Origin: a virus
IMG/VR virus record: IMGVR_UViG_3300049027_000072
Span: 1 to 64,000 of that record
Reading direction: 5' to 3' (one strand)
DNA length: 64,000 nt
Position 1 is the first letter of the stretch. Every line of letters starts with the position of its first letter. Both the position numbers and the translations under genes were made by a program. Below are positions 1 through 64,000 of the stretch, piece by piece. The notes beneath the pieces were generated by a model. The model was given only the letters and a program-made list of their open reading frames with translations, made no database searches and was not told the origin of the DNA.

Positions 1-1506
1 GAATACAACGTGCTGCGTGCGCCGGGCAAGTACCGGATGACGATCGGCTCAAGCAACACGCTTTCCAGCCTCTACAACACCTGGCTGCAGGTGGAGAACG
101 CCACGTGGGGCGACGGGCTCGCATGGAACCAGGGCGACCCGATTCTTGGTAACCCGCCGACGAGCGGCTACCTGACGACCGGGTTCGCGGACGGCAACTG
201 GGCTCACGTGCTGGGCGCACTGTCGTTCGCGGTGGACCACGGAGCTACCGGCGCACAGGCCGCCTACGACAGGCTAACCTCGGCCAGCAACTGGGCCACG
301 AACGCCGCGTACTTGCACGACACACCGGAGTACGCGGTCGTGCCGCGCGTGCCGGCGTGGTACGGCTTGCAGACCACCAACACATGGAAGAACCTCGGGG
401 CATCCTGGCTGTCTGGCATCGGGCCAAGCCTGCCAGGCACGACCCTCGCCAACGGACAGACGCAGGTGGAGCCGAACGTCGGGGTGTTCAGCTACTCCGG
501 CGGCGCGCTGAACAACAAGTCGTTCTACGACAGGACCGGCTTGCGCCTGTACGGAGCCGCGATGTTCGTGTGGGGCGGCGGGCACCAAGCCTACGGCGGC
601 AACGAGATGGATGGGTTCCGGCTGTACGACCAGACGTGGTACCGGTCCAGGGCTGCCTACCCCACGCCGCTCAAGAGCACGAACGAGAATCCAGACGGTA
701 CGCCAGTCAGCCGGCACACCTATTCAGCGTTCTGCTGGATCGCATCGAAGAACTGGTTCTTCTCGCCGGTGACAGGTGCCAGGTACGCCGACGCGGGGGA
801 GGGCAGCCACTACAGCCATAGGTTCGACTGCACATACTCTGCGCCCAATAGCACCGGCCCTGGTCCGTGGACGCGAAACCCTGACCTGCCGGACCTTGGT
901 ATGTCGGGTGGAGGCATCTACTTCTTCGGGATGCTCGCGTGCTACGACTCGGACAACGACCGCGTCGTGTGCTTCCAGCCCGGTCCGCACAGGGCCGTCT
1001 ACTACAACCCGAACAACACCGCGGCGCCGTGGACGGTGCGCGGCATTGACCCTGGCACGTACTCCTACACCGACCGCGGTTCGATCGTGCACATCCCAGG
1101 CAAAAACTGGTGCGTGTTCCACCTGCCGCCGACCGGAAGCGACAAGAGCGGCCTGCTGGTAGTGGACATGAACTCGGACAACCCGGTGAACGTGATCCAG
1201 ATGGTCACGTCCGGCAGCCCGCCCAGCGCCAGCACTGCGCAGGGCTTGGCATGGGACTCGCGCAACGGCCGCGTGGTGGCTTGCGACAAGAACGGGAATC
1301 TGCGCGCCGCACAGCCGCCGGCCACCGTGGGTGGCACCTGGAACTGGATAGCCCTGACCAACACGGGGGGCGATACGCCTGACAGCCAGGCGTGGTCCGG
1401 CGAGGGCGTCTGGGGCCGCTTCGGCTACGTCAACGATGGTGCGCTACATGGCTACGTCCTGGTGGCCGGGCCGAACACCAGACCCTGCTTCTACAAGCTC
1501 GGCTAA
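1..1506 (+). CDS. Structural-region protein, 5' partial at the window edge; possible beta-propeller (Kelch-like) glycan-binding protein
   Basis: Frame 1 is open from nt 1, with no stop before the listed Met at 10, and ends TAA 1504-1506. A hairpin terminator follows. Recurrent GG...W/Y strand-like segments suggest a propeller, but this is unverified. Confidence 0.55.
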   Translation, partial: EYNVLRAPGKYRMTIGSSNTLSSLYNTWLQVENATWGDGLAWNQGDPILGNPPTSGYLTTGFADGNWAHVLGALSFAVDHGATGAQAAYDRLTSASNWATNAAYLHDTPEYAVVPRVPAWYGLQTTNTWKNLGASWLSGIGPSLPGTTLANGQTQVEPNVGVFSYSGGALNNKSFYDRTGLRLYGAAMFVWGGGHQAYGGNEMDGFRLYDQTWYRSRAAYPTPLKSTNENPDGTPVSRHTYSAFCWIASKNWFFSPVTGARYADAGEGSHYSHRFDCTYSAPNSTGPGPWTRNPDLPDLGMSGGGIYFFGMLACYDSDNDRVVCFQPGPHRAVYYNPNNTAAPWTVRGIDPGTYSYTDRGSIVHIPGKNWCVFHLPPTGSDKSGLLVVDMNSDNPVNVIQMVTSGSPPSASTAQGLAWDSRNGRVVACDKNGNLRAAQPPATVGGTWNWIALTNTGGDTPDSQAWSGEGVWGRFGYVNDGALHGYVLVAGPNTRPCFYKLG

Positions 1507-1530
1507 CAGCCGCGCGAACACACCACACCA

Positions 1531-1566
1531 AAGCCGCCTTCGGGCGGCTTTTCCATTCCTGAAGGG
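1531..1566 (+). terminator. Intrinsic terminator plus conserved RBS cassette (copy 1)
   Basis: AAGCCGCC-TTCG-GGCGGCTT stem-loop (1531-1550), then TTTTCCATTCCTGAAGGG, then the TTG start at 1573. Confidence 0.75.
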
Positions 1567-1572
1567 TACGGA

Positions 1573-2337
1573 TTGGCATACACCCTCAAGACCACTGGTA
1601 TCGCGACCAAGCTGATTGCCTGCGTCGCGGTCGACGAGGACGGCACCACCGTCAAAGACTTCGTCAGCGGTAACTCCATTACCCACAACGCGTCGATCGC
1701 CGCGCCGAGAACCGGCACGTCGGCGTGGAAGGGAACGACGCGCGGCACATTCAAGACCGACTACGGCGCGGACGTGTTCTCGCCGCGCGGCGTGCTGTGG
1801 AACGCCACGCAGCCAAGCATCCCCATTGGCAACGGCGGGAACGGGATCAGCTTCTTCGTCGCGGTCGCTTCGCTGACCGATTCCAGCAACCAGTACCTGT
1901 GGCAGCTGTCCACCGATGTGAACAACTGCGTGAAGTTCGACGGCACGAACCACCCGGTCATGCGCACCGGCGCCACGGACCAAGGTGCCGCGACCACCGC
2001 ATGGTCCACCGGGACGAAGTTCAGCTTCGGCCTCAACTGCAAATACAACACGTCGGGGAACCCGTTCTATTACGGGCTGGAGTCCGGCTCGCTCGCTGCC
2101 GACGGGACCTTCAACGAAGGTGGCTTCGGTGGCACCGGTCCGCTGAACCTGTTCGGCGGGGCGTCCGGTAACGGCTCATGCCGCGGCAGCTACCACATCG
2201 CCTGCTTCTTCTCGGACTCGACGCTGCTGACGCTGAGCGAGTTCCAGAGCCTGCATAACGACTGGTTCGGCACGCTGTTCGAAGCGCCCGCGGCGACGCA
2301 GAACGCGGCCGCGATGCTCAGCGGCGTGGGCCGCTGA
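1573..2337 (+). CDS. LamG/concanavalin-like lectin-fold protein (putative)
   Basis: 254 aa with a TTG start 7 nt after the GAAGGG motif. The C-terminal ...CRGSYHIACFFSDSTLLTLSEFQSLHNDW resembles the terminal strand/helix of Laminin-G_3 domains. Confidence 0.55.
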   Translation: MAYTLKTTGIATKLIACVAVDEDGTTVKDFVSGNSITHNASIAAPRTGTSAWKGTTRGTFKTDYGADVFSPRGVLWNATQPSIPIGNGGNGISFFVAVASLTDSSNQYLWQLSTDVNNCVKFDGTNHPVMRTGATDQGAATTAWSTGTKFSFGLNCKYNTSGNPFYYGLESGSLAADGTFNEGGFGGTGPLNLFGGASGNGSCRGSYHIACFFSDSTLLTLSEFQSLHNDWFGTLFEAPAATQNAAAMLSGVGR

Positions 2338-2364
2338 CGAGACACCTGAGGAGACCCTCACACC

Positions 2365-2832
2365 ATGGCAGATAACTTCGTGGCCAACGCCGGGGCCGGC
2401 GGGTCCACCTTCGCGTCCGACGACGTCAGCGGCGTGCACCACGCGAGGGCCAAACGGTCCTTCGGGCGCGACGGCTCGGCGGCCGACGTCGGCACGCTGT
2501 CCGCGCGGATCGGTTCCAACGGGACGACCTCGGTGCCTATCGTGGTCAAGTCGTCGGCTGGCACGCTGTTCCTTGTGGTGGCTACCAACTCCAACGCAGC
2601 TGTGGCCTATCTCAAGCTGTACGACAAGGCGACGACGCCAACGTCATCCGACACCCCGGTGGCCGTCATCCCGGTTCCAGGCGCAACGTCTGGCGCTGCC
2701 GTTGTCCTGCCGTTTCCCGGCGGCGTCTCCTTCGCTTCCGGCATTGGCATGCGGTGCTCCCTTGGTGCAGCCGACAACGACGACACGGCGCCGGCAAACC
2801 TCGCCACGTGGTTCTCCCTCGTTTACGTCTGA
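2365..2832 (+). CDS. Unknown virion-region protein, paralog A of a tandem pair
   Basis: 155 aa beginning MADNFVANAGAGGSTFASDDVSGV...; clearly homologous along its full length to the next ORF. Confidence 0.7.
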   Translation: MADNFVANAGAGGSTFASDDVSGVHHARAKRSFGRDGSAADVGTLSARIGSNGTTSVPIVVKSSAGTLFLVVATNSNAAVAYLKLYDKATTPTSSDTPVAVIPVPGATSGAAVVLPFPGGVSFASGIGMRCSLGAADNDDTAPANLATWFSLVYV

Positions 2833-2850
2833 GAGCGCTTAGGACAAGCA

Positions 2851-3315
2851 ATGGCTGACAACTTCACCACCAACGCCGGCTCCGGCGGCAACACCTTCGC
2901 GTCAGACGACGTGAGCAGCGTGCAGTACCCGCGCGTGAAGCGCTCGCTCGGCCGCGACGGCCAAGCGGCTGACTGCGGCACGCTGTACAGGTTCGCCAGC
3001 GCGGCCAGCACGAACACCACCAACGTCAAGGCCTCGGCTGGCGCGCTGTACCTGATCACAGCGGTGAACCTTAACGCAGCGGTGCGTTACCTCAAGCTCT
3101 ACAACAAGGCCAGCGCGCCGACGCTGGCCAGCGACACGCCGGTCATGACTCTGCCCATCCCCGGCAACACGGCGGGCGCCGGCTTCGTCATTCCCATCGA
3201 GTGCGGGGCGGACTTCTCCACCGGCATCTCATTCGCGATCACCACCGGCGCAGCAGACAACGATACTGGCGCTATTGGCGCCAACGAGGTCTTCTTGACC
3301 CTGTCGTACGTCTGA
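2851..3315 (+). CDS. Unknown virion-region protein, paralog B of a tandem pair
   Basis: 154 aa beginning MADNFTTNAGSGGNTFASDDVSSV..., with the shared motifs AAV.YLKLY.KA..PT...DTPV and the terminal YV. Confidence 0.7.
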   Translation: MADNFTTNAGSGGNTFASDDVSSVQYPRVKRSLGRDGQAADCGTLYRFASAASTNTTNVKASAGALYLITAVNLNAAVRYLKLYNKASAPTLASDTPVMTLPIPGNTAGAGFVIPIECGADFSTGISFAITTGAADNDTGAIGANEVFLTLSYV

Positions 3316-3335
3316 CCGCAGAAGGGAACTGAGGC

Positions 3336-4463
3336 GTGTCCTACGCAGCGCCGTTTCCGCACATCGGCCTGAACCTTCAGGCCGCCAATGTGCTCGCCGC
3401 CGACGGCGGGACCATTTCCGTCTCTGGGCAGGCCGCGGCGCTCCGGTGGGGCCGCTTGCCGCTGCTTGCGGCGCAGGGGACGTACTCGCTGTCAGGCCAA
3501 GACGCGGCGCTGACGGTGAGCCAACGCGGCTCAAGTCGTTCCCCAGCGCCGTTCCCGCACTTCGGGCTGTTGCTTGGAACAACCCAGGCTGGGCAGACCG
3601 ACGGGGGTGCCTATTCGGTCACCGGTGTATCGGCCATCCTGCGCAAGGGGTACGCGCTATCAGCGACGCCGGGCAGCTACGTGGTTGTTGGGTCGGACGC
3701 CATCCGTGATTTCGAGATCCGGGCCGATGTCGGCGTCTACAACTCAGTGGGCTTCGCCGCGGCGGGCGTTTTCGGCCACAAGCTCACGGCTGGTGCCGGC
3801 GCCTACGCCGTCGCCGGTCAGGCAGCGATGCTACGCCGAGGGCCTGCTCCATTGGTTGCGGCCGGGGCGGCGTATGAGGCGGCGGGGCAGGTGGCAGGTG
3901 TCCGCGTCGGGCGCCGAGTCACGGCGGTTGCCGGCGCCATCGTGGTGACGGGGGTGGCGGCCAGCCTGCGCAGGGCTAAAGTATTGATCGCCGGTGCGGG
4001 CAGCTATGCCTACACCGGGAACGCGGCGAACCTCGTACAGCTGGGGCAGCAGGACTACGTCATTACCGCGCAGACTCAGAGCTACGCGGCCACTGGCTAT
4101 TCGACGGCGCTGAGGGCGACCCGTGCGCTGCGCGCCGACGCGGGGACCATTACTGTCGCAGGTCAGGTTGCTGGCCTGCTCGTGCCTCGCCGGCTGCAGG
4201 CCGACGGCGGGACCTACGCGCAGTCTGGCACCAGTACCCGCCTTTCCTACGGCCGCTTCGGGCGCTCAGACACGACCACGTACACGGTGACGGGTTTCCA
4301 GGCCGGGCTGTCTCGCTCCTCAGCAGTGCTCGCAGCGGCAAGCAGCGCGATCACCGTCACTGGCTTCGCGGCCGTCTTGCGGCGCGGATCGAGCGTCGAT
4401 CCGTCCGAGGACCGAACGATCTACCTGCCGCCCGAGGTCCGCAGCGTCTGGGTCAACCCCTGA
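3336..4463 (+). CDS. Tandem-repeat protein (about 13-14 copies of a 21-22-aa unit)
   Basis: 375 aa with a GTG start. The recurring unit is L.A..G.Y.V.G..A.L.RG, for example GTISVSGQAAALRWGRL, GAYAVAGQAAMLRRG and SAITVTGFAAVLRRG. The motif APFPH(I/F)GL occurs twice. Confidence 0.7.
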   Translation: MSYAAPFPHIGLNLQAANVLAADGGTISVSGQAAALRWGRLPLLAAQGTYSLSGQDAALTVSQRGSSRSPAPFPHFGLLLGTTQAGQTDGGAYSVTGVSAILRKGYALSATPGSYVVVGSDAIRDFEIRADVGVYNSVGFAAAGVFGHKLTAGAGAYAVAGQAAMLRRGPAPLVAAGAAYEAAGQVAGVRVGRRVTAVAGAIVVTGVAASLRRAKVLIAGAGSYAYTGNAANLVQLGQQDYVITAQTQSYAATGYSTALRATRALRADAGTITVAGQVAGLLVPRRLQADGGTYAQSGTSTRLSYGRFGRSDTTTYTVTGFQAGLSRSSAVLAAASSAITVTGFAAVLRRGSSVDPSEDRTIYLPPEVRSVWVNP

Positions 4464-4483
4464 CGAAGACCACCACCTGACAC

Positions 4484-4507
4484 AAGCCGCCTCCGGGCGG
4501 CTTTTTC
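4484..4507 (+). terminator. Intrinsic terminator (copy 2 of the AAGCCGCC stem)
   Basis: AAGCCGCC-TCCG-GGCGGCTT followed by a T run, 21 nt after the stop at 4463. Confidence 0.75.
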
Positions 4508-4527
4508 GTTTGACGCGAGGGGCAGCC

Positions 4528-4869
4528 ATGGCCACAGACGGGAACGCCATTACGACGTCCAGTACCGGACGCAAGAGCGCCATCAAGGACCCGAATTCGA
4601 CGCTCGACTACAGCTGGGATTGGCGTGACTGGCTGGCGCAGGTTGGCGATTCGATCGTCACGGCGACGTTCATCGTTACCGACCCAGAAGGCGCGACGAC
4701 GCCACTCGTGGTCGCGTCCAGCGTGCACTTCGATGGGATGGTGACGGCGTTCGTCTCTGGTGGCACGGTGGGCAAGACCCACAAGCTGACGTGTCGCATC
4801 ACGACCAACAGCACACCCACGCCGCGGACCGATGACCGCAGCCTCTACATCATCATCCGGGAGCGTTGA
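4528..4869 (+). CDS. Conserved structural-module protein of unknown function
   Basis: ATG at 4528 lies 7 nt after GAGG. The listed TTG at 4510 sits inside the terminator tail. 113 aa. Confidence 0.65.
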   Translation: MATDGNAITTSSTGRKSAIKDPNSTLDYSWDWRDWLAQVGDSIVTATFIVTDPEGATTPLVVASSVHFDGMVTAFVSGGTVGKTHKLTCRITTNSTPTPRTDDRSLYIIIRER

Positions 4870-4871
4870 AC

Positions 4872-5396
4872 ATGGCACTCGTGGTTGAAGATGGCTCTGG
4901 CAAGGCCACGGCAGAGAGCTACTGCTCTGTCTTCTTCGCCGACGACTACCACCTGGCGCGCGGGCGCGACGAATCTTGGGCGCAGCTGGACGACGACCTC
5001 AAAGAGCAGTACTTGCGCGCGGCCAGCGACTACATGCTCCAGGAATACCGCATGCGCTGGGCCGGGTATCGAAAGACGAGCACTCAGGCGCTCGACTGGC
5101 CCAGATATGCGGTGCCCATGCGCGACGCGCCGTCTGGCGCCTACTTCGCGTACTACGACAGCGACACCGTGCCGGATGAGGTGAAGCGCGCGTGCGCCGA
5201 GCTGGCCTTTCGCGCCAAGGACGGGACCCTGACCCAGGATCTCGGGGCGCAAGTCGAAAGCAAGACGGTAGGCCCGATCACGGTGAAGTACGCGCCGTGG
5301 GCGCGCGAGACGAAGGTGTACCAGGCCATCGAAGGCATGTTGCGGCCCATGTTCAAGGGCGCAGGGCAGTCGGCGGCGGTGGTGGTGCGGCGGTGA
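4872..5396 (+). CDS. Head-tail connector/adaptor (DnaT-like ssDNA-binding-fold family)
   Basis: ATG at 4872 with GGGAG upstream. Motifs are ...ESYCSV..AD.Y...R.....W......KE..L..AS.YM...Y..RW.G.......Q.L.WPR, typical of phage head-tail adaptors. Confidence 0.65.
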   Translation: MALVVEDGSGKATAESYCSVFFADDYHLARGRDESWAQLDDDLKEQYLRAASDYMLQEYRMRWAGYRKTSTQALDWPRYAVPMRDAPSGAYFAYYDSDTVPDEVKRACAELAFRAKDGTLTQDLGAQVESKTVGPITVKYAPWARETKVYQAIEGMLRPMFKGAGQSAAVVVRR

Positions 5397-5884
5397 AAGT
5401 CCGCCATTCAGAGCAGCCGGTGCCGCGCTGCTTCGCAGGCCACCCGGCAGGCAAGGGCCTTCTCGGGGAGTGCGACATCCGGCTATGCGGGGCAGGGCGC
5501 CTTCGCGCGAAGTTGCTCGTGTTCAACGGGCCTGTGGCGCTACGCCGCTTTTGGCGTGACGCGCTGGGCCGCAACGAGTTGGGCCGCCACACAGCTGGGG
5601 CCGTGTCAGCATTGTCATACGAGCGGATCAACGTAACGACCGGCGCGAGTGTCATGGTGGTCGATCCGCGCTACTTCTGCGTGATTGGTCTCACACGAGA
5701 CAACCTCAGCATGGAGGTGATCACCCATGAAGCGGTTCACGCTGGATTCGCGTATGCCAAGAGGGTCCAGAAGAACTTGTGGGCCGGCGCGGATGAGCTA
5801 GACGAGGAAAACGTCTGCTATCCGGCAGGGCGCATCGCGGCCGCGATCAACAGTTTCCTTCACGACCAAGGGCTCTACCGATGA
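5393..5884 (+). CDS. Small putative zinc metallopeptidase-like protein (HExxH)
   Basis: GTG at 5393 overlaps the previous stop (GTGA). 163 aa containing VITHEAVHAGFAY. Confidence 0.5.
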   Translation: MKVRHSEQPVPRCFAGHPAGKGLLGECDIRLCGAGRLRAKLLVFNGPVALRRFWRDALGRNELGRHTAGAVSALSYERINVTTGASVMVVDPRYFCVIGLTRDNLSMEVITHEAVHAGFAYAKRVQKNLWAGADELDEENVCYPAGRIAAAINSFLHDQGLYR

Positions 5885-6258
5885 GCTTCTATGCCGAGAT
5901 GGCTGCCACGGCGGCCGAGCTCATTGCCGAGTTCGGGGCCACGGGCGAGATCACTGAGCGTGCGACCGGTACCTACGACCCCGCAACGGGAAGGGCGCCG
6001 GTGGTCGAGACCGCCCACCAGGTCGTTATCGCGATCTTCGACATGCCGGAGCGGCGCATCGACGGAACCCGCATCCTCACCGGCGACAAGTCCATCCTGC
6101 TGTCCACCAAGAAGCCTGACGGCACGGCTCTGGCGATCACACCGAAGCCGGACATGAAGCTGACGGATGCCGCGGGGACGGTCTACACGGTCATCAACGT
6201 CAAGCCGCTGGCGCCAGCACTGACGGCCGTGCTCTGGGAACTGCAGGCGAGGAAGTGA
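5881..6258 (+). CDS. Head-tail joining / head-closure protein
   Basis: ATGA overlap with the previous gene, 125 aa, positioned between the adaptor and the gp10-like gene. Confidence 0.6.
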   Translation: MSFYAEMAATAAELIAEFGATGEITERATGTYDPATGRAPVVETAHQVVIAIFDMPERRIDGTRILTGDKSILLSTKKPDGTALAITPKPDMKLTDAAGTVYTVINVKPLAPALTAVLWELQARK

Positions 6259-6641
6259 TGACGGCGACCTGGAGCATCCCCATCGACCGGCTCGCCGAGA
6301 AGGCGAAGGCCGACATCGACACGGTGACGCGCAAGGTGACGTTGGACCTGTTCAGCGCCGTGGCGCGCCGCAGTCCGGTGGACACCGGGCGCTTCCGCGC
6401 CAACTGGAACGTGAGCCTGAGCAGCCCTGACACGACCGTCACCTTCAACACGAACCAGGGCCGAATCACCGCCGAAGTTGGCAAGGCCGCCTCTTTCCAG
6501 AGCGGCAGCGTCGTCTACATGGTCAATGCTCTCCCTTACGCGCGGCGCCTGGAATACGGATGGTCGAAGCAGGCGCCACAGGGCATGGTTCGCCTGACGG
6601 TCCAAGAGTTCAAGCAGTACGTGGAGCGCGCCGTCAAATGA
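6255..6641 (+). CDS. HK97 gp10-family tail-completion protein
   Basis: Motif RRSPVDTGRFRANW, ATGA overlap, 128 aa. Confidence 0.7.
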   Translation: MMTATWSIPIDRLAEKAKADIDTVTRKVTLDLFSAVARRSPVDTGRFRANWNVSLSSPDTTVTFNTNQGRITAEVGKAASFQSGSVVYMVNALPYARRLEYGWSKQAPQGMVRLTVQEFKQYVERAVK

Positions 6642-7051
6642 GCCACGCACTGATCCGCCAGGCGCTGGAGTCCACGCTCAGTGCCTGGGCTGATGCGCAG
6701 TCGCCGGCTATCCCCGTCTCGTGGCAGAACGTCCCATTCACCCCACCGACAGGGCGCTACCTCCAAGCCTTCGTGCTGCCCGCGCGCACGGTGAGCGAAA
6801 CGCTTGACGGCACTCATCGTCGATACACGGGCCTGTTTCAGGTGTCGATCGTCATGCCCATCGATGTCGGCCCCGGTGACGCGGAGGCCATCGTGGCGTC
6901 GCTCGACGCGCTCTACCCGCTGAGCACGCCCATCACTGTAGGCGCGCTGCGCGTCTACATGACCGAGCCCATGAGTCCTGCGCCCGCGCTGCAGCGGGCA
7001 GACCGATACGTGATCCCGGTGACCGGCGCCTACCGCTGCGACACCGTCTGA
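6638..7051 (+). CDS. Tail terminator-like protein (DUF4128-like)
   Basis: ATG at 6638 overlaps the stop at 6641. 137 aa, lying directly upstream of the major tail gene. Confidence 0.6.
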   Translation: MSHALIRQALESTLSAWADAQSPAIPVSWQNVPFTPPTGRYLQAFVLPARTVSETLDGTHRRYTGLFQVSIVMPIDVGPGDAEAIVASLDALYPLSTPITVGALRVYMTEPMSPAPALQRADRYVIPVTGAYRCDTV

Positions 7052-7085
7052 CCTTTCAAACCGCCCCGCCGGGGCCACAGCAACC

Positions 7086-7123
7086 AAGCCGCCTTCGGGC
7101 GGCTTTTTTCATTCCTGAAAGGG
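7086..7123 (+). terminator. Intrinsic terminator plus conserved RBS cassette (copy 3)
   Basis: AAGCCGCC-TTCG-GGCGGCTT (7086-7105), then TTTTTTCATTCCTGAAAGGG, then ATG at 7131. Confidence 0.8.
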
Positions 7124-7130
7124 CCCACAC

Positions 7131-7781
7131 ATGGCCGTCCAAATCCCCAACGGCGCCATCTGGTCCATCGCCTCCACGATGGGTGCGCAGAAGACGATGA
7201 GCGCCATCACGAACGCAACGCAAGGCGTCGCAACGCTGGAGGCGTCGCACGGCGTGATCGCAAACGACATCCTGGTCGTCACGTCGGGCTGGTCCAAGCT
7301 CAACGGTCGGGTGGTGCGCGCTGAGTCGGTGTCCACGAACGACGTCACCCTCGACGACATCAACACATCCAGCACCACGAACTTCCCAGCCGGGTCTGGC
7401 ACAGGGTCCGTGAAGGAGGTGACTGCGTGGACGCAGATCACGCAGGTGTTGGAGGCGAGCTCGTCAGGTGGTGATCAGCAGTTCGCCACCTACTCGTTCT
7501 TGGAAGACAACACCGAGCGGCAAATCCCGACGGTGCGCAGCCCGATCTCGATCGCGCTGACCGTCGCCGATGACCCGTCGCTCGCGCACTACACGGTGCT
7601 GGCGGCAGCCGACGATGACCGGCTGCCGCGTGCCCTGCGGCTGCAGCTGCCCGGCGGATCCATCATCTACTACAACGCCTACATCACCATGAACAAGACC
7701 CCGACCACGAACAAAAACGAGGTCATGGGCCTGCAGGTGACGTTCTCGTTGGTTGCCGAGCCGACGCGCTACGCCTCGTAA
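7131..7781 (+). CDS. Major tail (tube) protein
   Basis: 216 aa, positioned before the chaperone frameshift pair and the tape measure, with its own terminator/RBS cassette. Confidence 0.7.
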   Translation: MAVQIPNGAIWSIASTMGAQKTMSAITNATQGVATLEASHGVIANDILVVTSGWSKLNGRVVRAESVSTNDVTLDDINTSSTTNFPAGSGTGSVKEVTAWTQITQVLEASSSGGDQQFATYSFLEDNTERQIPTVRSPISIALTVADDPSLAHYTVLAAADDDRLPRALRLQLPGGSIIYYNAYITMNKTPTTNKNEVMGLQVTFSLVAEPTRYAS

Positions 7782-7783
7782 TC

Positions 7784-8104
7784 ATGGCGAAGATCACCAT
7801 CGCAGCGGCGCCGACCTTCAAGGCCACCGCCAAGATCCCAGCGCCCGAGGGCAAGACCTTGGCCATCGAGTTCGTCTTCAGGCATCGCACGAAGGAAGAG
7901 CTCGAGCGCTGGAGCACGGGCGACGAGGCCAAGAACCGCTCGGAGGTCGACACCATCCTCGGCATGGCCGAGGGCTGGACGAACGTCGAAGAGCCGTTCA
8001 ACGCCGAAGAGTTGACCAAGCTGTGCCAAAGCTTCCACGCGGCCGGCCGCACCATCGCGACCACCTACATGGAAGAGTTGATGCAGGCCCGATTGGGAAA
8101 CTGA
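7784..8104 (+). CDS. Tail assembly chaperone (G-like)
   Basis: 106 aa, ending at the slippery site immediately upstream of the tape measure gene. Confidence 0.8.
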   Translation: MAKITIAAAPTFKATAKIPAPEGKTLAIEFVFRHRTKEELERWSTGDEAKNRSEVDTILGMAEGWTNVEEPFNAEELTKLCQSFHAAGRTIATTYMEELMQARLGN

Positions 8105-8427
8105 AGGCCGCGGCTCGGGCGCTATTCCGCAAGCCGCCCAAGCAGCCCAAGCAGTCCGAGCTCGCGGCGATCGGCCTCACTGCGGAAGACCTGGAAGAGC
8201 CCGGCGGCGCGTTCGCGCTTTGGCCTGACAACGCCGATGCGTTCAACGTCATGCAGGTCCTTTCGGGCCAATGGCGCATCGGACCGGGAGGTCCGATCGG
8301 GCTCGACTACAACGTGCTGGAGATCGGATTCCGGCACGCACGCATTCCAAGACGCGCCAGGCGCGACGTGTTCCGTGATCTGCAGGTCATGGAAGAAGAA
8401 GCCTTGAAGGTGATCCATGACAGCTGA
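7784..8427 (+). CDS. Tail assembly chaperone frameshift product (GT-like), made by a -1 shift at 8095-8101
   Basis: G_GGA_AAC heptamer at 8095-8101. The -1 frame continues GKLKAAARALFRKPP... to 8427, with a DUF1799-like ALWPDNADAFNVMQVLSGQW segment. Confidence 0.75.
8095..8101 (+). promoter_or_regulatory. Programmed -1 ribosomal frameshift slippery heptamer GGGAAAC
   Basis: X_XXY_YYZ in the zero frame (ttG GGA AAC tga), with the stop 1 nt downstream. Confidence 0.75.
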
Positions 8428-11146
8428 TGTCACCGTACTGGGGCTTGCCGTTGACAGTCGGCAAGTCGTTACCGCAGGGCAAGCCCTCGACCAGATGGCG
8501 GCCGCGGGCAAGCGAGCGGAAACCGCCGCACAGGCCGTCGAATCGGCATCGAAGCAATCGGCCAGCGCCACGCAAGCTGTCTCCGCGGCGTACGGCCGCA
8601 GCGCCGCTACCGCGGGCGCTGCGGCCTCGGCTGGCCGACTGGCCGACGATGCATACAAGCGGGTCGGTGCTTCTTCTGCGGCGGCGGCGCGTGGTGTTGG
8701 ACTCACGGCGTATCAGACGCAGCAGTTGAGCTTCCAACTCAACGACCTGTTTGTGCAGATCGCGAGCGGCGCCAGCCCGCTGACAGCGCTGATCCAGCAG
8801 GGTTCGCAACTGTCCGGCACGTTCGGCGGCGTCGGAGGCGCACTGCGCGCGGTCGGCTCGCTCATCACCCCGTTTCGGGTATTGGTCGGCGGGGCGGCCA
8901 CTGCTGTGCTGGCATTGGGCGCCGCGATTTTCAAAGGGGCAGCGCAGAGTGACGAGCTGTCGCGCTCGCTGCTCGTCACCGGCAATGCCGCCGGCGTGTC
9001 GCGCTCTGAGTTCGAGCGGCTGAAAGGGTCCATCGCCGACGCGACCGGCACGACGGTTGGATCGGCGCGCGATGTGCTGCAGAACCTGGTCTCCACGGGG
9101 CGCTTCAGTGGCCAGGCGCTGACCGCGACCGCCATAGCAGCACAACTGCTCGGCAAGGCGACCGGGCAAAGCACGGACGAAATACTGAAGAGCTTTGTCG
9201 GGCTCACCAACGGCGTGGCGTCGGGTGCGGAGCAGCTGAACCGTACCTATCACTTCCTGACGGCCCAGCAGCTCGACTACATCAAGACGCTCGAAGAGCA
9301 GGGGCAGCAGCAGAAGGCCATCAAGGTCACGATGGAGGCGCTAGGCCAGCGGGTGCAGGTTGCCGCTGGCGAGGTTGGAATACTGGAGCGCGCTTGGAAC
9401 GCCGCCAAGAGCGCGGTATCCGGGTATGTGGACGCTGTGTTGAAAATTGGGCGCGCACCAACCGCCCAGGAGCAGTTGGACAGTGTGTCCGGGCAACTGG
9501 CGGAGCGGCTTGCGCGTGGCCCACTGAATACTCTGACGAGTAAGGCATTCGAGAAGGGCAACGCCGCGCTCAGGCAGCAGCAAGCCGAGTTGCAAGAGGT
9601 CGTCCGCATGGAGCAGCGGCAGGCCGAGATCGGAGCGAAGAACGCGGCTACAGAGCAGGCCAAGATTGCGTTCATGAAGCTGCAAGAGCAGAGCCTCACC
9701 AAGCAGCAGCAACTGAAGCGCGAACTCGACAAAGCGAATGCCTTGGCGGACGCCGCAGGAGCGTCACCTGAAGAGCGGAAGCGCTTGCTTGCCTCCATCC
9801 GCGAGAAGTTCACACCGGGCATGAACAAGGCAGAACTGGGCGCGGACATTTCAAGCATCCGCACCGAGCTCAACTCGCTGACCAGCGCGTACGCCGGCGC
9901 TGAGTCGATCCTTGAAGCTCAGCGCAGCGCCGGCATCGTGTCGGAGCGCGCGTACTACGACGCGAAACGGGCCTTCATCCGCCTGGATGAAGAGGCGCAG
10001 ATCCGAGCACTGACGCGCGAGAACGATGAACTCGCGAAAGCGAAGGCTACGTCAGTTGAACGCGTCGAGAACGAACGCCGCATTGCCGAGAACAGGGTCA
10101 AGATCGAGATCCTCCGCGCCAGCGCCGCGGCCAAGACCGTCGTGGTCGATGCCCAGCAAGCGGCGTCACTGAAGCAGGTCGAAGTTGCGTACCTGCAAGC
10201 GCGACTGGCGGCCGACGCCTACATCACCACGCTGCAACGGCAGCAGCAGCGCGAGCTGGACGGCATCGGCCTTGGAAATCGTGAACGCGAACGACTCTCC
10301 GCGCGCGGTCAGATCACAGACCGCTTCGACGCCCAGCGCGAAGAGCTGGAGCGGCAGCGTCGCACACAGGAACTTGAGGGGCGGTTCGGCGACAGCGAGC
10401 GCGAGCAGTACAGCCGCCGGCTCGCGTTGACCGATGAGTACCAGGCCAAGGCCCTGGCGTCGTGGGACGACTTCTACGCGAAGCGGACGGAGCGCGAGCG
10501 TGATTTCAACGTGGGCGTGAATGAGGCGCTGGCTAACTACGTGGCCGAGAGCGCAAACACGGCCAAGCAGGTCGAACAGGTGTTCACGCGCGCCTTTCAA
10601 GGGATGGAAGACGCCCTGGTTCAGGCCGTGACGACTGGAAAGCTGGACTTCAAGAGCCTGGCCAACTCCATCATCGCCGACCTCGTGCGCATTGAGATCC
10701 GCGCGCGGCTGGCCGCGGCAGCCGCCACGTTCAGGTCTGGCGGAGGGCTTGGCGACGTCCTGGCGGCGTTCGTCAACGCGAGCGCCGGTGCCTCAGGAGG
10801 CGGTGGAACGGTCAGTGGCGGCGGTGGACTGCAGCCGAGCCAAGGCTTCCAGTTCGGCCCTGGACGGGCGTCTGGCGGGCCGGTGAAGCGCGGTGTCATG
10901 TACCCGGTCAACGAGAACGGCCCAGGCGAGCTTCTGAACGTCGGCGGCCGTCAGTACCTGATGGCCGGAGCGGACGGCTCGGTGTCCAAGGCAGGCGGAC
11001 GTGGAGCCATGAACTACAGCCCATCCATCACGGTGAACGTGGACTCGCGAACGGACCAAGCAGCCGTGCGCGAAGATGTGCTCTCGGCCGTGAACGAGTC
11101 GCAGCAGCGATTCGCGAGGGAGCTGCACAGGATGGGGGTGCTCTGA
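8417..11146 (+). CDS. Tape measure protein
   Basis: 909 aa, Ala/Gln/Arg/Glu-rich coiled coil, lying after the chaperone pair. Confidence 0.85.
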   Translation: MTADVTVLGLAVDSRQVVTAGQALDQMAAAGKRAETAAQAVESASKQSASATQAVSAAYGRSAATAGAAASAGRLADDAYKRVGASSAAAARGVGLTAYQTQQLSFQLNDLFVQIASGASPLTALIQQGSQLSGTFGGVGGALRAVGSLITPFRVLVGGAATAVLALGAAIFKGAAQSDELSRSLLVTGNAAGVSRSEFERLKGSIADATGTTVGSARDVLQNLVSTGRFSGQALTATAIAAQLLGKATGQSTDEILKSFVGLTNGVASGAEQLNRTYHFLTAQQLDYIKTLEEQGQQQKAIKVTMEALGQRVQVAAGEVGILERAWNAAKSAVSGYVDAVLKIGRAPTAQEQLDSVSGQLAERLARGPLNTLTSKAFEKGNAALRQQQAELQEVVRMEQRQAEIGAKNAATEQAKIAFMKLQEQSLTKQQQLKRELDKANALADAAGASPEERKRLLASIREKFTPGMNKAELGADISSIRTELNSLTSAYAGAESILEAQRSAGIVSERAYYDAKRAFIRLDEEAQIRALTRENDELAKAKATSVERVENERRIAENRVKIEILRASAAAKTVVVDAQQAASLKQVEVAYLQARLAADAYITTLQRQQQRELDGIGLGNRERERLSARGQITDRFDAQREELERQRRTQELEGRFGDSEREQYSRRLALTDEYQAKALASWDDFYAKRTERERDFNVGVNEALANYVAESANTAKQVEQVFTRAFQGMEDALVQAVTTGKLDFKSLANSIIADLVRIEIRARLAAAAATFRSGGGLGDVLAAFVNASAGASGGGGTVSGGGGLQPSQGFQFGPGRASGGPVKRGVMYPVNENGPGELLNVGGRQYLMAGADGSVSKAGGRGAMNYSPSITVNVDSRTDQAAVREDVLSAVNESQQRFARELHRMGVL

Positions 11147-11147
11147 C

Positions 11148-11777
11148 GTGGCCGTCATCACCATGCCTACCAACCTGCCGGTGGCCGAGTGTTCTTTCGG
11201 CCAGGTGAGGTACGACCTGACCGAAACGAGCGATGCGACTGGTAGCCAATCGGCCCGCATCCTGGCGCCGCCCCGGTGGAAGCTCTCGATGGCCAGCGGG
11301 CCGCTGCTGTCCACCGACCATTTCGGCCTCTGGTCCTCCATGCTGATGCAGCTGCGCGGCAAGGTGAACACGCTTGCCGCGTTCGACACGGTGAGAACCG
11401 AGCCGGCCGGCACGATGCGCGGGACCATGACGCTCAACGGTGCCCACGCGGCGGGCGCCACCACGCTATCCGTCGTGGCCTCGGGCCAGGCCAGCAAGAC
11501 CTTGCTGCGCGGCGACATGCTGCAGATCGGTACCGGCCTCGGCACCAGCCAGACCGTCATGGTCATGGCCGACGCGACATCGAACGGCTCCGGCGTGATC
11601 TCGCTGACGGTGGAGCCGCCGCTGCGCGCCGCCTACTCCGGCGGCACGGCCGTGGCGTGGCAGCGCCCATTGATCTACTGCAAGCTGGTGAACGAGTCGA
11701 CCTCGTGGACGTACACGAGGGCACCCACGCACCGGCAGGGTGGCATGGCCGCAGACCTGCTGGAGGTGTTCGCGTGA
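11148..11777 (+). CDS. Distal/minor tail protein
   Basis: GTG start 1 nt after the tape measure stop; 209 aa. Confidence 0.6.
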   Translation: MAVITMPTNLPVAECSFGQVRYDLTETSDATGSQSARILAPPRWKLSMASGPLLSTDHFGLWSSMLMQLRGKVNTLAAFDTVRTEPAGTMRGTMTLNGAHAAGATTLSVVASGQASKTLLRGDMLQIGTGLGTSQTVMVMADATSNGSGVISLTVEPPLRAAYSGGTAVAWQRPLIYCKLVNESTSWTYTRAPTHRQGGMAADLLEVFA

Positions 11778-12379
11778 CGCTATCCCTGGACGCGGCCGCG
11801 ACTGCGGTCATCACATCAGACGCGCGCGGCGCGCACTGGCTCCTGGAGTTTGACTTCGCGTCGGGCACGGCGAGGTACACGACTTACCCGCTGAGCTTGG
11901 TGGTCAACGGCAACACATACACAGGCCTCGGACATGTGCTGGATGTGTCCGATGTGAGCGAGACCGAAGAGCCTGGCGGCGACGAGCTGACCCTGGCCAT
12001 GACGCTCACCGCGACAACGAGCCTTCTGTCCGCCCTGGTCGGCAGCGCTGAGGACTACCGCGGCCGGGCCATCCGCCTGTACCTGCAGCTTACGGACGCC
12101 ACAGGCCAGCCGGTGGGCGCGCCTGTGCACCGGTGGACCGGCCGGATGGAGCCGGCCAGGGTGAAGTGGACCCCGTCGAAACCGGACCAGGGCCCGCAAG
12201 CCCATATCGAGATGCCGTGCGTACGCGGTGGCGCGTCCAGGCGGCGAAGGCACGACGGTCTGCGCTTGTCGCATACCCAGCAGCAGGCCAGGTTCCCGGG
12301 GGACATGGGCTTGGAGTACCTGCACGACCTCGCCGAGAAGCCTGTGGTGTGGCTCAGCAAGCGGTTCCAGGAAATCTGA
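11774..12379 (+). CDS. Minor tail protein
   Basis: GTG at 11774 overlaps the stop (GTGA). 201 aa, at a tail-tip module position. Confidence 0.6.
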   Translation: MTLSLDAAATAVITSDARGAHWLLEFDFASGTARYTTYPLSLVVNGNTYTGLGHVLDVSDVSETEEPGGDELTLAMTLTATTSLLSALVGSAEDYRGRAIRLYLQLTDATGQPVGAPVHRWTGRMEPARVKWTPSKPDQGPQAHIEMPCVRGGASRRRRHDGLRLSHTQQQARFPGDMGLEYLHDLAEKPVVWLSKRFQEI

Positions 12380-12431
12380 ACCGAAGACTGCCGCAAGACC
12401 ATCTCCCAGCCGCCCCTCGTGGCCCCACACC

Positions 12432-12467
12432 AAGCCGCCTTCGGGCGGCTTTTTCATTCCTGAAAGG
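12432..12467 (+). terminator. Intrinsic terminator plus conserved RBS cassette (copy 4)
   Basis: AAGCCGCC-TTCG-GGCGGCTT (12432-12451), then TTTCATTCCTGAAAGG, then ATG at 12477. Confidence 0.8.
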
Positions 12468-12476
12468 CCGGCCCAC

Positions 12477-12902
12477 ATGACCGTCCGCAAGCGTGGCTCG
12501 GCGGCAGCCCTCGGAGAGTTCCTCTCCGCCCGGCTGCGCCGTCCGTTCGACTGGAAGACCTGGAACTGCTGCACGCACCTGGCCGAGTGGGTGGACGAGT
12601 CCGAGGGCCGTAACCCCATGGCCGGCCTGCCAGTGGTCAAGAACGAGCGCCAGGCGGCGCGCCTGGTGGCGCGTGTCGGAGGCGACATGGTTGGCGTCTG
12701 GACTGCGCTGCTACGCCGCGACCCGCTGCAGTCGCCAGCGCTGGCGGCCGTGGGCGACCCTGTCGTCATGCGCGTCGGCGAGCACCTCGTTGCCGGCGTG
12801 TGCGTCGGCGTCAGGGCGGCGTGCGTCGCGGTCGGCGGCGGCCTGACAGAGGTTCCGATGTCTGAAGCCGTCGCCGCCTGGCGGTTGGAGCCACTACGGT
12901 GA
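12477..12902 (+). CDS. Tail-associated NlpC/P60-like peptidase (putative)
   Basis: 141 aa. The FDWKTWNCCTHLAEWV segment has a Cys motif like phage/GTA cell-wall peptidases. The longer listed ORF from 12228 spans the terminator and is rejected. Confidence 0.55.
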   Translation: MTVRKRGSAAALGEFLSARLRRPFDWKTWNCCTHLAEWVDESEGRNPMAGLPVVKNERQAARLVARVGGDMVGVWTALLRRDPLQSPALAAVGDPVVMRVGEHLVAGVCVGVRAACVAVGGGLTEVPMSEAVAAWRLEPLR

Positions 12903-15900
12903 GCGGCCCGCGCAAGCTAGGTCTAGCTGTCGCGGCAGCGGTGCTGGCGCTGCTGCCAGCCGCAGTTTCGGCGGCTCCCGTTTTCGTGGTCGCTGCGGCC
13001 TTCGCCTCCTTCGCAGGCTACAGCGCGGCGGTCGTCTTCGCCCTGCAGGTGGCCGCTGTCGTGTTCGGCTCCATCGACGCTCGTCGCAAGGCCAAGAGAC
13101 TCGCGGCCAAAGCTCGCGCCGAGTACAACGGGTCGCTACAGGACCGGTCGCTGTCCGGCGTGTTCCCGAACCCGCCGTGGCGCATCGTGTACGGGACGGC
13201 GGTCACGGGTGGCGACGTGGTGGCGATGTTCACCACCGACAAGACCGCCCTCAGAGAGAACGGAACCACCTACGTCAAGCCAGACGCCTTGCGGCACCTC
13301 GTCGTGCACCTCGCCACGCACAAGAGCCAGGCCATCGGAGAGGTGTACCTGGACGGCGTGCCGATCGGCGCGCTCGACGGCAACGGATGGGTGACCGGCG
13401 GAGAGTTCAGCGAGACGAAGACCGTGACCCAGGCGATCCTGATCGATCCGTTCGGGTCGACGGTAGTCACAGGCACCGGGTTCCAGCTCTTCGGCGCGTA
13501 CAACCAAGCCTACACCGGCGATGACTGGAACGCTGCAGCCGTCACACCCACGATCACCGACCTCGGCAATGGCACCACGAGGATCACCAACCCGGTCAAC
13601 GCCAGCATCCACGTCGACTACTCGGTCACGTCGTTCGTCCCGTACGTCCGGGTCAGCAAGCACCTCGGCGACGACAACCAGACGGTTGACACGTATCTCA
13701 ACGGGCTCATCCCGACGCAGTGGACGACGAACCACCGGCTCCGTGGGTTGACATACATCGTGCTCACGCTCGACCTGGAGAATCAGCGGTTCCAGGGGGG
13801 GCCGCCGAACATCACGGCATCGTTGTCAGGCCGCCTGGTGCTGGATCCGCGCACCGGCCAGACCGTGCACACAGAGAACAACGCGCTGTGCGTGGCGGAC
13901 TGGCTGCAGGCCAAGTGGGGCTTCGAATCCAGCGCCGGCGACGTCGATACCACCTACCTCAACGCGGCCGCCAACGATTGCGACGCCGCGCAGTCGTTCA
14001 CGACGAACACGCCAGCCGACGGGCAGCGTTGGGACTTCCTCAACGCTGCGCAGAGCTGGACTGTGTCAGGCGCCACCCTGACGGTGAACACCGACTCGGT
14101 GACCGTAACTTCGTCGTCGTCCGACCCGGTGTTCAGAAGCCCGGCGCTGTCGCCCGGCTTGTCCGGCACGATCTACCGGTATGTGCGCGCCAGGGTGCGC
14201 CGCTTGGCCGGCACAGGCTGGCAGGGCACGGTCTACTACACCACCGGCGGCCACAGCGAGTCTGAGTCGTTCAAGAAGACTCTGGCCAATCCAGGCCTGA
14301 TCGCAGTCAGCCAGTGGGTGGAGCTTGAGTGGGACATGCATGCGCTCACCGCGGGCGGTTCTGACTGGGCAACCAGCACGATCACGCGGTTCCGCATAGA
14401 TCTCGGGTCCACCACGTCAGACTCATTCGAAATCGACTGGGTCGCGGTCAGCAAGCCTGTCGCCAGGTACACCTGCAACGGCGCTTTCACGTCCGACCAG
14501 GACAAGACGCAGGTGCTGGAAGATCTGTGCGAGAGCATGGCCGGCTTTGCCATCTACGGCGCCAAGTGGCAGATCGCCGCGGGTGTCTGGAAGCCGCCGG
14601 TGCTGCTGCCGGACGGAACCGACACGCTGACGGACGACGACCTTGTGGGCCAGCTGGACCTCGTACAGGCCGGCGCGCCGTCGGAGAGTTTGTTCAGCGG
14701 CGTCAGGGGCACGTTCATCCCGCGCGACAGGGCAACACCGGAGGATTTCGAGCCGTACCAGGATGCCACCTTCGTGGTGGCCGACGCCGAGGAACTCTGG
14801 GACGACGTCTCGTACACGTTCACCGACGACAAGTACCGCTGCAAGAACCTGGCGCGCATCAAGGTGGAGCGGGCGCGTAACGGTCTGGTGGTCAAGGGCG
14901 CGTTCAAGCTCAAGGCCTGGCCGCTGCAGGTCGGAGACCGCGTCAAGCTGAACAACGCAGAGTACGGCTTCAGCCAGAAGACGTTCCGTGTCACAGACTG
15001 GCAGTTCAATGTCGGCGGCTTCGTTGTGCTGACGCTGCAGGAGGACTCGGCCGACGCATGGGACCTCGCGCCGGCGGCCAGCGCCGACCCGACGCCCAAC
15101 AGTGACCTGCCCAACCCATGGGTTGTCGCCGCGCCGACCAATGTCCAGGCGGTCAGCGGCACCGCGCAACTCATCAAGACCATGGACGGGTCTGTAGTGC
15201 CGCGTGTGCTGGTGACATGGGGTTCTCCGACGTCCGCCTACGTGGCCGAGGCTGCAGGGCGTGTTGAAGTCATGTGGCGCCGAGGTTCCCTACTGGGCGG
15301 CGGCAGCAACGCTTCGTTGAGCTACGACCAGATTTCGCTGCCGGGCACCGAGTCCGGTGCGTATATCGATGGCGTCAAGGAGACCGACCGCCTCGTCATC
15401 AAGGTCCGGTTCAGGAACGCCCTCGGCCGCGAGAGCCCAGAGACCGTGATCTACCACGTGGTGGTCGGCAAGACGCAGCCTCCAGCCAACGTGACAGGCC
15501 TGACCAACGCCATCTCCAAGACCGGGGTCGAGTTCAGGTGGGACCTCAGCGTGGAGCTGGACTACGACGAGACTGAGCTGCGCGTCGGCGGATCGTCCTG
15601 GTCGACGGGCACGCGCCTGTTCCGTGGAAGGGCTTCCGGGTGGACGTGGCCCGCGCCGGCCCAAGGCACGTACACGGTGCGCGCCAAGCACTTCGACACC
15701 AGCGGGAATGAGAGCGCCACGGAGGCTGTCACGGTCGCCGTCGTGAACTCCGCCGCGCTCACGCAGTGGAACGAGCTTGCCGGCCGTCCGAAGGTGTTCC
15801 GTGTCGCTGCGGCTGGACTTCAGGCCGTACTGCAGGGCACGGAGCCGATATCCCCGGGCCTTTACGACGCAGAGACTGGGGCTCAGCTATACGGGTCGGA

Positions 15901-17278
15901 GCGCAGCTACATGATGGCGCGCATAAGGCGCAGCGACGGCGCCGTGACGTGGTGGGCCAATTACGACGTATATGGAAGCGGCGCCGTTGGTGGCCGTTCG
16001 GCAGCGAGTTTGGCGGCGGACTTGAATGCTACGGGTTCTGATCACCTCGTTGTGATCTACACGTACGACGAGCCGTTTTCGAACCGCTTCGATAGTGGTC
16101 TACCAGCCGCCATGTACAGGTGCGGCGCGTCGCAGGCCTGCTTCGGTTCTCCGGAGTTCAACGTCCGCAGCGCTTACATCCTGGTGGGCATCCCAGGGTG
16201 CGGAGAGGGCAACGGGCACGAGGCCTACCAAGGCGCTCCGAGCCCGAGCGGCGACCCCAATGCGTGGTGCGACGTGAGCTTCACGCTGCAGTTCGGCAAC
16301 TTCCAGATCGGCGGATCTTCGTTCACACCGCGCACGCTAAAGGACTACTCGTACACCGGCTCGCTCAACGCGACCTCAGACCTGACGTTGATCCGGGTTG
16401 GCGGCGGCGGCACGCAGGCCGGCAATGCGGTGACGAAGGGCACGGGCACCAGCGGATGGGATACCGCGTGGTACAGCCAGGAGGTTGCGAACGGCGGCGC
16501 ATACGCTACCGGCTCGCCGACGAGCATCATGGATGGCTTCATCGCCCTGAAGGATGCGAGTACAGGCGGCGGACCTGCGGCGTCTGCGTCTTACCAGGAC
16601 CTCGATTACGGCTTCAACTTTGGCGGAGGCGGCCAGCTCGCGGCCTACGAGCTAAACGTCGGCACCGCAATAGGCTCCTACGTCCCAGGCGACCAGCTGA
16701 TGGTGACCTACGACGGGCAGCGCGTCCAGTACCTGAAGAACGGCACGGTGCTGCGCACAGTGGAGAACGTCGGCGCGAACCGGCGGTTCCACCACAAGAC
16801 CGTGGTGTACACGGCTGGCGCCACTGTGCAGAACCTATCCTTCGGACAGATGTCGCCGGTGACTGGGATATCCACACCTCAGCTGGCGGATAAATCGGCC
16901 ACAGACACGGTGTTCCACAACGGCGCAGACGGCTCGTTCACGGTCGTGAACCAACTTGGTGGGCTAGACCGCATATCGGCCATCGAGTACGGCAACACGA
17001 CATCCTCAACGGTTCACGCTCAGGCGGAATACACGGTCCACGGGTACAAGAACCAGACAGGCCTTGCCCACTTCAACTGCATCTTGTCGCTGAACACCGG
17101 AAATAGAAGCGAGGTGCTGTCGCAAAACGTCGGGACATCAGAGTCCACGATAACTGTTGTTCAGCAGATGGACGTGCCGCCCGGCGTCTTCGTAAGCTGC
17201 GAGCTCTTCGCCTTCGCGCTGGACTCCACCATAACGTGGCGCAACCCGGTGACGAGACTCACCATCATCAAGAAATGA
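12899..17278 (+). CDS. Tail tip / host-specificity protein (lambda J- / GTA g15-like)
   Basis: 1459 aa with a GTGA overlap. It has a hydrophobic N-terminus and is the largest gene of the tail-tip module. Confidence 0.75.
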   Translation: MSGPRKLGLAVAAAVLALLPAAVSAAPVFVVAAAFASFAGYSAAVVFALQVAAVVFGSIDARRKAKRLAAKARAEYNGSLQDRSLSGVFPNPPWRIVYGTAVTGGDVVAMFTTDKTALRENGTTYVKPDALRHLVVHLATHKSQAIGEVYLDGVPIGALDGNGWVTGGEFSETKTVTQAILIDPFGSTVVTGTGFQLFGAYNQAYTGDDWNAAAVTPTITDLGNGTTRITNPVNASIHVDYSVTSFVPYVRVSKHLGDDNQTVDTYLNGLIPTQWTTNHRLRGLTYIVLTLDLENQRFQGGPPNITASLSGRLVLDPRTGQTVHTENNALCVADWLQAKWGFESSAGDVDTTYLNAAANDCDAAQSFTTNTPADGQRWDFLNAAQSWTVSGATLTVNTDSVTVTSSSSDPVFRSPALSPGLSGTIYRYVRARVRRLAGTGWQGTVYYTTGGHSESESFKKTLANPGLIAVSQWVELEWDMHALTAGGSDWATSTITRFRIDLGSTTSDSFEIDWVAVSKPVARYTCNGAFTSDQDKTQVLEDLCESMAGFAIYGAKWQIAAGVWKPPVLLPDGTDTLTDDDLVGQLDLVQAGAPSESLFSGVRGTFIPRDRATPEDFEPYQDATFVVADAEELWDDVSYTFTDDKYRCKNLARIKVERARNGLVVKGAFKLKAWPLQVGDRVKLNNAEYGFSQKTFRVTDWQFNVGGFVVLTLQEDSADAWDLAPAASADPTPNSDLPNPWVVAAPTNVQAVSGTAQLIKTMDGSVVPRVLVTWGSPTSAYVAEAAGRVEVMWRRGSLLGGGSNASLSYDQISLPGTESGAYIDGVKETDRLVIKVRFRNALGRESPETVIYHVVVGKTQPPANVTGLTNAISKTGVEFRWDLSVELDYDETELRVGGSSWSTGTRLFRGRASGWTWPAPAQGTYTVRAKHFDTSGNESATEAVTVAVVNSAALTQWNELAGRPKVFRVAAAGLQAVLQGTEPISPGLYDAETGAQLYGSERSYMMARIRRSDGAVTWWANYDVYGSGAVGGRSAASLAADLNATGSDHLVVIYTYDEPFSNRFDSGLPAAMYRCGASQACFGSPEFNVRSAYILVGIPGCGEGNGHEAYQGAPSPSGDPNAWCDVSFTLQFGNFQIGGSSFTPRTLKDYSYTGSLNATSDLTLIRVGGGGTQAGNAVTKGTGTSGWDTAWYSQEVANGGAYATGSPTSIMDGFIALKDASTGGGPAASASYQDLDYGFNFGGGGQLAAYELNVGTAIGSYVPGDQLMVTYDGQRVQYLKNGTVLRTVENVGANRRFHHKTVVYTAGATVQNLSFGQMSPVTGISTPQLADKSATDTVFHNGADGSFTVVNQLGGLDRISAIEYGNTTSSTVHAQAEYTVHGYKNQTGLAHFNCILSLNTGNRSEVLSQNVGTSESTITVVQQMDVPPGVFVSCELFAFALDSTITWRNPVTRLTIIKK

Positions 17279-17646
17279 GTACCTACCATTTCTACGACCC
17301 CGCCACCGGGCGCTTCACTGGCCAGAGCTTTGAGGGCAGCGGGGACCAGATACCTGAAAACAACCCGGGTGGGCTCCCTTACGCTGAGAACGTCGGCCGG
17401 TTCTACTGGCTCAAGGCAGTTGTCGATGGGAAAGTCGTCGACAGAACGTTCGAAATACTGACCGAGGCGCAGCGGGCGAATCGGAACGAGCTTCTGAAGC
17501 AGAGCGACTGGGTGACAGCCGCGGCAGTAGAGCGCGGCGAGGCCGTGTCTCAGGTCTGGCGTGCCTACCGACAGGCCCTGCGCGACGTGCCCCAGCAGGC
17601 AGGATTCCCACAGACTATCGAGTGGCCGGAGCCGCCTGCCGGCTGA
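17275..17646 (+). CDS. Tail fibre assembly/chaperone-like protein
   Basis: ATGA overlap. The C-terminal ...LLKQSDWVTAA...WRAYRQALRDVPQQAGFPQTIEWPEPP is typical of tail fibre assembly proteins. Confidence 0.6.
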   Translation: MSTYHFYDPATGRFTGQSFEGSGDQIPENNPGGLPYAENVGRFYWLKAVVDGKVVDRTFEILTEAQRANRNELLKQSDWVTAAAVERGEAVSQVWRAYRQALRDVPQQAGFPQTIEWPEPPAG

Positions 17647-17668
17647 CTCCAGACGTTCTTCGACACCC

Positions 17669-17701
17669 AGCCCGCCCGGCGCATGCCCGGCGGGCTTTTT
17701 C
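17669..17701 (+). terminator. Intrinsic terminator
   Basis: AGCCCGCC...GGCGGGCT hairpin followed by TTTTTC. Confidence 0.7.
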
Positions 17702-17727
17702 ATGCGCACCACGAGAGAAGGGTCTGG

Positions 17728-18042
17728 ATGAACGACCAGCACGCAAATAACGAGCAACGCCTTGCTGACATCGACAAGCGGTTGGACCGTGGCGCCGCAC
17801 GCATCGCTGAGTTGCAGATGTCGGTCGCCGAACTGCAGCGCGAGATGCGCGAGAACACCGCAATCACCACCGAGGTCCGCGATCTCCTGCAGCTGGCACG
17901 CGCAGGCCTGCGTCTGCTTGGAATCGTCGGCAATGTCGTCCGGTGGGTCGGCATGGTTGCCGGCGGTGCTATCGCGATCTGGGGCGCGTGCTATGCCGTG
18001 TGGTACGCGGTTACGCATGGCGGTCATCTGCCGCCGAAGTGA
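17728..18042 (+). CDS. Coiled-coil membrane protein of the lysis cassette (holin or lysis regulator candidate)
   Basis: ATG at 17728; 104 aa with an N-terminal coiled coil and a C-terminal hydrophobic segment LLGIVGNVVRWVGMVAGGAIAIWGACYAVWYAV. Confidence 0.5.
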   Translation: MNDQHANNEQRLADIDKRLDRGAARIAELQMSVAELQREMRENTAITTEVRDLLQLARAGLRLLGIVGNVVRWVGMVAGGAIAIWGACYAVWYAVTHGGHLPPK

Positions 18043-18050
18043 AGCCCGCC

Positions 18051-18659
18051 ATGATCACGATCGCGTCTCTGGTAGCTGCAGGCGTCAAGCCGACTCAGGC
18101 ACGACTGTTCGCCGAGCCGCTGCGCGCCGCGTGCGCGCTGTTCGACATCGCAACGCCGGCCCGCGTTTCTGCCTTCCTCGGGCAGTGCATGCTGGAGTCG
18201 AAGGCCTTCACCGACACCGAGGAAGACCTGTACTACCGCGCCCCTGAGCGCGTGCTCGAAGTCTTCGCCGGGCGTGTCACAAGCTTGGCGCGCGCTGCCC
18301 AGCTTGCGCGGCACCCGAAGGTTCTGGCGAACACGGTCTACGCCGGCGTGAACGGCAACACGGACCCTTGCGACGGCTGGCTTTACCGTGGCCGCGGGCT
18401 GATCCAGCTGACCGGCCGGGCGAACTACCGCGAGGCCGGGGCAGGGACCGGCCGCCCCTATGTCGACCAGCCCGACCTGGTGGCCGAGCCGTCCGATGCG
18501 TGCCTGTCGGCAGCTTGGTACTGGCACGCCCGCGGCCTCAACACGCTCGCCGACACCTGGCAGATCGATGCCATCACGAAGGCCGTGAACGGCCGCCGGA
18601 TGCTGCATGCCGACCTGCGCCGGCAGTACAGCGAACAGGCCCTGCACGCCCTGGCATGA
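18051..18659 (+). CDS. Endolysin, glycoside hydrolase family 19 (chitinase-like lysozyme)
   Basis: Motifs FLGQCMLESKAF and LYRGRGLIQLTGRANY; 202 aa. Confidence 0.8.
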   Translation: MITIASLVAAGVKPTQARLFAEPLRAACALFDIATPARVSAFLGQCMLESKAFTDTEEDLYYRAPERVLEVFAGRVTSLARAAQLARHPKVLANTVYAGVNGNTDPCDGWLYRGRGLIQLTGRANYREAGAGTGRPYVDQPDLVAEPSDACLSAAWYWHARGLNTLADTWQIDAITKAVNGRRMLHADLRRQYSEQALHALA

Positions 18660-18838
18660 ACACCGAGGACTACGCCGCGATCGAGCGGCACATCCGCGAG
18701 CAATCGAACGACGCCGTTCCGGAACCGCCTGATGGCGCACAGGTTCAGGACCGCACCGTGCAGGAGTTGAAGCGCGCCATCCAACGGTCGCGCCCCAAGC
18801 ATTTCACCCAAGGAGAAAAGGCTGATGAAGCTCGTTGA
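18656..18838 (+). CDS. Small hypothetical protein in the lysis cassette
   Basis: ATGA overlap with the endolysin stop; 60 aa. Confidence 0.45.
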   Translation: MNTEDYAAIERHIREQSNDAVPEPPDGAQVQDRTVQELKRAIQRSRPKHFTQGEKADEAR

Positions 18839-19097
18839 GAACTGGCAGCAGGCCCCGCGCATGTACGTCGTGCAGGTGCTGGCCGTGATTGCCATCGTGC
18901 AGGCCGTATGGGCCGAGCTGCCGCCAGAGATCGTGGCCAAGCTGCCTGCCGGATTCGTCCACTACGTCACCGCCGCGCTGGCGGTTGGCGGAATCGTCGC
19001 TCGCGTGATCAAGCAGTTCTACGCGCAACAGGGCCAGCAGGACGAGCAGTGGCCTGTGACCCACCCAGAAGACCCAACCAAGGACGCCCACCAATGA
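18825..19097 (+). CDS. Holin candidate (two transmembrane segments)
   Basis: 90 aa with two hydrophobic helices (MYVVQVLAVIAIVQAVW and FVHYVTAALAVGGIVARVI) and a charged C-terminus. Confidence 0.55.
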   Translation: MKLVENWQQAPRMYVVQVLAVIAIVQAVWAELPPEIVAKLPAGFVHYVTAALAVGGIVARVIKQFYAQQGQQDEQWPVTHPEDPTKDAHQ

Positions 19098-19447
19098 AAC
19101 GATTCGCCTGGGGATGGCTCGCCATCTTCGCTTTCGCAATGCTATCGGCCTGCGCCAGCCTCGGCGTGCCGCCGGCTGACACCTTCGCCAAGCGCCTTGC
19201 AGCGGGCTACGTCACGGTGCAGACCGTCGCCGACAGCGCGGCCAAGCTCCATGCCGCCGGGCGCATCACCTCGGACGAGGCGCGGCATGTCCGGTCCGGG
19301 CTGCAAGAGACGCTCGCCGGTCTCGACGCCGCGCGCGCCGTCGGTGCCACTGACCCCGCCGCTGCACAAACCCGCCTGCAGGCCAGCATCCAGATGCTCA
19401 CGGCTCTACAGGCCTACCTCTCCACCAAGCAAGGGACGACCCCATGA
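19094..19447 (+). CDS. Lipoprotein (o-spanin candidate)
   Basis: ATGA overlap. The signal peptide has a lipobox: MKRFAWGWLAIFAFAMLSAC. Confidence 0.55.
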   Translation: MKRFAWGWLAIFAFAMLSACASLGVPPADTFAKRLAAGYVTVQTVADSAAKLHAAGRITSDEARHVRSGLQETLAGLDAARAVGATDPAAAQTRLQASIQMLTALQAYLSTKQGTTP

Positions 19448-19647
19448 AGACCGCAGAGCTACTCGATGTGATCCTCGTCGGACTGACACATCTTGCCGAG
19501 CTGCAGGCGCTGTACCAGCGCGCCGCAGCCGAGGGCCGCGACCTCACGCCCGAAGAGGTGGAGCAGGTTCGCGCGAAGGCCGTGGGCGCCATTGATTCTC
19601 TCGGACGCCAGATCGAGACTGCAGCCACCGATAGTCATCCGGGATGA
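19444..19647 (+). CDS. Hypothetical protein
   Basis: ATGA overlap; 67 aa; last gene of the + strand late block. Confidence 0.45.
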   Translation: MKTAELLDVILVGLTHLAELQALYQRAAAEGRDLTPEEVEQVRAKAVGAIDSLGRQIETAATDSHPG

Positions 19648-19691
19648 TGAGACTGGGCCGCGCGGGGAAACTCGCGGCACTGCTACAGGCA

Positions 19692-19901
19692 TCAGCTGCC
19701 GCGCGGCGTAAGCCACACCCGATCAATGATGCAGTCGACATCAACCCCGCGGCCCGCCGGGATGATGGTCGGCGCGTCAGAGCCTGGTAACCAAAGCAAT
19801 GTCAGGCCATCGGCCGTGACGTCGATGTGTATGCGCTGCAACCCGTCATTCGTGTGCGGCAGTGCCACCTGCGCATTTGCATACCTCGCAAGCTCGGTCA
19901 T
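19692..19901 (-). CDS. Hypothetical protein
   Basis: 69-aa ORF convergent with the late operon; no recognisable motif. Confidence 0.35.
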   Translation of the reverse strand: MTELARYANAQVALPHTNDGLQRIHIDVTADGLTLLWLPGSDAPTIIPAGRGVDVDCIIDRVWLTPRGS

Positions 19902-20016
19902 TAGATCCTCTCCGTCAGTTGCAGGTCAGGGAGATGGTAGCCGCCCCAAGATCTAGGGAGGGCACATCGGATGCTGGCCCCTCGTTGCACCACAACGTCG
20001 CAACGAGGAGTTCACC

Positions 20017-20718
20017 ATGGGCATCCACAGGATCTGGTCCACGGGTATGGCAGCGCTCGTGCTGGCACTGCCGGTTAGAGCGGCAATAGTTCCCGGTCCG
20101 CAGACCTTCGCTTCGATCGGGCCGGTAGAGGGCGCCGTGATCGACATGGACCTCAACGACGGGGTGGAGGCAGCCATCTCGTTCTCGTTGACCGAGTACC
20201 GCTCGCATGAGCTGGTTGGCTTCCTGCAGGACCTGGACACCGGCCACGTGACAACGTCGGTATTCGACACGCGCTTCACAGAATCCGACGCAGTGAACCC
20301 GGATGAGGTGCTGCTCGCGCAGCCATTCACCGCCGATACCGAGTTCGCTCCGTGGCGCGTCGTCGATCAGATCAGCATTGGCGAGTCATGGGATGTCGGC
20401 ATCACGCCAAACACCCGCGTGACCATTCGGATGCAAGCCTCCGCGCATGAAGCGGCCCCATATCGGGGTAGGGCGTCCGCCTCATTCAACGTTGGAGGCC
20501 AGTCGTTGAGCGAAGTCCTGACGGAGGGTATGAAGACGTTCGAGTTCTCCTTCACGACGGGCGCTGCAACAGCACAGGCTACCTTCGCCCGGGCAGTGCA
20601 GGCCGACACAGCTGCGCAGCGCCTTGGAGACCCGATATCGCCCGTTCCGGAACCGGCTGCCTGGGCGATGATGCTGGCCGGTATGGGTGCTGTTTTGCTA
20701 CGTCGCCGCGTCCAATGA
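20017..20718 (+). CDS. Secreted PEP-CTERM sorting-domain protein
   Basis: N-terminal signal peptide (MAALVLALPVRAA). The C-terminal SPVPEPAAWAMMLAGMGAVLLRRRVQ has the PEP motif, a TM helix and an Arg cluster. Confidence 0.75.
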   Translation: MGIHRIWSTGMAALVLALPVRAAIVPGPQTFASIGPVEGAVIDMDLNDGVEAAISFSLTEYRSHELVGFLQDLDTGHVTTSVFDTRFTESDAVNPDEVLLAQPFTADTEFAPWRVVDQISIGESWDVGITPNTRVTIRMQASAHEAAPYRGRASASFNVGGQSLSEVLTEGMKTFEFSFTTGAATAQATFARAVQADTAAQRLGDPISPVPEPAAWAMMLAGMGAVLLRRRVQ

Positions 20719-20892
20719 ACGTCGGCCTGTGCGCCTTGACCCGACCCAGACAATGCCGCCTCCGAGAAGGAACATGGCCATCGTTTCAGGCTCTGGCACG
20801 GGGCTGGCGATGACGGGCAGTGTGCTCAGGTCGAGTACCCACAGCCCTGTCCCGCCGCTACACACCATACCGCCCCCCTCATGCGGCGGCAT
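20698..20892 (-). pseudogene. Remnant of a second PEP-CTERM gene (C-terminal sorting tail only)
   Basis: The 64-aa ORF contains SPVPEPETMAMFLLGGGIVWVGSRRTGRR and has no signal peptide. Its 3' end overlaps the 3' end of the convergent PEP-CTERM gene. Confidence 0.45.
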
Positions 20893-20985
20893 GCTACGGA
20901 ACGCGCCGCGAGCCTAGAATGACGAAGCCCGCAGACGAGTGCGAATCGCTGCGGGCCCCTGACCAATCGGCGAAAGGACCGCTTC

Positions 20986-21288
20986 ATGGCTGCCGACAAT
21001 CCTACCCTCACATCGGACGACTGGAAGGCGTACGTCGGAGACGTGGCCGCCCGCGCGGCGGATGAGGAACGCCGCGCCGCGCTGATGGCCCAACTTGCCC
21101 AGGCCGAGCGGCTGCTTTTCGACGAGGGCTACACGACCGACGACCCGTGGCCCGGGATCGTCTACAAGCCCGGCCACGTAGGCTCGGAGCGGCGCGTCGA
21201 TATCGATACGTGGGTGATGATGCGAGCCCTTGTGCGCGGCATGGGAGAGGCGATATTGCGGCAGGACGCCAAGCGACAGGCCCGCTAG
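20986..21288 (+). CDS. Hypothetical protein
   Basis: 100-aa ORF with balanced composition. Confidence 0.45.
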   Translation: MAADNPTLTSDDWKAYVGDVAARAADEERRAALMAQLAQAERLLFDEGYTTDDPWPGIVYKPGHVGSERRVDIDTWVMMRALVRGMGEAILRQDAKRQAR

Positions 21289-21418
21289 CCCTTGTCGTGC
21301 CGCGACTGCCATGCCTTGCGCTCGTTCGCCAGCGTGCTCTGCGCCTTCTTCGTGAGGTCGGCTTCCCCTCCGCGTCGATGAGCACCTCCGTGACGCTGCA
21401 ACGTCGGCTCGCCTACTG

Positions 21419-21613
21419 TCACCCCTCAACATCCCCACCCGGCGAGATGAGCTTCGCGCCGTGCCCGCTTACCGATGCACGAACGCTGAACCAGCGCTTG
21501 CGGGCGAGGGTTTCGCTCTTGAACGAGCCAAGCTCCTTGTCGCCGAGCACGATGCGCCAGCGGCCAGAATCGGACGACGGTGGATGCTTTGGCTTGCTCG
21601 GCTTCGTGACCAC
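21419..21613 (-). CDS. Hypothetical small protein
   Basis: 64-aa ORF. A further 45-aa ORF (21285-21422) is GTGA-coupled to its stop. Confidence 0.3.
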   Translation of the reverse strand: MVTKPSKPKHPPSSDSGRWRIVLGDKELGSFKSETLARKRWFSVRASVSGHGAKLISPGGDVEG

Positions 21614-21833
21614 GATCTAGCGTAGGTGGATGAGCGGTCCGGGCGCTACTCCGGATCCTCGGATTGCACGATTTCGGGACCATACCGACGTTGCGCCGGC
21701 CACTTGAAGCGCTGTGCTGAACGTTGGCCTCTTTCGCGTGCTGGCTGCCGGGATCCCCGAGGCCCACGTCTGGGCGTGTCTGCTTTCCACGCCGCCGCTC
21801 ATCGCCCGACAATTGTAGGGAACCACAAGAAGA

Positions 21834-22223
21834 ATGCGCCTCTTCCTCGTCTCCATACTGCTCGCTGGTTGTGCCGTGCAGGCTGACACCGTGACCGTGC
21901 AGCCGCTCGTAGAGCAGCGCTACTGCGGCCCGCCAGCGCGAAATCCGGACGGCTCGATCCGGCGCCGTGCGGACGTGCTGGCTGCGTTCCAGCGCGCGCA
22001 CCCATGTCCGTCCACCGGCGCAACGACAGGGGCTTGCCCTGGATGGTCCAAGGACCATGTCGTGCCACTTGCCGCCTGCGGCTGCGATGCCGTCTCGAAC
22101 CTGCAGTGGCTCCCTGACGGCGCGAAGTCAGCGTCCGGCGACCTGCCGAAGGATCGATGGGAGCGGAAGGTCTACACGTGCCCGGGAGCGCCCGCCCCGG
22201 CGGTGCTCGATCCAGGCGCCTGA
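21834..22223 (+). CDS. Lipoprotein with an HNH-nuclease-like motif
   Basis: Lipobox MRLFLVSILLAGC. The motif is FQRAHPCPSTGATTGACPGWSKDHVVPLAACGCDAVSNLQWLP...KDRWE. Confidence 0.6.
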   Translation: MRLFLVSILLAGCAVQADTVTVQPLVEQRYCGPPARNPDGSIRRRADVLAAFQRAHPCPSTGATTGACPGWSKDHVVPLAACGCDAVSNLQWLPDGAKSASGDLPKDRWERKVYTCPGAPAPAVLDPGA

Positions 22224-23224
22224 CGACCACGACTCATCAGGCGCTGCCGCATTGAGCCGGCAGCCTCGTAGGCGGCGCGGGCCATGCCGGTGAACGTGCG
22301 CATGTTGCAAGCCATGAGCCCGATCCGCTCGCGCCGGTGCGTCATCCACGCGGCTTTGTACGGGTCGTCGCCAGTGAGGTAGTCCACCTCTGTGACCTTG
22401 TCGACGTCCAGCGCATGGCGCATCAGGTGCGCTGTGAGCAGCGTGCCGGCTGAGGTCTTTGCGTATTCCTCGTCGTAGGCGAGCTTCCAGATGTGCGCCT
22501 TGCCGTCGACGACGAACCAGAAGTGGGCGGCGATGGGCACGCCGCACATTGAGGCAATACCCAGCCGCAGCCACCCGCGCTCGGCGCAGATCCTGGCCCA
22601 GCCGCGGGCGAAGTTAGGGTAGGGCTCCGGCTGCTTCCATGACTTCGCGTAGACCGCCTCGTAGGCATCCATGCCCGCGTCCACTTCATCCGGCTCCGTG
22701 AAGATCCGAAGATCGCCGGGGAACGCCTTGCCCTTGCGGGTGATGGTGTTGCGCAACTGCGAGCCGCGCCCCTTGAGGTAGGTCTCGAAGGGCTGGCCGG
22801 CCAGGTACCAGTTCCCATGGCAGAAGTAGCGCCGGACGTACCAGTGCCTGTCCTCCAGCGCCGTCTGGAGCTCGCCGGTGGACGGTTCCTCGGCATCGAG
22901 CGGTCCGAATGCGATCCACGGGCAGCGGTTGAGTTCGCGCACCAGGTGCCGCGCGGGGCTGGATTCGCCGGTGGTGACCCATGGGGTGTAGAGGCTGGCG
23001 TAGTAGTTGGTCAGCGGCCGGACGGTGCGGCCGTCGTCGTAGAGCAGCATCACGCTCTCGCCGCCGATCAGGCTCTCGGGCGCGAGGATGGTCCAGCTCG
23101 GCTCCACGATCTGTTCGACCAAGTGGAGCAGCCAGGCCGACTTCGCGAACGGGTTTGTGCAGGCGTCGAAGATTTCAGCCCGCGATTCGACGAACGCGAG
23201 CGCTTCGGCTTTTGATAGCCGCAT
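22172..23224 (-). CDS. FemAB/CelD-like GNAT acyltransferase (Acetyltransf_6-type)
   Basis: ATG at 23224 is preceded by GGGAGAGGG. Motifs are YAKSWKQPEPYP, GWLRLGI..M.GVPIAAHFW....GKAHIWKLAYDEEYAKTSAGT and DYLTGDDPYKAAWM. Confidence 0.65.
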   Translation of the reverse strand: MRLSKAEALAFVESRAEIFDACTNPFAKSAWLLHLVEQIVEPSWTILAPESLIGGESVMLLYDDGRTVRPLTNYYASLYTPWVTTGESSPARHLVRELNRCPWIAFGPLDAEEPSTGELQTALEDRHWYVRRYFCHGNWYLAGQPFETYLKGRGSQLRNTITRKGKAFPGDLRIFTEPDEVDAGMDAYEAVYAKSWKQPEPYPNFARGWARICAERGWLRLGIASMCGVPIAAHFWFVVDGKAHIWKLAYDEEYAKTSAGTLLTAHLMRHALDVDKVTEVDYLTGDDPYKAAWMTHRRERIGLMACNMRTFTGMARAAYEAAGSMRQRLMSRGRQAPGSSTAGAGAPGHV

Positions 23225-23345
23225 GTGGTTGTCCCTCTCCCATTCCGCCCCTATGGCCGGTAACGACCGCTGGCGGATGGGCAAAAGCTGTATGGGTGAA
23301 CCCCTATCGAGAGGGGAAGCGATGGCGTCTTTTGGGGGTGACGCG

Positions 23346-23368
23346 ATTCACTCATTCCTCACACACGA
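23346..23368 (+). repeat. Direct repeat copy 1 (ATTCACTCA-N4-TCACACACGA); candidate Int arm-type site
   Basis: 19 of 23 nt are identical to 23533-23555. It overlaps a perfect 10-bp hairpin (23357-23380). Confidence 0.5.
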
Positions 23369-23399
23369 TGGTGTGTGAGGCGCGCAGAGCGAGCATTGG

Positions 23400-23450
23400 C
23401 GCGGGTTGCGGGCTGGCCGCCAGGGGGTTCGAGTCCCTCCGGGCAGGCCA
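23400..23450 (+). other. tRNA 3'-end-like fragment (T-arm, acceptor strand, CCA); attP/att core candidate
   Basis: GGGGG-TTCGAGT-CCCTC (23423-23439), then CGGGCAG-G-CCA (23440-23450). No complementary 5' acceptor strand (CTGCCCG) lies upstream, so this is not an intact tRNA. Confidence 0.5.
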
Positions 23451-23532
23451 ACGATACTGCTCCTAAGTCGTTGATTTGCCATGTTGTTTGCCTGTTGCTG
23501 GTGTCAGCGATATGGCACCGATAGGGCGCCGA

Positions 23533-23555
23533 ATTCACTCACTTTTCACACACGA
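23533..23555 (+). repeat. Direct repeat copy 2 (ATTCACTCA-N4-TCACACACGA), overlapping the int stop
   Basis: See copy 1. The two copies flank the tRNA-like segment, 187 bp apart. Confidence 0.5.
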
Positions 23556-24738
23556 GTGGAGTCTCGGGTGCGGTCCAAAGTCTTGCCATCCCATACTTGC
23601 GCGGCGGCCTGTCAAAGCCTAACCGCTCGCCTTGCTCCACCCAGCGGCCGTAGGTCCGAATGACCATCTCCACGGTCTTGTGGCCGAGCAGCTTGGCGAT
23701 GTAGGCCGGGTTCTCGCCTTGGCTCAGGAGCTGGCTCGCGAAGGTGTGGCGCAATTGGTATGGGTTGCGGTAGGCAATCCCGGTGTGCTTGTGGGCGCGC
23801 TTCCACACTCCGGCCAGCTTCTTGTCGTCCCACGCCTTGTCCTTACGCGTGCTGCGCGCGTTCTGGAACACGCGGTCGCCCGATAGCAGGGTGAACTGGC
23901 GCTGCAGCTCGAACGCTTCGAGCGCTGCCGGCAGCAGCGGGATAGTGCGCCGCCCGGCCTTGGTCTTGGGGCGCGGCTTGTCCTTGCGCTCGGTGGTCGT
24001 CTCTTCAATGCGGATGGAGCCCGCCTCCAGGTCCACGCGCGGCCAGCGCAGGCCGACCTGCTCGCCGGTGCGCACCCCGGTGTAGGCCCAGGCCTGGAAC
24101 ACGTACCGCTCTGCCGGCGGCAGGTTGGCCAGCAGCGCGTGAATCTCCGCCTCGGTGTACGGCTCCGGCTCGAAGTCGCTCTCGCGCTTGTCGGGCGGCA
24201 CGAGGCCGGCGAGGTCGACCCGGTCCAGCGGGCTCGTCTTGATGATTTCGTCGGCCACGGCCTCGTTGAGCACATTCCGCAGAGGCAGCAGCCGGTTGCG
24301 GATGGTCTTGAGGCACACCGTCTGCAGGCCGACCCATTCCCGGATGTCTGCCGGCGTGAGGTCTGGGATGCGCTTGGTGCCGCACCAGGGCACGAGCTGG
24401 TGGTCGATGGCCTTGCGGTACGCTGCAAAGGTCGATGCCTCCAGGGTGTTCTTCACTCGGTCGCGGTAGGCCTCCAGCGCATCCTTGAGCGTCGGCGTGC
24501 GTCCTGGCCCGTGGCCGAAGACCGCGGCGCGCGGCGACTTCGGGAAGTAGTCGTCATAGCGGAAGTCGCCCCGGGTGATCTTGCCCAGGATCTCCGCGCG
24601 TAGGCGCTCACAGTAGGTGTCGTTTGCCTTGGTGTGGGGCAGTGCCAGCGGCTCGCGGCACTGCACCCCCATGAATGAAAACGCGATGCGGTAGAGCTGC
24701 TTGCCACCCTTGCGGGTGACGCGCGTAATGCCGTTCAC
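23539..24738 (-). CDS. int: Tyrosine integrase
   Basis: C-terminal catalytic motifs ...LRHTFASQLLSQGENPAYIAKLLGHKTVEMVIRTYGRW. The GTG at 24738 overlaps the xis stop (GTGA). The alternative listed start is 24810. Confidence 0.9.
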   Translation of the reverse strand: MNGITRVTRKGGKQLYRIAFSFMGVQCREPLALPHTKANDTYCERLRAEILGKITRGDFRYDDYFPKSPRAAVFGHGPGRTPTLKDALEAYRDRVKNTLEASTFAAYRKAIDHQLVPWCGTKRIPDLTPADIREWVGLQTVCLKTIRNRLLPLRNVLNEAVADEIIKTSPLDRVDLAGLVPPDKRESDFEPEPYTEAEIHALLANLPPAERYVFQAWAYTGVRTGEQVGLRWPRVDLEAGSIRIEETTTERKDKPRPKTKAGRRTIPLLPAALEAFELQRQFTLLSGDRVFQNARSTRKDKAWDDKKLAGVWKRAHKHTGIAYRNPYQLRHTFASQLLSQGENPAYIAKLLGHKTVEMVIRTYGRWVEQGERLGFDRPPRKYGMARLWTAPETPLVCEK

Positions 24739-24944
24739 TTTCTTTTTCCGTGCTGGTGGGCGGGCGTCTTCCCCGCCGCCCAGTCCTCCACCGCCCGTAG
24801 GTTGATCCACAGGTCACTGCTCCCCTCAGGTTTCCTTGCGTGTACATCCCGCAGCCAATGGCCGCGGCGTAGCCGGGCTGTGACGGCTTCAGCCGTCTCG
24901 CCGGTCGTGGCGATGTACCTTGGAAGTGGAACCCAGTCCAACAT
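24735..24944 (-). CDS. xis: Excisionase-like DNA-binding protein
   Basis: 69 aa immediately upstream of int and coupled to it. Sequence is WVPLPRYIATTGETAEAVTARLRRGHW...WINLRAVEDW. Confidence 0.65.
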   Translation of the reverse strand: MLDWVPLPRYIATTGETAEAVTARLRRGHWLRDVHARKPEGSSDLWINLRAVEDWAAGKTPAHQHGKRK

Positions 24945-25025
24945 AGAAGTTAGGGGGTGGTGTCCTGGTGGTGCGGCGGGGTAGAGTGAGCGGGGGATTA
25001 CGTCGCTTGTGTGTGCGGGGCTACT

Positions 25026-25760
25026 CTATTGGGGGTGGTGGGGTTGGGGCAGGCGCTTGAACTCGATGCACCAGACCCAAGGATTCGCATCCCATGCGCC
25101 TTGCCCGTTGAGCTGCTCCCACAAAGTCCGGTACCCGCGCTGTGGGTAGTTGGTGCGGCGGGCGAACTGCTCTGGCGTCTCACTGCTGCCTATGCAGGCC
25201 GGGAAGTTCGGCATGGATGCCGGATCAAGACATGCGCCCTCTGCCAGCGCATCCTCGTAGCTGATGTCCTGCAGCCGCTCCACCCGCACGCCGGTCACCT
25301 CAAGCGTGATGCGGCTGGCCCAGCGTGGCATGTGGATGCTGGGTGTCCAGCGGATCGGCCCGTGCAGCCAGTCGGCCGCGTAGTTGCAGAAGCGCTGGTG
25401 ATGGAAGCGCTCGGGGATCTCGCTGACGGTGCGGCCGCAGCCGTTCCACTGGGTCGATGCCCAGGTGTCGTCGATCGGCGGATCGGGCGCCCAGGTCTCG
25501 CGCACCCAGAGCGTGTCCCCCGGTTCGCCGTGTGGGCACCCGATGATTTCCCCTGTCCGTGTGTGGCCGATGACGTTCTGGAAGGGGACCGTCTGACCGT
25601 CGCGCGTACGGCCGCCATTTGGGCCACCCCATGGCAGGACCTCCCACCGACCCGGTGGGTTCTCGTGCGGTAGCTTCACGACCCGCCGCGTCTGCGTCTT
25701 CGTGCCGGCCAGCAGCGCGCGCACCATCGGGGCCGAGAAAAGAATGGGCCTCTCCTTCAC
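25026..25760 (-). CDS. ASCH-domain-like phage protein
   Basis: GTG at 25760 with AGGAGA 8 nt upstream. The N-terminal ILFSAPMVRALLAGTKTQTRR and ...GDTLWVRETW are typical of prophage ASCH-like proteins. Confidence 0.5.
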   Translation of the reverse strand: MKERPILFSAPMVRALLAGTKTQTRRVVKLPHENPPGRWEVLPWGGPNGGRTRDGQTVPFQNVIGHTRTGEIIGCPHGEPGDTLWVRETWAPDPPIDDTWASTQWNGCGRTVSEIPERFHHQRFCNYAADWLHGPIRWTPSIHMPRWASRITLEVTGVRVERLQDISYEDALAEGACLDPASMPNFPACIGSSETPEQFARRTNYPQRGYRTLWEQLNGQGAWDANPWVWCIEFKRLPQPHHPQ

Positions 25761-25957
25761 GCTCCATCTCCTGTAGGGGTTGGCCTTGCCTTGCGTGAGA
25801 GGCGGCGTTCGTGGCGTTCGGCGAGGTATCCGTGCCACATGGCGCCCGCCAACCAACAAATGCTGACGAATATGGCGCCTATGCGACCCGAAGAAGTCGC
25901 GGCCCAAACGCTCGAACAGACGTAGCCTGTTGCTGAATAGATGTGGTACTTGTTCAT
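25757..25957 (-). CDS. Small membrane protein
   Basis: 66 aa with two hydrophobic segments; its stop overlaps the next start (GTGA). Confidence 0.5.
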   Translation of the reverse strand: MNKYHIYSATGYVCSSVWAATSSGRIGAIFVSICWLAGAMWHGYLAERHERRLSRKARPTPTGDGA

Positions 25958-26472
25958 TTGCTCATCTCGCTTGGCTGCCCACCTGGCGCGACGGTGGAGC
26001 GCATCGCGTCGTCAATGGTGCGGAGCACGTCGTCGTACTCTGCGAGCCACTCCGCGCCGTCCTGGTTGGTGACGCGGCCGGTGTACGGATCGACGTGGCA
26101 AGCCCAAACCTCCTGCCGGTCATCCTGAATGCGCGCCCTGGCATTGACCAGCGCGGCCCGCAGCCTCTCCACCTCATGACGGGTCGTCATGATGGTGTCG
26201 TCCATCATGCTGAGCAGTTGCCGCAGCTTTTTGCGCTCGGCCGCAAGACCGCGCTTTTCCGTCTTCATCCTCTCCACCTCTGCCTGTATGGAGCGGATAC
26301 GGGAGAGGGCGGCGGCATGGTCGGCGAGCGGCCGGCCATCCTCGTGAGGGAGGATTGCGAACACCTGCTTCTGCAGATACACCGAGCCGAACCCATGCTC
26401 AGTGAGTGAGCGCGCCCCGTCCCGGTACAGCCACGCCACCACCGGCAGGTCTACGCCTTCGGGTGTGCTCAT
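25954..26472 (-). CDS. Coiled-coil hypothetical protein
   Basis: ATG at 26472 after GAGGACGAGG; 172 aa. Confidence 0.55.
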   Translation of the reverse strand: MSTPEGVDLPVVAWLYRDGARSLTEHGFGSVYLQKQVFAILPHEDGRPLADHAAALSRIRSIQAEVERMKTEKRGLAAERKKLRQLLSMMDDTIMTTRHEVERLRAALVNARARIQDDRQEVWACHVDPYTGRVTNQDGAEWLAEYDDVLRTIDDAMRSTVAPGGQPSEMSK

Positions 26473-26639
26473 AGAACCTCGTCCTCTACCTGAATCGACT
26501 TGCCGCTGCGTAGTGCAGTCCACACGAGCCTGAGCAGGCGCCAGAAACCCATGAACTCGACACGCCCGCTGGGCCAATGAACCATCCACTCGGTGCTGGA
26601 CTTGTTCAGCGTCACGCGGAATGCGACCCTCGTGCTCAC
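26469..26639 (-). CDS. Small hypothetical protein (not in the ORF track)
   Basis: 56 codons. The GTG at 26639 overlaps the upstream stop (GTGA) and its TGA overlaps the next ATG (ATGA). Confidence 0.4.
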   Translation of the reverse strand: MSTRVAFRVTLNKSSTEWMVHWPSGRVEFMGFWRLLRLVWTALRSGKSIQVEDEVL

Positions 26640-26971
26640 TGCTGGCCCCCACCGGAGGCTCTGGCGATGACGCGGCGCAGATGCACCACAAGCGGATGTG
26701 CCAGTGCCATCGCCTTGGCTTGCTCCATCGTCAACGCGGGGTCTGCCGCATCCATCAACAGCGATATCAAAGCCAGCTCGGCCTCGCGAGAGCAGGAAAG
26801 CAGCTCCGGCGCCTGGGCAATCAGGCGTGCATTTGCGATCTGTTCAAGATCGGTCCTGCCGTGCGGCCACGCGACGGCGCATCCGGCAGAGTCCGACTTA
26901 ACGCTCGGCACAAGATCGCCGTTTGTGCAACTGGATTCGGTGAGCACCCACGGAGCTGGTGTGTGTGGCAT
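26636..26971 (-). CDS. Hypothetical protein
   Basis: ATG at 26971 shares its A with the upstream TGA; 111 aa. Confidence 0.55.
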   Translation of the reverse strand: MPHTPAPWVLTESSCTNGDLVPSVKSDSAGCAVAWPHGRTDLEQIANARLIAQAPELLSCSREAELALISLLMDAADPALTMEQAKAMALAHPLVVHLRRVIARASGGGQQ

Positions 26972-27708
26972 CACAGGCCCTCCCCAGCCGCGGCAGGGCG
27001 TTTGCCATCTGCGCCGACCGAATCTCCCAGATGCTTTTGGGCGGGCGGTGATGCTGCTGGGGGCTGTGGAGCGGCGTAGAGCTTGGTGACCTCGCACTCG
27101 CAGTTCGTCAGGTCGTCCACGGCCTCGTCAAGATCGTGGACGAACTCGCCGCGCTGCTCGGCTGGCACGTAAACCCAGTACGCGATTGGCGCCTGCTCTG
27201 TGCTGGTGGCTGGCTCCTGCCGGCGCACCCATGGCAACTCGGCGTTCATTCGCCTGGCCTCGGCCTCTGTGCAGTTGCAGTCGGTCTCGAAAGCATTACC
27301 CGCCGGCTCATCAAGCACCTTGAATGACCGCCGCAGCGCCTGCTTAAGGGCCGCATCCTCCTTCTGTGAGAGGTGGTATGTCGGCTTCTGCGGTGCTGGT
27401 GTGGAGAGGAGCGCAGCGCGGACCGAGCGGCGGTAGCCGAGCACGAAGCCGAGCATGTCGCCCTTGGTCTCGGCCTTGCCAATCTTGTCCACGAGGTCGG
27501 CCGCCTCGCCTAGGTCACTGAGCGTGCCCTCTTCGGGCAGCGCTGCTGGCTCCTGTGCAAGCACACGCTCTAGCGCCACGTCGGCCGGCACACGCTCCGC
27601 CTGTTCGGCGCGGCACGCAGCGATAGGAGTCATGCCCTCCCAGTAGCGGCCATCGGGCGCGGTGAGGCGCCAAGTCCCTGTCATCGGTTGCGGTGTTTGG
27701 TCAGCCAT
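26971..27708 (-). CDS. Hypothetical protein
   Basis: 245-aa ORF in the coupled early-left operon. Confidence 0.6.
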   Translation of the reverse strand: MADQTPQPMTGTWRLTAPDGRYWEGMTPIAACRAEQAERVPADVALERVLAQEPAALPEEGTLSDLGEAADLVDKIGKAETKGDMLGFVLGYRRSVRAALLSTPAPQKPTYHLSQKEDAALKQALRRSFKVLDEPAGNAFETDCNCTEAEARRMNAELPWVRRQEPATSTEQAPIAYWVYVPAEQRGEFVHDLDEAVDDLTNCECEVTKLYAAPQPPAASPPAQKHLGDSVGADGKRPAAAGEGL

Positions 27709-27943
27709 TGCCGCCCTCCTTGGTGAGTTTCCCGGCCCTCTCTTCGTAGTCGGCGATTGCGCGCTTAAGGTCTGCGATGTTGACCTCGAAGCGATGCTGC
27801 GTTCGACTGCCCCCTAACGGCTTCGGTCCCGCGATTCGGGCTTGGTACTCTGCGTCTCCGATACAGAGGATTGGGCCGGCAACGCCAACGCCCGTGTCGA
27901 TGTAGACCATCCCTGCCCTGGGTTGCTTTTCGTAGCTGGTCAT
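27701..27943 (-). CDS. Hypothetical protein
   Basis: 80 aa; ends ...LTKEGGNG, which is encoded by the repeated junction sequence. Confidence 0.55.
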   Translation of the reverse strand: MTSYEKQPRAGMVYIDTGVGVAGPILCIGDAEYQARIAGPKPLGGSRTQHRFEVNIADLKRAIADYEERAGKLTKEGGNG

Positions 27944-28431
27944 TGGCCGCCCTCCTTGGTGAGTTGCACGCCCCAGGCTGCTGTGAGCACGTCGCGGGCA
28001 CGGGCGCGAAAACCGTTGCGTTCTACTTCGCCGAGGCGATCCCAGTGCCAGTGCGTCGATGCCATCTCCATCGCGGCGGCCTCAACCCGCTCCTCGCTCA
28101 GCGACTCCTGCACTTGTGCCGTAGGGGCTGGGGCAAGGTCCGCGGGAACCATGTCGCCAAAGAGCGCCGAGTAGGCGTCGATGGTGGCTGCAATGTGCTG
28201 CTCTGTCGGCTCGATTCCTGGCCGCCGCTTGCGCCAGAACTCAATGGCTTGCTCGCGAGTCATGAACGAGCCGCGTGCCGCCTGCTCGGGAGGGAGAGAT
28301 GCGAGGCGATCCCGCAGGTACTCGGCGGCTTGGCAAGCCCTGTTCCGATCAGGTACAGATAGCGCCATGCCGTTGCCGATTGCCTGGATGAAGGCGATGA
28401 CGAGCTCGTCGCGCTCTTTGGTGTTGCTCAT
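27940..28431 (-). CDS. Hypothetical protein
   Basis: ATG at 28431 (ATGA overlap); 163 aa; ends ...LTKEGGQ. Confidence 0.55.
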   Translation of the reverse strand: MSNTKERDELVIAFIQAIGNGMALSVPDRNRACQAAEYLRDRLASLPPEQAARGSFMTREQAIEFWRKRRPGIEPTEQHIAATIDAYSALFGDMVPADLAPAPTAQVQESLSEERVEAAAMEMASTHWHWDRLGEVERNGFRARARDVLTAAWGVQLTKEGGQ

Positions 28432-28652
28432 GAGGCCCTCCACTTGAGGTGATTGCGCCCGTAGACAATCCACAGGGCGATGTTCATGGGCAGCAGGCCC
28501 CAGGCTTGCGCCGAGATGATCCAGACGAGCCACAGCGCTTGGCCCACGAGACCGACGAGCCACGCCTTCGGATGCTTGTTGCCGGCGAGCAGCGTCATGT
28601 AGATGGTGATTGCCGACAGCAGCCACGGCAGGTATTCGCGAATGGCGCTCAC
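28428..28652 (-). CDS. Small multi-pass membrane protein
   Basis: GTG at 28652 overlaps the upstream stop; 74 aa, strongly hydrophobic (LPWLLSAITIYMTLLAG...LWLVWIISAQAWGLLPMNIALWIVY). Confidence 0.5.
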   Translation of the reverse strand: MSAIREYLPWLLSAITIYMTLLAGNKHPKAWLVGLVGQALWLVWIISAQAWGLLPMNIALWIVYGRNHLKWRAS

Positions 28653-29056
28653 TTGCCATCCTTTCGAGCGGCGCGGATGGCGTTGCGCAGCGTTTCGCCC
28701 TCGAAGCGCTGCATCGTGTGCCGGTAGTCCCCTCGCATGTACCAAAAGCAGCGCTTGCCGAGCGTGCCCTCCCACTTGCGCTCGAACAGGTTGCGCTCCA
28801 GCCAGTCCAGCAGCGCCGCATCCTCGTTCTCTGCCGCAGGGGCGGGCCGCGCAGGTACTGGCGCAGTCTGTTCACCGGCGGGGAGCCCCACCGGACCTGC
28901 GCTGCCCTGAACTTGTTCGAGCCCGCGGCGGATTGCGTCGATGACCGGATCAGTCGTGCGCCACTGCTCGCGGTAATACTCCAGCGCAGCCAGCGCCTGC
29001 CGCAAAAGATGCACAGCAGTAATGTCGGCGCGCTCCTGCGCTTGGGTGGTGCTCAT
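28649..29056 (-). CDS. Hypothetical protein
   Basis: 135-aa ORF with coupled overlaps at both ends. Confidence 0.55.
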   Translation of the reverse strand: MSTTQAQERADITAVHLLRQALAALEYYREQWRTTDPVIDAIRRGLEQVQGSAGPVGLPAGEQTAPVPARPAPAAENEDAALLDWLERNLFERKWEGTLGKRCFWYMRGDYRHTMQRFEGETLRNAIRAARKDGK

Positions 29057-29298
29057 GCTGAGGCTCCGGTGGTTTTGGCCGCGCGCTGCTCTTTGATCGA
29101 CTCACCGAGGTTGAGCATGTCCGCGACTTTCTGCGCCCGCGCCTCTGACGCATATCGGTGAGTGCGACCGTCCGTCGCGAACCATATGCAGCATCCGTCA
29201 GATTCCCGCTGCACGGTCCACGGACGTTTTGGCGCGTAGCCCGCGCCGACTGACTGATTGACGGGTCGCCACGGCCCAGGTGTGTGCTGCGTGCTCAT
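29053..29298 (-). CDS. Hypothetical protein
   Basis: 81-aa ORF with coupled overlaps. Confidence 0.5.
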   Translation of the reverse strand: MSTQHTPGPWRPVNQSVGAGYAPKRPWTVQRESDGCCIWFATDGRTHRYASEARAQKVADMLNLGESIKEQRAAKTTGASA

Positions 29299-30401
29299 GT
29301 CGGCTCCCCTGGTGCTTGGTTGGCGGCAGATTCGTGTTCCAGGTACATGCGAATCCGATCAAGCTCCAGCGCGTCTTCCACGCTCGAAAACGAGCGGTAA
29401 TGGAGCTTCGTATAGGCCCAGCGGAGAAGCTCGTGGACATACTGGAGGTCATCGCTCGACGGATCGGTCGTGGGCGCATCCCGCTCTACTGCTGGGGACG
29501 CTGCGACCTCCGCTGGTGCTTGGGTTGCGATGGCGCCGCTGATGTTTTCGACCTTGAACGAGGCGTCGCACCACTCGTCAAGAGACTTGGACCAGTCGGT
29601 TGTGTCTTCGGTGTCGCCACCGAACGCCGCCTCTACAACCAGCTTCGCAATCGCCGGGTTGTCGCGCAGCACGCGGTACCGCAGCACATCCCGTGCTGGG
29701 GATGCTGCGCGCGCTTGCCATGCCCACCACGCAGCGTGAGTGCGCCTGTCGGCGTAAACCTCATGGCCGTTGATACACGTCGCGTTCGGCACCTTCTGGA
29801 CGCTGTAGCCCTCACGCCGAGCCCAGTCTTCAAACGCCTCGCGCTCGGCCGACGCTTGGTCGTCTCGCGCGTTGTGGAATGCAGCGAGCGCTTCCCTTGC
29901 GACACGCACGCAAGACCATGACTCAGCCCTGTCTGCATCACCGTACTGGTCGCGGGCATGCTGCCGATTCATCTCGATAATCTTCAGCAGTGCGTCGCGG
30001 CACGCTCCCTCTGTGGCGATCATCGCTGGCACTTTGGCGTGTGCCGTGTCCGTAAGACCGGCATGGAAAAGCAGCTCCTGCAGGTCAGACAGCAAGACGG
30101 TTCTCCAAGGATCATTGGGCTCGCGGTCATGGTTGCCAACGCTATACGGCGGCTGCCCTGGCGGGTGCTTTGCCGCTGCGCGAAGGCGCTCTACAACCGC
30201 CCAACTCGTGCGCCACTTAACCGCTGGCGCTTGGGTGGATGCTGATAGTGCGGCGCACTGGCGGCCGTACTTGCGCATCTGGTCGGCGGTGTAGCCTTCC
30301 AGGCATCCCCACATCCCGCTCGGGCGCTGATATGGCAGTCCGCCAAACGCCTCAGGCAGCGGCGGCAGCGCAGGCTCTGCGGCTTTGGTGTCGTGTGTCA
30401 T
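29295..30401 (-). CDS. Hypothetical protein
   Basis: ATG at 30401 (ATGA overlap); 368 aa. Confidence 0.55.
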   Translation of the reverse strand: MTHDTKAAEPALPPLPEAFGGLPYQRPSGMWGCLEGYTADQMRKYGRQCAALSASTQAPAVKWRTSWAVVERLRAAAKHPPGQPPYSVGNHDREPNDPWRTVLLSDLQELLFHAGLTDTAHAKVPAMIATEGACRDALLKIIEMNRQHARDQYGDADRAESWSCVRVAREALAAFHNARDDQASAEREAFEDWARREGYSVQKVPNATCINGHEVYADRRTHAAWWAWQARAASPARDVLRYRVLRDNPAIAKLVVEAAFGGDTEDTTDWSKSLDEWCDASFKVENISGAIATQAPAEVAASPAVERDAPTTDPSSDDLQYVHELLRWAYTKLHYRSFSSVEDALELDRIRMYLEHESAANQAPGEPT

Positions 30402-31030
30402 GCTTGTCCTTCGGTCTTGGGAGTGGGTGGAAGCGGCATCCATCCCGTGGGCGGGTTCTCATTCGTAAATCCACCGTCCCAGCTGTACCAGGAGGCCTCA
30501 ACGCACTCCCCCGTCTCGTGCTGCCCGAGGTACTCTCCGGTGCCGCTGTGGTACTCGGCAGCGGTTGGCCACTGCTCTGCATGCCACTCGCCGGCAGTCA
30601 CGCGGCCGGGGGCGGCAAGCAATACCGTTGTGCCATCCTTGGGCGCTGTCTCGATTGGCCGCCACGCACTAGCCCACTCCAGCTCCACAACCCGCTGGAG
30701 CAATTCGCCTCGCTGCTGGGCTAGCTCGTCTCGCTCTCGTGTTAGCTCTGCGATGAGTGATTCGTTGTCCATCGAAATCCCCTTTTGTTCATTCGCGATT
30801 CGCAGCTTGCGGTTGATTGCCTCGATGCAGGCCAGCGCGATCGCGCCAACCTTCACCATGTCGGCCCGAATGGTCCTCAGATCGACCATCGGCAGATCGC
30901 CGACAACGTGCCTCGTTGCGTAGTGGCTCACCAGCGCGGCCCACTCGCCGATGCTCCATGTGTCATCCGCGGCGTGGTCCCATCGCGCTAGTTGTGCGAC
31001 GCGCTCGGCTTGAATCTCTTGAATGCTCAT
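30398..31030 (-). CDS. DUF551-like C-terminal domain protein; N-terminal helical domain (DUF550/MazG-like?)
   Basis: ATG at 31030 (ATGA overlap). The WRPIETAPKDGTTVLLA motif is typical of DUF551. The N-terminal assignment is weak. Confidence 0.45.
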   Translation of the reverse strand: MSIQEIQAERVAQLARWDHAADDTWSIGEWAALVSHYATRHVVGDLPMVDLRTIRADMVKVGAIALACIEAINRKLRIANEQKGISMDNESLIAELTRERDELAQQRGELLQRVVELEWASAWRPIETAPKDGTTVLLAAPGRVTAGEWHAEQWPTAAEYHSGTGEYLGQHETGECVEASWYSWDGGFTNENPPTGWMPLPPTPKTEGQA

Positions 31031-31776
31031 AGCAGGCTTCCCTGGTCTTCCGGCTGGTACTCGGGGACCGCGAAACCCCAACGGGTTGCGGCGTTCTGGG
31101 ATTCGATGCGCGCGCGCATGACGGCCGCTCTGGCCTCTTTTGTCGGCGGCGTGTACGTGCCGCGCCAGGCCTGGTCGATGCCGATGTTTCGGCCGATGTT
31201 TGTGCTGTCAGCGCTGCTGAATGGCAGGTGGGTGAAGATCGCCGGATCCAGCATGCGCAACCCGTGGAGCTTGCACAGCGGGCGCCCATCGTCGTCACAT
31301 ACAACGCGCATTGCGCGCGCAATCTGGCCCCACCATGCGGCGGTGCCGATGGTCGCGAACTCACCCGAGCTGCCTATGCACACGCGAGGCCAACTCGACG
31401 CCAAGCGCTCAAGACGCTCCAGGCTCTCGTGCATATGCCAGACAGGCGCGCCGAACCATCGCGGTAGCGGCCACTCAGCGAGTAGCGCGTCGTTGTCGGC
31501 CTCGCTGCCGTCGATCACATCCGGCACCACCGCGAAGTCGCAAGACGGGATCAGCTTGCACTGCGCCGCCCACTCGTAGAACGGCTTCCAGTCGGCCACT
31601 GGCACGCCGCGCTTCCAGGCGGTGAACGCGCCGTTATCCACTGCGAATGACTGACACACCGCCGCAGCCAGGGCCAGGTTGCGCGGCTCGGCGAAGCTGA
31701 CGAAGCCGTGCCCAGCGTCCAGCACTACCACGGCGGCGGTCTCTGGTGTGATGGGTAGTCCGTGATAGGGAATCAT
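31027..31776 (-). CDS. tRNA-guanine-transglycosylase-fold protein, DpdA-like DNA transglycosylase candidate
   Basis: 249 aa. AVDNGAFTAW (compare TGT DSGGFQ), RVCIGSSGEF (compare AIGGL), KLHGLRMLDP and FSSADSTNIG (compare GxDxFD). No Zn-binding CxCxxC motif is seen. Confidence 0.45.
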   Translation of the reverse strand: MIPYHGLPITPETAAVVVLDAGHGFVSFAEPRNLALAAAVCQSFAVDNGAFTAWKRGVPVADWKPFYEWAAQCKLIPSCDFAVVPDVIDGSEADNDALLAEWPLPRWFGAPVWHMHESLERLERLASSWPRVCIGSSGEFATIGTAAWWGQIARAMRVVCDDDGRPLCKLHGLRMLDPAIFTHLPFSSADSTNIGRNIGIDQAWRGTYTPPTKEARAAVMRARIESQNAATRWGFAVPEYQPEDQGSLL

Positions 31777-31782
31777 GGGCGG

Positions 31783-31959
31783 TCAGCGTTCTGGCATCAG
31801 GTGGGTTGCGTCTTCGTCTTCGTGCTCGTCTGCGTGGTCTTCCACGTCGAACACCTCGCCGCATGCAGCGCAACGCTCAAGCCGGTCATCGGCCTGGCCG
31901 CAGTCGTCGCCGTCGTCGTACTGGTAGGTCACCTTGCATCCGCACTTCGGGCACGCCAT
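31783..31959 (-). CDS. Small zinc-ribbon protein with an acidic tail
   Basis: ATG at 31959; MACPKCGC...CAACGE (2x CxxC), then DVEDHADEHEDED. Confidence 0.5.
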   Translation of the reverse strand: MACPKCGCKVTYQYDDGDDCGQADDRLERCAACGEVFDVEDHADEHEDEDATHLMPER

Positions 31960-31961
31960 CG

Positions 31962-32918
31962 CTACCTCGTGTCGGTGGGGTGCGGGAAGCCGTTGTGCTC
32001 CACGCCGTCGAGCAGGCGGCCTGCGGCCTTCTTGCCGGCCCAGCCCATGTAGGTGCCGTCCGGGTGCCGGTGCTTCTCCCCGCGCACTGGCACGCCCTCC
32101 GCGTGGCCCATCATTGGGATCCACTCACCCCATTGCTTGAACAGGAACGGGACGCCGGCCTCGGCGCACTGGTCGCGCAGCGAGCGGGCCCAGTCGGGAT
32201 GCATGGGCCGCGCGTGCGGGCCGCTCTCGCCGCCTGCGATGACCCAGTCCAGGGCCGGCACATCGGCGCATGGGTCGCCTTCTCCGTCCACGCAATCGGT
32301 GGTGCCCTTGAGCGGGTATATCTCCAGGTCGCCGTCGATGTCGATGCGCGTCAAGTCGATGGGCCCCAGCATCGGCTCGATGCTCAGGAACCGAACCCGC
32401 GCCGGCACGGCCAGGAGCTTCTGGATGTCGCGGTCGGCCTCTTCCTGGTTCACCACAGTTGCGCCGATCCACACATGGGGCCACGGCCACGCCAACGGAT
32501 GATCAGCCGGCAGCGCCTTAATGTTGTCGGGCAGCGTCTCCGCGATCATGCGTGCAGCGTTGCCGATCCGCTTGGTAAGCAGGAGCCAATCAAGGTGCGG
32601 CGTGCTCAGGATGAGGTTGAACAGGTCGCGCCGCCATCCCGCCGGCACCTGGTTATCGAACACGTCGGCAAGCGAGGCGCAGAACACCCGGAAGCGCCTG
32701 CCCTCGCGCTCGGCCTGCGCGTTCCACTTCCCAGGGTCCTTCCACGTGGTGTCGCTGGTGCGCCGCCGCGGGCCTCCCCAGCCCTCCGGCGTCCAGCGGC
32801 GGAATGCGTCCTGCCGCGCGGCGTAGCACCCGTCGCACCCGGGGCCGACCTTCGTGCAGCCGATCCACGGGTTGAACGTGTGGTCGCACCACTCGATCTT
32901 GCTGTTCTCTGCCATCAC
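31962..32918 (-). CDS. Phage Gp37/Gp68 family protein (DUF5131, three-Cys motif)
   Basis: N-terminal KIEWCDHTFNPWIGCTKVGPGCDGCYA and C-terminal DWVIAGGESGPHARPMHPDWARSLRDQC...GVPFLFKQWGEW match the family signature. Confidence 0.8.
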   Translation of the reverse strand: MMAENSKIEWCDHTFNPWIGCTKVGPGCDGCYAARQDAFRRWTPEGWGGPRRRTSDTTWKDPGKWNAQAEREGRRFRVFCASLADVFDNQVPAGWRRDLFNLILSTPHLDWLLLTKRIGNAARMIAETLPDNIKALPADHPLAWPWPHVWIGATVVNQEEADRDIQKLLAVPARVRFLSIEPMLGPIDLTRIDIDGDLEIYPLKGTTDCVDGEGDPCADVPALDWVIAGGESGPHARPMHPDWARSLRDQCAEAGVPFLFKQWGEWIPMMGHAEGVPVRGEKHRHPDGTYMGWAGKKAAGRLLDGVEHNGFPHPTDTR

Positions 32919-33169
32919 GTCTTCCTCTCAACGATGCGAACCGTCCCATACCGCATGTGCGTCTGCGCGACGTGCACGGGCTCGCCTATGGGTGCGTCGT
33001 GCCGGCTCTTGAAGACGATGTGACCGCTTGAGTCAAGGCGGTAGAGCAGGGCGTAGAACGACTCCTCGTTCGCCTCGACCACCGCATGCGACGGGATCAG
33101 TTCGCCGTCGATGCGCACGTCGTACCGGGCCATCTCCTCGGCGGTCTGCTCGTCTCGTGAGAGCCTCAT
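32915..33169 (-). CDS. Hypothetical protein
   Basis: 84-aa ORF with an ATGA overlap. Confidence 0.5.
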   Translation of the reverse strand: MRLSRDEQTAEEMARYDVRIDGELIPSHAVVEANEESFYALLYRLDSSGHIVFKSRHDAPIGEPVHVAQTHMRYGTVRIVERKT

Positions 33170-33172
33170 TGC

Positions 33173-33361
33173 TCAGTGCCTCGTGGGGACCGCGCTCTGC
33201 TGCAGCGCTTTCGCCTCCGCAGAGACCTCGCGCATCACATCGCTCAGAGATTCAAAGGCGGCGGCTACCCTCTCGGCGTGCCGAGCCTGAGCGACTCTGT
33301 GCTTCATGGTGACGCGCGTCATTGCCTCTTGCAGCAAGCGGCGGTGGCTGGATGGGCTCAT
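33173..33361 (-). CDS. Hypothetical protein
   Basis: 62-aa ORF in the operon. Confidence 0.4.
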   Translation of the reverse strand: MSPSSHRRLLQEAMTRVTMKHRVAQARHAERVAAAFESLSDVMREVSAEAKALQQSAVPTRH

Positions 33362-33387
33362 GGTGTGATCCTGGTGATGGTTTGTTG

Positions 33388-34056
33388 TCAGGCGCTCATC
33401 AGCACTTCTCTGTGCCCATTTGGGGCCATGGGACTGACGACGCCGACCCGCTCCAAAGCCTCCAACAGTCGGGCGGCGCGGTTGTAGCCAATCGCGAGGT
33501 GCCGCTGAACCAGACTGATGCTGGCGCGCCTGTTCTCTGTGACGATGTCGCGAGCGCGCGGGAGCAACTCGTCGTCGTCAGTCGGAGCGCTGGACGCCTG
33601 CCCAAGGCCTTCCCCGGCCTTCTGGTCATCAAGAAGAGACGGCTGGGCGCGCAGGTCGATGTCGACGTCCTCGGCGTACCGCTCTGCGAGAATTGCGACA
33701 TCGGTCTTCGTCGGCTCGAAGGTCAGGGTCATCGTTACCGCGGCGCGGAAGCTGTCTTTCGGCTCCACCCGGAACTTGTGGACCTTCACGCCGGTGAAGT
33801 GGAGGCCGCAAACCTCTGCCGTGCAGTCAGGCACTTCGCCGCCGAACTCGATCTTGTTGATCAGCGGGTTGCGGACGATGCCCGCGGCGCTCCACAGGAA
33901 ATGCCGGAGTCCGGTGTCCAGGTAGTCAGGCAACGCCATATCGGTGCTGGCCTCCACCTTCATGTCGACCTTCAGCACCTTCTCGTCATCACCTTCTTTG
34001 CGGATGTTGAGATGGCGAAGGATTGCGCTGCCCTTGAACTGGAACTGATGGCTCAT
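33388..34056 (-). CDS. Protein with a C-terminal FtsK-gamma winged-helix domain
   Basis: The C-terminal [56 protein letters not shown] matches the FtsK gamma (KOPS-binding) domain. The N-terminal ~140 aa are unknown. Confidence 0.75.
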
Positions 34057-34074
34057 AACGTCAGGCCTTGTCGT

Positions 34075-34515
34075 CTAGAACGGGATGTCGTCGTCCATGT
34101 CGTCAAAGCCGCTCGCGGCGCTTGCCGGTGCGGGCCTTGTCGGCGCGGGACGCTGCTTGGGCTGTGGGGCTGGTGCTGGCGCTTCGCTCTGCTGCGGCGC
34201 AGGACCGGCGAACTCGATCGACGCGACGCGGGCGGCCAGCTTGGAGCCGACCGTGTTGTCGCTGCGCTTGAAGGTCTCGATGTGGACGTCTTCGAGCACG
34301 ACCACGACGGCCTGGCCCTTCACGAGGTACGAGGCCATGGACTCGGCCTGCTTGCCCCACAGGGAGGCGTCCACCCACTGGGTGGGACGCTTACCGTCCT
34401 CGCCCTTGCGGCCATAGGAAAAGGCCAGAGACAGGTTGGCTACTGCGGTACCTTCCGGGGTGTAACGCACCTCGCAGTCGCGTCCGATGATGGCGCGGCC
34501 GAATGCCTGGAGCAT
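34075..34515 (-). CDS. ssb: Single-stranded DNA-binding protein
   Basis: OB-fold N-terminus, Pro/Ala/Gln-rich linker and an acidic tip ...FDDMDDDIPF. Confidence 0.9.
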   Translation of the reverse strand: MLQAFGRAIIGRDCEVRYTPEGTAVANLSLAFSYGRKGEDGKRPTQWVDASLWGKQAESMASYLVKGQAVVVVLEDVHIETFKRSDNTVGSKLAARVASIEFAGPAPQQSEAPAPAPQPKQRPAPTRPAPASAASGFDDMDDDIPF

Positions 34516-34538
34516 GTTTTCTTCCTTGTTGTGGTTGG

Positions 34539-35714
34539 TCAGATGGCGCGCGCGGCGTCGATGAGATCTGCGATGTCGCTGGTGGCGTAGAACGTCCAGA
34601 TCCCGCCCAACTCATCGGCGCCGAACCGCCGGGCCAGAGCGGCGGCATCAACGAGGCGCTGGTCTTCGGGCAGAGTGCGGGCCTTGTGGACGACGGTGCG
34701 CAGCGGCGCGGGCTCGATCGGCTGCTCGATGGCGGCCGGCGGCGTGGCCACGGGCAGCGCGACGACAGCGACCGGCTCAGCCAGCGCAACGGCCTCGGCG
34801 ACGGCCGTTTCCGGCTCGCTGGCGGGCTTTTCGATCTCGGCCATGGGTTCGGGCGCGGGCGCAGCCTTCGCGGCCTCCTGGGCTGCGAGCAACTCGGCGC
34901 GCTGCCGTTCAAGCTCTGCCCGCTGCCGCGCAAGCTCCTCCGCTACTTCCCGCTGCTGGCGGGCCAGCTCGTCGGCGGCGGCCTTCAGCCGGGCCGCCTC
35001 GGCGCGCTGTTCCTCGGCGATGCGCGCCTGCTCCGCGCGCTGGCGCTCGCGCTCGGCTGCCTCGGCCTCGGCCGCCTGAGTCCTCGCCAGCAGGGCCCGC
35101 AGGCTGGCCAGCGTCTCGTCCTTCGCTTCGTTCGCCTGGTCGAAGAACTCCTCCCAGACCGCCGGGTCGATGATGATGGCGTCCAGGGCCACGATGACGT
35201 TGGCTATGCGTGCCGCGGGCAGGCTTTGTGCCTGCGCGACGTAGCCGCGCAGCGTGGCCAGACGTTCCTGGTGGGCCGCCTTGCGGTCGCGCTCCTTCTG
35301 CTCGCGCTCGGCCTTCTCGCGGGCCTTGCGCTCATCGGCCGCACGGATCTGGGCGTCGATGGCCTCTTCGGTATCGGCCAGGGCGGCGATGATTGCCTGT
35401 TCCTCGGCGCCGATGGCCTTGCTCACCTGGGCCAGTTCGGACTTCGATGCCTTGCTGACGTTCTGCGCGGCGTAGCGCGGCGCACGGACCTCGGCGCGCG
35501 CCTTTGTCGCCTCTTCGTAGCCCTTCGTCGTCGTGGTGTCGAAGACCACGCCCTTGTACTTCTCAACGAGGGCGGCAGCGGCTGGCCGCCAGTCGCCAAA
35601 GCGTGACAGGGCAACTGCCTTCAGGTCGATCTTTGTCAGGTCGGTTGCCTTCGACGCGGCGGCCGGCTTTGCGGGCGCCTCGGTCTCAACTGGGACGAGT
35701 TCGAGTGTTTCCAT
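34539..35714 (-). CDS. Coiled-coil protein of the recombination module (DUF1351-like?)
   Basis: ATG at 35714; 391 aa; long Ala/Glu/Arg coiled coil. Confidence 0.5.
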   Translation of the reverse strand: METLELVPVETEAPAKPAAASKATDLTKIDLKAVALSRFGDWRPAAAALVEKYKGVVFDTTTTKGYEEATKARAEVRAPRYAAQNVSKASKSELAQVSKAIGAEEQAIIAALADTEEAIDAQIRAADERKAREKAEREQKERDRKAAHQERLATLRGYVAQAQSLPAARIANVIVALDAIIIDPAVWEEFFDQANEAKDETLASLRALLARTQAAEAEAAERERQRAEQARIAEEQRAEAARLKAAADELARQQREVAEELARQRAELERQRAELLAAQEAAKAAPAPEPMAEIEKPASEPETAVAEAVALAEPVAVVALPVATPPAAIEQPIEPAPLRTVVHKARTLPEDQRLVDAAALARRFGADELGGIWTFYATSDIADLIDAARAI

Positions 35715-35721
35715 GGTGGGG

Positions 35722-36507
35722 TCAGCCGAAGATGCTTTCGGGCAGCAGTTGCGGGGTTGGGGTGGCAGCAGGCGCCTTCGCGGCGGTGGCTGGGCGTGCC
35801 GTGGCAAGCTCGTCAGCGCCGCTCCATGGGGCCGGATCTGGTGCCGGCAGGCCAGCCTTGGCCCGGTGGCTCAGTGCGGCGCGGTACTCCTCGACCAGCT
35901 TGTCGAATGCAACGAGGTCGCGCTCCAGCTCGAAGATTCGGTCGTCGTTGCGCTCGATCCGGTGCAGGACGAAATCGAGCCCGATGGGCGCTAGGGCAGG
36001 GCAGTACAGGCCGAAGTTCCACGCCTTGCGGTGCGTGATCCACATCCCGCCGTCGCACTGGTCGATCACATCGGTCACGTCGCCAGAAAGCAGGATCGCG
36101 CGGAGCTTGTCCGGGGCGAGAAAGCACTTGTACTCAGCGCCCTCGTCGTCACCGATGAATCCGTCAGCGCTGGCGCCGAACTTGCCGTCGTCGGTGGTGA
36201 CGAAGCCCACCTCTTCGACCAGCACGTCGTGACGCAGCTCGTGCTGCATGCGGGCCTGTGACTCAAGCTGCACGCCGCGCTCGGCCTGCCAGCCCACCCA
36301 GTCCTCACCTTCGACCGGCGCCTTGGCGATTCGCTCTATGGCGAGGTGGAAGGCAAGCTTCTTCGCATCGTCTTTGTAGTCGCCCTTGTTCGGGCCGGTC
36401 TTGAGCTTGGCCGACTCGCGCAGCAGCTTGAACTTGCTGGCCGAGATCACGCCGGCCCTGGCCATGTGCCACTCGACGCTGCCCTGCTTCACGCGGTGGA
36501 CGATCAT
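35722..36507 (-). CDS. YqaJ/lambda-Exo-like recombination exonuclease
   Basis: N-terminal KQGSVEWHMARAGVISASKF; lies adjacent to the annealing protein gene. Confidence 0.8.
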   Translation of the reverse strand: MIVHRVKQGSVEWHMARAGVISASKFKLLRESAKLKTGPNKGDYKDDAKKLAFHLAIERIAKAPVEGEDWVGWQAERGVQLESQARMQHELRHDVLVEEVGFVTTDDGKFGASADGFIGDDEGAEYKCFLAPDKLRAILLSGDVTDVIDQCDGGMWITHRKAWNFGLYCPALAPIGLDFVLHRIERNDDRIFELERDLVAFDKLVEEYRAALSHRAKAGLPAPDPAPWSGADELATARPATAAKAPAATPTPQLLPESIFG

Positions 36508-37319
36508 TTCTGCCCCTTCAGTGCGTTGCGATGAGCCACTACAGCGCCTCTGAACTCGGTGTAGGCCGCCTCGTGCTTAAGGGCATGTAGTGCCTTGGAT
36601 CCGGTGGCCCACAGGGCCGCCGCCTGTTCATCCGTTTGGCAGCGCTTCAGGTCCGCGAGCAGGCCGTCTAGCACCTTCTCAACGACCGATCCAGGCGTGT
36701 CCGCGCCGCTTGCCCCGTTGCCGTCGTCGTCGAACTCGCCAACAGCCACGTTGAAGATCTTCTTCAGCAGGTTGCGCATGCCGTAGCTGTCGGCGGACAT
36801 GGTGGCGTGCGTCTTCGTCATCACGTCGCCGCCCTTCGCCCCCTTACCATCGGCCGGCATGTCGCAGTGGTAGGTGCGGGTGAACCCGCCGCAGGAGACG
36901 TAGGCCAGGACGCGCACATGACCTTCGGGGGCGCCCTCGCCCGTGTTGAAGCTGATCGAGAATCCGTGCCGCGTGTAGATCGGGCGCAATATGCCGTCGA
37001 GCTTTGCGTAGGTCGCGTAGCGGCTACGGGTCTGGTTATTCGTGGCGTCAGCGGAGATTGGCGCCATTTCCGCCTGGGCGAGGTTCATCTTGGCGTTGAA
37101 CACCTCCTCGGCGGCACGGCTGCTCAGCTTCTCGTGCATTAACCACAGGCGCTCCATCTTTTCGATGTCGACCCTTGGGTCACTGGCTGCGGAGGCGATT
37201 ACGTGAATGAGGCTTTGGGCCTCGGTCGCTCGGAGCGCAGGAACAGACGCTTGCTGGTGCTGCTCCACTGCTGACACAGCAGTGAGCGCTGTATCCATGC
37301 CGATGGTCTCGACGGTCAT
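36504..37319 (-). CDS. Single-strand annealing protein, ERF/Rad52-like
   Basis: RSRYATYAKLDGILRPIYTRHGFSISF...SADSYGMRNLLKKIFNVAVGEFDDDGN parallels P22 Erf motifs. ATGA overlap with the exonuclease gene. Confidence 0.55.
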   Translation of the reverse strand: MTVETIGMDTALTAVSAVEQHQQASVPALRATEAQSLIHVIASAASDPRVDIEKMERLWLMHEKLSSRAAEEVFNAKMNLAQAEMAPISADATNNQTRSRYATYAKLDGILRPIYTRHGFSISFNTGEGAPEGHVRVLAYVSCGGFTRTYHCDMPADGKGAKGGDVMTKTHATMSADSYGMRNLLKKIFNVAVGEFDDDGNGASGADTPGSVVEKVLDGLLADLKRCQTDEQAAALWATGSKALHALKHEAAYTEFRGAVVAHRNALKGQK

Positions 37320-37341
37320 TTCCTTCCCTTCCTTCGGGTGT

Positions 37342-37407
37342 TCAAATCAGCACTAGCACTGCGGCACAAGCCGTAGCTACAACCACAACAGCGACACACA
37401 GCTTCAT
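37342..37407 (-). CDS. 21-aa hydrophobic micro-ORF (MKLCVAVVVVATACAAVLVLI)
   Basis: ATG overlaps the upstream TGA (ATGA); not in the track; speculative. Confidence 0.25.
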   Translation of the reverse strand: MKLCVAVVVVATACAAVLVLI

Positions 37408-37625
37408 GTGACCTCGCGCTCCAGGCGACGCCGCAGCGCGTCGATGTGCTGGCGGCATAGGTCGATCTGGTCCGGCAAGTGCGCCACGGCGTGCTCAAGT
37501 TCGGCGACGTGCTGCGCGAGGTCTTCCTCGGCGCACCTGATGCGCCACCGTAGGTAGGCTTCCCGCGCCAGTGCCTTGAGCCGGCTCACAAGAGGGCGAC
37601 GCGTAGGAATGACCACGGCACTCAC
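37404..37625 (-). CDS. Small coiled-coil protein
   Basis: GTG at 37625 overlaps the upstream stop; 73 aa. Confidence 0.45.
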   Translation of the reverse strand: MSAVVIPTRRPLVSRLKALAREAYLRWRIRCAEEDLAQHVAELEHAVAHLPDQIDLCRQHIDALRRRLEREVT

Positions 37626-37813
37626 AGCACGTCCAGCCCGTGAGCGAGCGCAGCTGCAAAGCCGAGCCCCATGCCCACAGCAATCAGGCAGGACAGCACG
37701 CGGTTCCCCCGGCTTTGCGCAGCCGGCCACGTCACGTCGCCCATGAGCCATGCGCACAGCCATAGAGCTGACATGCACACGAAGTCGACGACGAATTGAT
37801 GTGCTCTTCTCAT
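37622..37813 (-). CDS. Small membrane protein (2 TM)
   Basis: ATG at 37813 after GAGAAAGG; 63 aa. Confidence 0.45.
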   Translation of the reverse strand: MRRAHQFVVDFVCMSALWLCAWLMGDVTWPAAQSRGNRVLSCLIAVGMGLGFAAALAHGLDVL

Positions 37814-37826
37814 GGCATTACCTTTC

Positions 37827-38243
37827 TCAAAGGTCGTGTTCGATCGCCAGATGAACCCCGGCAGCTCCGCCCTTTGGCTTCGGCAGGAGCGCGAGTCGCA
37901 TGGCGGTTCGCTGCGTAATCGGGACGCGAGCACTGGCAACCAGCAGCGGCGCGATGCGCGCAGATTGGTAGCCCACGACTGCGCCAGACGTCACCGCGAA
38001 ATGGCGGGACTCGGTCTCCCATGTCCATGCCACGTAAGCGCTCGGGTCGCCGTCGCTGTTGCGGTAGGCTCCCAGCGTCAAACCAGACGCGCTGCGCAGG
38101 TACAGACCCGGGGTAGCGGTCTCAAACTGACCGCTGCGTGAGCCGAAGTGGGCTGTCGCGACGTGCAGCCCGACGGTTGAGGCCGACGCACTGGAAGCGA
38201 AGAGAGCCAGTGCGACAGCACAGAAGGCGGTGGAGCGCTTCAT
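37827..38243 (-). CDS. Secreted, small beta-rich (outer-membrane-like) protein
   Basis: Signal peptide MKRSTAFCAVALALFASSASA followed by alternating-polarity strands; 138 aa. Confidence 0.55.
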   Translation of the reverse strand: MKRSTAFCAVALALFASSASASTVGLHVATAHFGSRSGQFETATPGLYLRSASGLTLGAYRNSDGDPSAYVAWTWETESRHFAVTSGAVVGYQSARIAPLLVASARVPITQRTAMRLALLPKPKGGAAGVHLAIEHDL

Positions 38244-38422
38244 GCGGCCTCCAACAGCATGGTTTCGTCCACAGCCTCAAGCTCGTCAGCGGTGAGCGCG
38301 ACAGGCGCTGCGGGCATCAGTGATTCGTTGACCGCAGGCGGGCGCTGCGGGACGAGCGGCGGGATGGCGTCCATGCGGCGAACCTGCATGAGGTGCCGGC
38401 CAAGGAAGCTGTCGGCGTTCAT
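38240..38422 (-). CDS. Hypothetical protein
   Basis: 60 aa with an ATGA overlap. Confidence 0.4.
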   Translation of the reverse strand: MNADSFLGRHLMQVRRMDAIPPLVPQRPPAVNESLMPAAPVALTADELEAVDETMLLEAA

Positions 38423-38802
38423 GCCGCTTCCCCTACAGCCATCATTCGCGCCAAGTCGTCGCAGTGGAACTTGGCGTGACGGTTGGCGATCGTGGCGATG
38501 AACGCCGATGCGCGAAGGTTCCCGGACGTCGCCTGCTCCGCAATGATGCGGATGGCTTCCGTCAACAGATCTGGCTTGCTGGAGAAATCCGCACCAACGA
38601 CTTCTGCGGCAGTGACAACACGGTCCAGCCGTGGGGCCGCAACAATCCGCTCAGGGTCTTCGTGGAGCGCGCGAACCATCTCGCGGCGCAGCGAGTCGTA
38701 GGCCTCGCCCACAGTGCCGCGACGGTCTACCGGTGCCGCGGCATGTACATCTCTCTCAAGGCTGACCGCCAATCGCTGAAGCGTTCCCATCTGCCTCTCC
38801 AC
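38419..38802 (-). CDS. First gene of the early-left operon, hypothetical
   Basis: 127 aa with the SD GGAGAGG upstream; lies downstream of the predicted PL-like promoter. Confidence 0.55.
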   Translation of the reverse strand: MERQMGTLQRLAVSLERDVHAAAPVDRRGTVGEAYDSLRREMVRALHEDPERIVAAPRLDRVVTAAEVVGADFSSKPDLLTEAIRIIAEQATSGNLRASAFIATIANRHAKFHCDDLARMMAVGEAA

Positions 38803-38832
38803 TCACGCCGTGCTGGTGACGTGTTGGATCGA

Positions 38833-38876
38833 AGTATCGGCATACCGATGGCAAATGTCAACGGTTTACCGATATT
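38833..38876 (-). promoter_or_regulatory. PL-like early-left promoter with overlapping operator motifs
   Basis: On the minus strand: -35 TTGACA (38861-38856), 17-bp spacer, -10 GATACT (38838-38833). Operator motifs are TATCGG-N4-CCGAT (38835-38849) and GGTTTACCGATA (38863-38874). Confidence 0.55.
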
Positions 38877-39053
38877 GGCGTGCGCGCATCCCTAGAACGA
38901 AGAACGCCACGCTGTGGCTTTCCACTCGGGCATTACGGCGTCGTAATACCGGGGGTGTTGTCTACACTCGCCCCGTTCCCGGCGAGAGCCGGCTTGAATC
39001 TGCGGCTCGAAAGACGCTGCAGCCGCCCGGATGACTCACCGGGCGTAAGACGC

Positions 39054-39081
39054 AAAAAAGCCCGCGCAGTGGCGGGCTTTG
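39054..39081 (-). terminator. Intrinsic terminator ending the cI-moron operon
   Basis: AGCCCGC-N6-GCGGGCT hairpin. The minus-strand reading is followed by TTTTTTGCG. Confidence 0.7.
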
Positions 39082-39100
39082 TGGTGGCGTGGCGCCAAGT

Positions 39101-39301
39101 TCACTTGGGGCGCAGGCGCCTCACCTCATCCTCTATCTCTTGCAGGTCTTCCTGCGGGCACAGGCGATCCCTGCCGATCATCGGGACGGTTATGTGCATG
39201 CCCCAGGCGGTGATCCAAATCTGGTGGTAATCGTCCATGTCGGCGCCCCAGTAGCATCCGAGAGCGCGAAGCCTGCGCTCCACTTCGTCAGGATGCACCA
39301 C
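39101..39301 (-). CDS. HicA-like toxin candidate
   Basis: 66 aa. VERRLRALGCYWGADMDDYHQIW...HITVPM...L.PQEDLQEI parallels E. coli HicA (FRRWLESQG...NHLKL...SVMPRH...LRKAILKQ). Confidence 0.45.
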   Translation of the reverse strand: MVHPDEVERRLRALGCYWGADMDDYHQIWITAWGMHITVPMIGRDRLCPQEDLQEIEDEVRRLRPK

Positions 39302-39304
39302 CGG

Positions 39305-39565
39305 TCAATGGGCCGGCTGAACTACGACGCGGTCGAAAGACGGTGCGACGGTCGGGAAGGAGTCGATGCTAGACGCCACCGGTCGCACTTCCACATCGAT
39401 ATGTCTGTTCCGCCTGAACAGCTCTTTGACGGCCAGCACGGCGCTAGAGAGCGCTGACTCAGTGCTCTCGCCGCAAACGTGCAACCCAGGGAGGTCTGGG
39501 CTGACGATCGAGAAGTAGCCTTCTCGACTGCGGATCTTCAGCTGGATGACGCAAGCACTTGTCAT
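39305..39565 (-). CDS. HicB-like / DUF1902-like antitoxin candidate
   Basis: ATG at 39565 after GGGGGAG. The FSIVSPDLPGLHVCGESTESALSSAVLAVKELF segment is typical of the HicB N-terminal fold. Confidence 0.5.
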   Translation of the reverse strand: MTSACVIQLKIRSREGYFSIVSPDLPGLHVCGESTESALSSAVLAVKELFRRNRHIDVEVRPVASSIDSFPTVAPSFDRVVVQPAH

Positions 39566-39698
39566 GGTTTTCTCCCCCGCTCGTGGCACGACTCACGCAG
39601 TAACAATGTCGTTACTAGACGGACGTAGCTGCATTGTGGAGAAAGTCAGGCAACCACGCCCACTGCGGGGTTAGGGGCTTGCAACCAGCGGTGATACG

Positions 39699-39908
39699 TC
39701 ACGGGCATTTCGCGCGCTTGCGCTTGCACGGCTTGGGCATCTTCCCCGCCACATCGACGCACTCCGGCGCACCCTCGAAGGCGCGCACCAACGTTGCCAG
39801 GTCAAGCCTGTTCGGCGACGAAAGGTAGACCAGCCGGGCCTGAGCAAGCGTCAGGATGACGGTCGGCTGGTGCTCGCGATTCAGCACTTGAGATGGCGCG
39901 TGGCTCAT
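39699..39908 (-). CDS. Hypothetical small basic-tailed protein
   Basis: 69 aa with the C-terminal KMPKPCKRKRAKCP; ATGA-coupled to the upstream micro-gene. Confidence 0.4.
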   Translation of the reverse strand: MSHAPSQVLNREHQPTVILTLAQARLVYLSSPNRLDLATLVRAFEGAPECVDVAGKMPKPCKRKRAKCP

Positions 39909-40066
39909 GCTTTTGCGCGCAGGATCGCTTCGATCCGGTCGATGTGCGAATCAAGCTCTTCTGCCAAGCGAAGCGCCTCTGTCAGAACTGCCGAGAACTC
40001 CGCGCGAGTGGTTGGCCTGACGAAGGCGTAGATGTTGAACGGAAGCTCGTCCATGCGGACCATCAT
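39905..40066 (-). CDS. Hypothetical 53-aa protein (not in the ORF track)
   Basis: MMVRMDELPFNIYAFVRPTTRAEFSAVLTEALRLAEELDSHIDRIEAILRAKA. It starts just after the terminator and its stop overlaps the next ATG. Confidence 0.4.
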   Translation of the reverse strand: MMVRMDELPFNIYAFVRPTTRAEFSAVLTEALRLAEELDSHIDRIEAILRAKA

Positions 40067-40073
40067 AGACGTG

Positions 40074-40100
40074 AAAACGCCCGCTCAGTGGCGGGCTTTT
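40074..40100. terminator. Bidirectional intrinsic terminator
   Basis: AAAAC-GCCCGC-tcagtg-GCGGGC-TTTT. Confidence 0.65.
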
Positions 40101-40121
40101 GGGGTGAGGGCGGGTGTGGAA

Positions 40122-41030
40122 CTACACGCCAGGGAGGTTGATCTGCCGAGCTACGGTCCGGTGGTCAATGACGTGCACAACTTCGTACTCCGTTCGCGCT
40201 CCGGCCTTGGTCTGCCACTGCCGCACCCGCACATTGCAGATGAGCACGTCGCCCTTTGCGAAGTTCACGAGGTTGTTGTCTACGCGGCGTAGGAAGTCCT
40301 CGTCCGTGATCGACGCGTGAATTGTGGCTGCCCCGTCGAAGAGCCGCCACTTGTTGTCTTCCTTGAACGTCAGCGAGACGATGGAAAACACCATCTTGCG
40401 GGTGTCATCGAGCAGGAGTTCGTCTTGTGCCGTGGGAGGCGTGAACCAAGGGGTCTGCTCGCTTGTGATCTTCTCGCATATCCGGTCATCCGACCCCGCT
40501 GCGAAGGTGTCGATTCCATCCTTCGAGAGAGGCTCAAGCATGCGCGCAGCTGCATCGCGAACTGCCACATCCCGCAGCAGCGTCAGCACCTGAAGCTCGA
40601 TCTCCAGCTGATCCTCGTCGACGAAGATGATGGCCGTCTTGTCGCTAACAGACACCTTCTTGATTTCGCGCCCGCGTAGCCACTTGATCGCCTGCAGCAA
40701 CCCTTTGTGGCCCCTTTCGCAGACCAATCCGAGCGCAGCGATGATGCCGGCCGCGTTCGCCAAAGCGGTTGCGGTATCGCCAGCGAAAATGTCCCTGACT
40801 CGCGACAAGAAGTCTGTGGCGACGTTGAAGTCGATCCCGAAGCTACCGGTCTTAAACGTCCCCTTGACGTTGACCTGCGGTTTCACACGCCCACCACATA
40901 GCGCCTGCGTGGCGGCGTCGAGCATGTCGCCGACGGCCAGCAGTGCTGGCGCCAGCTCGCGCACATCCATTTCTGAACGCGCGAGCGCGGGGCCGTCGTA
41001 TGTGATGCGAAACGTGGTCACGTCTTCCAT
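40122..41030 (-). CDS. Unknown 302-aa protein in the immunity region (candidate superinfection-exclusion/abortive-infection factor)
   Basis: ATG at 41030 shares TAATG with the upstream HNH frame. No motif was recognised. The local GC is lower than the phage average. Confidence 0.6.
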   Translation of the reverse strand: MEDVTTFRITYDGPALARSEMDVRELAPALLAVGDMLDAATQALCGGRVKPQVNVKGTFKTGSFGIDFNVATDFLSRVRDIFAGDTATALANAAGIIAALGLVCERGHKGLLQAIKWLRGREIKKVSVSDKTAIIFVDEDQLEIELQVLTLLRDVAVRDAAARMLEPLSKDGIDTFAAGSDDRICEKITSEQTPWFTPPTAQDELLLDDTRKMVFSIVSLTFKEDNKWRLFDGAATIHASITDEDFLRRVDNNLVNFAKGDVLICNVRVRQWQTKAGARTEYEVVHVIDHRTVARQINLPGV

Positions 41031-41295
41031 TATCGTTCTCCTCCCTGGTTTGCAGTTGTGTGCATTCTGGCTCGGCACAGCTTCACTTCAACCGTCGTCT
41101 TCTCCCGGTGCTCGGCCACGGTCAGCCACTGCAGGTTCTGCAGATCATCCTTGCCCCCGCAGATGAGTGTCTCCCGGTGATCGACCTCGCACCCTGCGCG
41201 GGCTTCGCAGCAAGGTGCCGCTACGGCCTCAGATCCTTCACGTACGCCTTGAACTTGGCGGCTTGTTCGAGTTCATCCGTGGAGCACCCGAACAT
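41030..41295 (-). pseudogene. Small HNH endonuclease, frameshifted (or requiring a -1 shift)
   Basis: ATG 41295 opens a 24-codon frame (MFGCSTDELEQAAKFKAYVKDLRP*). The -1 frame (41272-41030) reads ...CCEARAGCEVDHRETLICGGKDDLQNLQWLTVAEHREKT... but has no start codon. Confidence 0.55.
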
Positions 41296-41317
41296 GTCGG
41301 TAGGCCACTACCGCATC

Positions 41318-41983
41318 CTAGTCTTGGATGGATTCAAGGCGGCCGTTCCGAAAGTACAGGTAGCGACCTGTGCCATAGACCCACTGCTCGTGCGTCCCCC
41401 AGCTGTAAGTGGTTCGATTCACTGAATCAGGTTTTCCCCAGATGCTAGCCAGCACCTCTTCGCGAGACATACCAATCAGGGCCGGTTTTGAACGAGCGAC
41501 AGCCGCCGCAGCCGCTGTATCCCGATCTCGAACTACCTTCATTGCTTTGTCAATCTCGACGCGCAAATGGCCAAGCTTCGACGCCCTTGCATGCTCTGGA
41601 TAGTCTCGCTCTATCGCCGTCATGGCAATCTCGCGCGCTTCCGGAAGAGCCGTTCGATCACGTGCGATGGCCAACCTATCCTCAAACTCCGCCGCGGCCA
41701 GCTTCCCCTTTAGGACGGTATCGTCCAGAACCGTTGCGCACTCTCGTATGGTGGCACTTGCTCGTCCAAACTCTCGTGCTCGCATGAGCTTGTCGTAATC
41801 GGCGATCTGCCCGGAGACGCTCGCTGAGCACGCGGCACGCCGCGCGGAATGCTCCTCCGCCGCAGCTTTTTCCTGTAACGCACGGTTTGCGGCGTCGGCA
41901 TGGCGCTCCGTCTCTCGGCTCAAGAACCAGATGCCGCCAATCGAAGCTATGAGGACAGCCAAGGCAGCTCGTATACCAATCAA
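41318..41983 (-). CDS. Membrane-anchored protein with a BamE/SmpA-like C-terminal domain
   Basis: N-terminal TM segment IGIRAALAVLIASIGGIWFL. C-terminal GMSREEVLASIWGKPDSVNRTTYSWGTHEQWVYGTGRYLYFRNGRLESIQ. Confidence 0.6.
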   Translation of the reverse strand: MIGIRAALAVLIASIGGIWFLSRETERHADAANRALQEKAAAEEHSARRAACSASVSGQIADYDKLMRAREFGRASATIRECATVLDDTVLKGKLAAAEFEDRLAIARDRTALPEAREIAMTAIERDYPEHARASKLGHLRVEIDKAMKVVRDRDTAAAAAVARSKPALIGMSREEVLASIWGKPDSVNRTTYSWGTHEQWVYGTGRYLYFRNGRLESIQD

Positions 41984-42022
41984 TGCGTTCTCCCTGTTGC
42001 TGCCAGTCCTCGTGATTCGTGC

Positions 42023-42262
42023 TCACTGCCCCTGGATCCTCTCGCGGAGCTGTTGATCCAGCATCTGGACGCACCCCAGCGTGAAGGTCGGGCTGCGATC
42101 AGCCTCACCGCACAAGTGCACCTCGTACTGGCGTTGTGAGTAGATCGCGATGTAGGCCAAGCCAAGCAGCTTCTTTGACTTGGCCCCGGCATGCAGTTCT
42201 GCGGTGCACCTTTCGGTATCAGTCGAGCCGCAGGACTGGATGAGCTTGAATGGCGTCCTCAC
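42023..42262 (-). CDS. Hypothetical protein translationally coupled to the repressor gene
   Basis: 79 aa; its ATG overlaps the cI-like stop (ATGA). Confidence 0.5.
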   Translation of the reverse strand: MRTPFKLIQSCGSTDTERCTAELHAGAKSKKLLGLAYIAIYSQRQYEVHLCGEADRSPTFTLGCVQMLDQQLRERIQGQ

Positions 42263-42852
42263 TTCTTCCCCCCTCGACCTGTTCCGGCGCCAGGTGGACG
42301 TTCCGGGTTCAGGAACTTCTCTGTCGTGCGCGGCTTTGGTGCCGGCGTCAGGCGCGGCTTTGCACCCAGGAACTGCTCGCGTGCTGGCCCAGCGACGGGC
42401 TCTGCGGGAACGATTTCGCGCTCGCGCCTCATGACCTCTTCGTAGTTGGCCCGTACCTTGGCAGCGCGGGCGCGGATCGTTGTTAGCTCCTCGTCAGTCA
42501 TGACGAGTTTCACGTCATGCAGGATCCCCCATTCGCTGTCGGTGACGACCTTGGCGTTGAAGTCGGCTACTGGTGGCGGAGCCTCGCCTTGTCTGCGCGG
42601 CGGCGCAACAACGAGCTCACCCCATCCGGGGAGCCCCTCGCCAGTGGCAAGCCAGTGCGCATCGCACCCATAGAGCTGGGCGAACTCCACGGTGCGACCG
42701 CTGCTGTGCGCGGTTGCCTCCAGCTCAGACAGCGTCCCCTGGGAGATGCCGAGCTTGTCCCTCACCTGTATCTGGGTCAGCTTGGCGTGCTGACGAGCTT
42801 TGAGCATCCGCTGCCCGAAGGGTGAACGTTCACGATCTGCACGCGTGGCCAT
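42259..42852 (-). CDS. CI-like repressor (XRE-family HTH), without a recognisable S24 peptidase domain
   Basis: ATG at 42852. HTH is FGQRMLKARQHAKLTQIQVRDKLGISQGTLSELE. It is divergent from the cro-like gene across the operator region. The C-terminal half is charged/coiled with no Ser-Lys dyad motif. Confidence 0.75.
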   Translation of the reverse strand: MATRADRERSPFGQRMLKARQHAKLTQIQVRDKLGISQGTLSELEATAHSSGRTVEFAQLYGCDAHWLATGEGLPGWGELVVAPPRRQGEAPPPVADFNAKVVTDSEWGILHDVKLVMTDEELTTIRARAAKVRANYEEVMRREREIVPAEPVAGPAREQFLGAKPRLTPAPKPRTTEKFLNPERPPGAGTGRGGKK

Positions 42853-42860
42853 AGCTATCA

Positions 42861-42915
42861 GTTTGCCGATATGGACAATCGGCAAACCGTTCTCTACACT
42901 ATCGGGGTGCCGATA
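42861..42915. promoter_or_regulatory. OR-like operator/promoter region between the cI-like and cro-like genes
   Basis: Perfect inverted repeat GTTTGCCGAT-N7-ATCGGCAAAC (42861-42887) and TATCGG-N4-CCGATA (42900-42915). Putative PR has -35 TGGACA (42872-77), a 17-bp spacer and -10 TACACT (42895-42900). Confidence 0.6.
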
Positions 42916-42932
42916 TGCCGGCGCACCCCCGA

Positions 42933-43235
42933 ATGAACTGGAAAAAACTGATTTCAGAGCTTGCATCGGCTGGCGTCACGCAGACACAGATCGCCGACGC
43001 GTGCGGCGTGAAGCAATCGTCCGTGAGCGACCTGCATCGTGGCGCGACGAAGTCGCCGAGCTTCGAGTTCGGCAACAAGTTGATTGCTCTCCACAAAGAG
43101 CGGGTGAAGCCTCCGTCTGGCCGGCCAGCCCGTGAGCGTGCGGCAGCGGCCGAGATTCGCAGAGAGGTCGACCGCATCTTTTTCGGCGCCTCCAAGCCGC
43201 CAGGCTCCAAGCCAAGCAACCGCCGGGAGCGTTGA
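42933..43235 (+). CDS. Cro-like HTH regulator
   Basis: MNWKKLISELASAGVTQTQIADACGVKQSSVSDLHRG; first gene rightward of the operators. The alternative start is 42915. Confidence 0.65.
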   Translation: MNWKKLISELASAGVTQTQIADACGVKQSSVSDLHRGATKSPSFEFGNKLIALHKERVKPPSGRPARERAAAAEIRREVDRIFFGASKPPGSKPSNRRER

Positions 43236-43249
43236 GATGCGCGCCTCAT

Positions 43250-43651
43250 TCAGTTCGCGAGAGAAGCTGCGAGCCCGGCGTAGAGCTGTCCGGCAGCTTC
43301 GCGAGTTAGCCGTACAGGAAGCGCGACGCCGGGTGCGATTTCCAGCCCAACCACGAGATCGGGTTGTGTGGGCGTTGTCGGTTGGAGGACGAACGCTGAT
43401 GAGCACGGAAGAACAACTGGCATATGAGAGCTGGTTGCGCTCGGAGCGTGCTCGCGCACGGCGGAGGCCGCTTGCGTCAGTAGCCCTGCAATCACCGCTG
43501 GGAACGAGGGAAGCATGAACGCGATGGTGTGGAACCCGTCCGCGTCGCGGAGCAACCCCCGGAAGCGCAGCACGACCGCTTGGTCGTCTGCTGTGCCGAA
43601 GTCTGTCGGTGTCACGACGACTGCGTCGTACATCGATTGGTCCTGGTTCAT
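43250..43651 (-). CDS. Hypothetical protein encoded antisense to the early-right operon
   Basis: ATG at 43651 is preceded by AAGGAGG. By hand count its third-position GC is higher (~72%) than that of the overlapping + ORF 43237-43518 (~60%, Arg-rich). Confidence 0.5.
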   Translation of the reverse strand: MNQDQSMYDAVVVTPTDFGTADDQAVVLRFRGLLRDADGFHTIAFMLPSFPAVIAGLLTQAASAVREHAPSATSSHMPVVLPCSSAFVLQPTTPTQPDLVVGLEIAPGVALPVRLTREAAGQLYAGLAASLAN

Positions 43652-43739
43652 GGGCGCCCTCCTTGGGCTGGTCGTTGTGGTGACCACCAGCGTACCCGAG
43701 GCAGGGTGCCCGCCCTTCGCTATGGGAGGGGCCTGACCC

Positions 43740-43943
43740 ATGTCCCGCCCGACCAAGCTCTGCACCGGTGTGCTCAGCACGCAGCCAGGTGCCGAACTGT
43801 GCAAGCGCTGCGAGCGCGCCCGGCCGCAGGCTGACCACGGCCCGTGGGTCGAGCCGATGGCCCGCATCTATGCAGGCAGGTTCATCTGCGAAAACTTTCG
43901 TCCCGCAGGCGTCGACATCGACGCAGTGCATCGGGGCAGGTAG
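43740..43943 (+). CDS. Small Cys-containing hypothetical protein
   Basis: 67 aa with GGGAGG 10 nt upstream and very high third-position GC. Confidence 0.4.
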   Translation: MSRPTKLCTGVLSTQPGAELCKRCERARPQADHGPWVEPMARIYAGRFICENFRPAGVDIDAVHRGR

Positions 43944-44234
43944 ATGGGCATCCATCACCGCCCCAACTCCAGTCGCATCACCCACTCCTTGTGGAGTGAG
44001 TCGATGGCGCGCCTGAACACATCACGCGCAAAAGAGGTGTACCCCGCTGCCGCGTTTTTTTCCCTCCCTCCCTCCGTGGCAGCGGTCTTCGCGTCCCCGG
44101 CCGGCCTCTTGGCTGGTCGGGGCGCCTTTTTCGGGAGGGGTGCAGGTTCGTTGCCGTCCGAGGGGGACGGTATCCCGCCCTGTACGGGCTCATAACCAAG
44201 AGAGGGGCGCGCAGAGCGCTTAGAGGGCTTTGAC

Positions 44235-44663
44235 ATGGACGAAATCGTCGGCGGTATCGACGGTAAACCGCTAACAACCATCCGAAAGGATTGGGGAATT
44301 CAGAGGGTGGGGTACCTCGCGGTGGTCAGGCCAGCGCATGAGGCCTGCGAGGACTTCGTATCGAGAGCGTCATGGGCGGGCGTGCTGCGCTACGCCGTTC
44401 AGCGCTCAGGAATGGATGACTACGAAGTGGCAGAAAAGATTCACGTGAGTCATGGCCTGATGTCCCGAATCCTCAAGGGGACGGCAGGCCTGTGGGGGGA
44501 GCGCATGGTCTTGTTCATGAAGACGACGGGCTCTATTGCGCCGTTGCAATGGATGGCGGACCAGATGGGGTTCGAGCTTCGGCTGAAGGAGATCAGCGAA
44601 GAGGACCAGCTACGTGCCCGACTGGAACAGATCGAGGCGCAGAAGAAGCAGAGGCCGAAGTGA
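44235..44663 (+). CDS. CII-like / phage regulatory HTH protein
   Basis: 142 aa. YEVAEKIHVSHGLMSRILKGTAGLWGERMVLFMKTTGSIAPLQWMA resembles the phage CII (CP76-type) family. Confidence 0.5.
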   Translation: MDEIVGGIDGKPLTTIRKDWGIQRVGYLAVVRPAHEACEDFVSRASWAGVLRYAVQRSGMDDYEVAEKIHVSHGLMSRILKGTAGLWGERMVLFMKTTGSIAPLQWMADQMGFELRLKEISEEDQLRARLEQIEAQKKQRPK

Positions 44664-44664
44664 T

Positions 44665-44754
44665 ATGGCACTCCCACTGCTGATGTTCATGGTCGTGTCG
44701 CTGGTGCTGATGTTCTTCGGCGGGCGTGAGGTTGCGAGGGCCCGTCATGGCTGA
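44665..44754 (+). CDS. 29-aa hydrophobic micro-ORF (MALPLLMFMVVSLVLMFFGGREVARARHG)
   Basis: It starts 2 nt after the previous stop and its stop overlaps the next ATG region; not in the track; speculative. Confidence 0.25.
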   Translation: MALPLLMFMVVSLVLMFFGGREVARARHG

Positions 44755-45280
44755 GCACCACGGGTTCCGAGTGATCGTCCAGGATGGCGCCCACACCACG
44801 ACCGACACCTTCGATGTGATGGATGCGGCCCGCGAGTGCGCGCGCATGCTGGCTGGGCGCGGGCAGAAGGTGCGCTGCTGCGAAGTGATCCGCAAACCTG
44901 CTCCCGTATGGCACGTAACGCCATTCGAGGAAGAGCTACGCGACATCGAGTGGCGAGAACGTTGGTACATCGCGGGACCGATGTCAGGCCTGCCGGCCCT
45001 TAATTTCCCGGCCTTTCACGCCGAGGCCGCTCGCCTTCGCAAGCTGGGCTTCGATGTGGTGAACCCGGCAGAGATCAACGCGGACCCGAAGGCAGGCTGG
45101 GAGACGTGCATGCGCGCCGACATCGCGCAACTCGTGACGTGCGTCGGCTTGGCCTTGCTCCCCGGATGGGAGGGTTCTCGCGGCGCCAAGCTCGAACACC
45201 ACATCGCCACGGCACTCGGCATGCGCATTCGCATGGCGAGCCAGATCACTGGGTGTGCTGTCGTTCTGGAGGGTTCATGA
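44747..45280 (+). CDS. DUF4406 / nucleoside 2-deoxyribosyltransferase-like protein
   Basis: WYIAGPMSGLPALNFPAFHAEAARLRKLGFDVVNPAE...LLPGWEGSRGAKLEHHIATALGMRI matches the DUF4406 signature. ATG at 44747 after GAGGG. Confidence 0.7.
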   Translation: MAEHHGFRVIVQDGAHTTTDTFDVMDAARECARMLAGRGQKVRCCEVIRKPAPVWHVTPFEEELRDIEWRERWYIAGPMSGLPALNFPAFHAEAARLRKLGFDVVNPAEINADPKAGWETCMRADIAQLVTCVGLALLPGWEGSRGAKLEHHIATALGMRIRMASQITGCAVVLEGS

Positions 45281-47781
45281 GCGACTACCGCTCCTTCTTG
45301 GAAAGCAAATTCAAGTTCAGCCAGTTCCACGGATTCGACGTGGCGGAGGACGAGGTGAACCCGGCGCTCAAGCCGTTCACCCGCGACGTGGTCCGGTGGG
45401 CGTGCAAGGGTGGACGGCGTGCGCTGTTCATGTCGTTCGGCCTGCATAAGACCGTCACGCAGTTGGAGATCATGCGCCTCGTCGGTGTGCACGACGAAGG
45501 CCTTCGCCTCATCGTCATTCCGCTCGGCGTGCGCCAGGAGTTCAAGCGCGACGCGGAGACCTTCTTCGCCGGATTGAAGCTGAAGTTCATCCGGCGCGCG
45601 GACGAGATCGAAGGCACGGACACCATCTACCTCACCAACTACGAGTCGGTGCGCGATGGGAAGCTCGACGTGAGCTTGTTCACCGCGGTATCACTCGACG
45701 AGGCCGCTGTGCTGCGCAGCTTCGGCAGCAAGACGTACCAGGAGTTCTTGACTCTGTTCGATGGCGTGAAGTACCGCTTCGTCGCCACCGCCACGCCCAG
45801 CCCGAACCGCTACAAGGAACTGATCCACTACGCCGGGTTCCTGGGCGTGATGGACACCGGCCAGGCGCTGACGCGGTTCTTCCAGCGCGACAGCACGCAG
45901 GCGAACAACCTGACGCTGTACCCGCACAAAGAGCGCGAGTTCTTCCTGTGGCTGCACTCGTGGGCACTGTTCGTCCAGAAGCCGAGCGACCTGGGCTACG
46001 GCGACGATGGATATGCACTGCCGGAACTGCGCGTGCACTATCACGAGCTGCCGGCGCCTGAGGTCGACGCGAAAGCCGATCGCGACGGGCAGTTGTCGAT
46101 GGTGCGCGATGCAGCTCTTGGTCTGGCGGACGCGGCAACCGAGAAGCGCGAGAGCATTTCCGCCCGCGTGGCGAAGCTGCAGGAGATCCTGCGCGCCGAG
46201 CCTGACCGGCACGCCATCCTGTGGCACGACCTGGAAGCCGAGCGCGAGGCCATCAAGCGTGCGGTCCCGAACGCGGTAGAGGTGTATGGCTCGCTCGACC
46301 TGGACGAGCGCGAAGAGCGGATCGTCACGTTCAGCGATGGCGGGAGCCAGTACCTCGCGACGAAGCCGAGCATCAGCGGGGCCGGGTGCAACTTCCAGCG
46401 GCATTGCTCGATGGCGGTGTTCACGGGCATCGGCTACGAGTTCCACGACTTCATCCAGTCGATCCACCGCATCCAGCGCTTCGGGCAGCGCCAGGTCTGC
46501 GATGTGCACATCATCTATACCGAGACCGAGCGGGAAGTTCTGAAGGTCCTGCAGCGCAAGTGGGCCGAGCATGACCAGCTCAGTGTGCGCATGAGCGAAG
46601 TCATCCGGCAGTTCGGGCTGTCAACAACCGGCTTCGAGCAACAGCTGGCCAGGACCATCGGCCTCAAGCGTTGCGAAGAAAGCGGTACCGGCTGGGTGGT
46701 GGCGAACAACGACTGCGTGGACGAGTGCGACCTGATCGGTAGCAACTCGGTCGACCTGATCCACACCAGCATCCCGTTCGGCAACCACTACGAGTACAGC
46801 GCGAGCTACAACGACTTCGGCCACAACGAGGACAACCCGCGGTTCTTCGAGCAGATGGATTTCCTGACGCCGAAACTGCTGCGCATCCTCAAGCCGGGCC
46901 GCGTGGCTGCGATCCACGTCAAGGACCGCATCCGCTTCGGGAACGTCACCGGATACGGCATGCCCTCTGTGGATCCGTTCCACAGCGACTGCATCGCGCA
47001 CTACCGAAAGCACGGCTTCGTGTACTTCGGAATGATCACCGTGGTCACCGACGTCGTGCGCGAGAACAACCAGACGTACCGGCTGGGCTGGAGCGAGCAG
47101 TGCAAGGACGGCACGAAGATGGGCGTCGGATCGCCTGAGTACGTGCTCTTGTTCCGCAAGCTGCCGACCGACACGAGCAAGGGCTACGCCGACGAGCGCG
47201 TCTCGAAGACCAAGGAGGAATACACCCGGGGCCGCTGGCAGATCGATGCCAGCGCATTCTGGAGATCGAGCGGGAACCGGCAGCTGTCGGCCGCAGAGAT
47301 GGCGAGCTATGGGCCCGACAAGCTGGGCAAGGTATTCGCCGACACCAGCTTGCGCACGATCTACGACTACGACGAGCACGTAAAGCTCGCGGAAGCGCTA
47401 GACGAGCGCGGGGCGCTGCCAAGCACGTTCGCATGCATGACGCCGGGTAGTCACCACCCGGAGGTGTGGCACGACGTGAACCGCATGCTGACCCTCAACG
47501 GTGAGCAGTCGCGCCGGGGCCTTGAGCAGCACATATGCCCGCTCCAGTTCGACATCGTGGACCGGGTCATCAACAGGTTCACCAACAAAGGTGAGCTGGT
47601 GTTCGACCCGTTCGGGGGTCTATTCACCGTCCCGCTGCGGGCCGTGAAGCTTGGACGTAGAGGCCGGGCAACCGAGCTGAACCCTAGCTACTTCCGGGAC
47701 GGCGTGCGCCACCTGCGCGCACAAGACATGGAGTTGAGCGCGCCGACGCTGTTCGACTTCGAGGACCTGGAGGCAGCTTGA
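45277..47781 (+). CDS. SNF2/DEAD-like helicase domain fused to a beta-class N6A/N4C DNA methyltransferase
   Basis: ATG at 45277 (ATGA overlap); 834 aa. Helicase-like motifs are FGLHKT (degenerate motif I), SLDEAA (II) and QSIHRIQRFGQ (VI). The MTase motif IV-like HTSIPFGN precedes motif I VFDPFGGLFT. Confidence 0.75.
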   Translation: MSDYRSFLESKFKFSQFHGFDVAEDEVNPALKPFTRDVVRWACKGGRRALFMSFGLHKTVTQLEIMRLVGVHDEGLRLIVIPLGVRQEFKRDAETFFAGLKLKFIRRADEIEGTDTIYLTNYESVRDGKLDVSLFTAVSLDEAAVLRSFGSKTYQEFLTLFDGVKYRFVATATPSPNRYKELIHYAGFLGVMDTGQALTRFFQRDSTQANNLTLYPHKEREFFLWLHSWALFVQKPSDLGYGDDGYALPELRVHYHELPAPEVDAKADRDGQLSMVRDAALGLADAATEKRESISARVAKLQEILRAEPDRHAILWHDLEAEREAIKRAVPNAVEVYGSLDLDEREERIVTFSDGGSQYLATKPSISGAGCNFQRHCSMAVFTGIGYEFHDFIQSIHRIQRFGQRQVCDVHIIYTETEREVLKVLQRKWAEHDQLSVRMSEVIRQFGLSTTGFEQQLARTIGLKRCEESGTGWVVANNDCVDECDLIGSNSVDLIHTSIPFGNHYEYSASYNDFGHNEDNPRFFEQMDFLTPKLLRILKPGRVAAIHVKDRIRFGNVTGYGMPSVDPFHSDCIAHYRKHGFVYFGMITVVTDVVRENNQTYRLGWSEQCKDGTKMGVGSPEYVLLFRKLPTDTSKGYADERVSKTKEEYTRGRWQIDASAFWRSSGNRQLSAAEMASYGPDKLGKVFADTSLRTIYDYDEHVKLAEALDERGALPSTFACMTPGSHHPEVWHDVNRMLTLNGEQSRRGLEQHICPLQFDIVDRVINRFTNKGELVFDPFGGLFTVPLRAVKLGRRGRATELNPSYFRDGVRHLRAQDMELSAPTLFDFEDLEAA

Positions 47782-48794
47782 CCGACAGCACCGCACTCCC
47801 TGAACCGCTCGTACCGGCCGAGGTGGACCTGCGGGACTTCTCCTGGATGCCCGTGGAGATCCACCGCCTGCGCCGGTCCAAGGCGTGGCTGCTGTGCAAG
47901 CGCAAGCCTGAGCTCGCCTTCTACATGCTCAACCTCTGGACCGCATCTTGGCACGACACGCCGGCGGCCTCGCTGGAGGATGACGACGACGTGCTTGCCG
48001 ACCTGGCGATGTGTGACCCGGCCAAGTGGGCGAAGGTCCGCGAACAGGTGCTGCGTGGGTGGGTGAAGTGCGCTGACGGTCGCCTCTATCACCAAGTCGT
48101 TGCAGACAAAGCGAAGGAGGCGTGGACGCAGAAACAGGCGCAGCGACAGCGTACTGAAGCGGCCAGGATGGCGCGAGAACAGAAGCGGCGACAGACACAG
48201 CAACTAGCGCAGTCAGATGCGCCGACAGACTCTGTCGCAACCTCTGTCACAGACATTGCCACTGAATCCAACAGAACAGAACAGACCGGACAGGGAACGG
48301 AGAGGGAACGGAACGGAGAGGGAACGGAGACTCTACCTGTGGTGGGCGCCGGGCCGCCTGCCGCCCCTTCCGCCGCTGACGCGGCGGCCACCACAGGGCA
48401 GGACCGCGGGGCGCGTCTGCCGAAGGACTGGGCGCTGCCGAAGGCTTGGGGGGACTGGGCGATCGCCGAGTACCCGCTGTGGACGGCCGAGAAGGTGCGC
48501 AAGGAGGCCGCCGCATTCCGCGACCACTGGACCGCGAAGACCGGCAAGGACGCGACGAAGCTCGACTGGAACGCGACATGGCGCAACTGGTGCCGCAGCG
48601 ACATCGCCCACCGCGACGACCCGAAGCCGGGGCGTGCTGGGCCGATGTCCGATGCCGAGCGGGAGGCGGCAAACGCCGCAGCCACAGCAGAGGCCAGGCG
48701 CCTCTACCTCGCCAAGCGCGCCGGCGGGGATGTGATCGACGCCGTGACAACCGTGATCGAGGACGCGCACCCAACCATGGAGCAGCTCACGTGA
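47778..48794 (+). CDS. Replication protein with an N-terminal DUF1376 domain
   Basis: FSWMPVEIHRLRRSKAWLLCKRKPELAFYMLNLWTASWHD...DDDVLADLA...WAKVREQVLRGW is typical of DUF1376 replication/primosome proteins. Confidence 0.7.
   Translation: MTDSTALPEPLVPAEVDLRDFSWMPVEIHRLRRSKAWLLCKRKPELAFYMLNLWTASWHDTPAASLEDDDDVLADLAMCDPAKWAKVREQVLRGWVKCADGRLYHQVVADKAKEAWTQKQAQRQRTEAARMAREQKRRQTQQLAQSDAPTDSVATSVTDIATESNRTEQTGQGTERERNGEGTETLPVVGAGPPAAPSAADAAATTGQDRGARLPKDWALPKAWGDWAIAEYPLWTAEKVRKEAAAFRDHWTAKTGKDATKLDWNATWRNWCRSDIAHRDDPKPGRAGPMSDAEREAANAAATAEARRLYLAKRAGGDVIDAVTTVIEDAHPTMEQLT
48268..48330 (+). repeat. Purine-rich tandem repeats (ACAGA x3; GGGAACGGAGA x3) inside the replication gene; ori/iteron candidate
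   Basis: caACAGAACAGAACAGAccggaca GGGAACGGAGA GGGAACGGAacgGAGA GGGAACGGAGA, preceded by small palindromes CGACAGactCTGTCG and TCTGTcACAGA (48224-48255). Confidence 0.6.
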
Positions 48795-49579
48795 ACTTCG
48801 ACGCCGACTTCGACGCTTTCTGCGAAGCCCTGGACGACCTGTGGTCGATCAAGGGCCAAGCCCTGACCGCGGGCGCCAAAGGTGCCTTCTTTCGGGCGCT
48901 GGAGGACCAGCCGCTGCAGGTTGTGCAGGCGGCCCTGATCGCGCATTCCCGCGACCCGGAGCGGGGTCGGTTCCTGCCTATGCCGGCCGACGTCATGGCC
49001 CAGATTCGGCAGCTGGATCGCGACGACGGGCGGCCGGGCGCTGAGGAAGCGTGGGCGATGTCGCTGCGCTCGGCCGACGAGGCCGAAACCGTGGTCTGGA
49101 CGGGCGAGATGGCTGAGGCATGGACGATCGCGAAGCCTGTGCTGCAAGCGGGCGACGAGGTGGGGGCACGCATGGCGTTCCGGGAGGCATACGCCCGGCT
49201 GGTGGAAGCGGCGCGCCAGCAGCGCACGCCGGTGACATGGTCGGCGTCGCTCGGGTTCGACCCACAGCGGCGGGAGCTGGCCATCAGCGCAGCCGTCACG
49301 GCCGGGCGCCTGCCGGCGAGCGAGCTGCAGGCCCTGCCGGCGCCAGAGGTTGACGTGCTGCGGCTGGCCTACGAGCAGCCCGCTCAGGGCGCATCGCTCA
49401 CCGAGCTGCAGGCGCGCGAAAGGCTGCGCCAGCTGAGCGAGCGGCTCAAGGCCCGAAAGGATGAGCCGAGCGAGGACGCCTTGGCACGGGCCTTCACCGA
49501 GGAGCGCAAAGCCGAGACGGCCGAGCTGGTGAGCCAGTACGTCGAGAGCCGGCAGCCCGAGCGCGAGGTGCATGCATGA
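48791..49579 (+). CDS. Replication-module protein, unknown function
   Basis: GTG at 48791 overlaps the stop (GTGA); 262 aa. Confidence 0.55.
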   Translation: MNFDADFDAFCEALDDLWSIKGQALTAGAKGAFFRALEDQPLQVVQAALIAHSRDPERGRFLPMPADVMAQIRQLDRDDGRPGAEEAWAMSLRSADEAETVVWTGEMAEAWTIAKPVLQAGDEVGARMAFREAYARLVEAARQQRTPVTWSASLGFDPQRRELAISAAVTAGRLPASELQALPAPEVDVLRLAYEQPAQGASLTELQARERLRQLSERLKARKDEPSEDALARAFTEERKAETAELVSQYVESRQPEREVHA

Positions 49580-49851
49580 GGTCAGCCCTGCCCGTGTGGA
49601 TGGCCCGCTGCGAGCCGTCGCGTCCGTGCCAGCAAGCCGCGCACTGCGCGCGCCACGTGGCCGACGGCTTCCACGAAGAGGTGGACGCCAGCAGCTGCAT
49701 TGGGCCGGAAGGCTGCGGGATGTTCCTGGACCAGCGCGGGCTGGCGCTGCTGTCTGGCGAGCCCAGGCAGGTGGAGCACCGCACCGAGGTCCGAAATGGC
49801 CGGGCGGTCCCGGCTCAGTGGTTCAGTCCGATCTCGCGTGAGGCCGCATGA
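49576..49851 (+). CDS. Cys-rich hypothetical protein
   Basis: ATGA overlap; 91 aa. Confidence 0.4.
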   Translation: MRSALPVWMARCEPSRPCQQAAHCARHVADGFHEEVDASSCIGPEGCGMFLDQRGLALLSGEPRQVEHRTEVRNGRAVPAQWFSPISREAA

Positions 49852-50042
49852 GCAGCAGCGACGACATCAAGCCTCGCCCCGAAGGTGGTTTCCGGTACGC
49901 CGGCCCCGGCCTGTCCTACACGTTCAGGTGCGCCAAGTGCGGGCAGCCGATCCGCAACTACGGCCGGCGCAAGCAGCGAGTGCAGGGGGTCATGCAGTGG
50001 GTGGGCCAGTGCTGTGCCATCAAGAAGGGTGCGGCCGAATGA
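49848..50042 (+). CDS. Small zinc-binding-like protein
   Basis: ATGA overlap; CAKCGQ...QCCAIK; 64 aa. Confidence 0.45.
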   Translation: MSSSDDIKPRPEGGFRYAGPGLSYTFRCAKCGQPIRNYGRRKQRVQGVMQWVGQCCAIKKGAAE

Positions 50043-50260
50043 GCGACTACAAACACATCAAGCCAGGGACGCCTCTCTCGAAGCGCGAGCAAGACGTGTT
50101 GATCTTCGTGGGCAAGGGCTGCACGAATGCAGAAATCGCGCGGCTTCTGAACATCGCGGAAACCACGGTTGGTGACCACCTCAAACGCATCTTCCGTCGG
50201 CTGGACACCAACACGCGCGTCGAGGCTGCTGTGTGGGCCGCGAAGCAGGGATGGTTGTAA
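50039..50260 (+). CDS. LuxR/GerE-type HTH regulator
   Basis: LSKREQDVLIFVGKGCTNAEIARLLNIAETTVGDHLKRIFRRLDTNTRVEA; 73 aa. Confidence 0.75.
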   Translation: MSDYKHIKPGTPLSKREQDVLIFVGKGCTNAEIARLLNIAETTVGDHLKRIFRRLDTNTRVEAAVWAAKQGWL

Positions 50261-50862
50261 TGGCTGCCGACCGCATGCTCATCCCCGTGCACGACAGCGA
50301 TCTTGTCCTCTACACGGTGGCGACGCCGGCGGCGATGCGCGAGGCGATGGTGAGGGCGTTCGAGTTCGCCAAGACCCGCTGCCACGCCCCCGACGACATC
50401 GAGTGGATCGACAACGAGACGGGCGAGGTGCACACGCGCCAGCTCCGCATCGTGATCGGCCCTGACCTGGACCCGATGACGGTCAAGCAGCGCCGGTTCT
50501 ACCACGGGGTAGTGCTCAAGCAGATCCACGAGCAGATGCGCGACCCGGACACCGGCCGGCCGTTCCTGTACGTCGCGATCAAGGAGCACTACCGGAAGAC
50601 GTTCCTCGGCACGAACGGCATTCGGTGGGAGCACTACAAGGCCCCCGGCGAGAAGCGGGCGCGGCCACACGCCGTGCGCATAAGCACGGAGGACTTGAGC
50701 GTCAAGCAGTACAGCGAGCTCATCGACAAGGTGATCGCCGACGCCATCGACGCCGGGGTCGTCTTTGAGTTCGACCAGCAGGAGCGCGAGGCGGTGCGGT
50801 GGAAGCGCAAGGCGCGCAAAGCCGCCGCGCCGGCGCTCGAGCGGGAGGCGGTACCGGCATGA
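50260..50862 (+). CDS. NinB/Orf-like recombination mediator (putative)
   Basis: KQRRFYHGVVLKQI...STEDLSVKQYSELIDKVIADAIDAGVVFEF parallels lambda NinB features; lies directly upstream of ninG. Confidence 0.4.
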   Translation: MAADRMLIPVHDSDLVLYTVATPAAMREAMVRAFEFAKTRCHAPDDIEWIDNETGEVHTRQLRIVIGPDLDPMTVKQRRFYHGVVLKQIHEQMRDPDTGRPFLYVAIKEHYRKTFLGTNGIRWEHYKAPGEKRARPHAVRISTEDLSVKQYSELIDKVIADAIDAGVVFEFDQQEREAVRWKRKARKAAAPALEREAVPA

Positions 50863-51488
50863 AGCGCACGCCCCTGCAACGCAAGACGCCGATGCGCAGC
50901 GCGTCACTTCGGGTCAGCGATGGCAAGGCCCGCGCCACCGTGGCGGTGCTGCGCCCCAGGCGCTGCAAGGCCTGCAAGGTCCAATTCACGCCAGCCCGCC
51001 CGATGCAGCACGCATGCAGCCCCGTCTGCGCGTTGGATCTGGCAAAGCTGGTGAGGGAAGCAGAACAGCGCAAGCTCGACAAGGCACAGCGCGAGCGCCT
51101 CAAGCCGCGTTCGAAGTGGATGGACGAAGCGCAGGCCGCCGTGAATGCGTATGTCAGGGTGCGTGATCTGCACCTTGGCTGCGTGTCATGTGACCGTCCG
51201 TCGACATGGGGTGGCCAGTGGCACGCATCGCACTACAGGAGCGTGGGCGCCGCTTCGGCCGTGAGGTTTCATCTCTGGAACATCCACAAGGCGTGCTCCA
51301 TCTGCAACAACCACCTGAGCGGAAACCTCGCTGGCTACAGGCCGCGCCTGATCGAGCGCATCGGTGCCGATCGTGTCGAGTGGATTGAGGCACAGAACCA
51401 ACTGGTGCGGCATGACGTCGAGTACCTCAAGCGGCTCAAGCGCGTCTTCGCAAGGAAGGCGCGTCGGCTCCAAAGGAAGCGTGCATGA
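50859..51488 (+). CDS. ninG: NinG/Rap-family recombination endonuclease
   Basis: KPRSKWMDEAQAAVNAYVRVRDLHLGCVSC...WHASHYRSVGAASAVRFHLWNIHKACSICNNHLSGNLAGYRPRLIERIG matches NinG. Confidence 0.8.
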   Translation: MKRTPLQRKTPMRSASLRVSDGKARATVAVLRPRRCKACKVQFTPARPMQHACSPVCALDLAKLVREAEQRKLDKAQRERLKPRSKWMDEAQAAVNAYVRVRDLHLGCVSCDRPSTWGGQWHASHYRSVGAASAVRFHLWNIHKACSICNNHLSGNLAGYRPRLIERIGADRVEWIEAQNQLVRHDVEYLKRLKRVFARKARRLQRKRA

Positions 51489-51754
51489 CGGCGGCCCCAT
51501 CCCCAGCCCGCGCCCTACGCGACAAGGCCGTGGCCATGCTCCAGCCGGGGATGGAGGTGGCTTTTGCGACCGACAGCCAGGCGCACGAGGGCGCCGTACT
51601 GCTGGCGATCGCCAAGCCCGACTGGTGCTGCGTCTTCACCATCTCGAAAGCGGAGTACGACCTGGACGGAGCGCTGGCGCTGGGCTCCCTGTTCGGGTTC
51701 CACAAGGCCCGCCCGCTGGCGGCTATCGCGAGGGCAAGGAAGGGGAGGCGATGA
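51485..51754 (+). CDS. Hypothetical protein
   Basis: ATGA overlap; 89 aa. Confidence 0.45.
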   Translation: MTAAPSPARALRDKAVAMLQPGMEVAFATDSQAHEGAVLLAIAKPDWCCVFTISKAEYDLDGALALGSLFGFHKARPLAAIARARKGRR

Positions 51755-52227
51755 GAAAGCGCTCGAAGTACCGCCCACGAGCGGTGATCACAAACCCGCT
51801 GACGTTGCTACAGCCGGGCACAGCAGCGGACAAGGCCAGGGTGATGCTGAACTTCCTCACGGCGCTGGATGCCATGGCGAACGGCCGGCACCCCGGTGTC
51901 GACGAGTGGAGATCGTTGTCCGACGCCATCAACACCGTGGAAACGCTGGCGCTGGGCATGGGCAAGCTGGTGCCATCCGAGGTGATGCCGGACATCAATG
52001 CGGCCATCGAAGGGATGGTGCACGCCTCCCGCCGGTTCAAAGCTGGCCAGGGCGCTCGGCTCGACGGCCCGGGCCTCCAGGCGCTGCGCCGCGTCGTCGA
52101 CATCTACGGGCAGTGTCTTGACGGATTCACCGCTCGCGAGATGGCCATGGCGCAGGCAGAGACACAGCGCCGCGTCGACGCACTGCAGCGTGCCAAGGGA
52201 AACAGCCCGGAAATCATCGAGCTATGA
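51751..52227 (+). CDS. Hypothetical protein at the Q-equivalent position (late regulator candidate)
   Basis: ATGA overlap; 158 aa; last gene of the coupled early-right block, before a terminator. Confidence 0.45.
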   Translation: MRKRSKYRPRAVITNPLTLLQPGTAADKARVMLNFLTALDAMANGRHPGVDEWRSLSDAINTVETLALGMGKLVPSEVMPDINAAIEGMVHASRRFKAGQGARLDGPGLQALRRVVDIYGQCLDGFTAREMAMAQAETQRRVDALQRAKGNSPEIIEL

Positions 52228-52293
52228 CAGCCGACGCCAATGGTTGGGTGCATGGCCGCGTCGTCGACGGTCAACCGAGCCGCAGATGAAAAA

Positions 52294-52328
52294 ACGCCCC
52301 AACGAGCGGGGGCTGGTCGGGGCGTTTG
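52294..52328 (+). terminator. Putative hairpin terminator
   Basis: ACGCCCC (52294-52300) pairs with GGGGCGT (52319-52325), followed by TTTGG; the U-tract is weak. Confidence 0.4.
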
Positions 52329-52382
52329 GAAGATCAATTTCGCTTGGTCGGCGAATGCGATTCTAAGCAGCAAGGAGCAACG

Positions 52383-53132
52383 GTGTTCATGACAAGCATG
52401 GAAGATCGCCCGACCATCGCGGAGCGCTACGCGCGCGCAACGCGGTCAAGCCACCTAGAGGTCAATGAGCTTCGGACGGGTGATGTCGATGTCCTCATCG
52501 CTGCCGGATGGGTAGGCGACACATTGGGCACGTTGCTCTACAGGCTCGTCTCCGAGTACGACTCGGCGAAGGGCGAGAAGGCACTGTACGAAGCCGAGGT
52601 CGGGCGGCTGCAGCTGCTGCACAAGAAGCACGTCGAACAGCGCGACCGCGAGCAGAAGGCGATGGCCCATGGACCGACGCGATACGCCGTGCTTCGCGCC
52701 GAAGTGGAGCGCCTGTCGCAGGAGATCGCCCGCGAGATGGTCACCGGGCGCGCCATGGTGCTGATGAACCTGCGGAGCCTCGCGCCGGCCAAACAGGCCC
52801 TCGGCCGGTTCGCATTGCTGCACGCCCAGGTGTGCAAGTACCAGATCAAGGACGCCGACGTGCTCGCCCTGGCCGGCCGTGTGCTGGATGTCTATCTCGA
52901 CCCCAACTGCGGGCACTGCAACGGCCGTGGGTTCACTGGCGGGTCGCACCGCGGGGAAAAGCAGGTGATCTGCCGACCCTGCAAGGGCAGCGGCAAGAGG
53001 CGCGACGCCATCGGGAGGAACACTGACGAGCGGCAGTTCGCCGGCAGCCTGTTGTTCGAGATGTCGGACAAGACGGCGCGAGTGGAGCGGTCCATGCGCA
53101 ATTTCTTGCGCACGCGAGTGGCTGATGCATAA
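52383..53132 (+). CDS. DnaJ-type zinc-finger (2x CxxCxGxG) protein; late activator/antiterminator candidate
   Basis: AAGGAG (52372-77) lies 5 nt before the GTG at 52383 (alternative ATG at 52389). It contains CGHCNGRG and CRPCKGSG. It stands alone between two hairpins just upstream of the packaging genes. Confidence 0.55.
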   Translation: MFMTSMEDRPTIAERYARATRSSHLEVNELRTGDVDVLIAAGWVGDTLGTLLYRLVSEYDSAKGEKALYEAEVGRLQLLHKKHVEQRDREQKAMAHGPTRYAVLRAEVERLSQEIAREMVTGRAMVLMNLRSLAPAKQALGRFALLHAQVCKYQIKDADVLALAGRVLDVYLDPNCGHCNGRGFTGGSHRGEKQVICRPCKGSGKRRDAIGRNTDERQFAGSLLFEMSDKTARVERSMRNFLRTRVADA

Positions 53133-53241
53133 TTCCGCAACAGCCCGGCCAGGCGCGTCCCCGCCGGTGCGACGCCGACCAGCGGCCGTGCCGCTCAAGC
53201 CAGCAAGTCTGGCGGCCCGTTGAGGGGGTTGGTGTCACTTT

Positions 53242-53266
53242 GAAGCCCGCCGTTGAAGCGGGCTTC
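53242..53266 (+). terminator. Putative hairpin terminator
   Basis: GAAGCCCGC-N7-GCGGGCTTC followed by GTCGTTTCTG. Confidence 0.45.
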
Positions 53267-53733
53267 GTCGTTTCTGAGCGGCGGCGCGGCGGAGACCGCG
53301 ACACGCAAGCCCCACATTGGGCCTCTGCGGACGGTCAGCCGGAGAGTGCCCGGCCCGCTCACCTACTCAGTGGTCCAGGCGCCGGAGGGCGCCCAACACG
53401 GGCGGCCAATCCGCCGCCGGGGCCGCCCCCATCAGGCCTACAGACGCCAGCCAGGGACGCGCCGTCAGGTCGCCGCTCCGCTGTCGTACGGCCCGCGGAA
53501 CAGCCAGCACTGCCGCGTCCTAAACCCTGGCCCCTAGCCCCCAGGTACGAAGACTGGCAAGCGGTGACGCAAGGTGGCCCGGCCGGACTCTCCCTCTGGC
53601 CGTTGCAGTGGGCGCCGCTACCTCACGACAGAGCCAGCGCACAAGCCGCGGATGCGGCGCGCAGGCGAAGTCACCCCCGAGTACCCCGCTGGATGGCGGG
53701 AAAAGGCATTCCCGTGGATGCGGGAGGGACCCA

Positions 53734-54300
53734 ATGGGTCGAAAGTCAAAGCTCACTGAGAAACAGTGGGAAGAGATCGGCCGCCGGTTGCTCGCCGGTG
53801 AGAAGGGCAGGGCCCTGGCCAAGGAATTCGGCATCGCCGAGTCCACGATCAGAGAGCGCTTTTCCGCTCAACACGCGGAAATAAAAAGCGTTGCACATCA
53901 AGTAGTTGCTGCGGAATCGGCGCTAAAGGCGCTGCCAATTTCCGCGCAAATCGCGGTTTTTAACCTCGCAGATCACCTCAGGTCGATCTCGGGGCACTTG
54001 GCCAGCGCTGGCAACTACGGCGCGGCTACGGCGCACCGCCTGACGGCCATCGCGCATGCCAACGTCCAGAAGATCGACGACGCGAAGCCGCTGGACGCTG
54101 ACAGCATCGAGGCCCTGAGGGGCGTTGCTGCGCTGACCAAGCTCGCGAACGAGGCGAGCACGATCGGCCTGAACCTGCTGTCAGCGAACAAGGAAGCGGT
54201 GCGGGACGCGCAAGACGACGAGCCGAAGCCGGTGAGGGTCGTCGTCCAGGTAGAAGATGCAAGCCGGCCCGAGCCCGAAGCTCAACAGGCCACAGGCTAA
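53734..54300 (+). CDS. terS: Terminase small subunit (HTH)
   Basis: ATG at 53734 after GGGAGGG. MGRKSKLTEKQWEEIGRRLLAGEKGRALAKEFGIAESTIRERF; lies directly upstream of terL. Confidence 0.7.
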   Translation: MGRKSKLTEKQWEEIGRRLLAGEKGRALAKEFGIAESTIRERFSAQHAEIKSVAHQVVAAESALKALPISAQIAVFNLADHLRSISGHLASAGNYGAATAHRLTAIAHANVQKIDDAKPLDADSIEALRGVAALTKLANEASTIGLNLLSANKEAVRDAQDDEPKPVRVVVQVEDASRPEPEAQQATG

Positions 54301-55546
54301 GTTCCTCTCGCTCGACCGGAAGTACCGCGCGTTCGTCGCCGGGTTCGGTAGCGGGAAGACGTTCGTGGGCAGTGCGGGGCTGTGCCAGCACGCATGGGAG
54401 TGGCCGAAGATCACCTCCGGCTACTTCGCGCCGACGTACGCGCAGATCCGGGACATCTTCTACCCGACCATCGAGGAGGTCGCGCACGACTGGGGACTGC
54501 GCACCGACATCCACGAGACGAACAAGGAAGTCCACCTTTACGCGGGCAGGCAGTACCGCGGCACGATCCTGTGCCGCTCGATGGAGAAGCCGGGCGACAT
54601 CGTCGGCTTCAAGATCGGCAAGGCGCTGATCGACGAACTGGACGTGATGAAGGCGCTGAAGGCGGCCACCGCCTGGCGCAAGATCATCGCCCGCATGCGC
54701 TACAAGGTGGACGGCCTGCTGAACGGCATCGACGTCACCACGACTCCAGAGGGCTTCAAGTTCGTCTACCAGCAGTTCGTCAAGGCGGTCCGGGAAAAGC
54801 CGGAGCTGGCGCAGCTGTACGGGATGGTGCAGGCGAGCACCTACGACAACGCCAAGAACCTGCCGGATGACTACATCCCGTCGCTGCGGCTGACCTACCC
54901 GCCGCAGCTGATCGAGGCGTACATCCGCGGTCAGTTCGTCAACCTGGCCAGCGGCAGCGTCTATCCGAACTTCGACCGGGTGCTCAACCACACCGGCGAG
55001 CAGATCAAGCCCCACGAGCCGCTGCACGTCGGCATGGACTTCAACGTGCTGAACATGCACGCGATGGTCAGCGTCATCCGGGACGACAAGCCGTTGACGC
55101 TGGCCGAGCTCGCCAAGGTGCGCGATACCCCCCAGATGGCGCGGATGCTCAAGGAGCGATTCGTCGACAAGGGCCACGCGGTGGCGGTCTATCCAGACGC
55201 CAGCGGCGGGAACACGAGCACCAAGAACGCGAGCGAGTCGGACCTGAGCATCCTGCGGCAGGCCGGCTTCACCGTACGGACGAACCCGGCCAACCCGGCG
55301 GTCAAGGACCGCGTCAACGCCGTGAATGCCCTGCTGCTCAATGACGCCGGGCAGCGGCGGTGGAAGGTGAACACCGACGCGTGCCCAGTGCTTACCGAAT
55401 CGCTCGAGCAACAGGCGTACGACACGAACGGCGAGCCCGACAAGAGCACCGGGCATGACCATGCGCCAGACGCTGCGGGGTACTTCCTGGTCAACCGCTG
55501 GCCCATCACGCCGCGCATGACGTCGGCCAGAACCACAGGACATTGA
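54257..55546 (+). CDS. terL: Terminase large subunit
   Basis: Walker A FVAGFGSGKT, Walker B-like ALIDELD and a C-terminal nuclease region; followed by the portal gene. Confidence 0.85.
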   Translation: MQAGPSPKLNRPQAKFLSLDRKYRAFVAGFGSGKTFVGSAGLCQHAWEWPKITSGYFAPTYAQIRDIFYPTIEEVAHDWGLRTDIHETNKEVHLYAGRQYRGTILCRSMEKPGDIVGFKIGKALIDELDVMKALKAATAWRKIIARMRYKVDGLLNGIDVTTTPEGFKFVYQQFVKAVREKPELAQLYGMVQASTYDNAKNLPDDYIPSLRLTYPPQLIEAYIRGQFVNLASGSVYPNFDRVLNHTGEQIKPHEPLHVGMDFNVLNMHAMVSVIRDDKPLTLAELAKVRDTPQMARMLKERFVDKGHAVAVYPDASGGNTSTKNASESDLSILRQAGFTVRTNPANPAVKDRVNAVNALLLNDAGQRRWKVNTDACPVLTESLEQQAYDTNGEPDKSTGHDHAPDAAGYFLVNRWPITPRMTSARTTGH

Positions 55547-55549
55547 CGC

Positions 55550-56980
55550 ATGCCGGTTGACTCGCAACACGCAGACTTCTCTGCCGCCTTGGCGCGCTGG
55601 GAACGCGCCCGTGACGCGGCCGCCGGCCAGGATGCCGTGCACGCCAAGGGCGCGCGGTACCTACCGAAGCTGGCAGAGCAGACGGACACGGAATACGACG
55701 GATACAAGTGCCGGGCGCTGTACTACAACGCCACGGGCCGCACGGTGGACGGGCTGACCGGACTGGTGTTCCGCCGCGAGCCTGCCGTCGAAATCCCGGA
55801 CGCGCTGGACTACCTGCGCGAGGACATCGATACCTGCGGTACGCCGCTGCTGGCCTTCTCCGAGAAGGTCGTGGACGAGCTGCTCACGGTCGGTCGCCTG
55901 GGCCTGCTGGTGGACTACCCGCCGCTGCAGACTGCACGCACCCAGGCCGAAGAGAAAGCGGCCGGCGGCCGGCCCTACATCAAGACCTACTGCGCCGAGT
56001 CCATCATCAACTGGCGCGTGCAGCGCGTGGGCAATCGCAACATGCTCACACTGGCCGTGCTCAAGGAGCAGGCCGAAGAGCGGGATGACGATTACACGGT
56101 CAAGATGGCCGACACATGGCGTGTGCTGCGCTTGGCGGATGGCGTCTACACCCAAGAGCTCTGGCGCAAGAACCCGAATAAGCAGGACGAGTTCATCCTG
56201 GTGGATGGTTACCCGGTCACGCCGCTCATGGGCGGCAAGCCGATGGACTTCATCCCCCTGCTCATCTGCGGCCCCATGGGCGTCGATGCGTGCGTCCAGA
56301 AGCCGCCGATCCTTGACCTGGCGGACGTCAACATCTCGCACTACCGCACGACCGCGGACTACGAGCACGGGCTCCACTTCACCGGGTTGCCAACGCCCAT
56401 CGTCACCGGCCACCAGTTCTCTGATGGCGAGACGTTTGCGCTGGGCAGCACGACCGTCAAGGGGTTCCCGAATCCGGACGCGAGGGCCACCTTCCTGGAG
56501 TTCCAGGGCACCGGGCTCACCCAGCTGTCCAAGCGGCTGGACGAGAAGGAAGCCATGATGGCTGCCCTCGGCGCGCGCATGCTCGCCGCCGAGAAGCGCG
56601 CCGCAGAGGCGGCTGAGACGGCAGCGATCCACCGGGCAGGCGAAAACAGCGTGCTCGGGTCGCTGGCCAATGCAGCCAGTGCAGCGATCAGCAAGGCGCT
56701 GAACTGGTGTCTCCAGTGGGCTGGGGTGCAGGCTGAGGCGAAAGTCGAGCTGAACACCGACTATCTGCCGACCGGCCTGAGCGCCCAGGAAGTGACGGCG
56801 CTGGTTGCTGCGTGGCAGGCGGGTGCGATTTCGCACCGTACCTTGCACGACAACCTATTGCGCGGCGAGGTGGCACGCCAAGGCGTGGACTTCGACGAAG
56901 AGAAGTCGGAGATCGAGAGTGAAGGGCCGAAGCTGGGCGCGATGGAGGATCCGGCGGCTGGTGGTAGCGGCGGGGCCTGA
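55550..56980 (+). CDS. Portal protein (DUF4055-type)
   Basis: 476 aa between terL and the MuF-like gene; its N-terminal region resembles DUF4055 portals. Confidence 0.75.
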   Translation: MPVDSQHADFSAALARWERARDAAAGQDAVHAKGARYLPKLAEQTDTEYDGYKCRALYYNATGRTVDGLTGLVFRREPAVEIPDALDYLREDIDTCGTPLLAFSEKVVDELLTVGRLGLLVDYPPLQTARTQAEEKAAGGRPYIKTYCAESIINWRVQRVGNRNMLTLAVLKEQAEERDDDYTVKMADTWRVLRLADGVYTQELWRKNPNKQDEFILVDGYPVTPLMGGKPMDFIPLLICGPMGVDACVQKPPILDLADVNISHYRTTADYEHGLHFTGLPTPIVTGHQFSDGETFALGSTTVKGFPNPDARATFLEFQGTGLTQLSKRLDEKEAMMAALGARMLAAEKRAAEAAETAAIHRAGENSVLGSLANAASAAISKALNWCLQWAGVQAEAKVELNTDYLPTGLSAQEVTALVAAWQAGAISHRTLHDNLLRGEVARQGVDFDEEKSEIESEGPKLGAMEDPAAGGSGGA

Positions 56981-58746
56981 TGGCCGGTTCCGTCAACGAG
57001 CAGCTGGCCGAGGCTGATGTCGGCCACCAGGTCGACCTGCATCAGTACGCCAACGGCGTCGTTCGCAAGCTCATTGCTCTGCTGAACCGCACCGACGCTG
57101 ACCTAGCGGCGCAGATCGCCGCGGCGCTCGAGCGCATGTCCGCATCCGCATTCACCGTCGAACGGCTTGAATCGCTGTTGGCATCGGTACGCAGCTTGAA
57201 CGCCCAGGCGTACGCCGTGCTGCACAAGGAGTTGGAAGGCGAGTTGCACGACCTCGTCGAGTACGAGGCCGGCTACCAGCTGCAACTGTTCCGCTCGGTG
57301 ATCCCGCCGCAGGTGGTGCTCGCTGTCGGGGTCGATACGGTCAGCATCGACCAGGTTTATGCCGCCGCGATGTCCCGGCCGTTCCAGGGGCGGCTGCTCA
57401 AGGAATGGGCGGCCAGCCTTGAGACAGGGCGGATGGCGCGTATTCGCGACGCGATCCGCATCGGCTACGTCGAGAACCAGACGATTCCGCAGATCGTCCA
57501 GCGCATTCGTGGCACGCGGGCGAAAAGCTACGCCGACGGCTTCCTGGAGACAGATCGCCGGCATGTCGAAGCGGTGGTGCGCACAGCCATCAGCCACACG
57601 GCGAACTTCGCCCGAAACAAGTTCTACGAGGCGAACAGCGACCTGATATCGGCCGTGGTCTGGACGTCTACCCTTGACGCCAGGACCAGCGAGCCGTGTC
57701 GGCTGCGTGACGGCAAGCGCTACGACGCAGAGACACACAAGCCGATCGGGCACAAGCTGCCATGGGGCGGCGGGCCCGGGGCGTTCCACTGGTGCTGCCG
57801 GTCGGTGGCCACGCCAGTTACGAAGTCCTGGCGAGAGCTGGGGCTGGACATTGAGGAGTTCTCACCGGCGACCCGCGCCAGCATGGATGGCCAGGTCCCG
57901 GCAGACACCACGTACGGCGAGTGGCTGAAGAACCAGTCCACAGCCAGGCAGGACGAGATCCTCGGGCCCGAGCGTGGCGCGCTGTTCAGGCAGGGAAAGC
58001 TGCCGCTGGATCGTTTCGCCAACGACCGCGGCAAGTGGCTTTCGCTGGACGAACTGCGGGAGAGAGACGCCAAGGCCTTCGAGCGCGCCGGGCTGGACAA
58101 TCCGATGCGAGCGCCACGCGGCCAGCCGCAAGATGAGATCGCCCGCTTCCTGGCGTCCAAGCCCGACCAGAGGGAACTGCTCGACCGCCTCTACGCCGCC
58201 GAAGGCGACCGGCTGTCAGATCACATGGCGCTGGTATCCAAGGTCAAGGCGGAGCAGGAGTACCGATCGACAGAGGAATCCCTGGCGGCGGTGCGCTACT
58301 ACACAGGGTCCGGGTACGCGGAGGTCAACCGACGAATGCGTGAGTCCGGCGGCACGCTGGAAGATCGCCAGTTCACGGCCCTGACGGCATCGGCCCTGCC
58401 CGGGATGAAGCCGTACCATGACGAGGTGTGGCGGTCGCCGACGACGCGAAAGGCCAATGCCGACAAGTGGTGGGACAAGGCCACCGTGGGCGAGCCGATG
58501 GACATCGGGAACCAGCTGCAGTCGTTCAGTGCGTCGGCCAACATGGCGGCGCAGTGGGCGATGAAGGGTGACGTACTGCTGAGAATTGCCAAGCCCAGAG
58601 GCGGCGCTTACATTGCCCCGGTGTCACAGCACGACACCGAGAAGGAAGTGCTGTTGCCGCCTGGGCAGAAGTACCGTGTGGTCGGGAAGTCGGTCAAGAC
58701 GGTGAACGGGCGCGAGATGCGCGTGATCGACCTGGAGATCGAGTGA
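56980..58746 (+). CDS. Head morphogenesis protein (Mu F / SPP1 gp7 family) fused to a C-terminal ADP-ribosyltransferase domain
   Basis: MuF motif TSTLDARTSEPCRLRDGKRYD. The ART R-S-E triad is YYTGSGYAEVNRRMR, QSFSASANM and DTEKEVLLPPGQKYRV. Confidence 0.75.
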   Translation: MAGSVNEQLAEADVGHQVDLHQYANGVVRKLIALLNRTDADLAAQIAAALERMSASAFTVERLESLLASVRSLNAQAYAVLHKELEGELHDLVEYEAGYQLQLFRSVIPPQVVLAVGVDTVSIDQVYAAAMSRPFQGRLLKEWAASLETGRMARIRDAIRIGYVENQTIPQIVQRIRGTRAKSYADGFLETDRRHVEAVVRTAISHTANFARNKFYEANSDLISAVVWTSTLDARTSEPCRLRDGKRYDAETHKPIGHKLPWGGGPGAFHWCCRSVATPVTKSWRELGLDIEEFSPATRASMDGQVPADTTYGEWLKNQSTARQDEILGPERGALFRQGKLPLDRFANDRGKWLSLDELRERDAKAFERAGLDNPMRAPRGQPQDEIARFLASKPDQRELLDRLYAAEGDRLSDHMALVSKVKAEQEYRSTEESLAAVRYYTGSGYAEVNRRMRESGGTLEDRQFTALTASALPGMKPYHDEVWRSPTTRKANADKWWDKATVGEPMDIGNQLQSFSASANMAAQWAMKGDVLLRIAKPRGGAYIAPVSQHDTEKEVLLPPGQKYRVVGKSVKTVNGREMRVIDLEIE

Positions 58747-58946
58747 ACGTGAGCGAGAAGGACGCCAACCTGGCGACGTACAGCATCGTCGAGCTGTATG
58801 CCTCTGGCATGCGGTTTGTGGATGACTACGACGCTGAGGCGGCCATCGAGCACTACATGGAGCTACACCCAAATGCCGACCGTCAGGCGGTTGAGGTGGA
58901 ACTCCAGGAGCACATTGCCAAGCGCGGCAAGCCGGGAAAACAATGA
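58743..58946 (+). CDS. Hypothetical protein
   Basis: GTGA overlap; 67 aa. Confidence 0.45.
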   Translation: MNVSEKDANLATYSIVELYASGMRFVDDYDAEAAIEHYMELHPNADRQAVEVELQEHIAKRGKPGKQ

Positions 58947-59221
58947 GCCAAGAACTGGTACTGCGGCTTGGGCCGCAGGTCGTGATCGCTTGCGTGTCTG
59001 GCCAAGAAGCGCCCGCGCAGCTTGCCGTAGCCGCCGATGACACACTGCCAGTGCAGCTGACCGCCTACGGCGGCGGGGTAGATGGCACGGCAGCCGCCCT
59101 CAAGGTCGAGATCGGCAACCAGCTGGACACGCTGCGGGTGCACATCACCGGCCGGCGCGAGATCCAGATGATGGTCGATGCCTGCACATTCGCGCTGAAG
59201 CACTTTCCTGACGAGGCGTAG
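58943..59221 (+). CDS. Hypothetical protein
   Basis: ATGA overlap; 92 aa. Confidence 0.45.
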   Translation: MSQELVLRLGPQVVIACVSGQEAPAQLAVAADDTLPVQLTAYGGGVDGTAAALKVEIGNQLDTLRVHITGRREIQMMVDACTFALKHFPDEA

Positions 59222-59246
59222 GCAAAGAAGAATCCGCCCACGCCAA

Positions 59247-59489
59247 ATGCCGCCCTTGCACGTCATTCCCGGCACCCCCGCGCCTGATACGCCGGCCGAG
59301 CGCGTACGCAAGCGCATGCGCGCCATGCCCAAGCCTGCTGCCATCCTGCAGTGCCCGCGCTGCGCCGGCCGCGAGGTCATGGAGACCAGGATCGGTGTCG
59401 CTCTGGTCGGCGGCAAGCCGCGCGGCGGCACGAGACAGTGGCTCTGCGTCGGTTGTCTGGGCCGCGGCGAGCGCATGGTCGTCGCCTGA
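59247..59489 (+). CDS. Zinc-ribbon hypothetical protein
   Basis: CPRC...CVGC; 80 aa. Confidence 0.45.
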   Translation: MPPLHVIPGTPAPDTPAERVRKRMRAMPKPAAILQCPRCAGREVMETRIGVALVGGKPRGGTRQWLCVGCLGRGERMVVA

Positions 59490-59640
59490 CGAAAATCTAG
59501 GGCCTCAATCCGGTGCGCCTCACCACCGCGCGGTGCAGTAACTGACCCGCGGAGACTGCAATCCCGGCCGGCAGCGGCCCACGAATAGCTGCCGGACATG
59601 AACACCTGAAGCCAGCAACCGCGCGGGCTTCTTCACTTCC

Positions 59641-59676
59641 AAGCCGCCATGGGCATACCCAGAGGCGGCTTTTTCA
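59641..59676 (+). terminator. Intrinsic terminator (AAGCCGCC stem, long loop)
   Basis: AAGCCGCC-N15-GGCGGCTT followed by TTTTCATGCC. Confidence 0.6.
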
Positions 59677-59737
59677 TGCCCGCCTCGCGGATGCAGGCCG
59701 GCGCACCGCGGCGGATGCCGCACGGAACCAAGGGCGG

Positions 59738-60550
59738 ATGCCCGAAGGAAATGGCAACGTGAAACTGAAGACGAACGAACAAGGGCATGCGGTAGTGGTG
59801 GACGGCAAGCCCGTCTACATCCACGACGACGGGAAAGAAATCCCGTTCGATGCTGTTGGCACGGTGGCGCGCATCAGCGCGCTCAACGCCGAGGCCAAAG
59901 GACACCGCGAGGCAAAGGAAGCGGCAGAGGCGAAGGTCAAGGCCTTCGAAGGCCTTGACGCAGAAGCCGCGCGTAGGGCGCTTGAGACGGTCAAGAACAT
60001 CGACGACAAGAAGCTGGTGGATGCCGGCAAAGTCGAAGAAGTTCGGGCCGCCGCGGTCAAGGCCTATGAGGACCGACTGAAGGCCGCGGAGACCACGCAT
60101 GCGCAGCAGCTCACCGCCGAGAAAGAGCGAAACCAAAAGCTCGAGCAGCAGCTCCACAGCGAGCTGATCGGCGGCAGCTTCGCTCGCTCCAAGTTCATCG
60201 CAGACAAGGTTGCAATCCCCGCCGACATGGTGCAGGCCGCGTTCGGTCGCAACTTCAAGGTCGAGGACGGCAAGGTCGCCGCCTACGACAACTCCGGCAA
60301 TCGCATCTTCTCGCGTGCTCGCCCTGGTGACCCGAACATCGACTTCGATGAGGCGATCGAGATTCTCGTGGACAGCTACCCGCACAGGGCAGCAATCCTC
60401 AAGGGCTCTGGGGCGACCGGTGGTGGTGCTGGCGGAAGCGGCAACGGCGCGGGCGGCAAGAAGACAGTCCCCCGCGCGCAGTTCCAAGCGATGTCCCCTG
60501 CGGATCAGGCTGCCACAGCACGCGACAAGAACGTCGTGATCGTCGACTGA
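59738..60550 (+). CDS. Scaffolding protein
   Basis: 270 aa, Ala/Glu/Lys-rich coiled coil, immediately upstream of the major capsid gene. Confidence 0.7.
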   Translation: MPEGNGNVKLKTNEQGHAVVVDGKPVYIHDDGKEIPFDAVGTVARISALNAEAKGHREAKEAAEAKVKAFEGLDAEAARRALETVKNIDDKKLVDAGKVEEVRAAAVKAYEDRLKAAETTHAQQLTAEKERNQKLEQQLHSELIGGSFARSKFIADKVAIPADMVQAAFGRNFKVEDGKVAAYDNSGNRIFSRARPGDPNIDFDEAIEILVDSYPHRAAILKGSGATGGGAGGSGNGAGGKKTVPRAQFQAMSPADQAATARDKNVVIVD

Positions 60551-60575
60551 TCCCTTCACCTATCGACACCCCCGG

Positions 60576-60611
60576 GCCCGCCATGAGCGGGCTTTTTTAT
60601 TTCCCGAAAGG
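60576..60611 (+). terminator. Intrinsic terminator plus conserved RBS cassette (variant stem)
   Basis: GCCCGC-catga-GCGGGC, then TTTTTTATTTCCCGAAAGG, then ATG at 60620. Confidence 0.75.
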
Positions 60612-60619
60612 CTCGACTC

Positions 60620-61789
60620 ATGGGCACTCTGACTCTTACCTCTCTCATCCCCACCATCTACAACGCGATGGACGTTGTGTCGCGCGAACTGGTGGGGTTC
60701 ATCCCCGCCGTTTCGCGTGATTCGAGCGCTGAGCGTGCTGCCGTCAACCAGAGCGTCATGTCCCCGGTGGTCGGCGCGATGACCGCCGAGGATCTGACGC
60801 CTGCCGCATACGCTGCGGATACGCCGAACCAAACGATCGGCAACGTCGAGATGAAGATCACGAAAGCGCGCTCGGTGCCGTTTGGCATCACCGGCGAGGA
60901 ATCGCTGGGGCTGCGCACCGCCGGCACGCTCGGCGTCGTGAATCGGGATCGCATCGCGCAGGCGCTTCGCACGCTGACGAACGAAGTTGAGGCCGACCTG
61001 GCGGCCCTGCACATTTACGCGTCGCGCGCATACGGCACCTACAACGCGACCCCGTTCGGCACCGCGGCTGACTTCACGGACTTCTCGAACTCCCTGAAGA
61101 TCCTTGACGACAACGGTGCTCCGCTGAGCGACCGCCAGATGGTGCTCGGCTCGGCTGCCATCTCCAATATCCGCGGGAAGCAGAGCGTGCTGTTCAAGGC
61201 GAACGAAGCCGGCACCGACGAGATGCTGCGCCGCGGCATCGTGGGCCAGGTGGAAGGGTTCGACATCCACAACTCCGCTCAGGTTAAGACCGCTGTGACT
61301 GTCGGCACCGGCGCTTCGGCGACGACGAACACTGCCGGTTATGCGGTCGGCGCAACGACGATCACTCTGGCGTCCGCCGGTACGGGAACGATCATCGCCG
61401 GGGACATCATCACGTTCGCCAATGACACGAACAAGTACCTCGTGGTCACCGGCGATACCGACGTCTCCAATGGTGGCACCGTTGTGTTGGCCGAACCTGG
61501 GCTGCGGCAAGCGCTGCCGGCGTCTGCGGTTGCGATTACGGTCGTGGCGGCAACGACTCGCAACATGTTCTTCCACCGTTCGGCGATCCAGCTCGCCACA
61601 CGCGCTCCGGCCATGCCGGAAGAAGGTGACGCAGCGGATGACGTGATGATGGTCACCGACCCGGTTTCAGGCATCAGCTACGAGTTCTGCGTCTACAAGC
61701 AAAAGCGCCAGGTGCGCTACGAAGTGAACCTGGCATGGGGTGTCAAGGCTGTCGCCACCCGCCACATCGGCCTGCTGATCGGCGCGTAA
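60620..61789 (+). CDS. Major capsid protein (P22 coat-like family)
   Basis: 389 aa after the scaffold gene. The N-terminal LTSLIPTIYNAMDVVSRELVGFIPAVSRD resembles P22-type coat proteins. Confidence 0.75.
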   Translation: MGTLTLTSLIPTIYNAMDVVSRELVGFIPAVSRDSSAERAAVNQSVMSPVVGAMTAEDLTPAAYAADTPNQTIGNVEMKITKARSVPFGITGEESLGLRTAGTLGVVNRDRIAQALRTLTNEVEADLAALHIYASRAYGTYNATPFGTAADFTDFSNSLKILDDNGAPLSDRQMVLGSAAISNIRGKQSVLFKANEAGTDEMLRRGIVGQVEGFDIHNSAQVKTAVTVGTGASATTNTAGYAVGATTITLASAGTGTIIAGDIITFANDTNKYLVVTGDTDVSNGGTVVLAEPGLRQALPASAVAITVVAATTRNMFFHRSAIQLATRAPAMPEEGDAADDVMMVTDPVSGISYEFCVYKQKRQVRYEVNLAWGVKAVATRHIGLLIGA

Positions 61790-61839
61790 GCCCACGGCCG
61801 GCGGCTATCCACGCCGCCGGCCCCTAATGGAGCACCTGT

Positions 61840-62028
61840 ATGGAAACGATGAAGGTCAAACCCTGGGGGATTGGGCAGGGCGACTTCGTCCTGATCAATG
61901 CCGAGGACTTTGACCCAGCGGTCCACGAGCCGCTGAACGGCGAAGTCGCGGTGAAGGCGTCTGAGGACGTCGACGCCCCGAAGCGCCGCGGCCGCCAGCC
62001 TGCAGCGAAGAGCGAAGCGCAGGGCTGA
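61840..62028 (+). CDS. Small hypothetical protein
   Basis: 62 aa with GGAG 9 nt upstream. Confidence 0.45.
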   Translation: METMKVKPWGIGQGDFVLINAEDFDPAVHEPLNGEVAVKASEDVDAPKRRGRQPAAKSEAQG

Positions 62029-62062
62029 ATTCCATCCGGCGCGTAGGCGCCACAACTTCCCA

Positions 62063-62100
62063 AAGCCGCCCTCGGGCGGCTTTTTTCATTCCCGAAAGGA
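62063..62100 (+). terminator. Intrinsic terminator plus conserved RBS cassette (copy 8)
   Basis: AAGCCGCC-CTCG-GGCGGCTT (62063-62082), then TTTTCATTCCCGAAAGGA, then TTG at 62107. Confidence 0.8.
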
Positions 62101-62106
62101 GCCGCT

Positions 62107-62529
62107 TTGGCTGCGTACAACAAGTTCAATGCGTTCGTCGAGAACCAGCTCATCAGCAAGATCGACTGGGACGCCGACACCTTCAAGGTCATGCTCACCA
62201 ACGTCGCCCCGGTGGCGACGAACTCGCTGAAGGGCGACCTCACCGAGATTTCGGCGGGCAACGGCTACACCGCCGGCGGCACGGCCACCACGATCACGCA
62301 TTCGCGTTCGTCTGGTGTGTCGAAGGTCACCGGCACCGACGTCGTGTTCACCGCCACGGGCGGTTCGATCGGTCCCTTCCGCTACGCGGTGCTGTACGAC
62401 GACACCCTCTCGTCTCCGGCCAAGCCGCTGATCGCATGGTGGGACTACGGCTCCAGCATCACGCTGGCCGACACGGAGACGTTCACGGTCGACTTCGACG
62501 CTGCCAACGGCATCTTCCAGATGTCGTAA
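62107..62529 (+). CDS. Virion-region protein of unknown function
   Basis: 140 aa with a TTG start after the cassette (MAAYNKFNAFVENQL...). Confidence 0.6.
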   Translation: MAAYNKFNAFVENQLISKIDWDADTFKVMLTNVAPVATNSLKGDLTEISAGNGYTAGGTATTITHSRSSGVSKVTGTDVVFTATGGSIGPFRYAVLYDDTLSSPAKPLIAWWDYGSSITLADTETFTVDFDAANGIFQMS

Positions 62530-62553
62530 GGCGCCCGGCCGCAGCAGTACCTC

Positions 62554-64000
62554 ATGCCCCGCCGTCTCCGCATTGGGCACGCAGGCCGTCGCATATTCGC
62601 GGCGAGCGGCCTCTACGTCCTGGCGGGGCGGGACGCAACTCTGCGGACTGGTGTTTCGACACGAACGCTCTCGGCAGCGTCGGGGACCCTCAATGTTTCC
62701 GGCCAAGCGGCGGCGCTGCGCCCCGGGCGCCTCATGTTGGCAGCTGGTGGAACGTACGGCATCGCGGGCCAGGCGGCAGCAGAGCGGCGCGGCCGGACGA
62801 TCTCAGCTGCAACCGGCGCCTACAACGTTACCGGCATTGCCGCCACGCTGGTGCAGGGTTCGCCATGGTCGTCCAGCGCTACGTGGGGAGGGCCGCCTCC
62901 CGGGGATGGTGAGAACGTCACCATTCCGTCCGGGGCGTCCTACATCCTCGACACGGACACGGCCAACCTCGGGCTGATCGTCATCCCGGCTGGGGCGACG
63001 CTGAAGGTCGACATGACCAAGCCCAGCCTCACGCTGAGGGCGAAGGGCATCGTCGTCGACGGCGGGAAGTTCATCTTCGGCACGAGGGCCGCGCCATACA
63101 CCGGCACGCTGATCATCGAGTTGGACGGCCAGCCGGTCGTGAATTCGATCGTCGGCCCGTCGCACCGGGCGGCGGATGTGCCGACAGGCAACCCGAACGA
63201 CGCATACCTGGGCTACGACGGCGCGTCGCGTGGGTTCCTGAACATCAACGGCGAGGTCAGGATCAACGTGGCCAAGGCTTCGGTCTTGCGTACGTTCCTG
63301 AACGCGAATTCGGCAGCTGGTGCGACCTCACATACGACCGAGGACTCAACCAACTGGCCAGCGGGTTCGAATGTCCTGATCGGGCCCACGGACTACTACG
63401 CCAACTCGCAGTCCGAGGTACACACGTTGGCTGCGGCAGCCAACGGCACGGCGATCCAGACCTCCGCGGGGCTTGTCACGGCGCGCTGGGGGCAGCTGCA
63501 GTACATCACCGACGCGGGCATGAGCTTGACGCCGGGGACCTACACGCGCTGGACGAGTGCGAGCGGCGCAGAGTTCCCGGCGAACACCAGCATGCCGACC
63601 ACGCTGGACGAGCGAGCGGAAGTAGCCCTGCTGGACCGCCGGGCGATCATCCGTGCGCCGAACGACACCGCCTTCCAGCAGGACAGGTTCGGTGTGCACG
63701 TGATGGCAATGGGCTCAGGCGCCATCACCGAGCTCGACGGCGTCCTGATCCACCGGTGTGGGCAGGGCGGGCGCCTGGGTCGGTACCCGTTCCACACCCA
63801 CATGCAGTCGTGGGCGTCCACGGGGCAATTTCTGGGTGCGGTCCATACCGACAACCGCGTCGAAGACTGTGTCGTCTGGCAGAGCTGGAACCGGGGGATC
63901 ACGCTTCACGGCAGTGTCGGTTTCAAGGTGCTCAACTGCGTCAGCCACGACACCCGCGGGCACAACCTGTTCTTTGAGGACGGGTCGGAGCGCCTGAACA
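62554..64000 (+). CDS. G8-domain / right-handed beta-helix glycanase-like protein with an N-terminal 22-aa repeat region; 3' partial
   Basis: It is not in the supplied track because no stop lies inside the window. I translated by hand from ATG 62554 to nt 64000 and found no stop. G8-like segment: WSSSATWGGPPPGDGENVTIPSGASYILDTDTANLGLIVIPAGATLKV...KGIVVDGGKFIFGT. Further on: GRLGRYPFHTHM and NRGITLHGS. Confidence 0.75.
   Translation, partial: MPRRLRIGHAGRRIFAASGLYVLAGRDATLRTGVSTRTLSAASGTLNVSGQAAALRPGRLMLAAGGTYGIAGQAAAERRGRTISAATGAYNVTGIAATLVQGSPWSSSATWGGPPPGDGENVTIPSGASYILDTDTANLGLIVIPAGATLKVDMTKPSLTLRAKGIVVDGGKFIFGTRAAPYTGTLIIELDGQPVVNSIVGPSHRAADVPTGNPNDAYLGYDGASRGFLNINGEVRINVAKASVLRTFLNANSAAGATSHTTEDSTNWPAGSNVLIGPTDYYANSQSEVHTLAAAANGTAIQTSAGLVTARWGQLQYITDAGMSLTPGTYTRWTSASGAEFPANTSMPTTLDERAEVALLDRRAIIRAPNDTAFQQDRFGVHVMAMGSGAITELDGVLIHRCGQGGRLGRYPFHTHMQSWASTGQFLGAVHTDNRVEDCVVWQSWNRGITLHGSVGFKVLNCVSHDTRGHNLFFEDGSERLN

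Follow-up and report, generated by a model that had tools for sequence, protein, structure and literature searches.

The stretch of DNA analyzed here, in the following called the window, comprises positions 1 to 64,000 of the viral record IMGVR_UViG_3300049027_000072. It belongs to a temperate tailed phage of about 68.5 kb with a long tape-measure protein, which was assembled from a metagenome. The first-pass annotation had described a three-gene island in this phage, and all three genes, for a PEP-CTERM protein, a lipobox protein carrying an HNH motif, and an Acetyltransf_6 enzyme, were indeed found at positions 20017-23224, which confirmed this observation. The features of the island and its surroundings are as follows.

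17728-19647, plus strand: lysis cassette preceding the island, with a holin-like ORF, a GH19 endolysin, a DUF7940 ORF, an Rz-like lipoprotein and a 67-aa ORF
18051-18659, plus strand: GH19 endolysin (phrog_181 endolysin, E = 1.3e-60)
19094-19447, plus strand: Rz-like lipoprotein of the lysis cassette
19648-23345, no strand assigned: accessory ("moron") segment of about 3.7 kb between the lysis genes and attP
19692-19901, minus strand: 69-aa ORF with a GC3 of 0.73, divergent from the PEP-CTERM gene and predicted by the gene callers of both assemblies
19876-19881, plus strand: TTTGCA, 78 nt 5' of the −24/−12 element; perhaps what remains of a PrsR-type enhancer (Haft motif 1, at its TTTACA end)
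19960-19975, plus strand: candidate sigma-54 promoter GGGCAC-N6-TGCT (GG-N10-GC), GGGCACATCGGATGCT, 41 nt 5' of the ATG of the PEP-CTERM gene
20017-20718, plus strand: secreted PEP-CTERM protein of 233 aa, in which an orphan passenger domain of about 185 aa lies between signal peptide and PEP-CTERM tail
20641-20712, plus strand: PEP-CTERM tail (TIGR02595, PF07589), residues 209-232 of 233
20986-21288, plus strand: 100-aa ORF with a GC3 of 0.82, conserved in the variant contig L104
21289-21833, no strand assigned: no convincing gene here; fragments on the minus strand, in two frames, resemble a decayed ORF
21834-22223, plus strand: secreted small protein of 129 aa with an HNH motif and the lipobox LLAGC, member of a conserved family
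22172-23224, minus strand: double-GNAT acyl- or aminoacyltransferase (Acetyltransf_6, PF13480) of 350 aa, member of an unnamed family
23346-23368, plus strand: attP arm-type repeat ATTCACTCATTCCTCACACACGA, direct repeat with 23533-23555
23423-23450, plus strand: attP core, equal to the 3' 28 nt of tRNA-Arg(TCT) (T-arm, acceptor strand and CCA)
23533-23555, plus strand: second attP arm-type repeat
23539-24810, minus strand: tyrosine integrase with an Arm-DNA-binding domain (PF00589, 73.5 bits; PF12167, 61.9 bits; phrog_1, E = 6.4e-58)
24735-24944, minus strand: excisionase (phrog_2917, E = 7.6e-11)

The lysis cassette was defined by gene calls and Pfam matches, and its gene order is identical in another phage contig (L087). 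The island is located downstream of this cassette with its GH19 endolysin and upstream of attP, integrase and excisionase, which agrees with the att-end location in a temperate phage proposed previously. L091 is the contig with the sole integrase relative in IMG/VR; there, the lysis genes adjoin the attP/int region and the segment is absent. Apart from weak HNH matches, the genes of the accessory segment matched no PHROG with a known early or late function, and searches of 50,697 phage genomes and of IMG/VR recovered neither the PEP-CTERM gene nor the acyltransferase gene. The 69-aa and the 100-aa ORFs gave no family matches. A 210-aa minus-strand ORF called automatically at 21426-22058 was dismissed as a junk-looking prediction that lacks homologs and overlaps with the HNH gene, which is conserved.

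The HNH-type lipoprotein was present as announced, with its lipobox and the conserved motif. It belongs to a family that is common in phage contigs: the pattern DHVVPL..C.CDAVSNLQW...KDRWE is conserved in 933 homologs with 50-80% identity, all with N-terminal signal sequences, and D74, H75, N89, W92, K106, D107, R108 and E110 are invariant in the family. D74, H75 and N89 together with the conserved cysteines were also invariant across 26 aligned homologs. Searches of Pfam and NCBIfam returned no match for the 129-aa protein, and those against PHROG returned weak matches to endonuclease VII (E = 5.8e-4) and HNH (E = 6e-3). Some sources name its homologs "HNH endonuclease signature motif containing protein" or "McrA."

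The gene of the 233-aa protein has a GC3 of 0.74 and its own ribosome binding site, AGGAG, 6 nt upstream of the ATG. By sequence reading, the N terminus MGIHRIWSTGMAALVLALPVRAA is a signal peptide, with H4 and R5 in its charged n-region, MAALVLALPV as the hydrophobic core and VRA-A thereafter. A variant detected in another metagenome is 96% identical and has 7 synonymous and 9 nonsynonymous codon differences, which supports the ORF as a real gene, and M11 is an isoleucine in this variant, which supports the start at M1. The C terminus SPVPEPAAWAMMLAGMGAVLLRRRVQ was recognized as a PEP-CTERM sorting signal by both general models above their curated cutoffs, TIGR02595 with 25.4 bits (cutoff, 16) and PF07589 with 22.7 bits (cutoff, 20.7), so that the first-pass assignment of this tail was upheld by the HMM check. 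Family-specific PEP-CTERM models all scored below their cutoffs: NF035944, the PEPxxWA-CTERM model, reached 30.8 instead of 35 despite the literal motif PEPAAWA, and NF038129 reached 39.7 instead of 65 with an alignment confined to the C-terminal 70 residues.

These modest scores for a short domain, the failure of the family-specific models, and the location of the gene 3' of the lysis cassette on the same strand would also suit an ordinary C-tail-anchored envelope protein of the phage, for instance one for superinfection exclusion or an accessory of lysis, with a tail that only resembles a PEP-CTERM signal. We regard this as very unlikely. Two general models exceeded their curated cutoffs; the PEP motif, the hydrophobic helix and the RRR cluster are all located at the extreme C terminus of a protein that also starts with a signal peptide; no other ORF in the window has such a tail; and the tail is unchanged between the two variants except for V232A, C-terminal to the RRR cluster, while the N-terminal half is variable.

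According to Haft et al. (2006, PMC1569441), PEP-CTERM proteins combine an N-terminal signal peptide with a diverse orphan passenger domain. The phage protein agrees in its signal peptide, its passenger without homologs, the order of PEP motif, helix and basic cluster, the single-gene unit and possibly the upstream sigma-54 element. In contrast to the system of EpsH or XrtA exosortases, which resides on the bacterial chromosome, the gene is phage encoded, and no exosortase gene was found in the window. Its tail is moreover a PEPxxWA variant and differs from the PEP[GAS]xLAL tails encoded beside the homologs of the acyltransferase in Betaproteobacteria, which indicates that a different type of exosortase may be the cognate one.

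In the cis-regulatory signature of such genes in Proteobacteria, which Haft et al. (2006, PMC1569441) found for 99 of 167 genes, a 17-nt motif with TTTACA at its end is separated by about 63 nt from a sigma-54 −24/−12 element. The candidate element at 19960-19975 resembles the TGGCAC..ATGCT elements upstream of five of the six bacterial PEP-CTERM genes in the loci examined here and also the mapped pepA promoter (PMC9850573). Loosely scored −24/−12 motifs are common, with 149 matches in the window, and under such scoring the sigma-54 call is not significant; the composite of −24/−12 and TTTRCA was observed once, with 0.055 expected. The match to the enhancer motif is weak, 7 of 17 positions and in the 3' half only. 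Unlike the genes of the Haft system, the phage gene has an upstream region of just 115 nt without a convincing PrsR motif. The case for a sigma-54-like promoter of the PEP-CTERM gene is only suggestive.

The second cargo gene encodes an enzyme that matched PF13480 with 94.6 bits (cutoff, 22) over residues 157-290 of 350, so that its Acetyltransf_6, FemAB-like nature was borne out. Its family contains 726 representatives at E ≤ 1e-30. The phage protein shares 34-46% identity with 35 members of the alignment, and the chromosomal relatives reach 40-56%, with 56% as the upper limit of the best genome tblastn segments. All 25 invariant columns of the family are preserved in the phage protein, among them N138, Y192, S195, W196, E200, R220, K247, D281 and K290.

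The first-pass annotation had tied this enzyme to the PEP-CTERM-associated family TIGR03019 and had itself named a position outside that clade as refuting its proposal. The HMM check yielded no match of the phage enzyme to TIGR03019 at E ≤ 10 and none among 60 relatives at E ≤ 0.001, and five proteins including the phage enzyme remained without a match even at E ≤ 10, in a profile library that holds the siblings TIGR03097 to TIGR03101 and TIGR03108 and in which the presence of TIGR03019 itself was not independently confirmed. On this evidence, the enzyme is not a member of TIGR03019; judged by its profile matches, its family is a distinct one that has no NCBIfam model of its own. Both families are FemAB-like (Acetyltransf_6 type) and connected by gene neighborhood to exosortase-A exopolysaccharide (EPS) loci; the typical neighbors of the family described here are TIGR03098, an acyl carrier protein (ACP) and TIGR03099 to TIGR03101. 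An acyltransferase family, presumably other than that of the phage protein, has reportedly been linked to exosortase systems via gene neighborhood before.

What remains of the PEP-CTERM/exosortase interpretation after loss of the TIGR03019 identity is a question of genomic context, and here it gained support. A marker of the exosortase-A (XrtA) system was present within 10 kb, as far as flanks were available, in 52 of 80 genome loci of relatives of the enzyme, and at least two markers in 47 of them; when only loci with full 10-kb flanks were considered, the number was 31 of 43. Counted from the gaps in each locus, a marker was the immediate neighbor in 34 of the 80 loci (ligase, 16; ACP, 13; hydrolase, 7; decarboxylase, 3; O-ligase type, 3). 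The neighbors were TIGR03098 (ligase), TIGR03099 (decarboxylase), TIGR03100 or TIGR03101 (hydrolases), ACP, or genes of the TIGR03097 or TIGR03108 type. In one locus (L006), four markers exceeded their curated cutoffs, with 747 (TIGR03098), 621 (TIGR03099), 323 (TIGR03100) and 292 bits (TIGR03101). A pooled NCBIfam scan of the neighbors in loci without the cassette, which gave counts for these loci together and not locus by locus, found TIGR03108 (three members) and TIGR03097 (two members), and PEP-CTERM genes were situated no more than 10 kb from homologs of the enzyme in six loci. In bacteria, this family forms part of exosortase-A loci.

The neighbor-joining sister of the phage enzyme (L010) is encoded 3' of genes for an asparagine synthase and a Wzy_C/DUF5935 O-ligase. 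About half of the members of its own clade, including its nearest neighbors L009 and L012, are outside a recognizable XrtA context. The phage gene itself stands alone beside attP with no XrtA-system neighbor, and partner genes for ligase, ACP, decarboxylase and hydrolase are absent from the phage.

The AlphaFold2 model of the enzyme (pLDDT, 90.9; pTM, 0.88) has a tandem-GNAT fold like that of FemX and MprF. The top matches of a Foldseek search against the PDB were FemX and the synthase domains of MprF, with TM scores of 0.55-0.62, a probability of 1.0 and an E value of about 1e-11. All top matches, Sba18/Sbb17 included, are aminoacyl-tRNA-dependent transferases, and a lone enzyme in a phage without ligase or ACP requires a universal donor such as aminoacyl-tRNA. 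The enzyme might thus aminoacylate membrane lipids or peptidoglycan precursors instead of a target in EPS synthesis. This would change the charge or the cross-links of the envelope independently of an exosortase, with cationic-peptide resistance or superinfection exclusion as possible results. We consider such a function unlikely: the similarity to these structures (FemX, 1ne9 and 7z6a; MprF synthase domain, 5vrv, 7f47 and 4v35) is limited to 12-16% identity at the TM scores given, the phage enzyme has no membrane domain and no match to the FemAB or DUF2156 models, and its family in XrtA loci adjoins an adenylating ligase and an ACP, which suggests an ACP-bound donor and not aminoacyl-tRNA.

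Integration of the phage was deduced from the att region. The attP core is identical to the tRNA-Arg(TCT) of a Rubrivivax sp. metagenome-assembled genome (L012), a related integrase is located beside a complete tRNA-Arg(TCT) in L095, and the arm-type repeat motif also flanks the core in L095 and L097. ARAGORN found no complete tRNA in the window. The taxonomy of the homologs is that of Burkholderiales and Rhodocyclales; against this, the best match of the capsid is from a Caulobacter phage (74%). The tRNA core and the homolog taxonomy suggest that the host is probably a GC-rich proteobacterium of the Burkholderiales. They also point to PEP-CTERM-rich Betaproteobacteria (PMC9850573; tables of Haft et al. 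2006, PMC1569441). The exosortase-bearing, GC-rich proteobacterial host expected by the first-pass annotation is in this way supported only indirectly.

The same region is relevant to the question of whether the two cargo genes belong together. They are convergent, 1.45 kb apart and separated by two other genes, and do not form an operon. Both may thus be hitchhikers that were acquired independently and share no function, the acyltransferase gene perhaps from DNA beside the integration site. In L012, a gene for a 51%-identical enzyme starts about 200 nt 3' of the tRNA-Arg(TCT) that supplied the att core, the homolog in L009 follows directly after a tRNA-Ser(GGA), and both have housekeeping neighbors instead of XrtA genes. 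This explanation is doubtful, though not negligible. The relative orientation of tRNA and acyltransferase gene in L012, as read from the sequence, does not agree with a simple aberrant excision of the phage, which moreover retains a complete attP and its integrase. The family as a whole is strongly linked to XrtA, and it would be a notable coincidence if two of about five cargo genes indicated one sporadically distributed host system.

The relatives of the enzyme embedded in XrtA loci and the PEP-CTERM tail mean that both cargo genes point to one host system. The segment may accordingly be a lysogenic-conversion island, two genes of which plug into the exosortase (PEP-CTERM/XrtA) EPS system of the host, a reading that we hold with about even confidence. 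The layout has a counterpart in the serotype-converting modules at the att end of other temperate phages such as the Shigella phage Sf6, in whose record the tail spike is followed by oac on the opposite strand and then by int/attP. In both phages, an acyltransferase gene is located opposite to the late genes, between the last of them and int/attP, with its own promoter, and the modules are accessory and absent from relatives, as the island is from L091. The island is most likely a lysogenic-conversion module with an oac-like layout. There are differences: Oac is a membrane O-antigen acetylase acting on lipopolysaccharide, whereas the phage enzyme is a soluble double-GNAT protein with PF13480 only and relatives in exosortase/EPS loci, and the island additionally supplies a possible substrate for the sorting system of the host.

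In a lysogenic-conversion scenario, the phage would integrate into the tRNA-Arg(TCT) of a GC-rich proteobacterium. The 233-aa protein may be expressed from the repressed prophage alongside the host PEP-CTERM regulon, since it has its own ribosome binding site and possibly a sigma-54 promoter. It would be exported by the Sec pathway and stay anchored in the inner membrane through its C-terminal helix until the host exosortase cut it at the PEP motif and sorted it, so that a phage-specified protein would join the cell surface or the EPS matrix. The double-GNAT enzyme, whose gene lies on the opposite strand and would be transcribed from its own upstream region next to attP, would stay in the cytoplasm and attach an acyl or aminoacyl group to an intermediate in EPS synthesis of the exosortase-linked type; its chromosomal relatives, with the ligase/ACP/decarboxylase/hydrolase cassette next to them, presumably do likewise. 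With a PEP-CTERM protein and an acyltransferase of the XrtA-locus type both encoded beside the integration site, the prophage probably reshapes the host's layer of slime and surface proteins. The changed surface could block adsorption of related phages, alter flocculation, or both.

The window makes up most of an approximately 68.5-kb contig, for which there are two independent assemblies, one from JGI (metagenome 3300071358) and one from Logan (SRR35218543). Its gene order, with tail, lysis, an accessory segment, attachment site, integrase, excisionase and early genes following each other, corresponds to a temperate phage genome after excision:

8-17 kb: tape-measure protein of 909 amino acids and tail fibre of 1459 amino acids
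17.7-19.6 kb: lysis cassette with a GH19 endolysin
19648-23345: accessory segment, the "island," with the following three genes
20017-20718: gene for the PEP-CTERM protein
21834-22223, plus strand: gene for the HNH lipoprotein
22172-23224, minus strand: gene for the acyltransferase, 350 amino acids
23.5-24.9 kb, minus strand: tyrosine integrase with an Arm-binding domain and excisionase; the early genes come next, also on the minus strand
54-62 kb: large terminase, portal, head-morphogenesis protein and P22-type coat protein

The large terminase subunit TerL was 65% identical to that of an Acinetobacter phage and the coat protein 74% identical to that of a Caulobacter phage, and judged from such similarities, the structural modules are mosaic across Proteobacteria. 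A megablast search with 17-25 kb against the GenBank phage collection gave no relative at the DNA level, and an Rfam search of 19.4-25.2 kb gave no RNA family. C-terminal residues 531 to 585 of the SPP1 gp7-like head-morphogenesis protein (56980-58746) matched a PHROG annotated as ADP-ribosyltransferase exoenzyme toxin (E value of 8.6e-8).

A 23-nt direct repeat, ATTCACTCAYTYYTCACACACGA, occurs at 23346 and 23533 between the acyltransferase gene and int, and the sequence between both copies looks like a tRNA 3' end; ARAGORN found no complete tRNA within the window. The att core, the last 28 nt at 23423-23450, was identical to the 3' end of tRNA-Arg(TCT) in a Rubrivivax sp. metagenome-assembled genome (MAG, locus L012), a chance find in one fetched genome locus. 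A lysogen junction is seen in a metagenome contig (L095, positions 1-1523), where an integrase with 70% identity adjoins a complete tRNA-Arg(TCT) plus tRNA-Pro. Because the repeats flank a tRNA 3' end, and because of the identity in L012 and the junction in L095, the attP is judged from its sequence to be real and the phage to integrate into tRNA-Arg(TCT). In the lysogen, the island would be located at the prophage end distal to int. Three relatives (L096, L097 and L099) contain the same core and arm repeats on the opposite side of int, and the integrase family therefore has both attP-int arrangements. Scanning metagenomes for an exact 32-mer taken from the attP arm yielded nothing, and a metagenome scan with the integrase yielded five relatives, none of them with the island genes.

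Between 19648 and 23345, no gene has a function known from phages. The sole IMG/VR contig encoding a related integrase (L091, 58% identity) has its lysis genes directly adjoining attP and int. In BLAST-level searches with these particular proteins, neither the acyltransferase nor the PEP-CTERM protein had a tblastn match among 50,697 GenBank phages or a homolog in the IMG/VR scans. PEP-CTERM tails alone also did not match the phage collection at an E value of ≤10, a result limited in its meaning by the short queries and the low-complexity filter, and a plasmid search with the tail gave no match. Full-text literature searches returned no paper on phage-encoded PEP-CTERM proteins. A known defense system was dropped as an explanation after a PADLOC scan of eight island open reading frames (ORFs) gave no match. 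On the minus strand at 21289-21613, fragments in two reading frames, …GRWRIVLGDKELGSFKSETLARKRW… and …LTKKAQSTLANERKAWQSRHDKG*, have the appearance of a small gene that was frameshifted and has decayed, the former recalling an integrase arm-binding or AP2-like motif.

The PEP-CTERM protein, the HNH lipoprotein and the acyltransferase, all three proposed in the first-pass annotation, are products of real genes. [quoted passage not shown] Its passenger domain is an orphan with one homolog, 96% identical, among 5.8 billion proteins, and such orphan passenger domains are described as typical of PEP-CTERM proteins (Haft 2006, PMC1569441). The gene for this homolog (L104, from another metagenome) differs in 16 codons, 7 synonymous and 9 non-synonymous. 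Fifteen of the 16 changed codons fall into codons 9 to 109 (20041-20345 in the window compared to L104), and the tail is conserved. Overall, the variants from the two metagenomes are 99% identical in DNA, with two changes in the 450 nt 3' of the gene. The clustered changes could represent a recombination tract or a local diversification of an exposed part. A diversity-generating retroelement was rejected as the cause because the changes are not adenine-specific. Modeled by AF2 without an alignment, the PEP-CTERM protein gave an unusable structure (pLDDT of 39).

The label "FemAB-like GNAT" given to the acyltransferase was accurate, as judged from a PF13480 score of 94.6 bits and from the structural neighbors of an AlphaFold2 model. 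This model, based on a 36-sequence alignment, was confident (pLDDT of 90.9), and the closest PDB structures were FemX and the aminoacyl-phosphatidylglycerol synthase domain of MprF, both tandem-GNAT enzymes; a PDB sequence search yielded noise only. An exhaustive search assigned 3564 representatives at 50% clustering to the family, 726 of these at an E value of ≤1e-30, and the best representatives were 45 to 56% identical to the phage enzyme. Many members associated with exosortase-A (XrtA) cassettes (P0003, P0007, P0011 and others) are tandem duplications of about 720 amino acids with four GNAT lobes; some members of the family reach 900 to 1100 amino acids, and a few contain ATP-grasp-like regions.

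The enzyme had been suspected to belong to a PEP-CTERM-linked clade described by TIGR03019. This model matched neither the phage protein nor 60 relatives, and BspF was the sole NCBIfam match of the acyltransferase search, weak and at the level of the fold. In substance, the idea of a PEP-CTERM-linked acyltransferase nevertheless stands, since relatives are encoded in exosortase-A loci. The decisive case was Pseudaquabacterium inlustre, where the gene for a homolog with 48% identity over the matched stretch (P0005) is flanked on one side by genes for an acyl carrier protein (ACP) and a fused "hydrolase 1/2, exosortase A system-associated" protein, and the exosortase-A family scores of these neighbors far exceed the curated cut-offs. 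A scan of one genome per species identified 563 relatives, and the best 80 of these 563 loci, mostly from Burkholderiales, Rhodocyclales, Nitrosomonadales and Chromatiaceae, were examined by tblastn for XrtA markers, which are the ligase TIGR03098, the ACP, the decarboxylase TIGR03099, the hydrolases TIGR03100 and TIGR03101, and the TIGR03097 and TIGR03108 types. Within the flanks present, at least one marker occurred in 52 and at least two in 47 of the 80 loci; with full 10-kb flanks, it was 31 of 43 loci with a marker. As counted from the gaps per locus, a marker was the immediate neighbor of the acyltransferase gene in 34 of 80 loci (ligase, 16; ACP, 13; hydrolases, 7; decarboxylase, 3; O-ligase type, 3). 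A PEP-CTERM gene was within 10 kb of the homolog in 6 of 80. Since a cassette of this size accounts for far less than 1% of a genome, the association is not due to chance. These marker-rich neighborhoods indicate that the acyltransferase family, which has no NCBIfam model of its own, is a regular component of exosortase-A loci.

In a neighbor-joining tree, about half of the clade of the phage enzyme came without a recognizable XrtA context. The gene for its sister protein (L010) follows genes for an asparagine synthase and a Wzy_C/DUF5935 O-ligase, kinds of genes that scored as TIGR03108 and TIGR03097 in a pooled neighbor scan. This NCBIfam scan, with 127 neighbors of cassette-less homologs, was heterogeneous and contained few XrtA families. 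The next closest homologs, in L009 and in the Rubrivivax locus L012, have housekeeping neighbors. In L012 (2426-3870), some 200 nt separate tRNA-Pro and tRNA-Arg(TCT) from the start of the downstream acyltransferase gene (51% identity), and the last 28 nt of this tRNA-Arg(TCT) are those of the phage att core; in two other loci (L045 and L065), tRNA-His follows tRNA-Arg, unlike in L012. In L009 (9559-11023), the gene follows tRNA-Ser(GGA). Both positions next to tRNAs hint that this sub-lineage may travel as cargo with tRNA-integrating elements. Capture of the phage gene from beside attB by simple specialized transduction was rejected, due to the misfit in orientation in L012 and to the phage having kept int and a complete attP.

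The HNH lipoprotein is one of at least 933 small secreted proteins that share an invariant D-H...N...W...KDRWE pattern and four conserved cysteines, a family for which neither Pfam nor NCBIfam has a model. Its nearest members likewise carry a lipobox, and the family is common in phage contigs (L087 to L090), where its genes neighbor those for lysis, the terminase or the head. For a terminase-helper nuclease, secretion of an "HNH" protein would be odd. Both public gene calls missed this plus-strand gene and chose an overlapping, arginine-rich ORF of 210 amino acids without homologs (21426-22058, minus strand).

The host is probably a betaproteobacterium of the Burkholderiales. The four tRNA-Arg(TCT) genes in the fetched loci, from L012, a Burkholderiales MAG (L065), a MAG labeled only as Proteobacteria (L045) and the unclassified metagenome contig L095, all have the acceptor stem seen in the att core, CGGGCAG-G-CCA; the full 28-nt core was present in L012 and L095. 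Homologs of the acyltransferase come from Betaproteobacteria and Chromatiaceae, one named HNH homolog is from a Burkholderiales MAG, and the G+C content is 65%. Nitrosomonas europaea, Dechloromonas aromatica and Thiobacillus denitrificans are among the classical PEP-CTERM-positive species listed by Haft 2006 (PMC1569441), Aquincola is likewise positive (PMC9850573), and the lineages of the host evidence include these species. Against a firm host call stands the tail, a PEPxxWA variant that was seen in none of the fetched homolog loci. The structural genes gave no host signal from cultured phages, the terminase and capsid modules being mosaic.

Most proteobacterial PEP-CTERM genes are described as single-gene units with an upstream signature in which a 17-nt motif that ends in TTTACA is separated by a spacer of about 63 nt from a sigma-54 −24/−12 motif (Haft 2006, PMC1569441). 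The mapped promoter of Aquincola pepA is RpoN dependent (PMC9850573). Of the six PEP-CTERM genes of bacteria in the fetched loci, five were preceded by TGTCG-N7-TTTACA, then TGGCAC..(A/T)TGC(T/A). Upstream of the phage gene, GGGCACATCGGATGCT is located 41 nt before the ATG, with TTTGCA another 78 nt upstream. The strict composite occurred once in the window compared to 0.055 expected occurrences, for a pattern relaxed after the data had been seen; 7 of 17 positions of the enhancer motif matched, and a loose −24/−12 scoring gave 149 matches in the window. A sigma-54 promoter upstream of the phage PEP-CTERM gene should be regarded as a lead and not as a finding. The hexamer TTTRCA is strongly depleted in the window: both strands together have 6 occurrences, and a first-order Markov model predicts about 24. 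Another sigma-54-like element, TGGCACTCCCACTGCT, at 44666-44681 on the plus strand, is in the gap before a plus-strand replication/helicase operon that starts at about 44.7 kb and may be there by chance.

Beyond gene identity, position and family association, we infer the following course of events. In the lysogen, the late operon would be off, and the PEP-CTERM gene and the acyltransferase gene on the other strand would each be driven from their own upstream region. The PEP-CTERM protein would be exported, anchored by its tail, cleaved at the PEP motif and sorted by the host exosortase, while the cytoplasmic double-GNAT enzyme would modify an intermediate of the exosortase-linked exopolysaccharide (EPS) pathway with an acyl or aminoacyl group, so that the surface of the host would change. 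Lysogenic conversion from the att end, with a new target system, is the main explanation and has about an even chance of being correct. By analogy, phage Sf6 is the closest documented case in layout and logic, since its O-antigen acetylase gene, oac, separates the tail spike gene from int/attP and runs on the opposite strand. A more far-reaching proposal, which has the odds somewhat against it, is that this phage is the first recognized virus to exploit exosortase sorting. The prophage would supply a PEP-CTERM substrate under the sigma-54/PrsR regulon of the host plus an extra acyl- or aminoacyltransferase of the XrtA pathway, and would re-decorate the EPS or floc matrix of a Burkholderiales host, leading to altered flocculation or exclusion of competing phages.

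A phage with one substrate and one enzyme of the exosortase system would show that this system is a target of viral host manipulation and would offer a minimal portable gene pair for testing sorting and modification in lysogens versus cured strains. As a by-product, the phage gene would flag a GNAT family with several hundred representatives at 50% clustering as a core component of exosortase-A loci and draw notice to this large family, which NCBIfam does not model. Phage ecology would gain a new class of surface-conversion cargo, in addition to the lipopolysaccharide-modifying genes known from enterobacterial phages.

What the first reader, a model, noticed from the sequence alone, without database searches (positions are those of the whole stretch)
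30398..32918. Candidate DNA-modification cluster: TGT-fold (DpdA-like) enzyme, zinc ribbon, Gp37/Gp68 (DUF5131) and a DUF551 protein
Four translationally linked early genes are involved.
- The 249-aa protein (31027-31776) carries motifs that line up with the tRNA-guanine transglycosylase fold: VDNGAFT (TGT DSGGFQ), CIGSSGEF (AIGGL), KLHGLRML and FSSADSTN (GxDxFD, nucleophile Asp). It lacks the Zn-binding CxCxxC. This is the pattern expected of DpdA-type DNA transglycosylases, which insert 7-deazaguanines into phage DNA.
- A 58-aa 2x CxxC zinc ribbon with an acidic tail lies between it and the next gene.
- A clear Gp37/Gp68 family protein follows (KIEWCDHTFNPWIGCTKVGPGCDGCYA), a widespread but uncharacterised three-Cys enzyme family.
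- A DUF551-type protein lies downstream.

No preQ0 synthesis genes (folE, queD, queE, queC) are present anywhere in the window. Either host preQ0 is used or the base or chemistry is different. I do not know of the DpdA-like/DUF5131 pairing as a described system. TIGRFAMs does note a 'TcmP' partner family for DUF5131, and the 249-aa protein should be tested against it.
Basis: partly seen in the sequence, partly recalled or inferred. Interest (0 to 1): 0.72.

Follow-up and report, generated by a model that had tools for sequence, protein, structure and literature searches.

The report
Solo phage DpdA gene, unrelated neighbours
The 249-residue protein belongs to the known family of phage enzymes (DpdA) that swap guanine in DNA for 7-deazaguanine bases, here of the already catalogued "DpdA-only" type that must borrow the base from its host, and the neighbouring genes are unrelated passengers rather than parts of a new modification system.

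Summary

- **249-aa protein:** it is a phage DpdA. It shares PHROG 887 with the experimentally validated phage 9g DpdA, and hhalign gives 98.1% probability against it. The catalytic Asp/His/Asp are invariant, and the model is a confident TIM barrel.
- **Link to 7-deazaguanine:** close relatives (70-78% identical) sit directly next to queC, queE and queD.
- **No precursor genes here:** the window has no preQ0 genes. That places the phage in the "DpdA-only" group described in 2019 (Hutinet et al.), which includes my 50-54%-identical hits SfI, SPN3UB, BTP1 and Athena1.
- **The proposed pairing fails:**
  - DUF5131 lies near DpdA-like genes in 2 of 80 viral and 0 of 61 genome loci.
  - The reverse count is 1 of 80.
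  - Controls anchored on SSB give similar rates.
  - Nucleotide homology to relatives stops at each gene's borders.
  - Gene order differs wherever both genes occur.
- **Other claims:** the 249-aa protein is not TcmP, and the downstream protein is not DUF551 by Pfam.

Verdict: a new member of a known kind, of low interest.

The parts
31027..31776 (-). Solo dpdA-like gene (249 aa): a minimal TIM-barrel DNA guanine transglycosylase of the phage DpdA family. Predicted catalytic residues are D47 (general acid/base), H171 and D190 (nucleophile).
   Evidence: - PHROG 887 match at 1.4e-67; 9g DpdA falls in the same PHROG.
- hhalign of the family profile against 9g DpdA: probability 98.1%, E 9.6e-14.
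- D47, H171, S188, D190 and S191 are invariant in 47 diverse members. They align to 9g D72, H196 and D215.
- AlphaFold2 model: pLDDT 94.4, beta/alpha barrel.
- Foldseek hits: TIM barrels and archaeosine TGT in PDB, phage 'queuine tRNA-ribosyltransferases' in BFVD.
- Nucleotide homology to the closest relatives spans only 31776 to about 31023-31061.
31783..31959 (-). 58-aa zinc-ribbon ORF (CPKC...CAAC) with an acidic tail. It is an adjacent orphan small gene and is not associated with either neighbour elsewhere.
   Evidence: - Only weak zinc-ribbon hits, all below Pfam cut-offs; PHROG 10675 at 3.3e-5.
- No homologue in 80 DpdA-like, 80 DUF5131 or 61 genome loci.
- Small 2xCxxC ORFs are found in 0/76 loci upstream of DpdA-like genes and 2/76 downstream of DUF5131.
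31962..32915 (-). DUF5131 (phage Gp37/Gp68) protein, 317 aa, with an invariant Cx6CxxC motif (C20, C27, C30). It is an independent single-gene module belonging to the radical-SAM superfamily, and its function is unknown.
   Evidence: - PF07505 at 4.3e-87; PHROG 2045 at 4e-103.
- Invariant cysteines.
- C-terminal similarity to TIGR04471, radical SAM mobile pair protein A.
- Listed as a radical-SAM subgroup in PMC9477430.
- PADLOC candidate-defence components PDC-M41B and PDC-M30B at about 1e-46.
- Foldseek PDB gives nothing significant; spore photoproduct lyase is ranked 3 at E 0.04.
- Homology to relatives is confined to 32919-31983.
30398..31030 (-). 210-aa protein of unknown function, translationally coupled (ATGA) to the dpdA-like gene. 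It is not a detectable DUF551 member.
   Evidence: - No Pfam or NCBIfam hit.
- No Pfam family on record for the identical protein on the source contig.
- Its N-terminal ~95 residues recur downstream of DpdA-like genes in only 2 of 80 loci (L015, L075).
- Its C-terminal part matches one phage record only.
32915..33169 (-). 84-aa ORF of unknown function whose stop overlaps the DUF5131 start. It belongs to the same early operon.
   Evidence: no family hit.

Best explanation
The window comes from a temperate phage, about 68.5 kb and 65% G+C, whose host is probably in the Comamonadaceae.

Gene 31027-31776 (minus strand) encodes a minimal, 249-residue member of the phage DpdA family. These are TIM-barrel DNA guanine transglycosylases related to tRNA-guanine transglycosylase.

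**Inferred mechanism**
1. After replication, D190 attacks C1' of a target deoxyguanosine, and guanine leaves with help from D47.
2. A 7-deazaguanine base is then installed. It is most likely preQ0, or a close derivative made by the host's queuosine pathway.
3. The result is a sequence-specific, probably low-level modification that blunts restriction.

The phage carries no precursor genes, so it depends on the host pool. This is the already described 'DpdA-only' arrangement.

The DUF5131 gene, the zinc-ribbon ORF and the 210-aa gene are separate accessory modules. They happen to lie in the same hypervariable early operon and are not partners of DpdA.

**Shown here:** family membership, conserved catalytic residues, the fold, the link of close relatives to que genes, and the absence of any conserved pairing.

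**Inferred:** that DNA is the substrate, the identity of the inserted base, the use of host precursor, and the protective role.
For: **Family membership**
- PHROG 887 'queuine tRNA-ribosyltransferase' matches at 1.4e-67. The validated 9g DpdA falls in the same PHROG at 2e-98.
- hhalign of a 47-sequence profile against 9g DpdA gives 98.1% probability, E 9.6e-14, over 153 columns.

**Catalytic residues**
- Invariant D47, H171 and D190 align with 9g D72, His196 and D215.
- His196 is the DpdA hallmark histidine cited in PMC6884629.
- The two aspartates correspond to the mutationally validated acid/base and nucleophile of bacterial DpdA (PMC10164549).

**Fold**
- AlphaFold2 pLDDT is 94.4, with alternating beta/alpha elements.
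- All top PDB hits are TIM barrels. Archaeosine TGT 1j2b has the highest query TM-score, 0.52.
- BFVD hits are phage queuine tRNA-ribosyltransferases, for example Arthrobacter phage Mufasa8 at E 7.6e-10, TM 0.72.

**Pathway context in relatives**
- L011 (78% identical) has dpdA-like, then QueC (PF06508, 1.8e-38), then a radical SAM QueE-like gene, then QueD (PF01242, 1.2e-29), with overlapping junctions.
- 20 of 80 viral loci and 5 of 61 genome loci carry at least one que-like gene in the fetched flanks.

**Precedent for host precursor use**
- 9g DpdA expressed alone in E. coli puts host preQ0 into plasmid DNA, 790 per 10^6 nt (PMC6884629).
- Like this protein, 9g DpdA has no CxCxxC zinc motif.

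**Known group**
- SfI, SPN3UB, BTP1 and Athena1 are my 50-54%-identical tblastn hits. They are listed as DpdA-only phages in Supplementary Data 1 of PMC6884629.

**Independence of the neighbours**
- Co-occurrence counts, SSB and Erf controls, and module borders and variable gene order.
Against: - No direct sequence link to canonical TGT was found:
  - No Pfam PF01702 hit for any of 47 family members at E<=1.
  - No PDB sequence hit with the profile.
  - hhalign against E. coli Tgt gives 0.6% probability.
  The TGT link therefore rests on 9g DpdA and the literature.
- Foldseek against PDB ranks generic TIM barrels (TrpA) above TGT. Bacterial DpdA is not in the top 50.
- The base-binding Asp equivalent is ambiguous (D86 or D89).
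- Of the two DpdA-only phages examined experimentally, Orion had no modification and 7-11 had only 0.02% dADG. Modification here may be absent or very sparse.
- The host is unknown (metagenomic contig), so its preQ0 capacity is unverified.
- The absence of que genes was tested by tblastn only, not by HMM on every ORF.
Confidence: 0.7

Rival explanations
1. DUF5131, the zinc ribbon, the DpdA-like enzyme and the downstream protein form one DNA-modification system, with the radical-SAM-like DUF5131 making or further modifying the base that DpdA inserts.
For: - The genes are adjacent, co-directional and translationally coupled.
- DUF5131 belongs to the radical-SAM superfamily, a chemistry used elsewhere in deazapurine synthesis (QueE).
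- Three other loci carry both genes within 0.4-5 kb (L005, L030, L098).
Against: - DUF5131 occurs near only 2/80 viral and 0/61 genome DpdA-like loci. DpdA-like occurs near only 1/80 DUF5131 loci.
- SSB-anchored control loci give 3/80 DpdA-like and 0/80 DUF5131, so there is no enrichment.
- Order and spacing differ in every case.
- Homology with the closest relatives ends at each gene's borders.
- The zinc ribbon has no homologue in any of 221 loci.
- No que gene was detected in the 80 DUF5131 loci.
- The DpdA-like gene occurs alone in most phages and prophages.
Confidence: 0.04
2. The DpdA-like protein is real, but this phage's DNA is not 7-deazaguanine-modified. Either the enzyme is idle for lack of substrate, as in Mycobacterium phage Orion, or it acts on another target such as host tRNA or host DNA.
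For: - DpdA-only phage Orion carried no modification, and 7-11 only 0.02% (PMC6884629).
- There are no precursor genes in the window.
- The host is unknown.
- The authors of PMC6884629 state that the modification status of this group is hard to predict.
Against: - The catalytic residues are invariant across 47 diverse sequences drawn from a family of 726 clusters at 50% identity, which implies selection for activity.
- Close relatives are fused into operons with queC, queE and queD.
- The protein lacks the zinc subdomain and insertions that TGTs use to grip tRNA (PMC10164549).
- The closest prophage relatives are in Acidovorax, Variovorax, Achromobacter and Pseudomonas. From general knowledge, proteobacteria of this kind normally make queuosine.
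Confidence: 0.17
3. This solo-DpdA clade inserts a base other than preQ0, for example preQ1, CDG, ADG or an unknown pterin-derived base.
For: - DpdA subfamilies have shifted substrate several times and can be promiscuous (PMC10516641).
- 7-11 carried dADG rather than dPreQ0.
- 17 of 80 viral loci and 5 of 61 genome loci carry a PTPS/QueD-like hit as their only que-like gene.
- The one copy examined, in L070, abuts the DpdA-like gene and lacks the catalytic Cys.
Against: - The complete neighbour sets seen (QueC + QueE + QueD in L011) are the standard preQ0 route.
- preQ0 is the default substrate of the closest validated relative, 9g DpdA.
- Nothing in this window points to another base.
Confidence: 0.09

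Closest known systems
Phage DpdA (DpdA1) of Enterobacteria phage 9g, the validated DNA 7-deazaguanine transglycosylase (Hutinet et al. 2019, PMC6884629)
   Same: - Same PHROG 887.
- hhalign probability 98.1%.
- Conserved Asp, His196-equivalent and Asp.
- No CxCxxC zinc site in either protein.
- Neither protein is detected by NCBIfam, and this family is not detected by Pfam either.
   Different: - Only about 22% identity over 153 aligned columns.
- 249 aa versus 317 aa, with shorter N- and C-terminal extensions.
- 9g carries folE, queD, queE and gat-queC next to dpdA; this window carries none.
The 'DpdA-only' phage group (third group of Hutinet et al. 2019: Enterobacteria phage SfI, Salmonella phages SPN3UB and BTP1, Vibrio phage Athena1, Salmonella phage 7-11, and others)
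   Same: - 50-54% identical over about 92-95% of the protein to the SfI, SPN3UB, BTP1 and Athena1 proteins. These phages are listed as DpdA-only in Supplementary Data 1.
- SfI, SPN3UB and BTP1 are temperate phages (general knowledge), and the SfI and BTP1 genes sit among accessory genes such as DUF1317 and ead/Ea22.
- No precursor genes.
   Different: - The host lineage is probably betaproteobacterial: the closest prophages are in Acidovorax and Variovorax at 84-86%.
- Here the gene sits next to DUF5131, which is rare.
- My data show that close relatives of this protein are not uniformly solo: 25 of 141 relatives carry que-like genes in their flanks.
Bacterial DpdA of the Dpd restriction-modification system (Salmonella Montevideo; PMC10164549)
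   Same: TIM-barrel transglycosylase with an acid/base Asp and a nucleophile Asp; it exchanges guanine for preQ0 in DNA.
   Different: - Bacterial DpdA is about 400 aa, with four insertions and a CXCX2CX22H zinc site, and needs the DpdB ATPase.
- The 249-aa protein has no zinc motif and no large Ins8.
- A DpdB-like partner was not specifically searched for; the adjacent genes give no such family hit.
tRNA-guanine transglycosylases (Pfam PF01702; bacterial, archaeal and eukaryotic TGT)
   Same: (beta/alpha)8 barrel; archaeosine TGT 1j2b_A is among the Foldseek hits (E 9.9e-3, query TM 0.52).
   Different: - No HMM-level or hhalign similarity.
- No zinc subdomain and no tRNA-binding domains.
DUF5131 / phage Gp37-Gp68 family (PF07505) with its TcmP partner (TIGR04474); PADLOC candidate systems PDC-M30 and PDC-M41
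   Same: - The 317-aa protein is a full-length PF07505 member with the three invariant cysteines.
- It matches the B components of PDC-M30 and PDC-M41.
   Different: - No TcmP and no PADLOC 'A' partner was found among the neighbours or among the larger unassigned ORFs of the window.
- The 249-aa protein is not TcmP.

Membership tests
Phage DpdA (DNA 7-deazaguanine transglycosylase, TGT superfamily) | Detectable homology to an experimentally validated DpdA | tested here: met
   hhalign of profile A1 against 9g DpdA: probability 98.1%, E 9.6e-14. Both proteins fall in PHROG 887.
Phage DpdA (DNA 7-deazaguanine transglycosylase, TGT superfamily) | (beta/alpha)8 TIM-barrel fold | tested here: met
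   AlphaFold2 pLDDT 94.4, pTM 0.90, with alternating strands and helices. All significant PDB hits are TIM barrels, and aTGT 1j2b_A has query TM 0.52.
Phage DpdA (DNA 7-deazaguanine transglycosylase, TGT superfamily) | General acid/base Asp (S. Montevideo DpdA Asp95; 9g D72) | tested here: met
   D47 is invariant in 47 diverse members and aligns to 9g LDSGAF D72.
Phage DpdA (DNA 7-deazaguanine transglycosylase, TGT superfamily) | Nucleophile Asp (S. Montevideo DpdA Asp256; 9g D215) | tested here: met
   D190 is invariant within the S-x-D-S motif and aligns to 9g SCDSSS D215.
Phage DpdA (DNA 7-deazaguanine transglycosylase, TGT superfamily) | Conserved histidine (9g His196) | tested here: met
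   H171 is invariant and aligns to 9g KVHGFG H196. This histidine is cited as a DpdA feature in PMC6884629.
Phage DpdA (DNA 7-deazaguanine transglycosylase, TGT superfamily) | Base-binding Asp (S. Montevideo DpdA Asp130) | tested here: inconclusive
   In the PDVIDG segment, D86 is nearly invariant while D89 aligns to the Asp of 9g VLDG. Which one is equivalent could not be settled without model coordinates.
Phage DpdA (DNA 7-deazaguanine transglycosylase, TGT superfamily) | Genomic link to preQ0 synthesis genes | tested here: inconclusive
   Absent from this window. Present in close relatives: L011 has QueC, QueE and QueD immediately downstream, and 25 of 141 loci have at least one que-like gene. 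The literature accepts DpdA-only phages as members.
Phage DpdA (DNA 7-deazaguanine transglycosylase, TGT superfamily) | Guanine-to-7-deazaguanine exchange activity on DNA | not testable with these tools
   Needs LC-MS/MS or a guanine-exchange assay.
Canonical TGT / bacterial DpdA | Structural zinc site CxCxxC...H | tested here: not met
   No such motif in the 249-aa sequence. It is also absent from the active 9g DpdA, so it does not define phage DpdA.
Canonical TGT / bacterial DpdA | Match to Pfam PF01702 or to a TGT sequence | tested here: not met
   No Pfam hit for any of 47 members at E<=1. The profile gives no PDB sequence hit. hhalign against E. coli Tgt gives 0.6% probability.
TcmP, three-Cys-motif partner protein (TIGR04474), proposed for the 249-aa protein | Match to the TIGR04474 model | tested here: not met
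   The NCBIfam scan at E<=0.1 returned no family for the 249-aa protein or for the other neighbours. Nine further unassigned ORFs also gave none. No positive control for the model was run.
DUF5131 / Gp37-Gp68 (PF07505), for the 317-aa protein | Full-length HMM match and three conserved cysteines | tested here: met
   PF07505 at E 4.3e-87, covering profile positions 1-243 of 243. C20, C27 and C30 are invariant in 37 homologues.
DUF5131 / Gp37-Gp68 (PF07505), for the 317-aa protein | Adjacent TcmP partner (or PADLOC PDC-M30A/M41A) | tested here: not met
   No NCBIfam or PADLOC hit in the flanking genes.
DUF551 (PF04448), for the downstream protein | Match to the Pfam model | tested here: not met
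   No hit at E<=10 for the whole protein or for its C-terminal 100 residues. No Pfam family is on record for the identical protein.
Proposed DpdA-DUF5131 system | Co-occurrence of the two families beyond chance, with conserved synteny | tested here: not met
   Counts are 2/80, 0/61 and 1/80 with HMMs. SSB-anchored controls give 0/80 DUF5131 and 3/80 DpdA-like. Order and spacing differ in L005, L030, L098 and the window.

The most novel reading that the evidence does not exclude
In this phage, the chance juxtaposition has become functional. The radical-SAM-like DUF5131 enzyme, perhaps with the zinc-ribbon protein, would supply or further modify the base inserted by the solo DpdA and so give a 7-deazaguanine derivative not yet described. 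More broadly, the solo-DpdA clade may insert something other than preQ0; the recurrent PTPS-like neighbour, which lacks the catalytic Cys in the copy examined, hints at this.
Probability: 0.05. Interest if true: 0.7.

Novelty: new member of a known kind. Interest (0 to 1): 0.2.

Why it matters
If the solo DpdA is active, this phage marks its DNA with a host-derived 7-deazaguanine, which is a known anti-restriction strategy. Whether DpdA-only phages really modify their DNA is still open: the paper that defined the group tested only two, with one negative result and one of 0.02%.

This window does not make that question easier to test, because it is an uncultured metagenomic contig. The useful by-products are modest:
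- The clade is very large (726 clusters at 50% identity) and has no Pfam or NCBIfam model.
- It is not strictly solo: some members 70-78% identical sit in dpdA-queC-queE-queD operons, and others have a PTPS-like gene nearby.
- DUF5131 should not be read as a DpdA partner.

Tried and rejected
- **HMMER against Pfam and NCBIfam** for the 249-aa protein and 46 relatives gave no TGT and no TcmP hit.
- **Sequence and profile searches of PDB** gave nothing but coiled-coil noise.
- **hhalign against E. coli Tgt** gave nothing.
- **Foldseek against PDB** confirmed a TIM barrel but did not single out TGT.
- **DUF5131 structure:** the model reached pLDDT 79.6, and Foldseek gave no significant match; spore photoproduct lyase appeared only at E 0.04. 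The sequence search of PDB was empty.
- **DUF551** was rejected, and tblastn of the C-terminal domain found one unannotated phage hit.
- **Megablast of the region and of window 1-25000** against sequenced phages found no close relative.
- **The genome-collection scan with the alignment** failed for lack of a conserved stretch and was rerun with the single protein.
- **Erf as a control anchor** gave only 12 loci, so SSB was used instead.
- **Literature on DUF5131, Gp37/Gp68, TcmP, PDC-M30 and PDC-M41** contains only listings and no functional data.
- **The first clustering of neighbour ORFs** was polluted by spurious overlapping ORFs, which are typical of high-G+C DNA. It was useful only for spotting the PTPS-like neighbour.

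Full report
**What is there**

The region lies in a long minus-strand operon of a temperate phage. The operon contains:
- an Erf-like annealing protein (36504-37319);
- an exonuclease (35722-36507);
- SSB (34075-34515);
- an FtsK-gamma-domain protein (33388-34056).

An integrase lies further along the same strand at 23539-24810.

The exact 249-aa protein occurs on 68.5-kb contigs in two metagenome assemblies, Logan SRR35218543 and JGI 3300071358. No sequenced phage is close at the nucleotide level.

The genes of the finding are confirmed:
- DUF5131: 31962-32915 (317 aa from the ATG; a GTG at 32918 is an alternative start);
- a 58-aa zinc ribbon: 31783-31959;
- the 249-aa protein: 31027-31776;
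- a 210-aa protein: 30398-31030, whose ATG overlaps the preceding stop (ATGA).

All the quoted motifs are in the translations. The junctions are 2 nt, 6 nt and two 4-nt overlaps, as is usual in phage early operons.

**The 249-aa protein is a phage DpdA**

HMMER finds nothing in Pfam or NCBIfam. PHROG 887 ('queuine tRNA-ribosyltransferase') matches at 1.4e-67.

The family is large. It has 726 clusters at 50% identity with E<=1e-3, and more than 5,700 clusters at 90% identity among the candidates scored. Members are almost all 235-270 residues long.

In an alignment of 47 diverse members, D47, H171, S188, D190 and S191 are invariant, and P85, D86 and G90 are nearly so.

The experimentally validated DpdA of phage 9g (PMC6884629) falls in the same PHROG at 2e-98. 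It aligns to the family profile with 98.1% probability (E 9.6e-14, 153 columns). The alignment pairs:
- D47 with 9g D72;
- H171 with 9g His196, the histidine cited as a DpdA hallmark;
- D190 with 9g D215.

In bacterial DpdA, the corresponding aspartates are the general acid/base and the nucleophile. Mutating either abolishes guanine exchange (PMC10164549).

The AlphaFold2 model is confident (pLDDT 94.4, pTM 0.90) and is an alternating beta/alpha barrel, with the conserved residues at strand ends. Foldseek gave:
- against PDB, only TIM barrels, led by tryptophan synthase alpha (E about 6e-4, TM about 0.5), with archaeosine TGT 1j2b_A showing the best query TM-score (0.52, E 1e-2);
- against predicted viral structures, many phage 'queuine tRNA-ribosyltransferases', for example Arthrobacter phage Mufasa8 at E 7.6e-10 and TM 0.72.

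The missing CxCxxC zinc site is not an anomaly, because the active 9g enzyme lacks it too.

A direct sequence link to canonical TGT was tested and not found. That link rests on the literature.

**Context in relatives ties the clade to 7-deazaguanine**

I examined 80 viral loci encoding proteins 68-86% identical. Twenty carry at least one que-like gene in their flanks.
- In L011 (78% identical) the gene is followed, with overlapping junctions, by QueC (PF06508, 1.8e-38), a radical-SAM QueE-like gene and QueD (PF01242, 1.2e-29).
- L020 and L073, both short contigs, show QueC with or without QueE immediately downstream.
- Seventeen loci have a PTPS/QueD-like hit as their only que-like gene. In L070 this gene directly abuts the DpdA-like gene upstream.

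Five of 61 prokaryotic genome loci also carry a QueD-like gene.

The window itself has no FolE, QueD, QueE or QueC by tblastn with two query sets. The best spurious hit had E 0.056.

**This is the known DpdA-only situation**

The best hits among sequenced phages are 46-58% identical. They lie in Acinetobacter, Pantoea, Salmonella (SPN3UB, BTP1), Shigella (SfI), Klebsiella, Vibrio and Pseudomonas phages. In several records the gene sits beside accessory genes such as ead/Ea22 and DUF1317.

SfI, SPN3UB, BTP1 and Athena1 are listed in Supplementary Data 1 of Hutinet et al. 2019 as phages encoding DpdA only. That paper describes a 'third group' of 76 such phages. It proposes that they rely on host preQ0 or on uptake of a precursor. 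It also notes singleton-DpdA clusters specific to gammaproteobacterial phages.

The experimental data there cut both ways:
- 9g DpdA alone in E. coli inserts host preQ0 into plasmid DNA.
- The DpdA-only phage 7-11 carries only 0.02% dADG.
- Orion, whose host lacks the pathway, carries none.

The closest prophage relatives of the window protein are in Acidovorax (86%), Variovorax (84%), Achromobacter, Pseudomonas and Comamonas. The closest named DUF5131 relatives are also from Acidovorax. This fits a host in the Comamonadaceae at 65% G+C.

**The proposed pairing does not hold**

I searched six-frame ORFs with HMMs built from each family.

| Anchor of the loci | Loci | DpdA-like present | DUF5131 present |
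|---|---|---|---|
| DpdA-like, viral | 80 | 80 | 2 (L005, L030) |
| DpdA-like, genomes | 61 | 61 | 0 |
| DUF5131, viral | 80 | 1 (L098) | 80 |
| SSB control, viral (971 kb) | 80 | 3 | 0 |
| Erf control, viral | 12 | 0 | 0 |

There is therefore no enrichment.

Where both genes occur, the arrangement differs each time:
- window: DUF5131, 0.2 kb, then DpdA;
- L005: DpdA, 0.4 kb with an unrelated 82-aa ORF, then DUF5131;
- L030: DpdA, 2.9 kb, then DUF5131;
- L098: DpdA, 5 kb, then DUF5131.

Nucleotide similarity to the six closest DpdA-like loci covers only 31776 to about 31023-31061. Similarity to the closest DUF5131 loci covers only 32919-31983. Each gene is therefore its own mosaic module.

The zinc ribbon has no homologue in any of the 221 loci. 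Small 2xCxxC ORFs do not recur next to either family: 0/76 upstream of DpdA-like genes and 2/76 downstream of DUF5131.

**The other genes**

*DUF5131.* It is a textbook PF07505 member (4.3e-87), with C20, C27 and C30 invariant.
- Its C-terminal part resembles TIGR04471, 'radical SAM mobile pair protein A'.
- RadicalSAM.org lists DUF5131 as a subgroup in the same megacluster number as spore photoproduct lyase (PMC9477430).
- The model (pLDDT 79.6) gave no significant PDB match. Spore photoproduct lyase appeared only weakly, at rank 3, E 0.04.
- It matches the B components of the PADLOC candidate defence systems PDC-M41 and PDC-M30 at about 1e-46. No partner is present.
- No TcmP was found among the neighbours or nine other unassigned ORFs. 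The 249-aa protein is not TcmP.
- Its function remains unknown. The literature holds only listings.

*The downstream 210-aa protein.* It has no Pfam hit, so the DUF551 call is not supported.

**Mechanism and verdict**

The most likely account is this. The phage expresses, from its early operon, a minimal DpdA. The enzyme uses D190 as nucleophile and D47 as acid/base to exchange guanine in duplex DNA for a host-made 7-deazaguanine, most likely preQ0. It would act at specific motifs and probably at a low level, giving partial protection from restriction.

Shown here:
- family membership;
- residue conservation;
- the fold;
- the link of close relatives to que genes;
- the independence of the neighbours.

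Inferred:
- the substrate and the inserted base;
- the use of host precursor;
- the biological role.

I put 0.7 on this account as a whole. About 0.17 goes to an enzyme that leaves this phage's DNA unmodified or acts elsewhere, about 0.09 to a different inserted base, and about 0.04 to a real four-gene system.

This is a new member of a known kind and of low interest.

Noticed in passing
L070:1196-1639 (+); PTPS/QueD-like hits also in 16 other viral loci (mostly L056-L070) and in genome loci L174, L177, L181, L205 and L217: In L070 a short PTPS/QueD-like gene (PF01242, 5.9e-18) directly abuts the DpdA-like gene upstream. It lacks the catalytic Cys of QueD: its sequence reads 'DYPQIHGHSY' where 9g and L011 QueD have 'SKCRxLHGH'. 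Twenty-two loci in all (17 viral, 5 genome) have such a hit as their only que-like gene. I found no description of a DpdA plus PTPS-like-only arrangement in the parts of the papers I read.
   Followed up: partly
L011:10001-14009 (IMGVR_UViG_3300037471_001733): A compact operon of dpdA-like (78% identical to the window protein), queC, queE-like and queD is followed by RdgC (PF04381, 1.9e-97) and a weak Mom-family hit (PF25680, 6.1e-5, below the cut-off). The Mom-like gene could be a second DNA-modification gene next to the deazaguanine cluster.
   Followed up: partly
window:45106-47781 (+) and 47778-48794 (+): An 891-aa protein combines a DNA helicase region (PHROG 16, 1e-121) with a C-terminal N6/N4 DNA methyltransferase domain (PF01555, 4.4e-12; type II MTase models in PADLOC). 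It is followed by a DUF1376 protein. This is another candidate DNA-modification function in the same phage.
   Followed up: partly
window:31962-32915 (-): The DUF5131 protein matches the B components of two PADLOC candidate anti-phage systems (PDC-M41B at 6.4e-47, PDC-M30B at 4.5e-46), but no partner gene is present. A solo DUF5131 in a phage could be a defence remnant or a counter-defence gene.
   Followed up: partly
window:22172-23284 (-): A 370-aa GNAT acetyltransferase lies just beyond the integrase and looks like a moron or lysogenic-conversion gene. It matches PF13480 at 7.9e-27 and weakly resembles the Brucella effector crotonyl transferase BspF.
   Followed up: no
window:40122-41078 (-): A 318-aa protein matches NCBIfam NF053583, 'LAPAL motif-containing putative phage structural protein' (5.1e-84). 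It lies in the early/regulatory region rather than among the structural genes.
   Followed up: no
L005:1660-3123 (+): A 487-aa ORF immediately upstream of the DpdA-like gene contains a reverse-transcriptase-like motif (YVRYVDDFILL). This was judged by eye only and was not checked against any family library.
   Followed up: no
window:31027-31776 (-) and its family: This DpdA clade has 726 clusters at 50% identity and thousands at 90%. Neither the window protein nor any of the 46 relatives scanned matches a Pfam model, and the window protein has no NCBIfam match. Only PHROG 887 recognises it, so standard prokaryotic annotation labels these genes 'hypothetical protein'.
   Followed up: yes
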